A DNA stretch of 63,107 nt, filler included, from Craspedostauros australis (taxonomy: Eukaryota): assembly GCA_030167865.1 (NCBI GenBank). It is 9 parts of 9 records of this genome, joined end to end, with 100 filler letters (N's around TTAATTAATTAA, not from the genome) between each part and the next. Parts side by side here need not be neighbours in the genome. Positions count along the whole stretch, not along the records: positions 56,075 to 61,603 come from JALAGF010002197.1; 8 more parts are not named here. One strand, 5' to 3'. Below are positions 1-63,107 of the stretch, in pieces. The translations under genes and the position numbers were made by a program. Within the stretch, counting starts at the first letter, position 1. The number at the start of each line of letters is the position of its first letter. Under the pieces are notes generated by a model. The model was given only the letters and a program-made list of their open reading frames with translations, was not told the origin of the DNA and did not search any database.

Positions 1-1408
1 TGTTGATCAAGATGGCGACGGTGCTGGTGAATGTTTCGAACAGATCCGTAGTGTTGGTGCAAGCAGGATCTTCCTGGACTTGGACGACGCTCCCGATTTC
101 GAAAGTGGTTGGTCCCGGTCCTGGAGGTGGTGGGGGCTCCGAAAGACCGCGCAAGGCTCTCGTCTTCTCGAGTCCGGCTGCCGTGCTGGCGTCACGTTGC
201 AATGCCCGGGATCGCCTAACTTCTGCCATCTTCTGTTCCAACACGGTGATAAACTCATCCTTGAAGTCGCCCCGACGGGGACCACGGCAATCCTGGCATG
301 CGCTTTCGGCTTCTGTGCCAGCATCCTCTGGTGTCACTGTCTTGCTGAGCGATTCGAGGGTTGGGTCAGCGATTGTTGTAGGAGTGGATGGTTGCACTTC
401 GTCCGAGTTCTTCGTGGTCTTCACCGTGGCAGGTTCCAATGTGTGCTTCTTGAGCATACGGTGCGTCGCAAACGACAGACGTCCGCTTGAGTTCTTGTTG
501 GCATCAGATATTGGCGAATGAAGATCGAGATGGTCGGCTGTACGCTCAGCAGTTGCGCCTTTCTTCTGTGGCATGTCTTTCTTTGTAGGTGCGTCTCGTG
601 GTTCGGGGTGTTGTCCTGGATGAGCGATGGAAGGTTGGGCAGCACTGTCCGAGTTATCAGACAGGAGGACGCCACGGTCCTCGGCGGTGGCCAGGATATC
701 AGTCAAACGAAGTGTGGCGTCGCCATCATTATTGTTGTTCCCATCAGAGATATCAGCCAACCGCCGACGAGCGTCGTTGTCGCTGTTGTCGTTGGCATCG
801 ACGTCGAAGTCGATGTCCTCAAAGAAGAGCTCGGCGCGTTCGAGGCCATCGACATTGATGGTCTTGCAGCTGTTGCATTCCAGGAGCATCTCCAGAACCA
901 AAGTCATCTTTCGAGGCTTCTTCTGTTCCATCTTCTTCTCACCAGATGTCCCAGCAAAGCCTTTGACTTCTGTCGATACGTCGGCGACCCTGCAGTTCTT
1001 GACCAACCTCACAGATCCCTGCTGGGGACATGACGCCAAGTTGTTGTAGGCGATCTCAAAGGACTCCGACAGCATTTGCTTATCTTCGTCGCTCAAGTCT
1101 TCTGGGACACCTTTAAGACGAACGAACGCAGCCGTTTCGAAAACCTCAGGCGTCGCCTCGCAGATCACGGAGGTGTCCGTTTCGTTGTCTTCATCCAGCA
1201 CATCCCATGTGTCGCCTATGGGCTCTTCCACTGGGCCTTCGAGCACCTCCAGGGCATCCTCATCGAGGGAGGCGGACACGAAAGTAGTGCCACCCGTACC
1301 GTTGCCTGGCATAGATTGGCACAACAGGAGCAGGACCAAGACTATGGTGGTGACTACAAGTCTATGTTGCCAAAGGCCTCCTCGTTGTCGTTGGTATGTC
1401 ACCCTCAT
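1..1408 (-). CDS. Secreted/cell-surface protein with signal peptide, Cys-containing module and RXL motifs (3' end outside window)
   Basis: Manual translation from ATG 1408 gives 469 open codons to the window edge. It is absent from the ORF track because it has no stop. MRVTYQRQRGGLWQHRLVVTTIVLVLLLLCQS (hydrophobic signal); CEATPEVFETAAFV...FEIAYNNLASC...LECNSC...CQDCRGP; motifs ARRRLA, HRMLK, SRALQ, TRALR. Confidence 0.8.
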   Translation of the reverse strand, partial: MRVTYQRQRGGLWQHRLVVTTIVLVLLLLCQSMPGNGTGGTTFVSASLDEDALEVLEGPVEEPIGDTWDVLDEDNETDTSVICEATPEVFETAAFVRLKGVPEDLSDEDKQMLSESFEIAYNNLASCPQQGSVRLVKNCRVADVSTEVKGFAGTSGEKKMEQKKPRKMTLVLEMLLECNSCKTINVDGLERAELFFEDIDFDVDANDNSDNDARRRLADISDGNNNNDGDATLRLTDILATAEDRGVLLSDNSDSAAQPSIAHPGQHPEPRDAPTKKDMPQKKGATAERTADHLDLHSPISDANKNSSGRLSFATHRMLKKHTLEPATVKTTKNSDEVQPSTPTTIADPTLESLSKTVTPEDAGTEAESACQDCRGPRRGDFKDEFITVLEQKMAEVRRSRALQRDASTAAGLEKTRALRGLSEPPPPPGPGPTTFEIGSVVQVQEDPACTNTTDLFETFTSTVAILIN

Positions 1409-2706
1409 AGTTGCTGTAGGCTACTGATGGTTGCTGATGGTGAAATGTGTTGCGGTTGGTTGAGTGTTGTATTATGTGATTTGATGGTATTCGCAGAATG
1501 CAAGATGTGGCTACTTGTGGCGATTGCGTGTCGGCCACCTCTTTCTCTTTGAGTTCCTCGCTGTCTTGTTATTATGAGTTACTTGTGTTCGGATGGGGAG
1601 GTCCTTTGGGAGGTGCCGCCCTGTCTTCCTCGTCTTCTTTGCACCGCCTCACTTTTTGTTCATCGCAACAAGTATCAGCCCAAGCATGCATCATGGTGTG
1701 CACAGTATACATGAGATGGATTGCCTTCGCGATAGTGCCGACAACGAGAACGACGGCGACTTCACTCGTCTGCTCTCTCCAGACAAGCGACCCAGAGATC
1801 GTGCACAAGTGTTCGTGGAGGGATACGGAAACCGGGAGCGGGGCTGTTGCATGGTGGTAGAGCAGAACAAGAAGCAAGAAAGACGACAGCCCATGAATCG
1901 GTACTTTCGAGTATGCTCCGATACCCAAAGCAGACAAACGCCCCGTTTTTTCTGTTGTCTTGTCCCTCTTGTTGCGCTCGCACAAACTCTCTACGGCAAC
2001 TCTTGACGAGAAAAGGTGACATTTGCAGAGTGTGCCACTTTTTGCGATGCGGCCCAAGCAGACTCGGAGGGTATCAAAGCCAGCCGACCTCAACGTTTCG
2101 TCTCAGAGAAGGCGACTGAGCATTCGCGTCAAAGGTGTTGCAGAGATAAAAAAGTGGGCTCAAATGTTTCAGCACAGCTAAGAAAAGGTGACACACGCAG
2201 GCAACTTGATCGTGCAGCGAATACATCGAATCACGAAGACATCGGTCTTGGGCAATACCAATACATCACGAATCGTGCATTCTCCGATCACGAGAGGGGC
2301 GAATGGAGCGGGGACGTCTTGGATGCGGGTGCAACTTGGAGAGCTCTTGCCCACAAACTGGGACGAAACGGATGGACGTCGAGCGCGCGTGGTCCGAGCA
2401 CAGCATCGAACTCTCTCTTCCGTACAACAACTCTTGTGCAATCGCGTGTGCAGGTGTGAAGGTTGATGTGGTCTCTGCCATGCTCATCCTCGCACGAGCG
2501 GGAACCGCACCAGCAAGGAGAATGTGCGAGATTGTGGATGAGCGTCTTATCTGGCGATGTTGGACCGACGCAACCTCCTCGGTCCAATGTCTTTGATGTC
2601 GCTTTTTGTGCCCTTCGGCGTCAAGAGCGGTGAACATTGGGCATGATCTGCCTCGTGCACGTATCTCTCATGCTCGCATGTAACTCCAGAGATCCCAAGG
2701 GAGTTG

Positions 2707-2726
2707 CTCTCTCTCTCTCTCTCTCT
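2707..2726. repeat. (CT)10 microsatellite
   Basis: Directly visible CT dinucleotide run. Confidence 0.9.
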
Positions 2727-3511
2727 GTCTGTCTACAGGTGACTCCAGGTCGCACCACGAGGCCCCCACGTCACCTCTGATTGCGATTTGTTTGGGAAGT
2801 GAGGGGGAATGCAACTCGGAGAAGTGATCATCCCACAGGGGCAGACGCACCATTCCACGCAAACCTTGCAGCGCGCCTCCAGGGTCGCGACTGATCATTG
2901 AACAACTGTCCTGTAGTCGTGCAGAGCAGATCGTTCTTTGCACCACGCCAAGCAAGCTTGAACCTGTCCTGACATCACGATGAACTCGTGCGTCGGCACT
3001 CTTTCTCAGTTCTTTCCATGTCTATCTCCACAGAATAAGTATTCGCAGAACAGAGGAGACAAGAACAGAAACAGAGGAGATAGTGCGTGTCTGTGGAAGT
3101 CCGCGCGTCAGCAGTCTTGGATCAGCATGATCTTGTGCGGCCGATGGCGTGTCGCGTCTCGAATGTGCGATTGACAATGGGAAGCCTCACGAACCTGTCT
3201 CGAGAGTATCCTTTCTTGACAACAACACATGCTTCGATAGGACGGTACAGCAACAGTAGTACCCTCGAAAGCACTCGGCTCTGTTCTGCCATTCACTATG
3301 ACTCCACTCTCCAGTTTCAAAAGTATACATTGTTATTGTGCATGTAATTGTGTGTAGAATAGGCAGGCCATGCCATTGTCTAGTATGCTCTCCGCGTGTT
3401 CAATGTGTGAATGGACGATTCAACTCACTGCAGGGCTCACTGTTGACCGTTGACCAGGTCCCGCCACTCCTCCCTGTTCAGTCGATCCAGCTTGTTAATC
3501 TCATGCTTCAG

Positions 3512-3611
3512 NNNNNNNNNNNNNNNNNNNNNNNNNNNNNNNNNNNNNNNNNNNNTTAATTAATTAANNNNNNNNNNNNNNNNNNNNNNNNNNNNNNNNN
3601 NNNNNNNNNNN
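3512..3611. other. Assembly gap with artificial TTAATTAATTAA linker (also at 4867-4966, 6088-6187, 12894-12993, 17234-17333, 48637-48736, 55975-56074, 61604-61703; plain N gap 17538-17667)
   Basis: About 100-nt N blocks with a central six-frame-stop linker repeated at each gap. Confidence 0.95.
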
Positions 3612-4866
3612 GCAGAATGGTCGCGTGGAACGGAAGTTCGCTGTGCTATACGGAAAGGTCAGGGCGATGCTCAATCAGACCCACCTACCAAAGCACCTAC
3701 AAGGAAAGCTATGGGCTGAAGCAGTAAGAACAGCAACGCAACTTGAGAACATTATTGGAACGAAGTCGAGAGAACCGGCTTGCGTACTATTCAATGGGCA
3801 GACACCCACATACGTGGACGGACTGCGTTTGTTTGACGAGATTGGCATGGTGTTCATTGGAGGCCGAGTGATCAAGACGAAGCTGGACGATCGGTCCAAA
3901 CCTGCTATGTTCGTCGGATACGGACAGTCACATGCGAGAGGTGTATACCGAATGATGAACCTCGCAACGGCAAGGATCCTAATCACGCGAGATGTGACAT
4001 GGATGAACCAGTCGTATGGGCAATTCAAGGGTGTTGAGAATGCCAACAGGTCGGTGATATATGATCTGGATGACGACGACTCTGAGACTGGAGATGCAAT
4101 CCAGAGAAAGAGAGTGACTTGGGGGCGAAGCTCGAATATCGCGAGGAACGCGAAGATCGGCGTAGCAGAGAGGAGCGGAAGAGCCGGACACACAAAAGAA
4201 AACACAGATGACACCGCTCACGAGCAAGATGATTTGCTACCTGCCCAAGGGGAAGAACCATCGGACAATGATGAAGACGATGAATCCAGAAGGGACAACG
4301 ACCGTGCGGGGCGGATCGATTCGGCTATTGAGCAATCGACTGCACGTATTCCCGTGAGACCATTGGCGCGCGTACCGAGGATGGTGAGTAGCCTGGCCGG
4401 CTACAACAACTCACCGATTCCCCAAGAGGAGAGGGAACGAGAATCAGAATCAGATTCGGAATCGGAGGCAGACGAAGCATCAGCATCAGGAGATGAGGAT
4501 GGCTATGANACTGCNCAGGAGACGATGATAGTCCCCGCGGCTACTGGAGGACCCAACTTCCACACAGATGGGTCGATGTTCAACAGAGACGTCGCCAGCA
4601 TGATGATCGATACTACCCAAGGGAGGATGAGACTTATCGACTTCATCGCTGCGAGTCAAGATGTTGAGAACGAACGGAATGGTGAATGGTCCGAACAAGC
4701 CAACACGGCTGTGATGTTGGATCCAACGACGTTCGAGGAGTGCTGGGATCATGCTGATCCCAAGAAGAGAGAGAAGTGGCGTGGGGCTATCAACAAGGAG
4801 TTTACCGACATGGCCAGAAGAGGAGTATGGCAGAAGATCAAAAAGAGCGAGATGCCAGACGACCGA
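3612..4866 (+). mobile_element. Ty1/copia pol fragment (integrase C-terminus, linker, start of RT), bounded by gaps
   Basis: QNGRVERKF...KLWAEAVRTA...KLDDRSKPAMFVGYG...ITRDVTW (copia integrase core end and GKGY-type region), then PTTFEECW...KWRGAINKEF...RRGVW (pre-RT). The integrase-before-RT order is that of copia. Confidence 0.9.
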
Positions 4867-5120
4867 NNNNNNNNNNNNNNNNNNNNNNNNNNNNNNNNNN
4901 NNNNNNNNNNTTAATTAATTAANNNNNNNNNNNNNNNNNNNNNNNNNNNNNNNNNNNNNNNNNNNNCCAGAAATCTTGCCCCTTTTCGTGTGTTCCATTT
5001 CCCCTGTAATTCTGACGAATCACAGTATACTATCGACACGAGTATAGTTACACCGTCCAAGTGTGTATGAGAGAATAGCGGGTGAACGATGCACATATAC
5101 ACGTACATCTTGACATATAC

Positions 5121-5738
5121 TCACATGTACATCTCGACATGCTCGTACGTGAATACGGGGAGACACATGAGCATTTTCTTAAGGTCATCCTTCATCACGT
5201 AGAGAGGACGTCGGTACTGTTCACTGGAGAGGAGCTTACCACCTGCCTGGAGGAAGGCGTCAAGGATGTTGTGGAGGAGATGAAAGTCGAAGCGACCGGC
5301 GTCATTGAGACGTTTGCAGAGCAAGTGGAGGTGGACTGCCATGGCTCCAATGTTTTTGTTGGGGAAGTCTTGGCAACGAACGTCGCGGATCGTGGCTGTG
5401 AGCGCGCCTTGCTCATCCAGGGAGTTGGCAGTGATGCTGTTCATGAACTTGATGAAGAGGTTGATGAAGTTATTGTGGAACTTTGGCTCGATTCGATTCA
5501 TGAGCTGGTCTTCGAGCCTTGGATCGAAACAGTCTTGGAAGAACGCTGCGGCCGTCCAGTTGTTCTGGAGGTCGTAGTAGTCCCACTTTAGGCTGCACTC
5601 GTCGTAGTGCTTCGTGGCATCTTCAAGAGTGAAGGAGGAAGGGGCGTCGAGGACACAGGCCATCTTGGATGTTGAGGTATCATCAGCGATGTGCACCATG
5701 GTGAGAAGCCCAGTCTTGGTCATGTGGTTTGTTGGCAA
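5121..5738 (-). pseudogene. Truncated/degenerate gag of a diatom copia-type element
   Basis: WDYYDLQNNWTAAAFF...QDFPNKNIGAM...LNDAGRFDFHLLHNILDAFLQAG resembles diatom copia gag. There is no N-terminal part, the frame stops early, and a candidate LTR lies just upstream. Confidence 0.55.
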
Positions 5739-5876
5739 GTTCCGCTCACGGTAACCTACGATCGTGGAAGATGGTGTTGGTTGATAGTCGTCTGTTTACT
5801 ATTTCATTACGTTGGCACTCCAATACTCTCGGTGTCCGTTAGTTCTCTTGCCCGATGCTCTCGGCGCTTCAATCTG

Positions 5877-6087
5877 TGTCGTAGATTCAGTCTCCGACTA
5901 TGAGTCGGTACGCGAGATCCTCTCTCGCTCCTCTCTGTATTCTCTCTCTCTCTCTCTCTCAACATCGTGTGCTCATGCTACACGATACTCCGTGTTCGAT
6001 GCATACTCTGCATTCGACACTCTGTTCATTCAGTACTGGCTTCTACTCCATGAGTACTTACCATTTGAAGTTCACCTTCAGTATCCA
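5877..6087 (-). repeat. Candidate 5' LTR of the degenerate gag-bearing element
   Basis: On the minus strand it runs TGGATACTGAAGG...TCTACGACA (ending in CA), followed by a short leader and the gag remnant. It contains a (CT)n tract. There is no second copy in the window. Confidence 0.35.
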
Positions 6088-6413
6088 NNNNNNNNNNNNN
6101 NNNNNNNNNNNNNNNNNNNNNNNNNNNNNNNTTAATTAATTAANNNNNNNNNNNNNNNNNNNNNNNNNNNNNNNNNNNNNNNNNNNNTGTGGATTCGACA
6201 GTCGAGTTGGTGAGAGTGGATATGAATTCGACAGTCCAGTTGGTGTGGCTGGGTGCGACTGGGTGTGGATTTATTAGCGCACGCTAAATCTCTAACAATA
6301 GCGACACCCGTCGACCAATCAGAAATCTCCACTTTTCTTACCTTTTCCGTTCCGAACGGAAATTTTGGTCGAAAATCCGTTGTGTCAGATTTGTGTCGCA
6401 TTTCGCGTCGCAA

Positions 6414-6588
6414 CAAACCAGGATATGTATGAAACCGTTGAAACGGCGTTACACGATAGCCGCCACTACCAATCATGGACGACACAGCAATGAGACAACA
6501 ACATGGACGCATACGACATCGATGAGACTCATAATCTGCATCTTTACTCTTTTTCACTCTAAATCAGTTTCACGTGTGTCGTAACTTG
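6414..6588 (+). repeat. 5' LTR
   Basis: CAAACCAGGATATG...GTGTCGTAACTTG, identical by eye to 12635-12809. Confidence 0.95.
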
Positions 6589-7066
6589 GTTTATCATTCT
6601 CATCCGCTCATGCGGGCATGTGCGAGCGTGTAGGGACCGCCTGAAGAGGCGACGATAATACTGGGACCCCGCTCCGAGGGTGGACCGTCACCAAGCCGGC
6701 ACTGCTTGTGCTGTGCTGCATCCTCTTTGACCATGGTGTGCTGATGCAGAGTGACCGGCATCAGCGGGATGCAATCTCACCGTTCGCGTTGCGAGGTGTT
6801 GATGACACTGGTGGACGCACCGACCGTGGGTCACACGGAAATCCCTACTGAGACACACGCTGTCATCAGCGTAAAGATCGTGTGCCTTATTGCCCGGTCT
6901 GTGCTTCTCATCGCGGATCCACACCACGAAAACACACGTTGAAACGCTTTTTCACGTCGAAAACACACCATGTCCCAGTGTGATTTTCTTGACAACACAA
7001 TCTCCCTCTCCCTTCACTACTTCTCTCTCATCCTCATCAACCACATCATACACGAACATCAACAAC

Positions 7067-8560
7067 ATGGCAGCCGCTGCAAACCCCAACGTCAACGAGA
7101 TACGTGACTATTGCAAGAACATACTCAGCTTCCCCGATGATGACATCGTCGATGCTTTGGAGGATCAAGGTTTGACCAAATTCGACGATTTTCTCTCCAT
7201 CACCGACGAAGGCGTTACTGCCCTGTGCAAGCGCATCTGTGACGGTAGCGGATTTATCGAAAATCCTGCATACAAGGCGGGAGCCAAGGGCAACACACCA
7301 CCGCAAATCAAGGATCCAGGCATCAGCGTTGGTTGGGTTCATGAAACGAAACTGCGCCAACTTCGCTATGCACGATTCCACTTTCAACGCATTCAACGTC
7401 CTTTCACGGCGGCAGAGGCACCCATGGATCGCCTCGTTGCGCTATGGGAACTCTTCCTTGAGGAACAACGCATCAAGAAGGAAACCGAGATGGACATGCC
7501 AGAACGGCTGGTCAAAGTGGACCGTGTCCGTGACAGCCTCGAAGACATTCAGAACTACTTGGAGAACACACATGGTGCACTCGACACTCCACTTTCCTAT
7601 GTGATCCGTGAGGATGCACGTAAACCCGAAGACCGCACACCGGCCATCAACGACGGATTTGGTGTACCCACCATGAAGGAGGAGCTCATTGACCGAGCCA
7701 TTCATGAAGGCATCCGCTACGACGCTGACAATGCCAAAGTGTGGCAGGTGGTTCGTCATGTCACTCACGGCGGACCTGCATGGGCTTGGGTCCAAGGCTT
7801 CGAGCGCGCACGCAATGGTCGTGCCGCATTCATTGCTCTCAAGGAACACTATCACGGCGACTCCTTTCAGGCGCGCACCAAGGCAGCAGCATCCAAGACG
7901 ATTGCAACCAGCTTCTATGACGGCAAGTCACGTCAGTTTTCATTCGAACGATACGCACAGATCATGAAAGGCGCGTTCGAGGACATGGCACGATGCGGTG
8001 AACCGTTGGTGAACGCGGCGAAAGTGCGCCACTTCCTCGATGGTATCCATGATTCTCGTCTCGACAGCGCATGCGTTGCTATCAAGATCAATGAAGCTCT
8101 TCGTGAAGACTTGCCCGGGGCCATCAATGTCCTGAGCGAAGTCATTGATCACAAACAAATCGCATCACCCAGACGCTCCATTGGCTCGATGGACCGCAGT
8201 AAAGGTGGTCGTGGCAACCGGAATGGAACACCAAGCAAGGGTGGTCGCGGAGGTCAAGGCAAACCCAAGAAGTATGATCCAAACATGGTCATCACTGATC
8301 GCCACTACTCACCCGACGAGTGGTCGGTCATGTCATCCGCACAGAAGACCAAGGCACTTGAGATGCGTGCTGAACGAGACAAGCGCCGTGGGGTCATGTC
8401 GGTGGGCAGGAGCACGCCATCCAAACGTCCTCATGAAGAGACCGATGGGCACTATGGGCCACGCGATGCGGCTAATCAAGGCGGTAATCCATCTGGCACC
8501 AACAATCAGGCTGGAATCGGCAGTATGGCCACCCGCCGCAACCAGCAAGGACGTTCCTGA
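7067..8560 (+). CDS. gag: Gag (497 aa)
   Basis: MAAAANPN...GALDTPLSYVIRE...YDADNAKVWQ...RNGRAAFIALKEHYHG...YDGKSRQFSFERY...KVRHFLDGI; basic Gly/Arg-rich tail; no CCHC knuckle. Confidence 0.9.
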   Translation: MAAAANPNVNEIRDYCKNILSFPDDDIVDALEDQGLTKFDDFLSITDEGVTALCKRICDGSGFIENPAYKAGAKGNTPPQIKDPGISVGWVHETKLRQLRYARFHFQRIQRPFTAAEAPMDRLVALWELFLEEQRIKKETEMDMPERLVKVDRVRDSLEDIQNYLENTHGALDTPLSYVIREDARKPEDRTPAINDGFGVPTMKEELIDRAIHEGIRYDADNAKVWQVVRHVTHGGPAWAWVQGFERARNGRAAFIALKEHYHGDSFQARTKAAASKTIATSFYDGKSRQFSFERYAQIMKGAFEDMARCGEPLVNAAKVRHFLDGIHDSRLDSACVAIKINEALREDLPGAINVLSEVIDHKQIASPRRSIGSMDRSKGGRGNRNGTPSKGGRGGQGKPKKYDPNMVITDRHYSPDEWSVMSSAQKTKALEMRAERDKRRGVMSVGRSTPSKRPHEETDGHYGPRDAANQGGNPSGTNNQAGIGSMATRRNQQGRS

Positions 8561-11500
8561 CCACAAAGTCGCATTCGACGGCTCACATCCGTCGGCGTGT
8601 CTATGTCAACTGATACCCCACGGGCAGAGCTGGACTCACATGCGGATACATGCTGTTTTGGTGACACTGCGTACATTGTGCATCAGACCGACCAAACCGT
8701 CACTGCAACTCCCTTTATTGACTCACTTGGGTCCATCGATAATGCACCAATCGTCACAGCTGCGATAGCATACGATGATCCAATTACATATCAAACATTC
8801 ATTCTTTTCTTTCCACAATCGATCTACTTTCCTCGTCTTGAACATCCTTTATTGTGCCCAAACCAAATGAGGGCTGCGGGTATAGTCGTGAATGATGTTC
8901 CTCTGCTCATGATCAAGGAGCACGAACGGAAGCCGGAAGACCACTCTGTGGTCTCATCCGACGACGACCTACACATCCCTCTACGATTGCAAGGCACTGT
9001 ATCCTACTTCCACATGAGAAAGCCAACACAACAAGAAGTCCAGTCCGATCGTGACTGTATACACATCATGATGACGCAAGAGGCCACATGGGACCCCTCC
9101 CAGTGGTCGTCAGGGGACGACGAAGACGCCATCCGTGCGTCTCTCTCATCACAACGAACCATATCGTCCATCAACATCCGTGGCACACACACGTCCAATC
9201 GAAAGGGGACTATCACGCCTGACGTCCTCGCACAACGCTGGCGCATTGGAACGGAAGCCGCATCACGTACCCTTGACGCAACAACACAGTTGGCCATTCG
9301 CGACTTTCGTCACTCATCAGGAACACGTCGCCTCAATCCATACGCCATGCAACTACGATACCGTCGACTCAACACCCAACTCTATGCCGACACCATGCAC
9401 GCAAAGACCAAGTCGATTCGTGGCAACAAATGCGCCATGATCTATTGCACACCGTTTCACTGGGTCCGGGTGTACCCAATGGCGGAACGCAAGGAAGCAC
9501 ATCGCACACTCGACGAACTGTTCCGTGACCACGGCATCCCACATACCATCATCCCAGACAACGCCAAAGAGCTCGTAGCCGGCGAATTCCGTCGCAAGCT
9601 ACACAAAGCACAAGTATCCATCCGACCAATCGAAGCATATATCCACAATCAGAACAAAGCAGAAGCAACCATCCGTGAGCTTCGACGCCATTATCGACGG
9701 CTGATGACCTCGACCGATACACCAGAATACTTGTGGGACTACTGCTTCGAGTACTGTGCCGAGATTCGCAGTCACACTGCACTCGCCATCCATGATCTTC
9801 ACGGCGAGACACCGGCCACCATCTTGTCCGGTGACACTGCTGACATCTCTCACATTGCTGAATTTGGTTGGTTTGACTTTGTGTGGTATATCAACATCCA
9901 GGATGCATCCATGAATGTCAAGCAACTTGGTCGATACCTTGGGCCAAGTCGCTCTGTTGGTGATGCAATGTGCTCGTACATCCTCACTGCCAACGGCATT
10001 GTTGTCTCCAAATCATCTGTTTTGCCTCTTTCTCACGACGATACACACAGCGACGTCATCACACATAAATGCAATGAATTCATGGACACACTTCGATCCA
10101 AATGGAAGCAACGAATGGAAGGCATCACAATCGACGACGACGGCGACGACGTTGACGATACTGCAGCAGACATCGCCATCCTGCAGAATACTGAACCACT
10201 GGAACCAATCGTGGAGCCAGACGATGTCGACAGTGCAACCTTCGACAAATACATCGCAACCAAAGTCATTCTACCGACAGGGGACGAAATGCAACATGGA
10301 ACAGTCAAACAACGCAAACGAGACACAGAAGGCAACCTCATCGGCCGCTCTCATCCGAATCCTATGCTTGACACCGCCCAATACGAAGTCGAATTCCTTG
10401 ACGGACATCACGAGGTGTTCAGCGCCAACCAAATTGCGGAGAACATCTACGCGCGCATCGATGACGACGTATACACGACTGTGCTGATGGACGAAATCAT
10501 CGATCACAAACGCTTGCCCTCTGTTTCTTCTCCTTCTCCTCATTCTAAATCCACAAAAGGCTGGAAGCTCTGCATCCGATGGAAGGATGGGTCCACATCA
10601 TGGATTCACCTACGCGACGCAAAAGAAGCCGACCCAGTACGCGTTGCCGAATACGCTGCAGACAATAAACTCATCAACGAACCTGCATTCAAGTGGTGGG
10701 TACCACACACCCTACGCAAACGACAACGCATCATCATGGCAACGAAGCGGCGACACGTCCGAAAGAACGAGATGTTTGGTGTGGAGCTCCCTACATCAGT
10801 GCGCCACGCACTCGCAATCGACGCGGCTACAGGCACGGATCTATGGCGACAGGCCATCGCGAAAGAAATGAAGGCCGTGCGACCAGCATTCGACATCAAG
10901 GAACTGGATACTCCCGATCCTGTGGGCTACCAATACATGGAATGCCACATGATATTCGCCGTCAAGGTGGACCTCACAAGAAAAGCGCGACTTGTCGCTG
11001 GGGGACACATGACGGAGACACCTGCAACGATCACATACGCGAGTGTGGTGTCACGCGAAAGCGTACGCATTGCGTTCTTAATCGCCGCACTCAACGATCT
11101 GGATATCCTCGCCGCGGATGTTCAGAACGCATACCTTAATGCACCATGTCGAGAACGCATTTACACACGATGTGGTCCGGAGTTCGGATCCGATCAGGGG
11201 AAGATTGCAATCATTTGTCGGGCCCTATACGGATTGAAGTCGAGTGGAGCAGCATGGAGAGCACACTTGGCAGAGACACTGCGCGATTCGTTGGGATTCA
11301 CATCCTGCCGTGCCGACAGCGATGTCTGGATGAAGCCTGCAGTTGCGAGCGATGGGTCAGAATATTACGAATACGTGCTCGTGTACACCGACGATATCCT
11401 TGCTGTATCCAAACAACCGCGACGCATCCTTGATGCGATTGACTCACACTTTTTCCTCAAACCGAGTTCCATTGGCCCTCCAACAACATATCTTGGATCC

Positions 11501-12463
11501 ACCATCTCACAATTCCACCTCACTGCCGATCCATCACGTCCCAAATGGAGCATGGGCTCACAAGAGTACATCAAGTCTGCTCTCAAGATCGTCATCAAAT
11601 ACCTCAACGACCACAATTTGCGACTCAAAACGAAAGCACCCAGCGTCCTACCGAACAAGTACCGACCAGAATTGGACGGGTCACAACTGTGTGATGCTGA
11701 ACAAACGACATTCTATCAGCAACTGATCGGCATCCTGCGATGGACGGTTGAGCTCGGGCGCATTGACATTTGCTGCGAGACCTCGATGATGGCATCGTAC
11801 TGTGTCGCGCCACGAATTGGTCACTTGCATGCTCTCTTTCATATGTTCGCATACCTCAAATCTCACGATCGTTCTCGCCTTGTTTTTGACGATGCATACA
11901 TTGACAAACCGCCTGTGATGCAACCTAACTGGAACGATTTCTACCCTGACGCTCATGAGCAACTGCCTGCTGACATGCCACCGCCGCGCGGAAGGGAGGT
12001 TCAAATGACGTGCTTTGTTGATGCTGATCATGCAGGTGACCGCGTCACGCGACGTTCACGCACTGGTGTGCTTTTATTCATGAATACGTCACCGATACTG
12101 TGGTACAGCAAGAAACAGAACAGCATTGAGACATCCACATTCGGCAGCGAATTCACGGCGCTCAAGGTCGCAACCGAGATCATCATCGGCATAAGATACA
12201 AGCTCCGCATGATGGGCATTCCGTTGGATGGCCCGGCGGATGTACGGGTCGACAATCAGAGTGTGGTGTACAACTCCTCACTACCAGAATCACAATTGCG
12301 GAAGAAAGCCAATGCCATCGCATATCACTTCGTTCGAGAAAGCATCGCCGCGGGCATCCTGGTGGTCCAACATGAACCATCGGAAACCAATCTATCCGAT
12401 ATGCTCACGAAACAACAACAAGGACCGAGACGAAAAGAACAAGCACAACGGGTCCTCTTCTGA
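8561..12463 (+). CDS. pol: Pol polyprotein (PR-IN-chromo-like-RT-RNaseH), in frame with gag
   Basis: PR ELDSHADT; IN LYADT...PDNAKE...AEATIRE (DDE); RT RKARLVAGGH, ADVQNAYL, ALYGLKSSG, VYTDD; RH VDADHAG, TFGSEF, DNQSV, SDMLTK. First ATG at 8603. Confidence 0.97.
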   Translation, partial: PQSRIRRLTSVGVSMSTDTPRAELDSHADTCCFGDTAYIVHQTDQTVTATPFIDSLGSIDNAPIVTAAIAYDDPITYQTFILFFPQSIYFPRLEHPLLCPNQMRAAGIVVNDVPLLMIKEHERKPEDHSVVSSDDDLHIPLRLQGTVSYFHMRKPTQQEVQSDRDCIHIMMTQEATWDPSQWSSGDDEDAIRASLSSQRTISSINIRGTHTSNRKGTITPDVLAQRWRIGTEAASRTLDATTQLAIRDFRHSSGTRRLNPYAMQLRYRRLNTQLYADTMHAKTKSIRGNKCAMIYCTPFHWVRVYPMAERKEAHRTLDELFRDHGIPHTIIPDNAKELVAGEFRRKLHKAQVSIRPIEAYIHNQNKAEATIRELRRHYRRLMTSTDTPEYLWDYCFEYCAEIRSHTALAIHDLHGETPATILSGDTADISHIAEFGWFDFVWYINIQDASMNVKQLGRYLGPSRSVGDAMCSYILTANGIVVSKSSVLPLSHDDTHSDVITHKCNEFMDTLRSKWKQRMEGITIDDDGDDVDDTAADIAILQNTEPLEPIVEPDDVDSATFDKYIATKVILPTGDEMQHGTVKQRKRDTEGNLIGRSHPNPMLDTAQYEVEFLDGHHEVFSANQIAENIYARIDDDVYTTVLMDEIIDHKRLPSVSSPSPHSKSTKGWKLCIRWKDGSTSWIHLRDAKEADPVRVAEYAADNKLINEPAFKWWVPHTLRKRQRIIMATKRRHVRKNEMFGVELPTSVRHALAIDAATGTDLWRQAIAKEMKAVRPAFDIKELDTPDPVGYQYMECHMIFAVKVDLTRKARLVAGGHMTETPATITYASVVSRESVRIAFLIAALNDLDILAADVQNAYLNAPCRERIYTRCGPEFGSDQGKIAIICRALYGLKSSGAAWRAHLAETLRDSLGFTSCRADSDVWMKPAVASDGSEYYEYVLVYTDDILAVSKQPRRILDAIDSHFFLKPSSIGPPTTYLGSTISQFHLTADPSRPKWSMGSQEYIKSALKIVIKYLNDHNLRLKTKAPSVLPNKYRPELDGSQLCDAEQTTFYQQLIGILRWTVELGRIDICCETSMMASYCVAPRIGHLHALFHMFAYLKSHDRSRLVFDDAYIDKPPVMQPNWNDFYPDAHEQLPADMPPPRGREVQMTCFVDADHAGDRVTRRSRTGVLLFMNTSPILWYSKKQNSIETSTFGSEFTALKVATEIIIGIRYKLRMMGIPLDGPADVRVDNQSVVYNSSLPESQLRKKANAIAYHFVRESIAAGILVVQHEPSETNLSDMLTKQQQGPRRKEQAQRVLF

Positions 12464-12626
12464 CCTCGGCGCTGCGCAATAGTACCCATGGATGGTCAGT
12501 CATGGGCTCTGCTCATGACTGGTGGGGTGAGCGCCCTGTGGTGTCCACATGTGGGGCATGCAGCAGGTACATCCCGAATGCAACCAAAATGTGACAATAC
12601 GACGGCTAGCACAGCCACCGCGCATC

Positions 12627-12633
12627 GAGGGGA
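12627..12633 (+). promoter_or_regulatory. Polypurine tract
   Basis: GAGGGGA ends 1 nt before the 3' LTR. Confidence 0.8.
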
Positions 12634-12634
12634 C

Positions 12635-12809
12635 CAAACCAGGATATGTATGAAACCGTTGAAACGGCGTTACACGATAGCCGCCACTACCAATCATGGA
12701 CGACACAGCAATGAGACAACAACATGGACGCATACGACATCGATGAGACTCATAATCTGCATCTTTACTCTTTTTCACTCTAAATCAGTTTCACGTGTGT
12801 CGTAACTTG
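12635..12809 (+). repeat. 3' LTR
   Basis: Identical copy of 6414-6588. Confidence 0.95.
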
Positions 12810-14047
12810 GCAAGAATCGTTTTCCCTCAATCACAGATCCAAAAATGTCGCGGAAATTGATTTCTTGCCAAGATGAGCCAATCTGCCCAATCANNNNNNN
12901 NNNNNNNNNNNNNNNNNNNNNNNNNNNNNNNNNNNNNTTAATTAATTAANNNNNNNNNNNNNNNNNNNNNNNNNNNNNNNNNNNNNNNNNNNNCATTGTG
13001 TGGGTAGTGGGAGAGTAGAAGGAAGCACAAGTTGGCCATGACAATGAGGAATGTCCGGACAACACACACGATCAGGCGACAGGGTGTAAAAGTCAAAAAT
13101 GGAGCCACGAATCTGGGTTTTGCATAAATCAGGATGATTGTGCAAACAACTGACAGGAAGAAGGCTGAAAGATGGCAAATTTTCAGTTTGGTTTTTGACT
13201 TTTGGACTGTAGATTATGGAAGAAACTGTTGTTGCCTTATCATGGGAAATGCAAAATTACCGTCTTTCCCCCCCCCCCCCTAGGTGGACTATACCATAAA
13301 TGTCGGTTTCGGTTCGCTGTTCTTAATCTCCACCGCGGAGCAGAAGTATCTTGTCCCCAAAATTTATGCCATCGACGTTCGCCCAACAACACCCTTCCCT
13401 GTATCTTCCCGTGCTATTCATGCCTCGTGTATTCGTGAAACAGAGTCATGACATTGGGCACATCCAACGAAGCCCACGACAAGACACAAACAAAAGCGCG
13501 CCACAAGAGACAACCACACAACGAAGTAAACAAAGCAAACAAACACAAAACCACCAACAACAAGCGGGAGAGGCAGAGATGGGGACGAGACAACAGCAGC
13601 AAACACAACCAACGCAATGCGAACTCGCTGTCAAACTCCTGTGCGCTGACTAGCTGATGCCGAGTCGCAAAGTCCAGAATCATCACTCAGCGCCTCTCTC
13701 CAGAACGACAACCAACCCGCTACGAGAGCTGCAAGGGAGGAAGACACCAACACCCACGCACACGAACACAAGAGAGAGGGAGAGGTGAGGGTCAACAATC
13801 CACGAACAACAAACGCGATACAAGAAAAGAAGGAAGTTGACCAGAGACATCTCCCTTCGGTGAATTTCAGTTGCAGTTCGGTCCGGTTCCTCTTACTCCA
13901 CGGCCCAACCCCCATTCGGCACATCAGGAATCACCACCAAGGACCTCCACAAAGCCTCATTTCTTCCTCTGGGACCACAATCATCCCAATTGGCAAGCCT
14001 CGCGCTCCACTTATTCTCGTGCCACATTATTTGCAACACAATAGTTG

Positions 14048-14085
14048 CAACACACTACTTTCAACACACTACTTTCAACACACTA
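14048..14085. repeat. 14-bp tandem repeat (CAACACACTACTTT, about 2.7 copies)
   Basis: Directly visible. Confidence 0.85.
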
Positions 14086-14410
14086 TCCCCTCGTATCCCA
14101 TCTCATTGCCAATACTCATCGTACGACTCGTCTACAGACATCCTCTGCGATACTCTGTCAGTGCTCTGTCGGTGCTCTGGAGCAGTACCACAACGCACTC
14201 TGCCGTCCTCGAACTCCATACGAGTACTTGCACCAGACAGAAAGGTTGCAGACGCCGCAACTGCCAATTGCACACCAAAGCAAGCTGCCGGATAGGCAGC
14301 ACCGGTCTCCATCCCCCTGAATGCAGCGGTTTCGCTCATCCCAAGCACTTTCGTTGCCACAAACCTTCTTGGACGGAAAGGATAGAAAGCCTGCAACGTT
14401 TGATACCGAC

Positions 14411-16127
14411 ATGACGAACGTTCAGCCAGTATCGACGCTCCTCAACAGCTCCATCCAGTGCGGAGACGGCCCAAGAGCACCAGGCGGCTTCTTGCAGGAA
14501 GATAAAACGGCTGGCTGTCATCCATGCCTGTTCTGTTCAGCGAAGCAACACAGCGCTGGGGGAGGCGCCGCTCTTATTGGCAACAGCGACCCACAAGACG
14601 ACTTGCGGCAGCGCCGCGAGTTGCTGAAGACCACCGATGGGGACCTGCTGCAGGCAAAGGATTTGGAAAGTCTGACGGCCGAAGAACGGGCCAAGGTGTA
14701 CGATGATGTTCACGGCGTGGCGGATGCGGTGCCCGTGCCGACCGATCCCGACATCCTCCAATCCTACCTGGATGCCATGGAGGAGAAGCTGCGCAACACC
14801 CGCATGAAGAAACCGTACGATCTGGCCATGTTCCTCTTCCCCCGTTACTCCAAGTCCGGCAACTTGCGTCTCGTATTTCTGCGCGCGGTCGACTTCGATC
14901 CTGCCCGGGCGGCCAAGCGGCTCATCCTCTTCTTCACCATCAAGTTGAAACTGTTCGGCGCGTCGATGCTGGGGAGGGAGATCATGCTCACTGATCTGTC
15001 CGAGCCTTGCCAGCAGGTGGTCCGGTCCGGATGCTTCCAGCTGTTTCCGCATGCCCTCAGGGATAGATCGGGGCGACCGATATTCGTTCAGATGTCGCAT
15101 CTCTTTGGACAGCACAAGCCCGATCACATTGTAAGTTGGGTATCAGATGCTGCTGTCGTTGCTGTTCATGCCATGGGGGTTGCTGATTGATGAAAGTGGC
15201 GCAAATCCCTTTGGTGACACTCTTGTTGACGTCAGCATCGTTGTTGTCGTCGCCAACTGGTTGCAACCTTCTTGGGAACTGTTGTGCAGATCTATCGTTG
15301 CTCGTGTACTGCCATTCTCAAACTTCACGCAAACAACGCACTCTTCAATACAAGACTATACTCACGAACATACCGTCTCCATCTTTACTCCTGCAAACTC
15401 TCATGACGTACTTCAGGTCCGGACATTTTTCTATTCCATCATGGCCGGCCTTCGTGAGATGAGCGACGCGGACCAGTGCAAGGGCGTGGTTGGGATCCTG
15501 CATTCGATCGGGATCAAGGAGACCTCGCCAATGTTCTGGGAGCTTCTGAGCAAGGGCATCGAAACAGCGAAGGCCTTGCCGATCAAGCAATCGGCGTGTC
15601 ACCTGTGCTACGACTCGCTGATGCTCAAACCTGCCGTCTCCTTGGTTCAAGTCTCGGTCAGTAAGTACGCCCGCATGCGCATCCGATCATTTGCGGGGTC
15701 TTTCCTCGAGTCCATGTATCATCTGAACACATTCGGGATCCCCACCGACTCCTTGTCGCTGCATCACGACGGCACGTTAGATCGGACCAGGTACGATCTG
15801 CTGATCCAATCGCGTCTCCACAATGAGAGCAATTACAATCACATCCTGATGGAGGTCCCCACAAGCAACGACGTGCTGCTGGGGCGCGGAAAGTCTTACC
15901 AGACTCATCCCGGCAACGTCAAATTTTTGAAGATAGTGGAACACCATGGCTCCCAGTACATGAACGCAGACAAGGCAACCAAGAAACGCATCGTGGAGGA
16001 GATCCGCAACGCGATCGACCATCAAGGCGGGCGCTTCATGCGGCTGTCGAATGATGCTCTGGATTGGGAGCTCATGAACAGGTCGGAATCAGGCCGCAAG
16101 ATCCGCAATGCTTTCCGATTCAAGTGA
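14411..16127 (+). CDS. CRAL-TRIO/Sec14-like + DUF6824 protein; exons 14411-15130, 15417-16127 (alternative ATG 14321)
   Basis: A GTAAGT..CAG phase-0 intron joins two ORFs. FLRAVDFDPARAAKRL, RDRSGRPI, QCKGVVGI, LPIKQSACHLC are CRAL-TRIO-like. PTSNDVLLGRGKSYQTHPGN...GGRFMRL...W...KIRNAFR matches DUF6824. Confidence 0.85.
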
Positions 16128-16798
16128 AAGCAGAACGGGTGCATGGTGCTCGCAGATGGGAGAACACATGTATGGGTCCTGTTTCTTTGGTGGAGTGCTC
16201 TGGTGGGCCCTTCTCGTATTCAGATTATCTGCTGGGATAATGGTCGTGTTGACGACCAGCGCGCACGAGTAAGGCATCAATTTTCCGCCAACACATCCTC
16301 TCGGCTCCGCTCACCTTGTTGGCTGGCATACGAATACGAGCTACTGTGCCATACCATGCGCCATCGCGAGTTTCGCAGCACGAACTATGTACTCGTACTC
16401 GCGGGGCAATTTTGCTTTGATGCTCTTTCATGGTACACGTATTGGTATGGGAGTACTGCAGCCGATGGGAACTCTCTCTTGACCAAGTGATCACCTCCTT
16501 GGGTCGATTGCATACACCCAACGAGAGATAGAGAGTGCGCGAAGAGTAGAGTACTCTTTTGCTTTCGCCACAGTGTTCTTTGGCGGAGTACGTACACCAG
16601 AGTGGCATGGAGTGGAGTATTCCGCTGAACCATTGCTGGCTACTATAGACAGAAATTCAAAAAGAATGAAGACAACTTACGGATATCTGTGATGAGCATG
16701 TATACATAATAGTGGAGATGGAGTGCATACTCCCAAGTCCGCACATGAGTAGGTACTTCAATACTGGGACCGCGTATCTCTGGACATGGACTGGTGTG

Positions 16799-17233
16799 TA
16801 ATAATAATAACTCAATGATTACATTAGAAATGTGCCCTGTAAGCTTTACCCTCGCCTCCGCCGGCCCCGTAGGACCGGGTTTCGAGCGAGCCGTCGAACA
16901 CACGAATCATGCGAGGCCCAGCCAATTACTCATCAGCCGCCGTTCATTCTGCATGGTGCGCGCCCGTCGCCGGGCGGCCACCTTGGAATGCACCTCCTGC
17001 ATGTCCTGTATCCACTGCCGCATCTGCGACTCCGTTCCGTATTCCATCTGGTAGCCCTCCCGCAGGAGAACCAACTCTGACTCGTTCATGTCCTGGCTGG
17101 CGCTGACCGCGATCCGTCGCACTTGCCGCCGCAGCTCCGCCAGTGACGGGTGCTGCTCGCCGTCGTGCACCTTCTCGTTGCGCGCGACCCATACACTCCA
17201 GGGAACTTTCCAGACCCACCGTATCACTTCCTT
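16799..17233 (-). mobile_element. 3' end of a non-LTR retrotransposon (Ambal/L1-like ORF2 C-terminus, stop at 16907, plus 3' UTR)
   Basis: VIRWVWKVPWSVWVARNEKVH carries the W..W..RN..H motif of LINE ORF2 C-termini. It is cut by a gap upstream, with a (TTA)4 run at 16799-16810. The true 3' end is uncertain. Confidence 0.65.
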
Positions 17234-17388
17234 NNNNNNNNNNNNNNNNNNNNNNNNNNNNNNNNNNNNNNNNNNNNTTAATTAATTAANNNNNNNNNNN
17301 NNNNNNNNNNNNNNNNNNNNNNNNNNNNNNNNNCATAGCCGCCGTTTTTGCCGTATCGTTGGTGCATAAGGGCAGAACTGCACCTATT

Positions 17389-17760
17389 TCTGTGTGATAG
17401 GCACCGTTCCAACCATAGATGGCGTTACAAGATCGAATCTGTGTCTGTGTGATAAACACTGTTTCAACCAAATGGAGTGCTTGCATAGATGAGCACGATT
17501 CTGTGTCAATGATTCATGCTGTTTCAACCCAATGAATNNNNNNNNNNNNNNNNNNNNNNNNNNNNNNNNNNNNNNNNNNNNNNNNNNNNNNNNNNNNNNN
17601 NNNNNNNNNNNNNNNNNNNNNNNNNNNNNNNNNNNNNNNNNNNNNNNNNNNNNNNNNNNNNNNNNNNGCTTCTGTGTCAATGATTCATGCTGTTTCAACC
17701 CAATGAATAGCTAGTACAGATAAGGCTGAATATTTGTCATTGATAAAAGTTGCTTCAACA
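17389..17760. repeat. Degenerate tandem array, about 55-60 bp period, interrupted by a gap
   Basis: Recurrent core TCTGTGT(G/CAATG)AT...TGTTTCAACC at about 17389, 17444, 17500 and 17671, weaker at about 17735. Confidence 0.55.
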
Positions 17761-18892
17761 ATGTTCGAGGAAGAAGAAAATGATCCGTGACAACTAACTC
17801 AAACAGAACAGCACATGAATGCTCTCATCAGCTAACGAATCACAGAGACAAAAACAGTGTTCCTTGAGTTCTGCGAAATCGTGCAATGCAAGTGGTTCAT
17901 GTGCGAAGCAGCAAGGAGGCGTAATCTGCTCCTCGACATGGCGACGTTGATACGCACAGCGAACACGGACACAGTGTAAAGTGCACAAAAGGAGCAACAG
18001 CGAAGAGCGAGAGGACACCGACCAAATTCTGCGGAAAAGCACCAATTATCCNAAAAAGAACGAAAATTATATATTATTCCGTCGAGGATAAGAACTAGGC
18101 GGAAACAAGTGATTTATGACTTAAGCGCTATGGAATAGAGCAAATTATTGCATTTTGAACTGCCCCCCCAGCCTTCTTGTTTTGTCCAGGCACTTCTCGT
18201 TCGGTTCGGATTCAGATGCCCCACGAGGACCTTGTTGGCAATTCTGGATCCTGTGAAATTGCGATTTGCTTTCCCGCAACGTCACCACCCACCGGCTTTG
18301 ACATCCGCAACATCACCAGACACGAGTACACACACGTGACACATGTATGCATGCGTCACCGAGGACCACATCCCTCTCTTTGGGTCGTTCTCCGACTCCC
18401 ATTCCTACTCTGCCGGCAGCATCAACATCAACATCACCAACCCTGTGGCACCCCTCTCGCTGGAGAAGCGAATCCATTCCTTGCTTCTGTGCAACGAAGG
18501 GGCGTCCGCAAAAGAACACATTCCTTGTCCATTGTGCGTGCCTCCAACATCTGGATTAGCAACAACGGTGGCGATGACGATGGCGCCTTTGAGCACAACC
18601 GACTCCGCACGCTCTGCAGTCATACTGCCTGCATCACACGAACGTCAGTTCCCTCCTCTGGGGGATCCTTCCTTCGTCGGATTTCCCCGTGATGTTCCTT
18701 TGTGAGTGTCTTTCTTCTGTTGTTGCTTGCGAGCACAAATTGACGGTCATGCGAGGGGCAGGCACTCTACTCCGGTGCGTATGGCGCTTATTGGTCGAAT
18801 CGTGCATGCTATTCATGCCATTCACACACCATTGGCATTGTACGAGCTGCAACACCACGAGCAACTGGCAACGTCACGCTCGTCTCTCCCCG

Positions 18893-20689
18893 TCATGATG
18901 AATGGTGTGGGCACTCGTGCGGAATTTGCAGTGACTTGAGCCACGCCTCCCACACCAACAGACCGTCTGGAACATAGTCCCAGCTACCCCACCCACTTGC
19001 AGCTTGCGCATCTTCTCCATCTTCCTCGGCTGCAACTTCAATGACACCATCAGCAGCATCGACGTTTGCATTCACATTGGTGTTGATGTTGACGTCATCA
19101 TGCGGATCCTCAAAAGCGTGATTGCTTCGTCCTGCCTCCGTCACATCTTGGAACGCGGTGGGGAGACTTCCCTTCATGGATGACTGGATGGGCGGATAGC
19201 CGCCAGGCCATTGCATACGTTCCGCAAGTCGCTGGATGGACAGGTCGGCCGATGCCACAATGATGGGGTACGGCATGAACGCTCCCCATGCCACCTCTTC
19301 CTCTTGCCATGTCACGCTTTCGACACTCATGTCCATGGCGTAGCTGTACAACGTCACGAAGCAACGGTTGTGGGAAGTGCAGACCACGCAATCCAGCAAT
19401 GGTTCGCTCAGTGCGTCGGATCCAGCATCATTGCAGTGCAACGCCTGTACCAGGCCAAGTTCTTCCGCAACTTCGCGCCTCGCTGTCGCTTCCGACGCTT
19501 TACCGGCAAGCGACACGCCCCCAATGAACATGTCGTAGAGGGAGGGGAAGATGCGTTTGCTGTCAGTGCGTCTGTGCACGTAGAGATCTGGATACGAGTA
19601 TTGCGACAGCGCGTCGTCTTGATGATGACTGGCATCACGAATGCCCGCGTCGTCCTCTTCTGCATCACCACCATGCTCATGCCCATGCTGTCTGATCATC
19701 GCAACGTCCTTCGTCACGAACATCCCAATGCCACGATGCAGGACGTTTATCGTGTGCACCAACGATCTCGGCAACCTCCCCAGAACCCGCCCCGTCCAAG
19801 GCACCATTTCCACCCATTCGCCGTACCCTTTCGTCGCGTCCACAAGAAGGAAAGCAAACAGTGTCTCGTATTCCTTGTCACTCAGCTCGTTCGATTGTTG
19901 CAGGACCAGAGTTTCGTTGTCATTTTGGACGCAATCCGTCAACCCGCCACTAAATGACACATTCACGTCAGCGCATCCACCAGAAGCCGCGGATGTCGCA
20001 TCTCGCAATGCCCACTGCACCAGCACGCGTGAAAGAGTGGATAGCAGGAGTTGTTCTTGTTGCTGCTCGTCGCCGGCATCGTTGGCATGGCCATCCATTG
20101 AACTCTGCACATTCTCCGCCTGCACTCGTATCTCCCACGCAGATGCAACATCATTTTTCGTCTGCTCCTGATCTGCCATGACCATGGTGCATTGCAATCT
20201 TGTGGTCGCCTTCTCACGCACGGTGTCCATGGAGGTATGCAGGGCTTGAAATGAACGTGCGCCTTCCGCAGGCACCTCGGCCGGATCCACAACATCTGCA
20301 ATGGGACACAGGAGCATCTGTGTCGCGTAGTCGCCGGCAGCGTTCGTGATCGTCTCCAACTCAACAACGTAGCGGCCAGCCAGTGTTCGTATCGGTGCAT
20401 CGAGACCGGATGGCACATTCGACAAGTTGTCTGTCATGTCGCCGTCGTCGTCGCCTTGTGCCATCTTCGTAGATGCGATCGAAGCTCTTGACGTTGTCGC
20501 TGGTGTTGACGCTCGTGCTTGCCGAAGATGCTTGGATTTTGGGGATACGAGTACGCTGGTGCCTGTCGCAACCATGGGGTGGCCAGCGCAACCGACAAGT
20601 GCGGATGAATGGTGCGACGAGGGAGTGAAAGTATTGAAGGAAGATGTCGACCATGCACGCGATGTGGGAGACAGGAGACTGATCAGCAT
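18893..20689 (-). CDS. Nudix hydrolase (YfcD/IPP-isomerase-like subgroup) with long N-terminal region, probably plastid-targeted
   Basis: HRGIGMFV...YVHRRTDSKRIFPSLYDMFIGG...ATARREVAEELGL (Nudix box)...QEEEVAW; N-terminal LISLLSPTSRA|W followed by a Ser/Thr-rich transit-like peptide. Confidence 0.85.
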   Translation of the reverse strand: MLISLLSPTSRAWSTSSFNTFTPSSHHSSALVGCAGHPMVATGTSVLVSPKSKHLRQARASTPATTSRASIASTKMAQGDDDGDMTDNLSNVPSGLDAPIRTLAGRYVVELETITNAAGDYATQMLLCPIADVVDPAEVPAEGARSFQALHTSMDTVREKATTRLQCTMVMADQEQTKNDVASAWEIRVQAENVQSSMDGHANDAGDEQQQEQLLLSTLSRVLVQWALRDATSAASGGCADVNVSFSGGLTDCVQNDNETLVLQQSNELSDKEYETLFAFLLVDATKGYGEWVEMVPWTGRVLGRLPRSLVHTINVLHRGIGMFVTKDVAMIRQHGHEHGGDAEEDDAGIRDASHHQDDALSQYSYPDLYVHRRTDSKRIFPSLYDMFIGGVSLAGKASEATARREVAEELGLVQALHCNDAGSDALSEPLLDCVVCTSHNRCFVTLYSYAMDMSVESVTWQEEEVAWGAFMPYPIIVASADLSIQRLAERMQWPGGYPPIQSSMKGSLPTAFQDVTEAGRSNHAFEDPHDDVNINTNVNANVDAADGVIEVAAEEDGEDAQAASGWGSWDYVPDGLLVWEAWLKSLQIPHECPHHSS

Positions 20690-21611
20690 TCCACCGATCC
20701 CAACAACTACGCAGCGATTGAAAAAGTTGTCATTCTTCGCGAGCTACCAATACGATGGGGAGCGATCTGTCGGTAGTTGCATCCAGCCAGCTCGTGTACT
20801 CGCACTTATTGTGTGGATCGATGAACAGGCGAATTTGCGGAATGGTGGACAGCCCTGTGTAGCAGCCACCGATCGGTATCGTTTGAACTGTAACACTTGA
20901 TGTGTCCGATCTACGGAATGTGACGGGGTGGGTTGCCATCGTCGGATCGGTGCCACCATGGAGACGCACCAACGCTGACCTGAAGATGCCAACTGTTCGC
21001 AACCAGAAACGGAACCGCAAGCGCAGTTTTTCCGTCACGCAGAGATCTTTTCCAATGATGTCATCTGAGTCGTGGATATGTATTTGAATCATGCGAATCG
21101 ATCAATTTCAAATTCAAATTGTTGTCGGAGTTGGTCAACAAGAGTGGCAACAACCATTCCGAAGCGAGTGGAGGAACTGCCACCACGAGCAATACGGCCG
21201 TGTGATGTCATGGTCATGGAAAGAGAGCAAGAACGACAAGGAGCGACAAGAAGTGATGCAAAACGGAAAGAAGAGGAGCAAGGTAAACGGCATTATAGTA
21301 CAGCAAAGGTCACAAAGGCAAGACAAGGCCAGCAACACAGCAACACAGCGACAACAAAGCAACATCCTTCGTGCGATATCAGCTAAACGGTGAAAGGATA
21401 CGACTAGCAACACCAAAGAAAGCAACAAGCAAGAAGGAAGCAGCAACAATTCAAGACTCGCATGATCCTACCACACGTGCGGCAATACTCGCAGCTGGAG
21501 AGCGGCCCATCATCGGAGGCAAATCTAGTTGACGAAGTGAGGAAGTGAGGGAGTGAGGGAGTGAAGCAGAGTTTCAAAGTGAAGACCACGCTCAAGAGAA
21601 CAACAACCATC

Positions 21612-24600
21612 ATGGCCCCAGATCTCAGCAGACCTGTCCAGTCCAACCATTCGTCGCCGAGCATCTCCCGCAGGAACAAACAGCGACAACCTTTGGGCGG
21701 ACTCTCCATCAACACTGTCCGCATAGCCACCATGGCGACGAAGGCAGCAACTGCCCAGAAAGGATCCGACTGCAGCGGGCGCAACGACGCCAATGGTGAC
21801 GGTGGCACAGCGCAGTCTTCAGGTCCGCACAAGCGCGTGAACACATACAATCACGAGCATCAGGAAGATGATGCATGCACAGGCAAAGGCAAAGACAATT
21901 CCATGGACATGGCCGCAGACACAGCAATAGGCACAGATCACAGCCAGCCATGCAATGTGGATGAGCCTTTCAAATCAGGCTCTCCTGCATCTATATCGTC
22001 ATCGTCGTCGGCTTCGTCACCATCATCATCTTCCTCAATGTCAACATCCGAGTCGTCGGCATCATCGACTTCCACGGAACCCTCAAGTCCTGTACTTTCG
22101 TCGGCAGGCATGCCTTCGTCGATGTCGAGCGCTGCCCAGCTGAATGTGTCGATCAAACGACATGGCCAACACGTGCGCAACCAACACTCCAAACGCCGCC
22201 GCCGCCGCCGCCGCCGTTGCCATCAACACTCTGGAGCAGCTGACTCCAACATTTCAATCAACAGCACCACCTGGGATTTCATTCAGCAACCGGAACTCGA
22301 GGACCCTTCCGAACATTGTCAACATCAAGACACCAACGTGCGAGTACTCGTGCGACAGGGAAGTCATGCACCTGTGCATCCTCCAACTGGCGCAAAAGCC
22401 GAAACGACTGCAACCAGCAGCGGCCACGGCAACGAAAGCGACGATTCTCTCTCCCTGCATTCCTTGGATGCCGAATCCGGTGACGTTCCGCACGACTGCT
22501 CAACTCCAACGGCCGCTGCTGGTCACAGTGCATTCTCGTCCCTGTCACCATCATGCAACTTCGCAACGCCCACCGGCCCAAGCCCCAACCGACGAAGCCA
22601 TGAGACGCCACAGCAACAGGTGCGACGATATTGGGAGCTTTGCTACGGTTCCGCGCAGCAGACAGACGAGTCGGTAGCGGCAGCACCAGCAGGAACGACA
22701 ACACCATCATTGCAATCGCAGTCCCAATCTCAGTTCCCACAAATCAAATCAACTTGGTCAGCGCAACGCAAGCCGCCGATCAGGAGCTGGTATGTACATG
22801 TGCATGTGCATGTGTGTGTGTTTGTGTAATTGCCAAGCTTGGTCTATGGTACCATCCGTCATCTGGTGCACTACCGATGCTCTGCTTTCGTAACGCTCAT
22901 CTGAATCTCGCATCATGACTCTGGAATATACATGCACCTTATACTTTTGCATCAAAATGATGATGTGGCTTTCGTTTTGTGTGTGGCCTTCCTTGTGTTT
23001 GTTCGATTCACGTTCCATCACACCAAGAATAATGGAACTCACAGACATCATGATCATCATCATCATCATCATCTCTTCGATGCTCGTACATGTTCTTGTT
23101 TCCATTCATGCTCTCATTCATTCAGTCTTTCCCATTCCAAGGCAAGGGCAGGCAAGAGTCTCATGTCGATCAGCGAAACCAAACGCAAGGCTCACCGTGT
23201 CCAATTCGGTTCGCCGCAAGCCGTGGAGTACGAAATCGATGACCCAGCGAAGAAGCTCACGCCACTGCCGGAAGAAGTGGCTCGAAAACGATACTCGATG
23301 GATGTCAAGGAACAGACGGAGGAAGAGGTGGAACAGAACAAGGAGACGAAACACAACACGTCTCTTCTAGCGGAATGGGAAGACGACTTCGACCAGCCGA
23401 AAATCCGTGTTTCCAGCCGCCGACGCAAGAATCGCCGTGACAGCCAGCTCTTCACGCCTAGCCCTAGGAGATCGCTGAGCGGAGACAAGCTTGGCGATGA
23501 CGACCCTGTCGGGCAAGCCAACGATGATCTTCCACCTACGACAACACAGGATGAGGACATGCATTCACCTGCACCCCATGCATTGGCTCCATCTGCTGTG
23601 GTGAACGAGGAATCTGCGCCACTCCAACTTTCACCCCACAGGGACAATTTTGCTGGTTCGCCCGTGGACACTGCAGGCTTGATCAAGACGCAACTAGAAA
23701 CAACACCAACAGAGAAGCAGGTCTCCGGTAGATATTCAATCAGCACTCTGTCGGACATATCATCCGAGCCGTCGCAGCTGTCGCCGATGACATTGGACAC
23801 GGCGAGTGTCATGCAGTCAGTGAATTCGTCTGGTGCGGCCATGGATGCGACACCATCACCACCATCGCAGAGCGTCGTGTCGCATGCTGGCAAATCGGCC
23901 CGCAGCGTCCTCTCGCACCCCATTTCCACCGTATCGTCATGCTCATCTATCACCACTAAGTCCTCCAGTTCTTTGAAGCAGCCACAGCAGCAACAGCATG
24001 TGTCACCGTCGCAATCATCACCACTGCTGCCAACGCAACAGCAACAACGCACAGCGTCGGCATCATCTAGGATGAGCCTTGGCTCGATCCACACCATGGG
24101 TGGTGCCATCGAGTCCCCACATGCTCTGCCATCGACGGTGCGACTCATAAAGAAGAAGGATCAACCGGTAGATCATCACCGCCACCATCCTGCTCCTCAC
24201 CATGATGGTCACCATTCTCCAATCAAGCATGACATGAGCGCTGTTTGGCTCCCTTCTGACGAAGTTCCGGTGAGTTTGAATTGTTTTCTTTGCGGGGCCA
24301 TTGCCGACTCGTGTTCAGCGATCAAATAGCAATCTCTGTATTTAGCCTTGTCCGTCTCTAACACAAATACTCTGCTTCCATCCACTCTCATTGTCACACT
24401 CGTGCATTTGCTGCTCACAATCGAATTGGCAGACCCCCAAGGAAACTTGCATCGTGAAAGCGTTGGTGCATTCGCCTGCGTGCGATCGGGAGTGGGGCGC
24501 AGCGCAGGTCCTGTCTGCGATGGCCAGCAACGAGTCGATGCAAACCATGACGTACCTCTTGGAGATCCTCCCAGCTCACATCCGCTCGACATTCCTGAAA

Positions 24601-25572
24601 GATATAGAAACGAATGTGTTACGCTGCACGGGATCCCATTCTCATGATGCTGCCTCCGTGCAGGGTACCAACCAGCAAAATGGTCAAAAGCGTACCTGGG
24701 AATGCATTGAAAGCCGATGCCTCAAGAGAGTCGAAGGATTGCTCGACTCGATGGACAAGGAGCTGGATAGTGATGTCGAACAGATCGAATCTTTGGAACT
24801 CCGCTCACTTCCTCGCAGCACTCGCATCTTAGAGCACCGGTTCCAGTCATGCCAGGATGACATCGCAATGATGGAAGCGCAGATACGGGACGCCAGATGG
24901 CAACTCGATGTGGCAAAGGCCATGCAGGGACCATCGGCGGCTCTGGATTGTGAGGCGCTGTCTCACCTGATGACCTTCCGACTGCTCGAGGTGTCGGACG
25001 ATAGGATGAGTCTCAACTTCGAACATGCAATCGGCGGGATCGGGACAATGCTTTCGTATGAAATGGTCGACCGTGAACTTATGTATACTATTTCCATGAA
25101 AGCAGACGGCGACGGCCCGGCCATCGCGCGACAGTCTCCAGGCGATGCCCTCTACTCGAACTACCTGCAAAGTTGCTTGGGCCATCTCCCTCAGACTGAA
25201 GTCCTTCCGGATGAAATGCAAAGCATCGTCGTGGGGCTCGCCAAGACCTTCCAAAGCATGACTGTGGCTGCAATGGATCTGAACCAGCTGGTGGCTTCCA
25301 AGAGAGCGAGCGTCTCCGTTGATTTTCCAAGTATTCGGATCGAATGGTCCGATGGCATGGTGGTCGCTGCTCGGTACGATGTCAAGACTTGGCAGATTGG
25401 AGGGCGGCTGATCCCGGGCAACCTACGCATCATACGCACGGCAACAAGTCAGCACAGACACATGAGGTTGCCGGAGGCGTGGGCCGAAATGTCACCCTTC
25501 ACATGGCAGCGTTTCCGCGAGTTGGCTTTGCCATCAAACAAACATGAAAATGAACATAATGATGGTGCATGA
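21612..25572 (+). CDS. Putative KNL1/Spc7-like kinetochore scaffold or PP1-docking protein; exons 21612-22789, 23126-24269, 24433(or 24346)-25572
   Basis: Canonical GT-AG introns join three ORFs in frame. The splice creates KPPIRSCLS shortly before HRVQFGSP (RVxF). There is a long Ser/Pro-rich disordered region, a poly-Arg run, a coiled coil and a beta-rich C-terminal domain. The gene model is well supported; the function is inferred. Confidence 0.6.
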
Positions 25573-26102
25573 ACAATACGCACTCCACCGACTTCTCTCA
25601 ACCTACAAGTATTCGGACATGCGAGTATAGGACATGCGAGTATTTGCACCAAACATGCCGAACAGAACAACCACCGCTCCAACTGCACTGCACAGAAGTC
25701 CCACAGCGTGTGTACTACAGCCCATTCGTTCTGAACCAGCAGCGAGTGTGGACATCAACGAGATGCGCCGTGGAGTAGAATACTCTCTTCTACTAGAGAA
25801 TGATGGAGTACACAGATAATTGACACCTTGGAGTGATTTATGATCCTTGTCATGGTGTTGGTACGATATTAGTACACAAGTACGAGTACACAGAAGTAAT
25901 AGTAGAGCATGGTGCAAACGATGATCCCCCCTCAGCGCAATGATGAATGGAGCCAGGGTGGAGATTCGCGGCGCTTCGCAACAGTCTTGAACCAGCTACA
26001 CAATGCCGTTGGGTATACGTACAGGTAGATGGAGTGCTCTCCCATTGTTAGCAGCACGTCCTCATCCCATACCGACACCACCATACATACCAACACATAC
26101 GG

Positions 26103-27581
26103 TTACAAATTGAATTCGAAACCGCCATTGTCACCGTCCAAGAAATCACCAAAGCCGCCCGTGAGCGCTGTGCCTTCCCCTTGGCGGCCTCCCCCGGCGC
26201 TTGGTGCGTGCTGGAGGATGCGGTCGGCCATGCGGGAGAATGGCAATGATTGCATCCAGACCGTGCCAGTGCCCTGCAACGTGGCCAGGAACAAACCTTC
26301 TCCACCGAAAAAGATGCTCTTCAAGCCCGGGACCAACTGGATGTCGAAATTGATGCCCTGTGTGAACGCGACGACACACCCGGTGTCCACGCGCAACCGC
26401 TCGCCACGCAGCTCCCTCCGAATGACCGTCCCGCCTGCATGGATGAAGGCCATGCCATCGCCTTCCAGTTTCTGCAGGATGAAACCTTCTCCACCGAAGA
26501 ACCCGCTGCCGATGCGCTTGTTGAAATGCATCGACAGTTTCGTCCCAAATGCGGCGCAAAGGAAGGAATCCTTCTGGCAGATCAAGGTGCGATCGTATTG
26601 GGCCATGTTAATGGGTAAGAGGCTACCGGGAAACGGCGCCGCGAATGCCACCCTCGCAGGAGAGTGACCCTGGTTGGTGAAATGCGTGAGGAATAAGGAT
26701 TCGCCGCTCAGTATCCGCCCGCCGGCTGCCATCAGCTTTCCGAAGAAGCCCTGCTTCGGATTGGAACCATCGCCGAATTTGGCCTTGAAGTCGATGCCAT
26801 CGTCCAAGAACATCATGGCACCGGCCTCGGCGATGACGGTTTCCTGCGGATCCAGCACCAACTCGACGAGCTGCATCTCATGGCCCTTGATCTCGTAATC
26901 GACCTTGTGGCATTGCGTGGGGTTGCCTTCGCTGATGACGCCGTTGGTGGGGCCTCCGGTGTAGGTGACGCTGGAGGGTGGCTTCACAACGGGTTCTCCC
27001 ACGGTGGTTGGCAACGGCATTGGCGGTTTCAAAGGCAACGGTGATGGTGCAGTCGGTTCAATCCTGTTCCTTGATCGTGGCGGAGATGGGCAGCTGAGAG
27101 CCTGGGAGAAGTCTGGTAGAGACGGTTCGACACTCTCAGTCTTGATGGGAGAGTACGCGCTCTCGTTGGATGTCGCGTGCGGAGCATGAATCATCGGCGG
27201 GGTAGATGCTGCAATTGGCACCACACCCGGTGCTGTCGCTGCCATCACTGGTGCGGAGGGTTCGTCCGGCACGGCTGTTGCTGCCGCGACAGGAGCATCG
27301 TATGCGGCCGTGGTCGAGACAGATTGTTGGGGGACGTACGTTGGCGCCGTCGGCTGTTGTGGGATGTACGTTGATGCCCTTGCCGATGGATTTCCAACCT
27401 GCTGTCGGTGTTGTTGATGCTGTTGATGCCTTTGTTGCGGTGGCGGTGCTGGCTGGTACGTCTGTTGCTGAGGCCGATACACCTGCTGCTGCGGTTGTTG
27501 TGCCTGTTGTGCCTGTTGCGGCTGTTGCGGCTGTTGCGCATTGCCTTGATTCGGGCGAAATGCCGTTGGAACATACACCAT
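26103..27581 (-). CDS. AIM24/TIGR00266-family protein with Q/P-rich N-terminal extension
   Basis: [31 protein letters not shown]...[11 protein letters not shown]...FFGGEGF...VDTGCVVAF...[25 protein letters not shown]. Confidence 0.9.
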
Positions 27582-28207
27582 GATATGAGTGTTCACCTAT
27601 GAATGCAAATGCTGGACCAAAGGATATCCTTTCTTGGTATTGCTCTTGTTATTGCCGTCGCTGCTCGTTGCCGGTCGAGTTGAATGGAGTAATACGGTAT
27701 TATATGATGTGATAGTTCTTCCCTTTGTCTCGGTTGACTGTCGCAACAATGATGTCAAATGTACGTATTCGGACACAGAACAAGTGAGACGGAACAAGGG
27801 TTGATGAGTGCGTGTCGGTTCACCATCGCCAACGAAAGAAACGAATGACGAGATTGGCGCGATTTCAGTCTTGCGAAGGTTGAATCTTGCATTTGTTCTC
27901 GCCATCGAATCACGAACAAACAAGTCGTGTTTCATTGTGCTCACGCTTGAGTCACGGATAGGCGGATTGGATGATTGCGTTTGTCGGCGTCAAAGACCAA
28001 ATCCAAGCGTCCATCCGCTCTCCGAGCGGCGGTCAAGCCAGGCTCCATCAAGACTAAGATAATACCATACAGTACATGTACGTATGGTGCAGCTAGTGTG
28101 GTATGTGTAGTAGTCGTATGGGAATGGTGTAATACATTGTATGGTGTTGCATCCGATGCTCGCCATCAACGTCGTATTAATCCACTATCTCTCTGCCTAT
28201 CTCTGTG

Positions 28208-29152
28208 TTACAAGTAATCGGCCGTGAGCTGCTTGAGGAGTTCGTAGGAACCGAATTGGACAGCCGCATTGGGTGCCATGCGGACGGTATTGATCAAGGC
28301 GCCGCTGTAAAACCTCCGTATCCCTCCACTACGAAACGTCTTGCGAGCGCAATCCACATATCCAGTGTAGGTGGCCTCCGTGCCACGGCTCCCCTGCATT
28401 TGCAGCAGGCGACGCATAGTGTCATTGGGATACGTGATGAGTCCCGCCATGACGCCACCGAGTCCACCGAACAGCATCTTGCGCACGGGCTTGTTGGAGT
28501 CTTCGGCGGCGGGGAACCAGCTCTCGAGGACGCCGACGGTTCCGAACTTGATGCCTTCGTAGGGCATGGCGCCCATGAGGGTGGGCGCCACGCCCTTGTA
28601 GAGCGCGGCGATGCCCTCGTCCTTGACAGTGACGACGATGGTCCGCAGGATGCCCTTGTAGGCCTTCTTGGAACCCTCCACTCCATCCAGCTTGCCAGAT
28701 ATTCTCCCACGCGCAAAGTCCAGCGGGTACGTGAGCGCAGATGCCGTGATTCCGGCGAATCCACCAGCAAGGAACGAGTATGCCTGGTGGAGCTTCTGGT
28801 CATCGGGCGTGTTTGACAGCTTGCGGAACATGCTCTGGTACATGTCGTTGGTGGAAAACACGACGGCCTTGGCTGGGAAGATGCGCAGCAAGTTGGTTCC
28901 GTTGCCAGCCCACAGACCAATGATGCCCTCGTTCTTGAGGATATTGCGATACAGACCGATGATGGACAAGTCCTTCATGCCGTGCTCGCCGGTCTGTGAC
29001 AGCATCTTGATCCGCTCCAGCGGATTCGTCACCGTCTTCGCTATCATGCCGGCCAAGCCACCGCACACCATGCGCCTCGTCATGTCGGCGGCCACCGCCG
29101 CATTCTGCCCGAGCTGCGTCTCCCGTTTCTGAACTGGTGTTGCCGTCGCCAT
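28208..29152 (-). CDS. Mitochondrial carrier family (SLC25) protein, CoA/adenine-nucleotide carrier-like
   Basis: Three carrier repeats with PX[DE]XX[KR] signatures (PLERIK, PLDFAR, PNDTMR); EGIIGLWAGNGTNLLRIFP; 314 aa from ATG 29152. Confidence 0.92.
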   Translation of the reverse strand: MATATPVQKRETQLGQNAAVAADMTRRMVCGGLAGMIAKTVTNPLERIKMLSQTGEHGMKDLSIIGLYRNILKNEGIIGLWAGNGTNLLRIFPAKAVVFSTNDMYQSMFRKLSNTPDDQKLHQAYSFLAGGFAGITASALTYPLDFARGRISGKLDGVEGSKKAYKGILRTIVVTVKDEGIAALYKGVAPTLMGAMPYEGIKFGTVGVLESWFPAAEDSNKPVRKMLFGGLGGVMAGLITYPNDTMRRLLQMQGSRGTEATYTGYVDCARKTFRSGGIRRFYSGALINTVRMAPNAAVQFGSYELLKQLTADYL

Positions 29153-29707
29153 GGTCGATCCTACCCCGAATCGATTGTGCGGTACGCGGCGAGATACGGA
29201 GGAAGCAGCGAAGGTGGTGGATTGGGTCAATGTCGCGGGTTTGGGTCGTTTCGCTTCGCTGGGTGATGGGAAGGAGTGAGCTCTCTGCGAACACCTCTGA
29301 GCTCTTTCGTCTTCACCCTTTCGTCTTTCGCAGTAATCGTGGCTTTGCACGAGCTGCCTCGTACGTGGAGTTGTCGCGTGTTCTCCTTTTCGGTTTGTGT
29401 TTCGCCGTTGTGGTGGGAACAAGTATCTTCTCTGATTTTTAGTCAAATGAATCGCTACAAGAAAGTTCTTGTTGATGTTTGGTTTGGTGGCTCATGTTTG
29501 TGGTCTGAGATCTGTTTCAAATCATGGATACGTACGACGACGAACCGTCGACATCCACCGCTGCGTGCCATCGGCATGGGCACAACAGTGATCGATGATT
29601 GCCTCTTGGTGGCAACAGCGCACTGGCAACCAGCAACAGGGACATCTTTGACACCAGCTCATCCGCAACAGCACCATCAACAGCATCCGCACCAGAGCAA
29701 TCGTAGT

Positions 29708-30817
29708 ATGCCATTCACCGCAGGAATGACCCGCCGACTGCTGCTGTTGTGCGGCGTATTTGTCACAACCCACACGGACAGCCTGACCGATGCATTCTTC
29801 ATTTCCAGAGCACACAATGACGTTCATTTGCGATCATGGCAAAAACCATGTCAGACAACAACCGTCAACAGCCGGGCTGCCCCGATCTCACAAACCAATC
29901 AGTGCGTGCATCGGCATCGCCAGAGGCATTGCCGCCACCAAGCGGCAGCAGCAGCAGAAGGTACGGAGTCGGCACCGCATCCAGCAGACGACGAACTGGA
30001 CCGTATCTTGAAGGTCGCAATCAAAGCCGCCGAGAAAGCAGGCGCCATCATCCTCTCTAATTCGGACGGCGCCGATGTGGTTGACAAGAAGGCGTCGAGC
30101 CGAGATCTGCTCACCCTGGTAGATCCCATGTGCGAGGCGGCCATCAAGGAGACGGTGACATCTGCATTCTCGCATCACAACTTCTTGGGCGAAGAAGAGG
30201 TGGGACCTGGAATCGATGCCGCGGTGGAAGCACTGGAAAACAAGCTTGAGCTTGGTGGATATCTGTGGATCGTCGACCCCATCGACGGCACCACCAACTT
30301 TGCCAGCGGCATTCCGCTGAATGCACCGAGCATCGCAGTGACGCACAATGAGGAGGTCGTGGTCGCCGTGATTCTGGATCCGCATCGTGGAGAATGCTTC
30401 ACTGCCGTGAAGGGCCGCGGCACCTACATGAACGGTGAGCGGATCCATGTTGGCGAGCAGAACGTGATCGGCGACGCGGTGGTTGGGATGGAGAGCCCAG
30501 CTGGACAGGAGAGCTTGGAGGTCGCGCTGAAGGGTGTGGTGCCGCTGATGCCGAAGGTTCGCACGATACGCATGCTTGGCTCTTCGGCGATCATGCTGCC
30601 GTGGGTTGCCAACGGACGGTTGACGGCGTACTGGACACCCGATGAGTGCGCGTGGGACATCGCGGCAGGATCGTTGTTGGTTTCGGAGGCTGGCGGGCGA
30701 GTCACCGACTTGTCGGGTGGAGAATACAATATCCGCACGCGCAAGCTCTTGGCAAGCAACGGCAGGGTTCACGACGAGCTTCTGGCCGTTCTGCAAGACG
30801 AGGCAGGCATCAGTTAG
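29708..30817 (+). CDS. Inositol monophosphatase family (SuhB/IMPL1-like), plastid-targeted
   Basis: [17 protein letters not shown] and [15 protein letters not shown] motifs; signal peptide followed by TDA|FF (ASAFAP-like). Confidence 0.92.
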
Positions 30818-31376
30818 GGAGAGAGAAGAATGCTCGAAAGCGGGACGGTACCAGCACCAGCACCAAAAGCAGCGTCATTGGGAATATGGATAGGTCGCAA
30901 GAATGTATTGACAGATCTATGGTGCTCTGCGTACAAGCACGAGCAGCCACATGGCGGAGGATTGGCACGACTCTTGGCCGCTTGTGGAGAATTCGATGTT
31001 ATCTTTTAGTCACGTATCCACAAATCCTGGTTCATTCACGGATGGGTGCCAACGCCAAACACGACACAAAACAAGAAGGCTGCATGCTTCCACGCACAAC
31101 AAACGAGAAGTTCCACACACAAACACGCACAGGATCGCAGAGAAAGAGGCAGACAGAAATGGACACACAGAGCGAGGGGAAGAGAGGAACATCGAAGCGA
31201 ACCGAAACCGGAGTCTTGGGTCGGCAAGAACACTCTCGGAGCCACACTACCATACTACTACTAATACGAGTGTAATATAATATTCTATTCTATTGTAGAA
31301 TACAACGCAAGAGATCGGCTCGGCAGCCACAACCGAAGGAAGGAAGAGCTTGTGCCTTGCCTTTGCATAGCGGCTC

Positions 31377-33964
31377 ATGATGGAGCCCGCGAGTGATCCA
31401 CTCAAGGCGAACATGGCGCAAACCAGTGGCAGTGTGGCTGCATTTGCGCCTTCAGGCGTATCCGAATCTGCACCCACATCGACGACCTCATCAGCGTCCA
31501 TATCTGCAGACCAGGATGCGGCATCGCACTCCAACGTGGGGCAACCTCAGGCGACGAACATGAGCACGATCGTAGACAGAACGATGGCGACGCCAACCAA
31601 GAAAGCGCCCATAACACCGGCGACTCTCATTCAAGCAGCTGCGTCATCTCCTGCGCCAATGAGCACAATGGCATCAGCACCAGCACGCACGCAAGTGCCA
31701 ACGCCAACCGCTGCGAATGACAATGAAGTGCCGAGCGATGCATCGCGTCTGCCTCGATCTGTGCGTTGGCGCATTCTGCTGGGGCTGCTCACCATTGATG
31801 ACAGCAGCAACAGCAACAGCGTCGGTGATGCAGCCAACAACGGCAACGCTGGTGCGAGCATGATTAGCAAAGTCAACAACTGCACACTTTCGGTCGATGA
31901 GATCCACGAATCAAACAAAGCACTGATCGAGAAGCAACGGGAACGATTCAATCGGCTCATGAAACGATACGTGGAAGAAGTTGACGACGGTCAGCAGAAT
32001 TCACCTGCGCCAACAGTAGCAGCGGAGGAGACGGCAGATCCTGCGGCAACCGATGCCAACGACAATGCGCTGGCAAATCTGGATCCGTTGACGGCGATGG
32101 TGCGAGAACAAGACGCCCAGAAAAACAAGAAGGAGGAGCTGTTCCTCAAATACAAGAAGGAGCGCGCACGCAGACGACGTGGGTTGTCCACAGACGCCGA
32201 TCGTCAGGTTGTGGAGGACGACGACGATGGCAGTGGCGGAGATGGTTCGGGATATGTGGATCGTGCTTCGGTGAGTACTCTCCTGCGATGCGTTTGAACG
32301 TTATCATAAGGCTATGCCAACTGCATTTGTGCTGAACACCTTGCGCTCTGATTACCATCCCAGTGGCGATACTCTGTCCGACTTGTGCATTGCTTCACCT
32401 CACTCACGTCATTGCAATCTAATCATTCAATCACGATAATGGCAATCACAACTCAATGCAGGTTTCGATTATCGAGAAAGATCTGAAGCGATTGCCACAT
32501 CCAACAGACAGAGCCCATGAACAGGAGTCCAGAATAGCGGTGCTGAAGGAAATACTCTACATATACTCTCAGGAACATCCCACCATGGGATACCGTCAGG
32601 GCATGCACGAAATCGCATCCTACATCTTGCTTGTGTTCGAACTGGAGGAAAGGCAGGCTGGCGGTGATAGCGATGCCCACAACGTTCAATTCGCTCCCTG
32701 CGTAGCACATGCCTACCACCTGCTGGAGTCGGTTCTGGGATTGCTGAAGACTGCCTACGATGCTTCGGGTGAGAACGCATTGGAGATGATGTCGCGCACG
32801 ATCCTCAGCAAGATTTACCAGAACGATCAAATGCTCTACCAACACCTTACCGCATCGCCGAACATCCCACCGCCACCCATCTATTGCACAAGGTGGCTGC
32901 GCCTGCTCTTCTCGCGGGAAGTCAATGGCTTCGACAATGTGTTGAAGTTGTGGGATGGCCTGCTGGGGTATAACACGAAACTCATGCGGGCATTGGAGAT
33001 TGCGTCCGCCGCAAGAATCCTGCTCATGAAGGACGCGCTTCTGCATCCACACACGAACTCTCTCGAACTTCTGGTCAACACACCCGCCATCACCGAAATC
33101 CCCCAGTTCGTCACCGTGTTCGAGCAGCTGATGTTGCAGAAGGAAGATGGGGTCGCCATTGCCATACCTAAATGCACCATCCCAATCCCCCCAAAGCCTC
33201 CCGTTGTGGAGGCCTTCAGCTCGAATGGCCCTCTCGTGAACAGCGCTTCTATGGTTCCAGGTGCGAGCATCGCTCCCACAGGCCCACCGTCGCCACAGCA
33301 ACAGCTGCAACCTCTGCCAAGTCCAAAGAAGAGCTCGTCTTCCTTCTCTCTGAGGTCCATGCGGGAGTCCTTCGGCCAGGATCTCAAATCCATCAAGAAG
33401 AAGGTACTCGCGACCACCAGCGAATGGAAGCAGCAGGTGGCATCGCGAGAGGCAGGAAGAGCGAATTCGTCTGACATTCCAGAATACAGTACGGGTACCA
33501 TGCAAGCCCTGCGAGCTTCGTTCGGTGGACGCAGCAGATCGGACGAGTACTCGCAGTCGCACACCCACCAACAAGCACAACAGCGGATGATGGGACGAGC
33601 GCCGCAGCAATCGCAGCAGCAACAACTGCAGCTGCCAACGCCATTTGAAGTCCATGAGATGATGAGACGGCAAAAGTCGCATGGCGAACGATTGCAACAA
33701 CATGTCTGGACTCTGCAGCAGTTCTTGATGTCCCTCGAGCAACAACCAACCGCTGCTGGCGCCGCAGCTGCTGCAAATCGCCCAACGGATCCGCTAAGTG
33801 CCAATGCCGGCGTCAGCGCGAACCCCAACATGAACCCGAACAACGCAACCGCGAATGCACAAGGTAACATCCTTCACAACAGGCGTGTGACAAGTGAAAT
33901 CTGGGAAGCGCTGGCGGACATCGATCGAATCCAACGCGACCTGCAGGGGATGCCACCAAGGTAA
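31377..33964 (+). CDS. TBC-domain Rab-GAP (TBC1D5-like); exons 31377-32270, 32462-33964
   Basis: RSVRWRILLG, IEKDLKR (IxxDxxR), YRQGMHEI (YxQ), WLRLLFSRE, LKLWD; GTGAGT..CAG phase-0 intron. Confidence 0.9.
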
Positions 33965-34293
33965 ACGATGCGCTCGCATCAACAACATGAAGGTTCATTG
34001 AGGGCATCCTCGTACATGTGCACTTAAGACGCGAAGAGTACCGACTCTCCAGAATATGTGTACCATAGGAGTGTAAGCACGTTAGATAAGAAACGCTGCA
34101 GCCAACGTCGAAGTCGTCGCTGCGATTGAAAACAGATGGGCAACACACAGCGAGGCGAAATCGAATGGCTGGTCGTGGACCACCGTTCGAAGCGAGCAAG
34201 TACGGATGGATACTCATGGTTGATCAACCTCGCCAGAGAGTATGAATGTACTACCTACAAAGAACCAAGTGTGCTCCTAAATTTGAGAGCAAT

Positions 34294-34982
34294 TCATTTA
34301 GTGTCACCACCTGCCGGCTTCGGCGTGCTGCTATTGGTACGAGTAGAATTGTTGGCTGATGCTTGTTCGATTGCTTCGCGTTCTTTGCGATTGGCAGCAA
34401 TTTCACGCAGCAGAGGATCGAAGATGTAGTATCCTGATACGACCCCCACCACGGAGGCAACAAAGATCCCTTCGAAGCTTCCAGATCGACTTCGAAAGTA
34501 CGGCCTGTAGCACGTGAACGTGGGGAGGTTGGATGGTCGAGACAATAGTGCAGGCGATGTGGACACCAGCGTGGGTGCCAGTACGGATGCGAAGGTATCG
34601 GTTTTGGGATTTGGTCGATGATTGATGATGAAGAGCGTTTGTAATGTTATGGCACCATCCAGATATTATATAATAGGAAGCAGTAGAAGCACAGAACATT
34701 GATGTAGCCCGGATAGAATCAAATTGGATATCCGTAGAATGGGGTATGGCCCAGCCGCGTTACGAGCAGTACCACACGAATGATGGAGGAAGCAAGGATG
34801 TATAATTCATTCAGAATAACGACGAATGGTGAGATGAAGCTTGCGGCCAATAGTGATGAACGCAGATGCACACAGTACTTGCGTTTTGGAATGTCACGAG
34901 ACGGCAAGTACCATTCCCCATGCAGATGAGTACACCGTGCTCACCCGAAGCCAAGAACTCTCATGAGCCAACTTTGCGCCAT
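34294..34982 (-). CDS. Single-pass microprotein (about 82 aa), PIGBOS1-like; exons 34982-34945, 34504-34294
   Basis: Spliced product MAQSWLMRVLGFGPYFRSRSGSFEGIFVASVVGVVSGYYIFDPLLREIAANRKERE...; GTGAGC donor and CTACAG acceptor are phase-compatible. Exon 1 is less certain. Confidence 0.6.
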
Positions 34983-35563
34983 TGCTTAATCGTCGAGGTG
35001 TGAAGTTTGATTGGATTGCGGTGCGAGTGCGATGTGGTGAAGTTTGGACTGCAACAGAGTGCGGATACTTTCGCTCCGCTCCTGGTATTGTTTTGGCTGT
35101 TTGTGTCAGCAACGAGTAGTAGTATGGTGCTCGTCGGAGCAGGGGCATGGAACACTGTTCTTGTGTGCTTCTGCCGTGCTTGTTGTGTTCGTTTTGTATT
35201 TGTCGGTTGGTCAGGTTTCGGTGGAGTGGGCGATGATGTGGTTGTGTCAACAATCACGCCGACGAATGAAGCGGCATGCTACACAAGAACGAAGCAAGAT
35301 CAACATCCCACCTTCGCGATGTCGCCACCCGTTGCGCCCATCGATCCTCGACTTACATCGCTAGATTTGGCCAAAGTGAACTATCCACTCCGATTACTCG
35401 CCTGCATGCCATGGGCGCAGAGGAAGATAGGCAGGGGGTGCATTGATAGGGTGTTCTACGCTGTACGAGTACTAAGTTAATTGTCGTTCAAGGCTAGCTG
35501 AATATCTCATGGTTTGGTTCTGCAATTGGAGGTGGCAGTGGTGGAGGAGCCACGCCTCCCCAT

Positions 35564-36737
35564 TCATGGCCACTGCGTCTTCTCCCAAACCTTGAGGAGG
35601 ATTGGGATGCCGCTCACGACCTGCCATCCGAACATGCCGATTCCGGCAACGTTGGCGCCGATGTGGACCTTGCGCGCAGTCTCGTCACCTTTCTGCATGG
35701 CTGGGACGCATGCGAGGGCCAGCGCCCACAGGCAGACAAGGCCTGCGCCTGCGTAAAGATGTGGGCCTGGGAAAAGTTTTCCAGCACGCGCGTATGTATT
35801 CAATGGACCCTGCAGTGTGAGAGATCGATATCGTATGGCATACAGTGAATATTTGTAGGTACGGTATGGCACGTATGTGCATTCGTATAGCAATTGTTTG
35901 TGTGCATGTGTTGTGAGTTGGACGAAAGCGAAGGAACAATAGTGAGAAAATAGCAATTGCAAGCATGGACAGATTGGAACAGATGAGTGAGCACCGTGCG
36001 TGTGGCATGATGAGTCAAAGGATACTCGTCTTGGAGACAATTGCAGGATTCGGCGCATGCAGTTCGTTGCAGAGAGTAGAGCCCGTTCGGCGTACCTCAA
36101 TGGCAAAGCATGTTCCCAAGAATGCCAACAACGATCCCTGGCTGAAATGCTTGTCGCGTGGCTTGGAAGCAGTCAGTTCCTTGCGTTCCTTCTGGAGTTC
36201 TTCCACTTGAGACTCGACAGCGAGGGCGCTCTGCAAACTGGCAATTCGTGCCGCGTCTGGCGTCTCGGCGGACTTGGCCGCGAAGAGCGCCTCCGACACG
36301 CTTGCGGCTCCACCAAGATTTGGAAGCGTCTTCTTGAGGTCCGAGATCTCGTCTCCCATAGTTCTTTGGCGTCTCCACTGGAAGCCAAGGAAGGCGGTGG
36401 AGAGACTGAACAGGGCGAGGGAACCCATCATGATTGGATGCAACAACGATCCGGTCTTTCCCTCGAACAGACCCCAATCAGGGCCTGCGGCGAACGCGGC
36501 GGAGGATGTGATGGCCCAGAACGCAGCCGTGATGGCTGGCATCTTGGCCGCATCGAACTGCTGCGGCTGCTCGACATCTGCGATGCTCTCATTCTCCTCC
36601 TTTGCAGCAAAGAGCTTGGCTCCAACAACGCGATCGCTCTGGCGCGATGCCACGGCGCCGAATTTGTTGTAGGTCGATGGTGTGGTGAATGCCTCAGTTG
36701 CGGCAAGCAGCGACGTGACGAGGATGGAGATTCTCAT
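35564..36737 (-). CDS. DUF4079 membrane protein, plastid-targeted; exons 36737-36096, 35809-35564
   Basis: MRISILVTSLLAATEA|FTTP presequence; LLHPIMM...GFQWRRQR...RDKHFSQGS...GKLFPGPHLYAG...MQKG...ARKVH...WQVVSG; GTACGC..CAG intron. Confidence 0.9.
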
Positions 36738-38418
36738 GGTGATTCTCGAACTTGGAATTGGTGAGATGTGTGCTCTTCTTTGATTCTATTATATGTTCTT
36801 ACTGCTGTGCCTTGTTGTTGTGTCGGCACTCGTGCGGAGATGATGTGGTGAGAAGTGGATGCGTTGTTGTTGGTGCCCGATCCTTCCGTGGGATTGTGGA
36901 AACCGAACAATCGAAAGGAACCGATGCCGTCTTTGCGAGCCAGAAAGATGATGTGTCTGGTCATTCGTCAGCAGAAATGACGCAACGTCATCAAGTACAT
37001 CATCCAAACGTGAATCCCGAGTTTAGATACAAACGGGAATTGATGATGTGTATCCACGACTCGGAAGCGGGTGCTGTCCCTGATGCTTGTTCCTTGTTTG
37101 TTGTTGTTTTCGGCGGAATCTTTTCGGAACTGGCATGGTCTCGACGAAGCTGTTCCTCAGTCTGTGTTCTCACCATCGCTCCCGCCAGCAGCGACGGTGG
37201 CTCCGGAGAAAAGTTGTCGCAAGGTCGGAAGGGTCATGACTGCCAGCATCATCGCTGGCGCCACTGCGAGCGCCATTGGCATTTGCACCACTTTCGAGCG
37301 TAGCAATAGGATGGAATCGAAGGGACGCCGTCTTCAGAAATTCTCAACCACCAAAGCCACCTGCCAACTTCAACTTGGATGGCAATAGCAAACAGAAATT
37401 CAAATCATCATGGATCACCAACATCGACATCGGCGTCTGATGTTACTCCGCACAAATTGCCCTCTGCGTGGACAGGGGATAGAACATTCGGAAAAATCCG
37501 ATCTCCGGCATCAAGGGGAGAACTGATCAACCAGATCTCGAGACACATGGCATCCGAGAGGCCGAGATGCCACACAAACGGAGAGGGTGGTTGTGGCCAA
37601 ATCGGAAGGTGAGCACGAAGGGAGGCACAAATGGGAACTATCGCTCCACGTGTAGGGGATACAAGAGGCTGAAAGTTCGCGATGCTCCTTGCTGACTCCA
37701 GTTGGTTTCCTCGTTGCCGAACGCGCATTCGCTCTTCGTCGCGACCGCCGTTGTCTGGGTTTGCTCTCCTCTCCTCTCGCTTTTGTGACCGTCATCATCC
37801 GAGTTCACGTTTGGGTCTTTGGATTGGGACGATCGCAGCGCGTGACGACACCGATCCGATCACAACACGATCCCACCAGCCGAAATGTGTCAAACAAAGC
37901 GAAGCTTGGTTGACAACGTTTTTATCAACACGAGATACATGTGACGCTCTCGACACAGATGGGGTTCCCAATTAAACCAGAACTTCCGTCACTTCCACCG
38001 CTGAGGCGCCTCGTCACCACAGACACGCGTCCAGCACCTTGGCACCGGCCAAAATGGCAAGGGGAACAAGAACGTATCTTTTGGGGATGGTGTCAACCCT
38101 TTCTCCAACGAACCATCATCAAGGCAACGCCCTCAGCAGCCCCTGATACCGCTGCTTGCGGCAACAGCGCGACAAAGTACATGGTGACAAGACCAGCAGC
38201 AGCAACAACAGCAACAACGAGCGAAGCATCGCCTTTCACAACGGCATCCTTACTCGTACTTGTAGGTTGCTATCACATCCAGGCAGTTGATGTTGATGTT
38301 GGTGCTGATTCTGTTCTACGTATGCATAGGTGTCGGTGTCGATGTCATTATTTCAAAGCAGCTCTCCATGATCATCTCATCTACTCTGCTATCATACCAG
38401 TAGATCTGCGCTATTGTC

Positions 38419-38454
38419 GACGCATTCGAGGACGCATTCGAGGACGCATTCGAG
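38419..38454. repeat. 12-bp tandem repeat GACGCATTCGAG x3
   Basis: Directly visible, upstream of the LRR gene. Confidence 0.9.
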
Positions 38455-38584
38455 GACACATCCACACCCACCCATCAGGAGGATCAGTTTGTATTGAACC
38501 AACACAGGAGTAACACTCGAACCGAAGCAAACGGGCAACAGCACCAACAACAGCGCCACCACCAAGCACAACTCAAGAGCCAGC

Positions 38585-39526
38585 ATGATGGAACTTAGCG
38601 AGGCGTGCGCACGCTTGACGCAGGGTGACTCATCTCTCACCTTGTTCAACATGAATAATCGATGCATTGGCACTGAGGGCATCCGAAAGCTCCACCGCGC
38701 ATGCACGGGACGACACAGCGCCGCTTCTTCCTGCGATGCAAATCCCATGAAGCGATCGTCGACGTCTCCACTATCATCAACAGGACCATCATCATCGTCA
38801 TCGATTGTGATGCTTTGGATGGAAGGCAACCTCATCAACACAACCGGGTGCAAGGAATTCGAGTCCTTCCTGCGTTGCCACAACGCATTGAAGTACCTCT
38901 ACCTCGCGCACAATGCGATAGCCGACGACGGCGTTGCGATGCTGGCACCTTGGTGTCTCAAGAAGTTGGTCACCTGCGACCTGTCCGACAACAGAATCAC
39001 TTCTGCTGGCATGTCGCACGTAGCAGACGCACTACGGGCAAAACATTGCAAAATCAAGACGCTGTGCTTGGAGAGCAACATGGTTGGAGATGAAGGGGCC
39101 ATGATGCTAGCTGATGCGTTGCGGCACAACACTTCTCTTAAATTCATGAATCTCCGTTTCAACGGCATTACGGAACGAGGAATGCAGGCCATCCGCGATG
39201 TGCTCGCGTCTCACAACAAGACTCTGAGGCATCTACAGCTAGACGAGACGGAGTGCATGCTGGGGATGAGCGATAGCCACAGCTCTTACCGTCACGCTCA
39301 CACTCAAGCGGCCGTTCGCCACAACCATATCAACAGCGATCGCTGGGGCGAACTGCGGGCTGAGATTGAGTTCTTTCTCAGGCTCAACGCAGCGGGACGT
39401 CGAGCATTTTCCAACTTGCGCGTCCCTGTCGCGATCTTCCCTCACTATCTGGCGGGGTGCTCACAGGATCACTCGGTGATGTACGCCCTGATGCTGGGGC
39501 GACCTGACATCCTCGAGAGAAAGTGA
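38585..39526 (+). CDS. Leucine-rich repeat protein (ribonuclease-inhibitor/NLRC3-like repeats)
   Basis: LKYLYLAHNAIADDG, DLSDNRITSAG, LCLESNMVGDEGAMMLADALRHNTSLKFMNLRFNGITERG; C-terminal FLRLNAAGR...MYALMLGRPD cap. Confidence 0.9.
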   Translation: MMELSEACARLTQGDSSLTLFNMNNRCIGTEGIRKLHRACTGRHSAASSCDANPMKRSSTSPLSSTGPSSSSSIVMLWMEGNLINTTGCKEFESFLRCHNALKYLYLAHNAIADDGVAMLAPWCLKKLVTCDLSDNRITSAGMSHVADALRAKHCKIKTLCLESNMVGDEGAMMLADALRHNTSLKFMNLRFNGITERGMQAIRDVLASHNKTLRHLQLDETECMLGMSDSHSSYRHAHTQAAVRHNHINSDRWGELRAEIEFFLRLNAAGRRAFSNLRVPVAIFPHYLAGCSQDHSVMYALMLGRPDILERK

Positions 39527-40108
39527 TGTGATTGGGAACTGGGACACATCTATCCACCATACATCTCCATTACATCATACGACCAATAGTATTGTGCGGA
39601 ATTATCCTTATCCATCATACTCGTACCAATACGAGCGTCGGTACACCACTCTTCGCTGCTCACATGCCGTCGTCAAAATCTGCTACACATAACACCCACG
39701 AATACTCCGTACATAAATAACACCTACCTATCATGCTACGAGTATGCTCATTATCCATGTACACCAGGCCATTCCTGGGTTATAGTCGATGGCACCACAA
39801 TGGCCGAGCATGCTCCTCTAGTATGGGATTCTACTATGCGCTCTTGTCGGTACTCTTTCACACTCTACCACAGTCCAATGCAGAGCATATGGGACGGCAC
39901 CAAGTCAACGCACTCTACGTTCGCGAGTTGAAACAGCAACAATGCATGTGCAGCACGCAGTTGTGTCATATAATAGGAAGGTATGTATCGTCGAATATAA
40001 TGCAATATAATATTTGATAGTGAGAGAGTTTAATGATGGGGTGGAGAACGAAACACTCAGCAGAGCAGAGGAATTCCATTGTCATGGCTGGCTGGCATGT
40101 CATCTTTC

Positions 40109-41119
40109 TCAATCCTTCATCTCGTCTCCGTCTTTGCTTTCCTCCTTGCCCTCCTCCTTTCCTTCTTCTGCTGTCTTCTCTTCCTCCGACGATTCCTGTT
40201 GCTGCGAAGCCTCTTGGGCATCTGGTGGCTGCAGACCAGCCATGGCTCCCTGGAGATCGGCAAGTGTGAGAACACCACCTGCTGCTGTTGCGTCCGCGGC
40301 AGCAGCAGATGCAGTTGCCGCTGCTCCGCCGGATGCCGACCCGGCGGCTGCCGCCGAAGCCTCAGCCTCTCCTGCCTGAGGCATCCCGAGGTTCTCGAGG
40401 ATGCTGGAAAGGGCATCCACCTGCTGCGTAGTCGCAGATGCCGCCGCCGAGGTCGCACTGGCGGCGGGAGCATCCGTTCCCGTTCTGCTCGCGCTGCCAC
40501 TCGCGGTGGCGCTGCTGCTGGACGCTTCCTGGGCACCCGCTGCTGGTTCCGCAGGCTTGGTTGGGTGCTTGAGGATGTCGTTGATCTTCCCCACAAGACC
40601 CTCTTCGATCTCCTTGTCTTGCAGCCACAGCATCTTCCATTCGTTGTCCAACTTCCAGTAGTACACCTCGCGGCACGGGTTGTCATCGTCGTCGATGGTG
40701 CGGGTGTTGGTCCTGTCATTCGCTGTTGGGGCGGGGCTTGCGGCTGCACCGGCATCTGTATCCGCGGCATCTTCGCCATCATCCATCGGGTCCGCCTCTG
40801 GCTCCTGCAGCGATGGGACGTTGGTCACCTTCTTGAGCGCGATGGGCGACGTGATGCGGATGGTGTCGGACACGGCCTTCTCGCGGCGATCGTACCACTC
40901 CCACAGCAGAGCGTCCTCGCTGTTGTACCGCAGCTGGACCTTGGCGCGGCGCGTGTCTGGAACGCACCAGTACTTTCCGTTCTCCTGCTGCGTCATCTCC
41001 ATCTTTCCCGCCTTGAAGGAGAGCAGAGCCTCGGGCTCCTGTCTTGCGGAGGCTCCTCCTGGTCCTCCCATGGCAGCGGCCCCTCCACCGCCCAACGCGT
41101 CAAACAGTTCCGAGTACAT
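40109..41119 (-). CDS. RPN13: Proteasome ubiquitin receptor Rpn13/ADRM1 (Pru domain)
   Basis: LLSFKAGKM...VPDTRRAKVQL...WEWYDR...MLWLQD...KINDIL followed by an Ala/Ser-rich linker. Confidence 0.8.
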   Translation of the reverse strand: MYSELFDALGGGGAAAMGGPGGASARQEPEALLSFKAGKMEMTQQENGKYWCVPDTRRAKVQLRYNSEDALLWEWYDRREKAVSDTIRITSPIALKKVTNVPSLQEPEADPMDDGEDAADTDAGAAASPAPTANDRTNTRTIDDDDNPCREVYYWKLDNEWKMLWLQDKEIEEGLVGKINDILKHPTKPAEPAAGAQEASSSSATASGSASRTGTDAPAASATSAAASATTQQVDALSSILENLGMPQAGEAEASAAAAGSASGGAAATASAAAADATAAGGVLTLADLQGAMAGLQPPDAQEASQQQESSEEEKTAEEGKEEGKEESKDGDEMKD

Positions 41120-42498
41120 CCTTGCGTGTATTGTTTGTGTTGTTTGTGCTAATTGTGCTGTTGCTTGTGTTCACTTCGGGGTCAAGGGTTGCTGTGTTCC
41201 GTGTTGCAACGGCAGGGAGGGAAGAGTGTTTGTGCAGTAACCGTCGTGGCTCTGTGGTCATGTTTGTTGGTGTTGATGCTGTCCACGCGATTGTCCCTCG
41301 TTGTGCGGAACGCAGTGATGGATTTCGCGGGGAGGATCCTCGAGCGTCGATCCTTCCAACGACATCGACGATGTTCGTGAGACTGTCTGTTTGTTGACCG
41401 TGTCTGTTGCAGACATTCACTGTCTGTCAGTTTGAAGTGTTGCAACAACAACAACACTTGCGGGCTTCTATGTTCGTTAAGTGTCCGTAAATTTGAACTG
41501 TCTGAGAAACCTCTTCAAGACCACGATGCTCATTTATGGTACTCGGAGATCAGAGCCCAACAACTTAGTATCATTTTCGTGGATGCAAAAGCTCTTGCAT
41601 CGGATGGTGGCGGAACAGAAATCAGGATTGGGAGTTTCTGGCGCGGTTCTTGTGGAAAAACAGAACACGATCTTTTCGTCCAGACAAGTCTCACATCACC
41701 ATGGACCTACGAACAGTTCTCACTTCAGTGTCATTCGCCACCTTGGACGAACACGAAGCGAAACCCAAACATCATGAAGGGCACGTCTGTCTTGGAACGC
41801 TCCAGCCAACTTGACGCGAGCACGAGCCGCAAGTTGTGCTCTCTGATACGACGCGAGGTACAATGGGAGGAGCAAGGATGCAGTGTGCGAATAACGAAGG
41901 ACCAGTTCACCCGCGTCTCCTCATCTCGATTCGTGGGGTGCCTGCCGCGTCAATCTGATGTCGATGTCGATGTTGAGGTTGGCAGCGATGACGACGATGG
42001 TGGTGGTGCCAAAGAACACTTGGGGACGACACGCCACGGATAGATGATACCACACCGTGGCAACGAGCAAGACCAGCCCAAGAGGATTCAGCAACGAGTA
42101 CGGTACGAGGACGCAGGCGTTTGGAGAGCTCACCCCTGTTCGTGCACTCGACGATACCGTGTCGCTGAGATTGGCGTCAAAGGTAGATTCGGTGATGGAG
42201 AGAAGCTGGAGACGATGCCAGTAGAGACGATAGCGACGGAGACGATGGATGGCAATACGCACGCACACAAGTGAGGCCAGAATCAGCACCAACACCGACG
42301 TCGACCTCGATACCGACAGCAGAGCTCTGGAGGGTCAACACAAATTGGTACACCAACCGAAGTGACCACGATACCCATACAAGTGGCACATCACCTCTCA
42401 GCGTGCAGGAAGGCAACGTAACGCAACACAACTTGACGCAAGCAAGCAAGCAGCAAGACACACCGGCAAGTACAATCCAGCTCCAGAACAAGGACGCC

Positions 42499-45400
42499 AT
42501 GAGCTACAATCGGGAGACAATGGACGAAGCCGGCGCTGTCACTACCAACGCCAACACCAACGCCAACACTGAAGAAGGTGCCAATCCCAGCGGCAGTCAC
42601 GGTAGTCACCGTGATGGCATGACGGAGGAAGGTTCTCGGAATAGTTGTATCCAGCTGCCATTCCACAAAGTCGGGCTCGTCGGACGGGAGATGGAGATCC
42701 GACTCCTCAGCAAGGCGATCGAGAGTTCTTCAAAAAAGGCAAAGTCGACGAGCTTCTCTGCCATCCCAAGGCAGAACCCACAAGACTCACCGAGACCGTC
42801 ATCGAAAAACCCACAAGAAGCCCACAATGATCATCGGGAGAAGCTGAGCATCATCGCACATGGCGATGCCGGTGTCGACATGGCCATCACTCGGGCATCC
42901 AAGGATTGCATCGCCGATCACATACATGGTGACATACATGATGACATGGATGCAATCACCCACCACAGCACGGCTAACCAGAAGGCGAAGAAGGGCGACA
43001 TTAGAACGCTCGTGCACATCGCAGGACAATCCGGCAGCGGCAAATCCGCCCTCGTCCAGCATGTGAAGCAACATTGCCTTTCCGGCAACATGAGCGGGGG
43101 TGTCCAGGGCCCTCAATCTGCAGGCAGAGTTCGATCAAGCCGGCTCTTCGCAAGCGGCAAGTGCGAGCTGTCAACCAAGAACGAAGGAGTCCCGTTCGCC
43201 GGCATCCAAACCGCTATGATCGAGCTCTGCCAGCAGATCGGGGCCAGTATCTTACAACCAAGCGGCACGCGGTTGGAGCAGGGTGACGATCCTCCCGCAG
43301 CTGTCTTTCACGATGATACGGCGGCGCACAAGCTGCGAAGCCTGTTATCGAAAGGACTTTCCGTACTCGAGGTGCATCTTTTGTCGCACGTCATCCCGAA
43401 CATTGATTCCATCATCAAAAGCCACGTGCGTCGGCATCCCAGTTCTATCGACAACTCGACGAAAGTGCCACCATCACCAGCATCCGCGCTGACGTCGCTT
43501 TCGCACAGCATCGCCTCAGATAGTTCTCATTCCGTTTCTATGTTCAACCGCGGAGATGACCTCGCTTCTGTGGGTTACCGAGAACACACGGATAGACTCA
43601 AATACGTCCTGCGTCGATTCATGCAAATCCTCTGCAAATCCTGCTCTGTAGTCCTTGCGATCGACGACCTCCAATGGGCCGATCAAGCCTCGCTGAGCCT
43701 GATCCAGTCATGGTTGCTGGACAACCGCAACAAATCGTTGACTATCATTACATCGTACCGCTCCAACATGCTCGACAACAACCAGCACCTGAGGGCAACA
43801 TTCGCATCGCTGGAAGAGTCGAAACGAGAACGATCCATCCGCATCATCAAGATCCGTATCGAGGATTTAGACGTTGAGGAAGTGACAGAGTACCTGACGA
43901 AACTGTTCCTCATGTCCGCAACGCCAACCGCGCACACCGAGGATCCCGAAGGTTTCGTCTCCCTACCGACCGATCGCCTCCGATCGCTGGCACTCGTTGT
44001 GCATGAGAAGACGGGAGGCAACGTACTCTTCATGCAGCAGTATTTGGAATCGCTGGTCAAGGATGGCCTCATCACCCACCAACCGATCTCATCGACCATC
44101 CCGCACACAATCCCGTGGGAATGGGATATGGACAAACTCACCAACAATACTGCCACTTCTTCCAGCAACAGCGTCATCGACCTCATCAAGTCGAAACTCC
44201 AGAAGGTGGTCTCCGCTCGTCAGGTTCTGCCGATCGCTGCATGCCTGGGTGCAACGTTCTCTCTCTCCAATGTGTGCCTCGCGATGAAAGGCCTATCGAT
44301 CCACTCTGACCATTCCGGGTTCTTCCGACGTGTGTTTCAGATCACGACATTCTTCAAGGACTCAGAGATCCGGCACATGCTGAATGTGTGTTGCAACGAA
44401 GGGTTGATTCGCCAAACCTCCCGATCAGGCCAAGCCAGCGCTCCCCGCTCGCCGAGGAAACAGGCCTCGGATCACCAGACCAAGAGACCATCGGCCACGC
44501 AACAGTACTTCTTCGTCCATGACAAAGTGCAAGAGGCTGCGCTGGCTATGGTCACGAAAGATGAAGAGCTTGCCGAGCTCAAGTACCGGGTCGGCGAGAT
44601 CCTACTGTACGGACAGTCGGCCAGCGATCTTCAAGACAAGATCTTCACAGTCGCCAACCTCCTCAACACGAGGCCAGATCTGATGCCCACCTGTGAGCAG
44701 ATGGACCGCCGCATAAAGATCATCATGCTGAACTATCGGGCTGGTCAGCAGGCGGTGCAGGTCTCCGCATTCCAACTGGCTTCCAACTACTTCGCCACAG
44801 CCATTGACCTCCTCCCTCACGATCATTGGAAGGTATCGTCGACGCAGAGCCTTGAGATGTTTTCATCCGCCGCCGAGAGCGCGTACATCATGCATGACTT
44901 TGACAAGGCGCGATCGTACTGCGCGGCGATCATCGATCAGGAATGCAACATCCTTTCCAAGGTGAGAGCCTACCATGTCTTGGTTGACGTATGCCTCGCA
45001 GACACGAGCAAGGGGGAGGAAAGCGGTGCAATCAACATTTGCTTCGACGTTCTGTCGCAGCTAGGTTGCAATTTCCCCAAATCCAACTTTGGCCAGGCGC
45101 GCTATGTCGCGAGGAACATGTTGATGGCAAAATCCACATCACGTAGATTGGAACGCGACATGCGTGATGCAATCACCTTTTCCGACGACAGCTACAACGA
45201 CGCTGCTATGAGGACGCTGGACAAGCTAACCATGGCAGCATACTTGATCGAACCAGGGTTGGTACCGTTGGTTACTCTCAAGATCCTGAACAGGAGTCTA
45301 AAGCACGGCATCTCGACGCAGTCAGCACCGGCATTGGCCTTCCAAGGTATCATTGTTGGCTTTGTTTTGGGAGATTTCGATCGAGCCGAGAAATGCGGCA

Positions 45401-46359
45401 AGCTGGCGCTTGACGTGCTCAAGGTTTCCGACGATCGTAGCCTCGACAGCCGGACACTGCTTTACTACTACATTCACATCTACCATTGGAAGCATCCGCT
45501 GGAAACGATCATCGATCCTTTGTTCGAGGCGTACCGATTGGGCATGTCAACAGGTGATGTGAGTGCGGGAATGTGGAGTCTATTCTCCTATTTCGCCGCT
45601 TCGTATCACAGCAATAGGTCGTTGGAGACACTGGACGCAGAATTATCAACGCACACCAGAGTGATGAAGGACTTTCGGCAGGAGTCGCAGCATCTTGTCA
45701 CACGCATGGTGTGGCAAGCTGCCCTCAACCTCAGAGGGCAGTCCAAGCATACTACTCAGCTCATTGGCGATGCCTATGATATCAGGCAGGCGAGGGCCAC
45801 TGGTGATATCTCCAAGCTCGAAGGAATCTCACACGACATGACCAGTCTCCTCCTTGGGGCTGTGTTCGGCGAGTACGAAGCTGCTGCTCAGACTGCGCTA
45901 ACCTGCTGCTGGAATTGGCTCGATACCATGCCATCCAGTTACTCCCTCGTGCCAACCATGTTCTGTTCTGCATTGTGCTGCTTCATCGCGTCACGTAGCA
46001 GCACGACGAATCAACGAAAGTACAAGATGATGGCCCATCGATGTCACTCAAAGTTGAAGGAGTGGCAGAGCAAAGGCAATCCTAACGGTGATCATCTCAT
46101 CGTACTGCTCAACGCCGAACGCAACTTCCTTCGAAGGCGACACAAGAAGACCAGCCAGTATTACCTGGAGGCCATCCGGCTGGCAAATGCACGCAGATAT
46201 CGTCGCGACGAGGCGATGGCCAACGAAAGATATGCCATGTTCCTCGCACATCGAGGCGATTTCACCAACGCCTCAATCTACATGGACGAAAGCATTCGGC
46301 TGTATGGAGAGTGGGGCGCTCATGGAAAAGTCCAGCAGCTCATGAAAGCGAGAAAGTAG
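42499..46359 (+). CDS. Stand-alone STAND-like P-loop ATPase (COG3899/AAA_16 type) with helical TPR-like C-terminus
   Basis: LVGREME, Walker A GQSGSGKS, Walker B LAIDDLQWAD, HEKTGGNVLF, FVHDKVQEAA, LNYRAG, EAMANER...YGEWGAHGKV; intronless. Confidence 0.88.
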   Translation: MSYNRETMDEAGAVTTNANTNANTEEGANPSGSHGSHRDGMTEEGSRNSCIQLPFHKVGLVGREMEIRLLSKAIESSSKKAKSTSFSAIPRQNPQDSPRPSSKNPQEAHNDHREKLSIIAHGDAGVDMAITRASKDCIADHIHGDIHDDMDAITHHSTANQKAKKGDIRTLVHIAGQSGSGKSALVQHVKQHCLSGNMSGGVQGPQSAGRVRSSRLFASGKCELSTKNEGVPFAGIQTAMIELCQQIGASILQPSGTRLEQGDDPPAAVFHDDTAAHKLRSLLSKGLSVLEVHLLSHVIPNIDSIIKSHVRRHPSSIDNSTKVPPSPASALTSLSHSIASDSSHSVSMFNRGDDLASVGYREHTDRLKYVLRRFMQILCKSCSVVLAIDDLQWADQASLSLIQSWLLDNRNKSLTIITSYRSNMLDNNQHLRATFASLEESKRERSIRIIKIRIEDLDVEEVTEYLTKLFLMSATPTAHTEDPEGFVSLPTDRLRSLALVVHEKTGGNVLFMQQYLESLVKDGLITHQPISSTIPHTIPWEWDMDKLTNNTATSSSNSVIDLIKSKLQKVVSARQVLPIAACLGATFSLSNVCLAMKGLSIHSDHSGFFRRVFQITTFFKDSEIRHMLNVCCNEGLIRQTSRSGQASAPRSPRKQASDHQTKRPSATQQYFFVHDKVQEAALAMVTKDEELAELKYRVGEILLYGQSASDLQDKIFTVANLLNTRPDLMPTCEQMDRRIKIIMLNYRAGQQAVQVSAFQLASNYFATAIDLLPHDHWKVSSTQSLEMFSSAAESAYIMHDFDKARSYCAAIIDQECNILSKVRAYHVLVDVCLADTSKGEESGAINICFDVLSQLGCNFPKSNFGQARYVARNMLMAKSTSRRLERDMRDAITFSDDSYNDAAMRTLDKLTMAAYLIEPGLVPLVTLKILNRSLKHGISTQSAPALAFQGIIVGFVLGDFDRAEKCGKLALDVLKVSDDRSLDSRTLLYYYIHIYHWKHPLETIIDPLFEAYRLGMSTGDVSAGMWSLFSYFAASYHSNRSLETLDAELSTHTRVMKDFRQESQHLVTRMVWQAALNLRGQSKHTTQLIGDAYDIRQARATGDISKLEGISHDMTSLLLGAVFGEYEAAAQTALTCCWNWLDTMPSSYSLVPTMFCSALCCFIASRSSTTNQRKYKMMAHRCHSKLKEWQSKGNPNGDHLIVLLNAERNFLRRRHKKTSQYYLEAIRLANARRYRRDEAMANERYAMFLAHRGDFTNASIYMDESIRLYGEWGAHGKVQQLMKARK

Positions 46360-46752
46360 ATGTGCGTGTTTCTGCTCAACCCGTGTATCGCTCTCCATAC
46401 TCGTACAAACGTTCAGATTAAGAGTTTCCATTCACAAGATTACATCGTACCGGCAATGAGATTTCTGCTCCTGTTTCTGTCATTGCGCTCATGATCTCTC
46501 CTTTGGCGTTCACCAAGTGTTCTATCCTCATATCTCTCCGGGAGCCAGAACCTTCGAAGGTGGGTGTAGTGATTGTTACGTTGCAGCTTCAATTGACATT
46601 AATATTGCTTGCGTTGGTCTTGCTGCCTGCTGCAGACATCGCCTTCTCCAGCAAGGCACTGGCCTTTTTCTGCATGGAAGACGCCGCACCAAACATTGTC
46701 GAGCCATGCGATGATGCCAACTGACGCGCCGATCTCTCGTGCGGTGATGTGC

Positions 46753-48636
46753 TTAGTAGGATCGTCCCCACAGCACCCAGCAGGTCGCAAGCTCTCCACT
46801 GGCGATGCACTTGGTGCCCGCTGGAAGCTCTGGCTGGTCGAATGGGATGCACAGGGTCTTGCCTGCCACGGATGTCGCTGTGCGTTCGTCTTCTCCCTCC
46901 TGGCCGAGGCTCTTCAACGACTCCTCGCGGCTGGTCTTCTTCACCCACTCCTCCCATTCCTGGTTCTCTCCGCCGATCCACGGGGTGAGGATGAGGTTGT
47001 GCTTCTCGAGGTTGGGCACGAAGTCCTTCCACTCGGTCACCTTGACGACGTGAGCGTCGCGGACCTCCTTGGCCTTGGTGAACATGGCATCATGGATCTC
47101 ATTCAGCTTGGTCACCAGGGCATCGCCCAATCCATCCACCGGCATGTCGATCTTGTCGCGGTTGTACCGGATGACGCAACGGCACGTGCCGCCCTCGATA
47201 TCACGTGGTCCGACCTCGATGCGGATCGGGACACCCTTCTGCTCCCAGTGGGCATACTTCCAACCTGGCTTGTAGATGCTGCGATCGTCGAACTTGACGC
47301 GGATGCCTTTCGACTTGAGATCCTTGAGGATGCTCTCGCAGTACGGAGCGGCGTCCTCCAACGTCAGCTTCTTGCTGACGATTGGCACGATGACCGCCTG
47401 TAATGGCGACACGCGTGGTGGCATCACCAGACCAGTGTCATCTCCGTGCACCATGATCATGACGCCGATCGTTCGCGTGGTGATTCCCCACGATGTCTGC
47501 CAGACCACGTCGGACTCGCCCTTCTCGTTCTGGTAGGTGATGTCGAACATCTTTCCGAAGTTCTGGCCCAGATGGTGCGATGTGGCACCCTGGATGGCGC
47601 GTCCCGATGTGGGGATGTACGCCTCGACGGTGGTGGTCGATTGACCGCCGGCGAACTTTTCCTTCTCGGTCTTGTGTCCCGGGATGACAGGGACGCAGAG
47701 CAGATCCTGGTACACACGCTTGTACAAGTCCAGCGCCTTCATCACCATGTCGTTGGCCTCCTCGGAGGTGGCATGGGCTGTGTGGCCCTCCTGCCACAGG
47801 AATTCGCGAGTTCTGAGGAATGGGGTTGGATCCTTGAACTCCCATCGCACCACGTTGCTCCATTGGTTGAGCTTCAACGGAAGGTCTCTGTGCGATCGGA
47901 TCCAATCGGAGTATGCTGGGTACATGATGGTCTCGGATGTTGGACGGATGGCAATTTGCTTGGCAAGGTCCGTGTCTCCGCTCTTTGTCACCCATGCGAC
48001 CTCTGGGGAGAATCCTGCGACATGATCCTTCTCCTTCTCCAAACGATCTTGCGATACGAACAGCGGGAAGTACGCATTCTCGACACCGAGTTCTTCGATC
48101 TGCGCGTCAACATATATGAATGCAAGTGTGTTGTGCGGCATCGTTTGGTGAGCATTATTTGCGTGCCATTCATTCATTCATTCGTTCAATCAATCAATCC
48201 GTTTCATTCGTATCCGTTGTTGATTTGAAGAGTTCGTTCATGAGGAATGGAGAGAGACAGAGAGAGCGAAAGAGTGGGTGCATTTGGAAGAGTAGCGGAC
48301 CTATGAGCAAGCGATTGGAGTTCACACCAACACTATTCCGCATGACGCGACTCTCATCCAACGAACGCTCCGCAAAGTCGCATCAAGTGACTTCGACAGG
48401 CACCACCCAGCAAACGAACGTACCTCCTTGTTGAACCAAGCTTGGATGAGCTCCCAGATCTTGAAGGACCATGGACGCAGGATGTAGCACCCGCTGATGT
48501 CGTAGTAGGAGATCATCTCACTGAGGACGATGACATCGGAGTACCATTCTGGGAAGTTCTCCTCCTTCTTCCACTGCAGCTTCAGCAGCGTCTGCCCCTT
48601 CTTCGAGGCCTTCTTTGGGTTTGCCATTCTTCTTCT
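46753..48636 (-). CDS. PARS: Prolyl-tRNA synthetase, eukaryotic/archaeal type; exons 48636(5' at gap)-48424, 48099-46753
   Basis: NFPEWYSDV...[62 protein letters not shown]-terminal WGRSY; GTACGT..CAG intron. Confidence 0.96.
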
Positions 48637-48736
48637 NNNNNNNNNNNNNNNNNNNNNNNNNNNNNNNNNNNNNNNNNNNNTTAATTAATTAANNNNNNNN
48701 NNNNNNNNNNNNNNNNNNNNNNNNNNNNNNNNNNNN

Positions 48737-49315
48737 GTCGTACGGGATGGCGAGTCCACCCACGCCGATTCCAACGATGAATCGGATGACGAAGAACCAG
48801 CGGACATCGTCAACCATGCCGGTGAGGACGCCGCAGACTGCGTTGATGGCGGCGGTCATCACGAAGACTGGTTTGCGTCCGATGCAATCCGCCAGATGCC
48901 CCATGAAGAGTGCTCCGATTAAGGCGCCAGCAAAGGAGATGGAGAACACGGTGTCCATCTCGCGCTCCGTGAGGTCCCACTCAGCTTCAAGCACAACGTT
49001 GAGGAATGAGACCAAGAAAACCTGCAGGCTGTTCGAAACGAAGCACATGCCGGTGCAGAGCATCACCTCGGATTGGACGCGTCCCATACCAATCATTTCA
49101 ATAGCGTCATCGACGTCGATCTCGAGAACGTCGCTTCCATTGCTTCCATTGCTGACGTTGCTACCGTTGGGATAATCGACATGCTTCGACTCGTCACTTG
49201 CTGACGGCTGGCGCTGAGAGCCTTGATCCATGTCATTGCGAGAGGCAACTCCGGACCCGTACCTGGCCTGAGGCGAATCGGACTCCAGGAGACGTGCGTT
49301 TTCAGATGCAGTCAT
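48737..49315 (-). CDS. MFS transporter, SV2/SVOP-like (3' half lost in gap)
   Basis: DVDDAIEMIGMGR, GHLADCIGRKP (MFS motif A), IRFIVGIGVGG. Confidence 0.88.
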
Positions 49316-51618
49316 TGTATCTGCGTGTGCCGTGGCTGGAGCGCTGCCACCGATGTTTCAGTTGATAGTATTGATCAAAACGAGTCGAGTCGAGTCGAGT
49401 CGAGGACTCGTATTCGATTATAATGCTTGGATGAGAGTCGTACGCGTACGCGTATGACTGAGAGTGATTGTGTTTGCGGTAGGAAACGAAGTTGTGGTGT
49501 CGCGAAATCTCGGGTTCTGCGTTACGTCGAAAACAGGCAAGGCGTTTTGCTGCGACGCCGAATCCCTTGTGACCGTGGATTGCGCAAGTTCGCATGTTGG
49601 GCGTACTCCACAATCGAATACGGAGGCAAGGCGGATACTCACAAAAGAACTTCATCGCTCAGGGGCCGACTTGCGAGGATTGGAGTGTGTTCGCGCTGCC
49701 GCCACCAACCAAGGCCAACACCGGAGCACGTGGCAACCGCTTGCGGCTGATGGTGGTTGCTGGGATACTTGCGATGGTCACGTTTTTTGTCCGTCTCCTG
49801 ACGTGAACAAGAAGGCGGTCAACTCGTACAGAGAGCCAGTTCGCAGGTCCGCTCAGTCCAACATTGAAGGGTTCTCTCCGCAACAAGGCACGGCGGAAAT
49901 TCGCTGAAAGTGTGTCTGGAGAATGGACAAACGCCCTCCGACACACCAATCCCGTCTTCGAGGTGCTTTCCGACTCGTACGAGTCAACAGCAGCCTCGGC
50001 TCCCATGTCTGAGAAGGTGTATTTAGCGTTCCGATTTGACGAGAGCGAAATTTGAACGTGATTGCTAACGTCTAATAACGGTTAAAACGAAAGAAAATGT
50101 GTTCGAACAGGTCAAGCGATGACGTCTCTGAAACGCCAAATTCTGTCCGCAACCCGTCAACAGATCCTCTTTCCCGATCGTGTCTGCGCACATTATGTTG
50201 TTTGCGTCGAAAAACTAATCAATGCAATGTGATCATCACGAAGCAGCGTTCATATTCGACCAAGAGGACCGTAAAACTACAAAGGTCCATAAAAATTAAA
50301 AGAAGTAATGAAAGCAAAATCGGGCTCCACACGGCATGTATATTTTGATCTAGTTTATGAATATGTGGGTGGTTTGGTCGAAAGCCCCGTGTGTTGCTGG
50401 CACGTCAGGACCGACTGCAGGTCCCGTCACTCAAGTGGGTCATAGTGGAGCGACTGTTTGTGGACCCAAGACGAAGTCTTGCAGCAACCCGTTGTTGTTG
50501 AACCGGCATTGATGTAAGATTGACAGTTCTCGTGAATAAGTCGGACCAACGGAGAATTGCTACAAGACGGCGCACTGCGAGAGCTTTGGAAGGACAGACG
50601 AACTGGCCAAAGAATATCTCTCTCCCCGCGACTCGCTGGTTTTGGGACTGGAAAGGCACATTGAGACATGTGCCCTCCTCCACCTGAGCATTCCGTGCGT
50701 TGTGGTCTTGGTTTTTGTTATTGCCCAGGTCGGTGGCTGGAACGACTCTGCCGCTCGTGCACACTTTGCTTGTTGCACTTTGCCTGTTGCGCTTCGTCGT
50801 GCTTCTTTCCTGTTGCATTGTTTTGCTGGAACCTCTTCCTCACCGAATCCTCCACGCAGGCTCAGTTTCAGTGGAACTCCGCAGCGGCAAAGCTGTGTTG
50901 CCAATGCGAACCCAAAAGCGGTGGCGAATGTGACACATGACCCAAATGTGTCAGCAAATTCCTCACCACGAACATGCACCACACACGCATCACACCGCCT
51001 CCCAGCCTTCTCTCTCGTGCGCATCTCATCCGAGCAACATCATCGAACCACTGGATGAAGCATGTTCGAAGACATCCATCAAGCTGAAGCATTTTGCGCT
51101 GCTAAGACAGCAAGCGAGGCAGCATCCAGGTTCGAAGCAACGGGTACAACGGTGGAGTTGAGTTGAGTAATTTTGCATGATCGTGGCATGGGCCAAAACC
51201 AAATGGATTTTGCGGTCACTTGACGCGACGTGGATAACTGTTGCATAACCAACAACGAGCTAGTCACCGACCCTCGATGGGAAGGATCGTTGCCTGTGCG
51301 TCTCGGGGTCTCTTTTGTGCATCATCTTCCAACCAGAGGTACCATGACGTTCACTACGATGGGGATTGTTGTTGGACGATGGGAAGCATGATGGCGGCAG
51401 GCATCCCTCCGCGGCTAGTTTCCGATCTTGCCGAGAGCGCACAAGTAGGATTACTGGAGTCAAACCCGTGCAACATTATTCCTTTATTCTGCGCAGTCGA
51501 ACAGAGTAGAGTGGCTCGTAGATTGGTATGATATGGTATGCTGTCATTATATAGTAGGTGTCGTACGACTACTCTCTCTGGAGAGCAAGAGGGAGACAGC
51601 ATTGCTCGACCAGTCTCC

Positions 51619-53085
51619 TCACCCAGCGAATCCACAGCACCGTTGCCACTGATCAACCTGAATCTTCACAGCATCTATCATCGGACGTGCAGGTGCACAC
51701 AACAACTTCAAGCGGGTAATCTCGTCCTCTTTTGTGCCTTTGACGGAAGGGCTTTCCGCATACGGATCCTCTCCAAGGTAGACGTACGAGTGATTCACGC
51801 CGGACAGTGCTGCCAGCGTACCGAAGTATTCGTTCCAGTCGTAGGAAAACGGAAACACCTCTATCACTGAGCTGCAACGAGGCATGAATAGGATTGACGT
51901 CAGTTGCGCACCATGCGGCGACAACAGAATATCGATGTTGGAGAACACCTCTATCTGTTCTCGAAATGTCATGTTGTCGAGAAACACGACCGGCGGTCTG
52001 TATGGAAGGCATAGTTCATCCTGCAACATCATGGAGACATTGTGTGCCCCCTTCAACCGCCTGCTACCCATGCGATTGATGATTGCGATGCGCGGCGTGC
52101 GAAGTTGATGGGTACTTGAGCTGTCGCTTCTCTCTGAATCATCATTGTGTGTAGATCCTGGAAGGGACGCGTTGTGCCCATCGGATGATGAAGGCACTCC
52201 GCATGACCTTGGTTTGTTTTCATCCATGCCCAGCACCGACAAGAAACTTCGCCGCAGATTTTGCAGATCATCGTTGTTGACCACTCGAAAGCCACTTGAT
52301 AGAGTCATGTTTGCATACGCAATGATGACAGGGCTGTCTACACCCGCGGCATTTTCCAGATGTGCACGCTTACTGGATATGATGTGAATTCTGTGTGCAC
52401 GCAACAGATCCAAGATCCCCGCATTGTACACGGACACAGTGGCGTGCTTTCTGTATCCTCCGCCAACAGCCAAGACGTGCCGAGCGTCCGGGAAGTGCAG
52501 CCACAACGACCAGCATGCTGTGAGAGTTTGCATTAAATGTGGGAAGTGCCAATCGTAGCTCGCGCCACCTACGGCGCATGCAACAGTCTCGATTCGTGTG
52601 TGGGGAGTTTGTCCATTCGTCGTACTTGGAAGGTTTGTCGGATTGGCTTCATTTGTGATGCCGCCAACTTGATCCCATGCTTCAGCAAGATTGCCGTTCT
52701 GGACGCGTATGGTTTCGTCTAAACTGTATGATGTGGGATAGTGAGATATGTTGAAGACGTGCGGCATTGAAGTGTCGAGGATGTCGCACTCATCGGGTTC
52801 AAAGGGATCAGCTGGCCACCGCAGCATGGAGGCAGGAAAGCCTGTGATGTTGTTGATCCATCGGTATGGAAGTAAATCATCTCCAGTTGCCTTGGTGGGA
52901 AAGTCGACAGCATCTCTCTCCAGATCATCGAGAAATTGAAAAGATACCACTGTAAGTGAAGAGAAGTTCCAATTCGTCAATGCGATTATGATGCCGATGG
53001 TGAACGCGAAAACTCGCTTGTTGTTCACGATGCGAGATGCTGAAGCTTTCGTTGCCGGAGGTGTGGTAGTCGTTGACTTGGCCAT
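51619..53085 (-). CDS. Glycosyltransferase family 61 (DUF563), type II membrane protein
   Basis: N-terminal TM (VFAFTIGIIIAL); WHFPH; RIAIINR..SRRL; TFREQIEVFSNIDILLSPHGAQLTSILFMP...IEVFP. Confidence 0.9.
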   Translation of the reverse strand: MAKSTTTTPPATKASASRIVNNKRVFAFTIGIIIALTNWNFSSLTVVSFQFLDDLERDAVDFPTKATGDDLLPYRWINNITGFPASMLRWPADPFEPDECDILDTSMPHVFNISHYPTSYSLDETIRVQNGNLAEAWDQVGGITNEANPTNLPSTTNGQTPHTRIETVACAVGGASYDWHFPHLMQTLTACWSLWLHFPDARHVLAVGGGYRKHATVSVYNAGILDLLRAHRIHIISSKRAHLENAAGVDSPVIIAYANMTLSSGFRVVNNDDLQNLRRSFLSVLGMDENKPRSCGVPSSSDGHNASLPGSTHNDDSERSDSSSTHQLRTPRIAIINRMGSRRLKGAHNVSMMLQDELCLPYRPPVVFLDNMTFREQIEVFSNIDILLSPHGAQLTSILFMPRCSSVIEVFPFSYDWNEYFGTLAALSGVNHSYVYLGEDPYAESPSVKGTKEDEITRLKLLCAPARPMIDAVKIQVDQWQRCCGFAG

Positions 53086-55185
53086 GGTGTTGAGAAGGTG
53101 TTTGAGTTGTGGCTGTGGACTTTTTTGGCTCGAGGTCGTACACCAGCAACAGCCACTGCGCGTACTCTCTCTGGAGTATGCCAGGTGCGTGATGTGAAGT
53201 GGTGGAGTGTCGCGAGGCTCTGCACTGATAACGCTGCGTGTGAGTGACTCGTCGTTGCTTGCTGAGAATTATGAGAACATGTACATGGGTTCGAGGTGTC
53301 CGAAACTTGCCACTTGACTGTGGCTCGCTCAGGAGTCATTTGCATTCTCGTCCCCGTTCAATCCAACTTCGCCGAATGGGTGTTTTGGACGACACACAAC
53401 TTGTGTCTCGTGCCCAATTCCCGGTTTTTTGGCACTTTTTGGTAATTAATGGTAATTTTTGGTGACGATTGGTGTGCAGATTTAGCGCCAATTCCTGAAT
53501 CTGGTCAACTCTTGACGAGACATGTCGATGGACAGACGGTGCAGCACAAACAACGAGTAGGATCCACATCGAGCAAATGACCGCCCTGTACGGTCATAAT
53601 TCTAGTCATAACAGACAAGGTTCCACCCGGCCACATGAGAAACCCACACAATTGCCCTATCGCCGACGGCACAAGCTGCCTTTCGATGAGTTGATGGCCG
53701 TTGCTCAACATCTTCACATCATGAGAAAGAGGAGAGTGAGATCTCTCTGTTGATGTGTTCATTGTTGGCAAACGGTCTCTGCTTGCTGTTCATCTTGATG
53801 CCTCTGTTGACCCGTTTTCGACCTTTTCCATACGGACGACGTACGGACACGAATCCGAATTTTTCGTTGGTATCCGTGTAGAGTCTACGGCATTCTGGTA
53901 CAGGAATTTGTTGCTTCTTCGTCCCATCTCGACCGACAACCTTCCAAAGACCCGCATCCAATTCTGTTTCGTCTATTGCTCAAGTGAATGGCATGGCTGT
54001 ATTCGCCACTTCATTCTGCTTCGGGTGGTGTGCTGGTCAGCGATCCAGGATGCCTCTGTGTGTTGCTTTGGGTGTTTGAAGTTAGTCACTAATGCTTGTG
54101 ACAGCCTTGATCATCGATCCGTGAACGCACAAAACTTGGCGCCAAAAATTATCGTGCGTTTTTACGTGTTGTAGATTCCGACTGAACTCCTCACCGGGGT
54201 CTGGCTACTTGATGCGAGGTTGTGCATCGCCCCGACGTCAGATCATTGTGCCATTGCTTTCAATAGACGTAGAATCCTCTCCTTTACCTGCCCATGCAGT
54301 CTTGGTCATAGTCCTTCACTTCCTCCAAAGATATACCAACTGCAAGCTGTTTTCGTCGCTTTACTGCATACTATCCTTGCGAGGAAACACCGCTTTATGA
54401 TCACATGCCACAAGTGTTTTCATTGACACCGGTTGCTACACCCTCGCCAATACTAGCCATTTGTTTCACGCTCATGTCAGGGGTGAAGTTGTTGATGCAG
54501 TCGCTGTTCGTGCTCCATCAAAACGCTTTCCAACCGTTCTGTGGAGGAAGCATGATGTTCTCTACTGGTCTTGAGCGCAGCTAAGGACAATCGAGCACTG
54601 GCCTCTACATTGCTCACGCGATAGATGCTAAAATGCGCTCACACCGCGTGGAAATTATGCGTGGCACGGTTGCACATGCTCAGCAATGTGGAAGATCCAA
54701 TGAAGAGAGGTGAGAGCATGGCGAGGTTGAACTCCTCAGTGTGAAACAGTCTACTCTCCTCTATTCTGGACTGCTCTTGTGTGCTAATGCTAACCAAGGG
54801 ATCAAATAAAGAAATAGTGCATGGATTAGATTACCTCAGTGGCATCTGCGTCATCGGCCCTGTTCTCCGCCTCTTTTCAACTTAGACAAGTTAAGCTTCC
54901 CTGGGATATTGTTGCACTTGATGCTTGTACCGTAACCATTGGCTCAGTGTGCCATAGGCAGCTGGCTGATTTAGCAGTCTCGCTGCTTGCTCCAACCAAA
55001 TCGCGACTTACTGTACCGATGCTGCGCTTCCTGGAGTTTGCGGATGACCCGCTCACAGCTGGGGTGGGCTTCCAGCTAGCCAAGGGATCAGTGCTCCCCC
55101 AAGCAGGATGGATGCAACAATATACATGCATCCAAGTTGTTGCCAAGGCGGTTGCTGGCATACGGTATTCTGGAGTAGAACTGAA

Positions 55186-55261
55186 ATGCTATTGTAGAAC
55201 TTATCAACCATATCATCAACTACATGCTATTGTAGAACTTATCAACCATATCATCAACTAC
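55186..55261. repeat. Perfect 38-bp tandem duplication
   Basis: ATGCTATTGTAGAACTTATCAACCATATCATCAACTAC x2. Confidence 0.9.
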
Positions 55262-55593
55262 AATGCTATACGTTGAATGAAGTCATGATGGATGAGATCA
55301 GAATATGAGGAACTGATCATAGCATGTGAGGAACGCATCGGTCGGTACCACATTGTTTTGTGATCATTTCCATCGCGTGTTGACACGCGCTGGAGCACAG
55401 AGAAATTCGCCACGATACATGGCGGCGATTGGCATTCGTGAATGGGAACAACGAGTGCATGCTCCAAAGAAACAAACGGATCTCGACAACTACCCATCCA
55501 ATCACCACCAAAGTTGGAGAGGGTGATGAGATGCCACACATGAGAGTGCTCACGAAAGGGGAGCTCAAACAAACGGAGCGGCATGGACTTGCC

Positions 55594-55974
55594 TGTTGGA
55601 AATCCGGGGTTATAGTTAGTACTAAATTCTAATCTGCTGTTAGAAACTGTACCGTTTTAGAACTGTGAGCACAATCTCACTTTCTCTTCCGATTTCGTTT
55701 TCTTGACAGGCATCTGTCACGGTAATGACACGGGGCATCCTGTTGTCTCTTAGATGCTTCCCTCTTCATTCATCATGCTCTGTTCTTGCTTCCTTGTCTC
55801 TGCATTGCCGTAGCTGTCTACGTTTGCATGGTAGGGATCTGCAGCCTTGAGCACTTGCCTGTCTCATGTTTCCTTCGTTGATCCTCATGGCACCATCGTC
55901 TCATAGCCGATGTCTCCTTTGGTGATGTTCCAAACCTGCGGATGTTCTGATCCTTTCTGATGTTTCCAAACCTG
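55594..55974. mobile_element. Possible LTR fragment running into a gap
   Basis: Starts TGTTGGAAAT (a typical LTR end) with an abrupt shift to AT-rich non-coding sequence; no partner copy visible. Confidence 0.3.
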
Positions 55975-56202
55975 NNNNNNNNNNNNNNNNNNNNNNNNNN
56001 NNNNNNNNNNNNNNNNNNTTAATTAATTAANNNNNNNNNNNNNNNNNNNNNNNNNNNNNNNNNNNNNNNNNNNNGTAGTCCTCCACACTCAACCCAGACA
56101 CTCGCAATGTTGCTCCCATTTGATCCATCGCACGTCGCCGTGCCGACCTTCAGTGCTGTTTTGGGTACACTGTCCGTTAACAGTGTCCGCTAAGTTCGTT
56201 AA

Positions 56203-56421
56203 TTTTGTCCGGTCTGTACATTCTGTTCGGTAGTTTTTGTCCGGTCTGTCCGGTCATTTTGTCCGGTTTGTCCGGTCGTTTTGTCCGGCCTGTCCGGTTT
56301 GTCCGGTCGTTTTGTCCGGTCTGTCCGGTCTGTCCGGTCGTTTTGTCCGGTCTGTCCGTTTTGTCCGGTCATTTTGTCCGGTCTGTCCGGTCTGACCTAG
56401 TTTCTCCGGTTTTGTCCGGTC
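56203..56421. repeat. Tandem array of TGTCCGGTY-based units (about 17 TGTCCG copies)
   Basis: Directly visible 9- and 13-bp units arranged in higher-order blocks. Confidence 0.92.
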
Positions 56422-57153
56422 TCTCTTGATGGGCGTGAACGAACCACAATTGAAGTAAAATAGCGTAACCCTAAGTATGCTGTTTGGGATTTCGGCTGAT
56501 TCGCTTTTCTGTCTCAACGCCGTGTATTAAGTCCCGTTAAAGTAAGTCACGAGCTAGAAAAGTGAAAATCGGACAAAATGTTGGGTGTTCCTGGCGCGAA
56601 AGCAAGACAGCCATCGCCGGTGGCTTATACAAAAACGCATTTTTTAATCTTCTCGCCACTTCAAGCGCTCTATACTTAAATAATCTCCTGAAATTGGCTT
56701 CCACCGCCTTGGAGGCGAATGTGCTTTTCGTTTTGGTCGTGTTCGTTGTGTTCGCATGTGTTCTGGGAGTGTTTGTCATTGTTCCCAAGTTACTTTTCCA
56801 ATACTCTACTCGCGAACGGCTGACCGCGACCAGAGATACAAGCCCGATCTGTGCACTGTGCGGATAGGCAGAACAGCTGCTGCGGAACAACCCAACCACG
56901 CTTCCGTGGACGACACCAGCAGCAACGAAGACAACCAGAACGACAACAACGGCGAGGATAGCGGGCCAAATAAGAACACCACCATACTCCCAACACCGAA
57001 CCACGGAAACCTCACCAGGCACTCTGAGTTCTCTCATCTTGCTGTCATTCAGGACTATCATCCCGATCAGCAAATCACCACACATCACTGTGCACTACCA
57101 CGTATCGCCCACACCCACACCCACTGCAGACTCCCCGCCAATCGAGAGACAGT

Positions 57154-59791
57154 ATGGCGGGCACGGCTGATCCTCAAGCAACAACCCGAACCACGGCAAA
57201 TGAACAAGTCAATGACGCATCTCGCCAAGGCAGCAGCCCACATGCCTCGGCGGCCATCATGAACAACGCCAACATGGCGGCAACGTTCACTGCCGCCAAT
57301 GCTAGCGGCGATGCCAATGCAAGTGCCGACACTGGCATCGGCATCAGCATCAGCACGAATGCCAATGGTCAAAAGGTGATGGTCAATGAGAATTTTCTGT
57401 CGACTGTGCCGCCGGAAGATCTCATGCCAGATTCGATCGATAAGGTGTTGGCGAGCGAGATGAAGGCCCTTTCTCTGCAGCAGCGAGAACAAGTCTACGA
57501 GGACATCCACGGGGTCTCGGTCACAATCGAAGAAACGGAGGAGTTCCTCGACGCCAAGCTGAAAGAGTTCGCTGCGCACATTCGGACCGTGCAACCGAAA
57601 GTTGCGTACGACATGGCATTTCAGCTGGACGATACCTTCGTCACCAACTCCGAATTTTGCATCATGTTCCTGCGCTCCGAGTCCTTCCGCGTCCAGCTGG
57701 CAGCGCAGCGAATGATCCGACACTTCGAGACGAAGCTAGACCTGTGGGGCAAAGACATGCTCGTCAAAGAAATCGATTACGACGATTTGGATCTCCTGAC
57801 CCAGGAGATCGTATACACCGCAAATTGCAACCTTTCTGTACTCGAAAAGCGGGACACGTCAGACCGCGCTGTCATCGTATCCTTGGAGAAGTATCATCGA
57901 GCATTCTTCAGAACGGACAGTCCGAGGATATTCAACGTGAGTTGCTGGTACCATGCTCTGGAAGCATGTTGATGACACCCAGAAACACCCGGGGCAAGAG
58001 CGGAAAATGCACGTCACACTTGCATCTGACTGCCTGCCTGGCTGCCTGTCTGCCTGCATTCAGACAACTGAACTGATTTGCATGTTATCAACACCCTGAA
58101 AAACACACGCATCATCATCGTTATAATCATGAACCGCAGCGGCATTATCACCACTGCTGATCCTGTTGCCTCCGGCTTGTGCCATTCCTCTTGAGTTTCT
58201 CACCTTCAGCTTGTTTGGTTTGGGTCTTTATCTTGCCTTCCTTCCTCCCCTCCTCTCCGTGTTTCCTGCTCTTGCTCTACCAATACCATATCTTCTCCAA
58301 CTCTGTACAACTCACTTCCCAGAATCGCATCCTGTGGTACTTCATTATGGCGGTGATGAGGAATGACGAAACAACACAAAAGAATGGCGTTGTGTACATT
58401 TGTTTCGGCTTGGACTTTGTTCCCAAAATGGATGCAGTGGAAAGAGAGGTTTGGTGGGGCTCTTGCGCTGTACTCAATTCGTTGCCCATGCGTGTTGTCG
58501 GCTTTCACTACTGCTACAATTCGCCCAAGTTGCAACCATTCATCGCCTTGGTGTCAATGGGATTGGGACATGACACAAGATGTCGCGTGAAGGCGCACTA
58601 CGGTACGTATGTGCAAGGCTTGACATATGAAGACCCTTGGAAATCGTTCGAATCTTCTGCAATATATGCCAAATTGCGAAAGATCTCACCCCGTTCGCTT
58701 GTTGCAATACAATCTCGTTCTTCTGTTCCGCAATATTCCATTCTCCATGCCTGCATACGATATGTGTTATATAATACAACCATGACATCTTCGTGTGAAA
58801 TGATATCTTGGCACATCCATCACGGCTCCATTCATTGATCTATCCATCGGTCTATCGGTGCGTGGTATTATCTGCATTGTCAACAACCTACCCAACGATG
58901 CATCATCTGGTGCGTACATGTATCTTGCACATGCTTCTACAACGCGGGATGCACACATTGCATGCATGAACGTGTGGCCGTGCAAACCTTCGCTGACGTG
59001 ATCGTTTGACATGTCTATTGGTATGGATGACGCGGTGCCATCTCGTCTGACCAAGAGCAGGCACAACCCAGGAATGCCTCTACGCACTCATGTCGTTCGG
59101 TATTCCTGTGCAAGAGATCCCAATCACGCATAATGGAGATCGGAAACTAGGTGGGTACGCCTCCAAGTGGCTAGGACGCCGTCAGTTGATCGAGAGGCGA
59201 CCCAATATGTTCAGAGGCGCGATCGAACTGCCAGCTAGAAATGACGTGCTTCTCGGCAAAGGCAAGCCAATCCAGGAACACTGCGGCAATAAGAGACTGC
59301 ACGACATCGTCGCGTTATATTACGACGATTACAACGAGGCTCCGACTCGACTGATGAAGCGTGCAACGTGCGAGAAAGTCCTGCAGGTCATCCACACCAC
59401 CCCGGCAAAGTTCTTGAAACGCGCCAACACAGGATATTGGGCAGAGGTGCCCAACAACGCTGCCTTGGAGAAGATCGGGCATTGCTTCCGTCGCAAACGA
59501 GAAGTCATCAACGCCCAAAGGCGAAACAGAGAGCAATCAGATACGCAGCAGGGAGAACGAGAGGACGGTCAGGCATTGATTTTGCGCGCATTTGGCAGTC
59601 GCAAGGGTACCAACAGTAGCAACAACAACGATGGCGGCGCTTCTGTCGCCGGTTTGGGGAGCAACAAGAGAGGCCGGATGTCACGGCCATCGCCAGGCAT
59701 GCAGAATGCCCATGGCAGCGAGGCCAGTGCTCCAGAGGGGTCCTGCTGCGACGTGTTCTGTTTGCCCAACTTGCCCAAAGAGCCATTTTAA
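57154..59791 (+). CDS. CRAL-TRIO/Sec14-like + DUF6824 protein, paralog 2; exons 57154-57936, 58323-58602, 59061-59791
   Basis: LSLQQREQVYEDIHGV, MFLRSESF..QLAAQRM, RDTSDRAV, TQKNGVV, LPMRVVGFHYC, HYG|TTQECLYALMSFGIP, NDVLLGKGKPIQEHCGN...KFLKR...W...EKIGHCFR; both GT-AG introns are phase-consistent. Confidence 0.88.
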
Positions 59792-61703
59792 GTGTGAGGC
59801 ATCTGGTGCGGACTACAGTACGGCTCGCGTACGAGCTCCACATCGAAGCGATCGAGCCCGTGGACAGGATATCGGCACCCGAATCGGAGTGGAGTTGCGA
59901 AGCCCTTTCCGAGACGCGCTGCTCGCAAACCAGCCCAGCCAACAACAAAGAGTGTGGCAGAATTACATTTTATGCAGCTGTTCTCACTGTGCTCACATGG
60001 TAGAGGACCACTCAGCAGACGAAGTCGGAGCACAGAGCAGAGCGCCGTCCATGTGTGTGCGCAATGTGTGTTACTACTCGGATGTAACGCACAACGAGCA
60101 GAGCGCCATACTTACTCTAGAATACACGCATAATAGAATAGTTTGTAAGAGTTACATTTACAGCGATGGCTCCCCTCGGTACCTCGCGTCTTCCTAGAAA
60201 CGCTGCGTGAGACACGAACGAAGATACTCTTGGCACATCGTGAACAGGTCGTGTAACCTCGCAGAGTTCTCCATAGTATGTATGTATTGTATTACTGTGC
60301 AACAAAAACAAGACTTTGATGCGCACATGGCGAACACGCACTGGAGCGACAGACTGGCCCAGCCACGAGTGGAGCAGGCGGCAACGGAGAGAGTCACTGT
60401 GACTGGCACGATGATGGCGACGATCACGATCACGATCGCAGGAATGACTGGCCAAGTGGTGGGCTTTGCGAGATGGTGCAGCGGCCACGCGAAAAAGAAA
60501 TGAGGAGAAGTTCGTCCTTTTGGAAGAGTTCTTCCGCGGCGGGAGCGATGAGTGCTTGTTCTGTACCCAAGGTCGGATCCAAACGCGCGGCGAGCAGAAA
60601 TGCAAATAGCACTCATGTCCATTCTGGCTCTTCATGTTTGGCCTCAGAGAGGTTGGCAAGGGAAAGAGCGTATCCACATAGTGTCACATGAAGGTATGCT
60701 CGCAAAGACAAGGCAAAGACTCACGGATACAAGTACGAGGACAACGGCGAGAGCACACTTTGCGGAGATTCGTGTTTGGATTGGATTGGTGCCCATTGGT
60801 GGCCAGGGAGTGTCATGCTTCAGCAGATCCATCACACTCGAACCAACTTTGAGATTAGATTAGTTCTTTTACACGTGATGCAAAATGAGCGAGCTGCGTT
60901 CAGACATGATTCGTCCCGACTGCTCTACCATGTGATGGTAAAGCTCAAGAGGGACGCATAGCTATCATACCTATGTGCATCTGGTGGAAGCGCATCGATC
61001 CTATATAAGGCTCTATTGTGATAGCAGTAATATTCATTCTCTCTGTTCATAGATTGAAAGCGGGAGCGACTACTCCGTTCATGTCCATATCATCCGTACC
61101 ATACATATGTAACTCGTACGAACACAACTCCTACTCCTGCTCTTGTCCCCATCGAGCGCAGAAAACCGGGCCGTCTCTGTCCACAAGGATCTCTTTGTGG
61201 GTATGTTGCCACACCATGCTCTGCTTCGTTCTCTCTGGGTACGGAGAGTGTCAATGCTGAACGCTGGGCTCACGAGGTAACCATCAGCACGTATCACTGA
61301 TGGCAACGCATTCTGAACACAGCCGAATCATCCACGAGACCATGACAGACAAACTGAACTCCGTCCCTCCAGCACAGTCATGGGCAGTGTTGGGCGTTCC
61401 AGGAACACCCAACAATTTGTCCAGAATAAAGTGAAAAAAGCCAGTTTGAGTCTTACAGGACACGAATTAGAGATAAGTATTTTTTGCCACAGAAAGTTAC
61501 AGATTCTGTAGGACGTGAACATTGAAGTAAGAACTTGCATCTAACGGACTATGTAGGACATATACGGACAGACTCGACCCATTCGGACACGTACGGACAA
61601 ATCNNNNNNNNNNNNNNNNNNNNNNNNNNNNNNNNNNNNNNNNNNNNTTAATTAATTAANNNNNNNNNNNNNNNNNNNNNNNNNNNNNNNNNNNNNNNNN
61701 NNN

Positions 61704-62365
61704 ACGTCCTCGTTTAGGTCTACACCTATCACAATCGAATCCCCGTCTCCTTTCCACCTTCGCACTAGTTCTTGTAGGTCATGAATCCATGCCTCGTGGG
61801 GATCGACTTGTCGCCCCTGCGTACTCAGCACTCGCACCTGCTGGCTCCACACGGTGGTGTCACCTGCGGTGGATTTGCACGGTCTATATGCTGCCACCAC
61901 TCTCACAGTCTTGTGCCTTTTTCCTTCGATCTTGCACCAGGACCATCTCCCCATGCCACTCTCATCAACTCCGTACTGAAAGGTTCTTGCCGCCATCTGC
62001 TCTGTGAGAACAACGCCTGTCCCTCCGTACAGCCTTGGTTCGCGCCCTTGCTCGTGGATGTTGTACGAGAATATATGCTTGGATCGTTTGACTTTACCGC
62101 GCACTCGTTCTTCCCATTGATCATGGGGACGCACGTGGTTCCATCTCAAGTTTGTCTCCGCCATCGCTAGCACATCGAGTTTCGACCGTCGGATGAAGTC
62201 TATGATTTCCTCATTCTTCTGTTGATATGCATATAGAGGGATCTGTGCCACGTTCTGAAATACGACTCTGACTTCATTATCCGTCTTCGAGTCCATCACA
62301 TCGCCGCAAGCATCGTTTAGTCTACTTGCCTCCTCCTCTGCCGGGTTCCCGGCTTGGTTACTCAT
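61704..62365 (-). CDS. AP-endonuclease domain of LINE ORF2 (truncated by gap)
   Basis: VRVVFQNV, DVLAMAETN, GGTG, DESGMGRWSW, VVAAYRPC, VWSQQ, IVIGVDLNE. Confidence 0.88.
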
Positions 62366-62485
62366 GTTATCGGTGTCTCAGCTCCTTCCGTTGCTGGCGT
62401 GTCGATGAGTTCTGCCTTTTGGCTCGCTGCACGGGTTACGTATCGGTGACGTTATCCCTCTTGCTGCTATTATTGCCTCTGGCTT

Positions 62486-62493
62486 TTGTTGTT

Positions 62494-62561
<68 letters not shown>

Positions 62562-62708
62562 GATTATTATTGTTGTAATTCTTGTTGTTGTTGTGATTAT
62601 TATTGTTGTAATTCTTGTTGTTGTTGTGATTATTATTGTTGTAATTCTTGTTGTTGTAGTTCTTGTTGCTGTTGTAATTCTTGTTGTTGTAGTTCTTGTT
62701 GCTGTTGT
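62486..62708. repeat. Compound (GTT/AAC)n microsatellite with 33-bp higher-order repeats
   Basis: About 20 pure GTT units, then about 3x GTAATTCTTGTTGTTGTTGTGATTATTATTGTT and 2x GTAATTCTTGTTGTTGTAGTTCTTGTTGCTGTT. Confidence 0.92.
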
Positions 62709-63107
62709 CCTTTTTGTAGTCTCCTGTTATTGTTACCGTCTCCGTTCTCTGTTCTCTTGGGCCCTTTCTCCCGCTTTTTTTTTGTTGCTCGCCGGTATTG
62801 TTGATTTGGCTTTGGCACTCGCCGCCCCTTACGGCTGGACTTGGTGAGATGTCTCTCTCTCCCGTCTCGTCTCTATCCACCTTTCGTCCGGATTCCTGTT
62901 CGCTTGCCCGAATCCCTTTGGATCGACACCTGTTGCGCGTACCTGATCCACTGGCGTCGCTGGCAATTACGCCTGCACTGTGGCACCATCGCCACTGTCG
63001 GATTTCTCGGAACTGGTGTCCATATTGTCGATCGATTCGTCGACGGGTGGATCTTTTGTGTCCATCCCTTTGCTGCTTGAGCTATCCTCGTCCTCCTCGT
63101 CTTCCTC

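Follow-up and report, generated by a model that had tools for sequence, protein, structure and literature searches.

Opposed hexamer-array modules around an intact CRAL-TRIO-like/DUF6824 gene in Craspedostauros australis: possible ends of a non-autonomous DNA transposon

Background

CACTA/En-Spm elements, of the CMC superfamily, have inverted termini that start with CACTA or CACTG and a 3-bp target-site duplication (TSD), and their autonomous partners encode a Transposase_21-type DDE transposase. The subterminal repeats of En/Spm elements are protein-binding sites, bound by TnpA. According to one study (PMC8978399), CACTA elements are recognized by subTIRs of several hundred nucleotides, composed of 10- to 20-bp units in both direct and inverted orientation. 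Another study (PMC6379663) states that CACTA elements have different subterminal sequences at their 5' end than at their 3' end. In the diatom T. rotula, CACTA-type TIR elements are listed at 2.3% by automated annotation (PMC11842555).

Pack-TYPE elements, such as Pack-CACTA in Arabidopsis and Pack-MULE in rice, place transposon ends around host-type, intron-containing DNA and carry no transposase. They are defined by TIRs in common with a known autonomous family, by TSDs and by multiple copies. One route to Pack-CACTA, the "hybrid element" of Catoni and colleagues (PMC6379663), involves two neighbouring insertions that each lose one end. Pack-TYPE elements are described as "found in plants" in PMC8903248, and in a preprint on diatom MULEs, Pack-MULEs are brought up solely for exclusion. 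Our literature search found no Pack-TYPE case in diatoms.

The ends of Drosophila FB elements contain sub-repeats of 10, 20 and 31 bp. Foldback elements in general (FB, Tetris and Galileo-like elements) have inverted ends built largely of tandem short repeats and a variable, transposase-free middle. According to PMC4079207, such tandem repeats serve as extra transposase-binding sites, and the elements have an 8- to 10-bp TSD.

Here we analyse a contig of Craspedostauros australis that had been proposed to be a Pack-type element, in which inverted transposon-like ends enclose an intact gene.

Results and discussion

Contig and end modules

The window, that is, the whole 63-kb stretch of DNA that was analysed, consists of nine contigs chained end to end, with eight artificial 100-nt linkers between them (each comprising 44 N, TTAATTAATTAA and 44 N). 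Because these contigs are unrelated, neighbourhood arguments across linkers are invalid. The framed gene and its end modules make up one entire contig of 5,529 bp (56075-61603), which is small and unplaced, and the DNA past the right-hand linker is unrelated to it. The sequence ends at 61603, inside the right array, and therefore the right terminus and any TSD are absent. The original prediction described the right-hand motifs as running into a gap. The cluster does reach the contig end, but the "gap" is an artificial linker between contigs. The features of the two ends are as follows.

56075-56167, no strand: left flank of 93 bp without repeat motifs; the contig boundary at 56075 lies directly after the linker
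56168-56193, + strand: candidate left terminus CACTGTCCGTTAA, preceded by TA and followed by a 13-nt tandem near-copy, CAGTGTCCGCTAA (TRF, period 13, 2.1 copies)
56171-56418, + strand: left subterminal array of 19 TGTCCG(G) copies in a single orientation (motif count, TRF, double-unit search)
56431-56458, + strand: left copy of the box GGGCGTGAAC...ATTGAAGTAA, 13 nt inward of the array (10-mer search)
56571-56594, + strand: left arm of a 24-nt inverted repeat, GGACAAAATGTTGGGTGTTCCTGG, which starts with an inverted array motif (alignment, motif counts)
61399-61422, - strand: right arm of the 24-nt inverted repeat, 23/24 (alignment)
61511-61530, + strand: right-hand box, GGACGTGAAC-ATTGAAGTAA, which stops 14 nt short of the right array (10-mer search)
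61545-61603, - strand: inward portion of the right array, with three CGGACA plus CGGAC and GGACA, ending with the contig (motif count, shuffles)

On the left, the expected CACTGTCCGTTAA indeed follows TA, at 56168, and the TGTCCG copies, estimated earlier at about 17, number 19 by our count (within 56171-56413, all on the + strand); the whole window holds 36. Their spacing is mostly 9 or 13 bp, and TRF detects periods of 13, 22 and 31 bp, of which the last two are super-periods. The CACTG-led array spans about 250 bp (56168-56418). A 16-nt double unit has nine matches in the window, every one of them in this array, compared with an expectation of 0.06. Sizeable tandem arrays are scarce in the window (four loci with a TRF score of at least 80), and none of the other arrays at this score has an inverted partner.

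On the right, the inverse motif CGGACA was found three times, as predicted (61565, 61584 and 61594), together with CGGAC at 61545 and GGACA at 61557. This cluster (61545-61599) gives the right array at least five motif copies and at least 60 bp, since the contig stops inside it. No other cluster of three CGGACA exists in the 63-kb window, and 0 of 2,000 shuffles of the contig produced one.

The two 24-mers, which had been recognized as reverse complements, match at 23 of 24 positions. The number of such pairs expected by chance is 0.00, and the alignment score of 43 compares with a maximum of 26 in 100 shuffles. The 24-mers sit 152 bp (left) and 122 bp (right) inward of the arrays. A CGGACA at 56570, beside the left arm, is the only inverted copy at the left end. 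Alignment of the end regions detected no significant similarity beyond the 24-mer. End regions that can be aligned in their motifs only conform to a pattern of conserved binding sites within differing 5' and 3' subterminal regions.

The two box copies (GGRCGTGAAC/ATTGAAGTAA) are direct, not inverted, with respect to one another, which counts against the reading as transposon ends. Each box 10-mer occurs at these two sites only in the window, and the box alignment statistics are not significant.

Two further candidates were rejected. An inverted near-match to the left 13-mer lies inside the contig at 61541-61553, but it has three mismatches and is at chance frequency as an inverted terminus (11 such matches found versus 14.3 expected). 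A recent segmental duplication was dismissed as the origin of the ends, because these regions are not alignable apart from their motifs.

The enclosed gene and its family

Between the ends lie the following features.

57154-57936, + strand: exon 1 (261 codons), an N-terminal low-complexity region and the first part of a CRAL-TRIO-like domain (family profile 35-201, E 5.7e-64)
58323-58602, + strand: exon 2, the second part of the CRAL-TRIO-like domain (family profile 204-305, E 1.6e-30)
59061-59791, + strand: exon 3, the DUF6824 domain, with stop codon TAA at 59789-59791 (PF20710, E 4.8e-19; family profile 302-469)
59792-61398, no strand: 1.6 kb 3' of the gene, without recognizable coding capacity (Pfam, Rfam and tRNA searches)

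The proposal that a complete three-exon gene lies between the ends is borne out: the introns are of the GT..AG type, the product has 597 amino acids, and the three exons are colinear with a family profile for CRAL-TRIO + DUF6824 proteins. Its CRAL-TRIO part makes this a gene of the Sec14-like, lipid-binding type. The domain label given to this gene stands only in part at the level of Pfam. DUF6824 is recognized directly, with PF20710 matching exon 3 at 69 bits versus a cut-off of 27 and over profile positions 1-83 of 84. The CRAL-TRIO assignment holds at the level of family profile and fold but not by the Pfam CRAL_TRIO model, which has no match to the separate exons and is sub-threshold in one of 11 relatives. 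The family profile matches CRALBP (E 2.4e-17) and alpha-TTP (E 2.7e-12), and a modelled relative, P0037, has a CRAL-TRIO fold whose top Foldseek matches are alpha-TTP, CRALBP and Sec14. Based on the profile and on this relative's modelled fold, the gene product is predicted to have a recognizable CRAL-TRIO domain.

The CRAL-TRIO + DUF6824 family is very large: exon 1 has matches in at least 2,798 clusters formed at 50% identity, and all 11 full-length relatives carry a C-terminal DUF6824. For DUF6824 itself, structure searches gave no convincing relatives (Foldseek best E 0.94; VIA-align best Z 5.9, which is noise level), and the literature searched contained no mention of the domain. In an independent sequencing run, X1, which covers exon 3 only, exon 3 appears in two contigs at 100% identity, one of them starting at 59060. 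Within the ends, the gene is accompanied by 0.56 kb of upstream and 1.6 kb of downstream DNA; in the latter (59792-61398), no Pfam family, no Rfam family and no tRNA was detected.

Search for a transposase, further copies and a parent gene

As the original prediction held, there is no transposase between the ends: neither a transposase nor a remnant of one was found among 7 + 61 ORFs of the contig. The small-ORF scan covered 61 of 68 ORFs, and the seven omitted ones fall within the simple-repeat array or coincide in part with exon frames. The other items that the prediction proposed to look for gave no match within the data searched. A scan of 51 of the window's 116 long ORFs found no DNA transposase that could represent an autonomous partner. 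Further paired ends were likewise not found, nor was an empty site, with no second copy in the window and 0 matches to the 24-mer in metagenome scans; an array 20-mer is shared by 28 metagenome loci, which resemble the contig in the simple repeat only and are otherwise unrelated. Capture of the gene from a parent copy also found no counterpart, the nearest relatives being the sole paralogue in the window, which is 25-29% identical and lacks such ends, and public proteins that are at most 47% identical.

Comparison with known transposon systems

The contig resembles CACTA/En-Spm elements in that the left terminus begins with CACTG and the subterminal region is packed with short repeats. The CACTG start agrees with the putative CACTA membership, whereas the repeats differ: their core is a 6-bp hexamer with a 9/13-bp period and one orientation per end (all 19 left copies point the same way), in contrast to the 10- to 20-bp direct and inverted units by which CACTA elements are recognized.

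With Pack-TYPE elements, the contig has in common ends around host-type, intron-containing DNA and the absence of a transposase. However, one copy was found rather than several. Moreover, Pack-TYPE elements are described as usually carrying gene fragments with an identifiable parent, whereas this contig holds a whole, apparently functional gene for which no parent copy was found. The "hybrid element" route would leave a piece of chromosome bounded by one 5' end and one 3' end, precisely the arrangement proposed here.

The FB sub-repeats are much like the 9/13-, 22- and 31-bp periods of the left array. Tandem short repeats in inverted ends and a transposase-free middle add to the likeness with foldback elements. 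In contrast, foldback TIRs are long and can be aligned arm to arm, whereas here only the motifs and the 24-mer align, and the right arm is incomplete at the contig end.

A putative gene-carrying transposon and its alternatives

Opposed, structurally matching end modules around an intact gene, with no transposase, are arranged as in a non-autonomous TIR element that has subterminal repeats, and the observations above support this description. We tentatively favour the reading that the contig holds the two ends of a putative non-autonomous DNA transposon, CACTA- or foldback-like, with a passenger gene; we regard this as a reasonable possibility that falls somewhat short of probable. The ends would then belong to one family of cut-and-paste (TIR-type) transposons, in a Pack-type or foldback-like arrangement around an ordinary host-type gene. 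Each end module would consist of an outer TGTCCG array, a spacer of about 125-155 bp, and a 24-mer that opens with one motif in the opposite orientation. A transposase made elsewhere in the genome might bind the phased hexamer arrays and the 24-mers; the 22- and 31-bp super-periods would correspond to roughly two and three helical turns. Bound transposase could pair both ends and cut at termini such as the left CACTG; in a putatively mobile unit of this kind, the CRAL-TRIO + DUF6824 gene would be carried along as a passenger, together with its own DNA on either side. Such a unit may have originated when two nearby insertions each lost one end. In favour of this reading, the left TGTCCG array on the + strand is opposed by the window's only CGGACA cluster, the array begins abruptly at TA/CACTG after a 93-bp repeat-free flank, and a short unplaced contig that ends in the right array is what a repeated or poorly assembling right end would give.

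The modules could instead be independent MITE-like elements, or solo ends from aberrant excision, that inserted in opposite orientation on either side of a resident gene that never moved with them. Each module is self-contained, having an array and one inverted motif beside its 24-mer (CGGACA at 56570), the enclosed DNA resembles an ordinary complete gene together with long flanking stretches, the closest inverted counterpart of the left 13-mer falls within the contig, and the window and metagenome scans revealed no second copy of the whole unit. However, that 13-mer match is the one at chance frequency noted above, neither module has an inner terminus (...CAGTG) at its inner edge, and the modules have motifs alone in common, so they do not align as copies of one element; we consider this explanation rather unlikely. 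A comparably small probability applies to immobile sequences: either host cis-elements, for example promoter modules, boundary elements or arrays of binding sites, or the combination of a minisatellite with a short and old inverted duplication. The left module does lie on the 5' side of the gene, and the coding region of the window's paralogue is likewise preceded by a small tandem array (14 bp x 4.5). Neither the window nor the metagenome scans yielded further copies, and the direct orientation of the boxes suits orientation-independent regulatory sites better than terminal symmetry. Yet the second module is 1.6 kb past the stop codon, in a region without a second detectable gene, the contig breaks within the right array, and a mirror-symmetric order of array, spacer and 24-mer with an abrupt CACTG start is unexpected for promoters.

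Quite unlikely, in our estimation, is that the arrays are 3' tandem repeats of separate retroelements that point at the gene from outside; the contig would then be short because it is a unique island between two repeated elements. The precedent is a metagenome locus (L141), in which a TGTCCG-type array lies about 270 nt 3' of RVT_1 ORFs on the same strand and whose array unit forms a satellite in two other loci (L130/L140). As this array, in another organism, is part of the 3' region of a reverse-transcriptase element, a DNA transposon cannot be diagnosed from such a motif array alone. Moreover, a LINE-like endonuclease ORF (Exo_endo_phos, E 6.6e-5, 23.2 bits, short of the cut-off at 24.5 bits) lies on the - strand of the next contig in the window, in the orientation needed. 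However, contig adjacency in the window is artificial, this ORF is unrelated to the L141 element (BLASTP E 5.6; nothing significant by tblastn or tblastx), the L141 locus and our contig have the simple repeat alone in common, and 24-mers at matching distances outside both retroelements would be left unexplained. An assembly artefact, in the form of a chimeric or fold-back contig with misjoined ends, would fit a small unplaced contig that terminates in a repeat, but we judge it very improbable: the ends are not mutual copies and have only motifs in common, they enclose an intact gene that follows its family profile colinearly, and exon 3 recurs at full identity in the independent run.

Conclusions

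It is highly unlikely, although conceivable, that the contig represents a previously undescribed family of diatom DNA transposons with hexamer-array ends that move whole functional, intron-containing genes rather than fragments and could have helped to swell the CRAL-TRIO + DUF6824 family. In a bolder variant of this reading, the DUF6824 protein would be no cargo but the putative repeat-binding accessory protein of the element itself. The resemblance of the DUF6824 fold to small helical DNA-binding domains, which is weak and at noise level, speaks neither for nor against this variant.

The unit is a well-formed candidate. Were it mobile, it would extend gene-carrying DNA transposons of the Pack type beyond plants, to a diatom-like genome, and it would hold a complete gene in place of fragments. 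It would also offer a concrete DNA-level route by which genes could be duplicated in a lineage whose families of unknown function are hugely expanded.

Extent of the unit and its place in the window

The window contains nine contigs or scaffolds, which are not ordered by size. Eight linkers of 100 nt, all with the same sequence (44 N + TTAATTAATTAA + 44 N), connect them at 3512-3611, 4867-4966, 6088-6187, 12894-12993, 17234-17333, 48637-48736, 55975-56074 and 61604-61703. The unit described here, in which two end modules frame a three-exon gene, is one entire contig (56075-61603, 5,529 bp). The original prediction regarded the break at 61604 as a sequence gap, but it is one of these artificial linkers between separate contigs. 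Because of these linkers, the DNA from 61704 on and that to the left of 56075 cannot be assumed to neighbour the unit. The right array is broken off by the contig end at 61603, and the right terminus and any TSD lie beyond it.

Features of the unit (positions along the window)
Left flank, 93 bp up to 56168: without repeats
56168: candidate left terminus, TA then CACTGTCCGTTAA, an abrupt CACTG start
56168-56418 (+): left array of TGTCCG
56431 and 56449 (spanning 56431-56458): box, GGRCGTGAAC then ATTGAAGTAA, 13 nt inside the left array
56571-56594: left 24-nt inverted repeat (24-mer)
57154-57936, 58323-58602 and 59061-59791: exons 1 to 3, with canonical GT..AG introns
61399-61422: right 24-mer
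61511 and 61521 (spanning 61511-61530): box, GGRCGTGAAC then ATTGAAGTAA, ending 14 nt before the right array
61545-61603: right array of the inverse motif, CGGACA

Structure of the end modules

The sequence features originally described are all confirmed. The left array had been described as about 17 copies of TGTCCG. We counted 19 (56171-56413, all on the plus strand), mostly spaced at 9 or 13 bp; the entire window has 36. Tandem Repeats Finder (TRF) detects periods of 13, 22 and 31 bp, the longest with 4.4 copies and 93% matches. Drosophila FB elements have sub-repeats of 10, 20 and 31 bp, which are especially similar to these periods. The 22- and 31-bp super-periods approximate two and three helical turns, a spacing that would suit cooperative binding on one face of the DNA. 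A 16-nt double unit has nine matches in the window, all in the left array, against 0.06 expected. Four loci in the window reach a TRF score of at least 80, and the other three are without an inverted partner.

On the right, the three predicted copies of CGGACA (61565, 61584 and 61594) and their variants (CGGAC at 61545, GGACA at 61557) are indeed present. No other cluster of three is present in the window, and shuffling the contig 2000 times never produced one. The 24-mers are reverse complements at 23 of 24 positions, as had been reported (expected number, 0.00), and their pair score of 43 compares with a maximum of 26 in 100 shuffles. The ends are mirror-symmetric: behind each outer array come a spacer, of 152 bp at the left end and 122 bp at the right, and the 24-mer, whose opening is a single, oppositely oriented copy of the array motif.

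Outside these motifs, end-to-end alignment with lenient scoring did not rise above shuffles, and in a strict gapped alignment of the ends only the 24-mer region stands out, with a score that 7 of 1000 shuffles reach. Conservation limited to motifs is the pattern expected of protein-binding sites in differing 5' and 3' subterminal regions. An inverted repeat longer than 24 nt was considered and dropped, the extension being not above shuffles. The idea that 61541-61553, together with a TA duplication, forms the right terminus was rejected: the match there is no better than chance, and further motif copies follow it.

Both box 10-mers are confined in the window to the two sites beside the arrays, with copies that are direct, not inverted. 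Their position next to both arrays is no more than suggestive; the alignment score of the box is reached by 160 of 1000 shuffles, so that the statistics do not support it. At the end of exon 1 (57909-57924), ACGGACAGTCCG is an inverted match to array units at 14 of 16 positions; this is most likely a chance match, because 19 array copies are available to match.

The enclosed gene

The gene between the ends is complete, as originally predicted: the GT..AG model encodes 597 aa with a single stop. A family profile built from 24 full-length relatives is matched colinearly by the three exons (positions 35-201, 204-305 and 302-469; E 5.7e-64, 1.6e-30 and 7.7e-49), which indicates that the exon borders are right and that none of the gene is missing. 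One public sequencing run for this DNA (n = 1; 0.06 of sampled words), whose type as RNA or DNA is a guess, covers only 59060-59246 and 59382-59574 of the contig, both in exon 3 and at 100% identity. Within these exon 3 stretches, the run contigs aligned to the unit have no loose ends or joints, and so they neither lengthen the right end nor reveal an empty site. One run contig starts at 59060, one base ahead of where exon 3 is predicted to begin and beside the predicted acceptor; this hints weakly that the break reflects a splice junction and that this exon border is used.

An exhaustive HMMER search with exon 1 found 2,798 cluster representatives at E <= 0.001, the best with 47% identity, and a protein search, which is weak evidence on this point, found no exon 1 within longer proteins. 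DUF6824 (PF20710) is encoded in exon 3 (69 bits against a cut-off of 27, E 4.8e-19) and is C-terminal in all 11 full-length relatives scanned. The only relative that bears a name, a DUF6824 protein (31% identity), comes from the diatom Nitzschia inconspicua, which points to a diatom or a related stramenopile as the source of the unit.

The CRAL-TRIO label is valid for the profile and the fold but not in a Pfam scan, where the CRAL_TRIO model matched none of the single exons. Among solved structures, the family profile matches retinaldehyde-binding protein (E 2.4e-17) and alpha-tocopherol transfer protein (E 2.7e-12), and the top Foldseek matches of an AlphaFold model of the relative P0037 (pLDDT 77.9) are alpha-TTP, CRALBP and Sec14 proteins. 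A good model (pLDDT 79.6) was also obtained for the DUF6824 domain of the unit's own exon 3. No convincing structural relative of this model was found by Foldseek (best E 0.94) or by VIA-align, whose best match, a trihelix DNA-binding domain (Z 5.9), lies under the tool's stated noise level. No mention of DUF6824 was found in the literature searched, and no Rfam families or tRNAs were found in the contig.

Copies and related sequences

Neither end has a second copy in the other eight contigs of the window, and the exact 24-mer has no match in the metagenome collection. A 20-mer of the left array occurs there at 28 loci, whose BLAST similarity to the contig is confined to contig positions 129-348, that is, to the array itself. 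One of these loci (L149) consists of a simple 9-mer repeat and lies at the end of its contig. A loose pattern of three motifs was dropped as non-specific, because it occurs at 121 or more loci in viral contigs.

The ORFs of the unit encode no transposase, in agreement with the original prediction, and no remnant of one, and no DNA transposase was found among the 51 of 116 long ORFs of the window that were scanned. These include a Copia-type RVT_2 frame and ordinary cellular genes. The former (8561-12460, plus strand) is a 1,300-aa open frame (RVT_2 E 6.4e-17) of a retrotransposon that fills most of contig 6188-12893.

A CRAL-TRIO + DUF6824 paralogue at 14321-16127 (plus strand; contig 12994-17233) is 25-29% identical to the gene (DUF6824 E 5.1e-19). 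It is apparently interrupted by a single intron, close to the site of intron 1, and lacks a counterpart of intron 2. Inverted arrays are absent from its surroundings, where only a 14-bp tandem repeat of 4.5 copies (14023-14085) occurs. It is the only paralogue in the window, and no parent copy of the gene was identified.

Comparison with known elements

The defining features of CACTA elements are TIRs of CACTA type, subTIRs that extend over several hundred nt and consist of direct and inverted 10-20-bp units, a 3-bp TSD and a DDE transposase (PMC8978399). The unit has one candidate CACTG terminus and a subterminal array; its repeat is a one-directional hexamer. Pack-TYPE elements are non-autonomous TIR elements with a host-derived interior, and can arise from two insertions close to each other, which come to enclose chromosomal DNA when each loses the end that the other keeps (Catoni et al., PMC6379663). 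The anatomy of the unit fits this route; membership is defined by shared TIRs, TSD and copies. In architecture the unit has a good resemblance to foldback elements, in which inverted ends of tandem repeats flank a middle that is non-coding or variable; their TSDs measure 8-10 bp, and most of them have affinity to Mutator (PMC4079207). Assignments to hAT, PIF/Harbinger and Tc1/mariner were weighed only by the terminal consensus sequences of these groups and the lengths of their TSDs, which are 8-10 bp in hAT (as in MULE) and TA in Tc1/mariner.

Among diatoms, automated annotation assigns 2.3% to CACTA-type TIR elements in T. rotula (PMC11842555), and Phaeodactylum has an active autonomous MULE with TIRs of roughly 200 bp and 9-bp TSDs (10.1101/2023.01.02.522487). 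The literature matches listed describe no gene-carrying non-autonomous DNA transposon in diatoms.

Interpretation

We tentatively favour the possibility that a passenger gene is framed here by a non-autonomous DNA transposon of TIR type or by two matching ends of one. In favour of this reading, the CACTG start is abrupt, the arrays are opposed and the 24-mers symmetric, only motifs are conserved between the ends, and the super-periods would suit cooperative binding. In addition, the interior lacks a transposase or remnant, the contig breaks off within the right array, and comparable arrays are rare in the window. Counting against it are the single copy in the window, the lack of metagenome matches to the 24-mer, the array-only similarity of the 28 loci, the failure to find a DNA transposase among the scanned ORFs, a right terminus and any TSD that would lie outside the contig, and a cargo comprising an entire gene and its long flanks, for which no parent was found. 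That two independent insertions flank a resident gene is unlikely, and we likewise give only a small chance to a regulatory or structural repeat frame that is not mobile. An assembly artefact is very improbable.

TGTCCG-type arrays can also belong to retroelements, as is evident from three of the 28 metagenome loci, which hold a retroelement-derived repeat of another organism. In L141 (1518-3700), the reverse-transcriptase ORFs of an RVT_1 retroelement are followed on the same strand, after about 270 nt, by a TGTCCG/TTTGTCCGG array, which belongs to the 3' region of this retroelement. In L140 (380-1190) and L130 (100-700), the same 3' unit is tandemly amplified to a satellite of about 175-200 bp, which is an example of a satellite born from the end of a mobile element. 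The unit's arrays could similarly be the tails of retroelements, and in the next contig of the window, the small last one, an ORF for a LINE-like endonuclease is present on the minus strand. However, the adjacency of the two contigs is artificial, a comparison found no link between the LINE-like ORF and the L141 retroelement, the similarity of these loci to the unit's contig is limited to the simple repeat, and tails would leave the symmetric 24-mers unexplained; we consider this origin improbable. The LINE-like ORF (61706-62377) runs off the contig edge and matches Exo_endo_phos at E 6.6e-5 (23.2 bits, slightly short of the 24.5-bit cut-off); next to it, 62486-62734 is a (TTG)n / 33-bp minisatellite.

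CACTA membership, capture of the gene and a role in the expansion of the DUF6824 family may be considered as candidate ideas.
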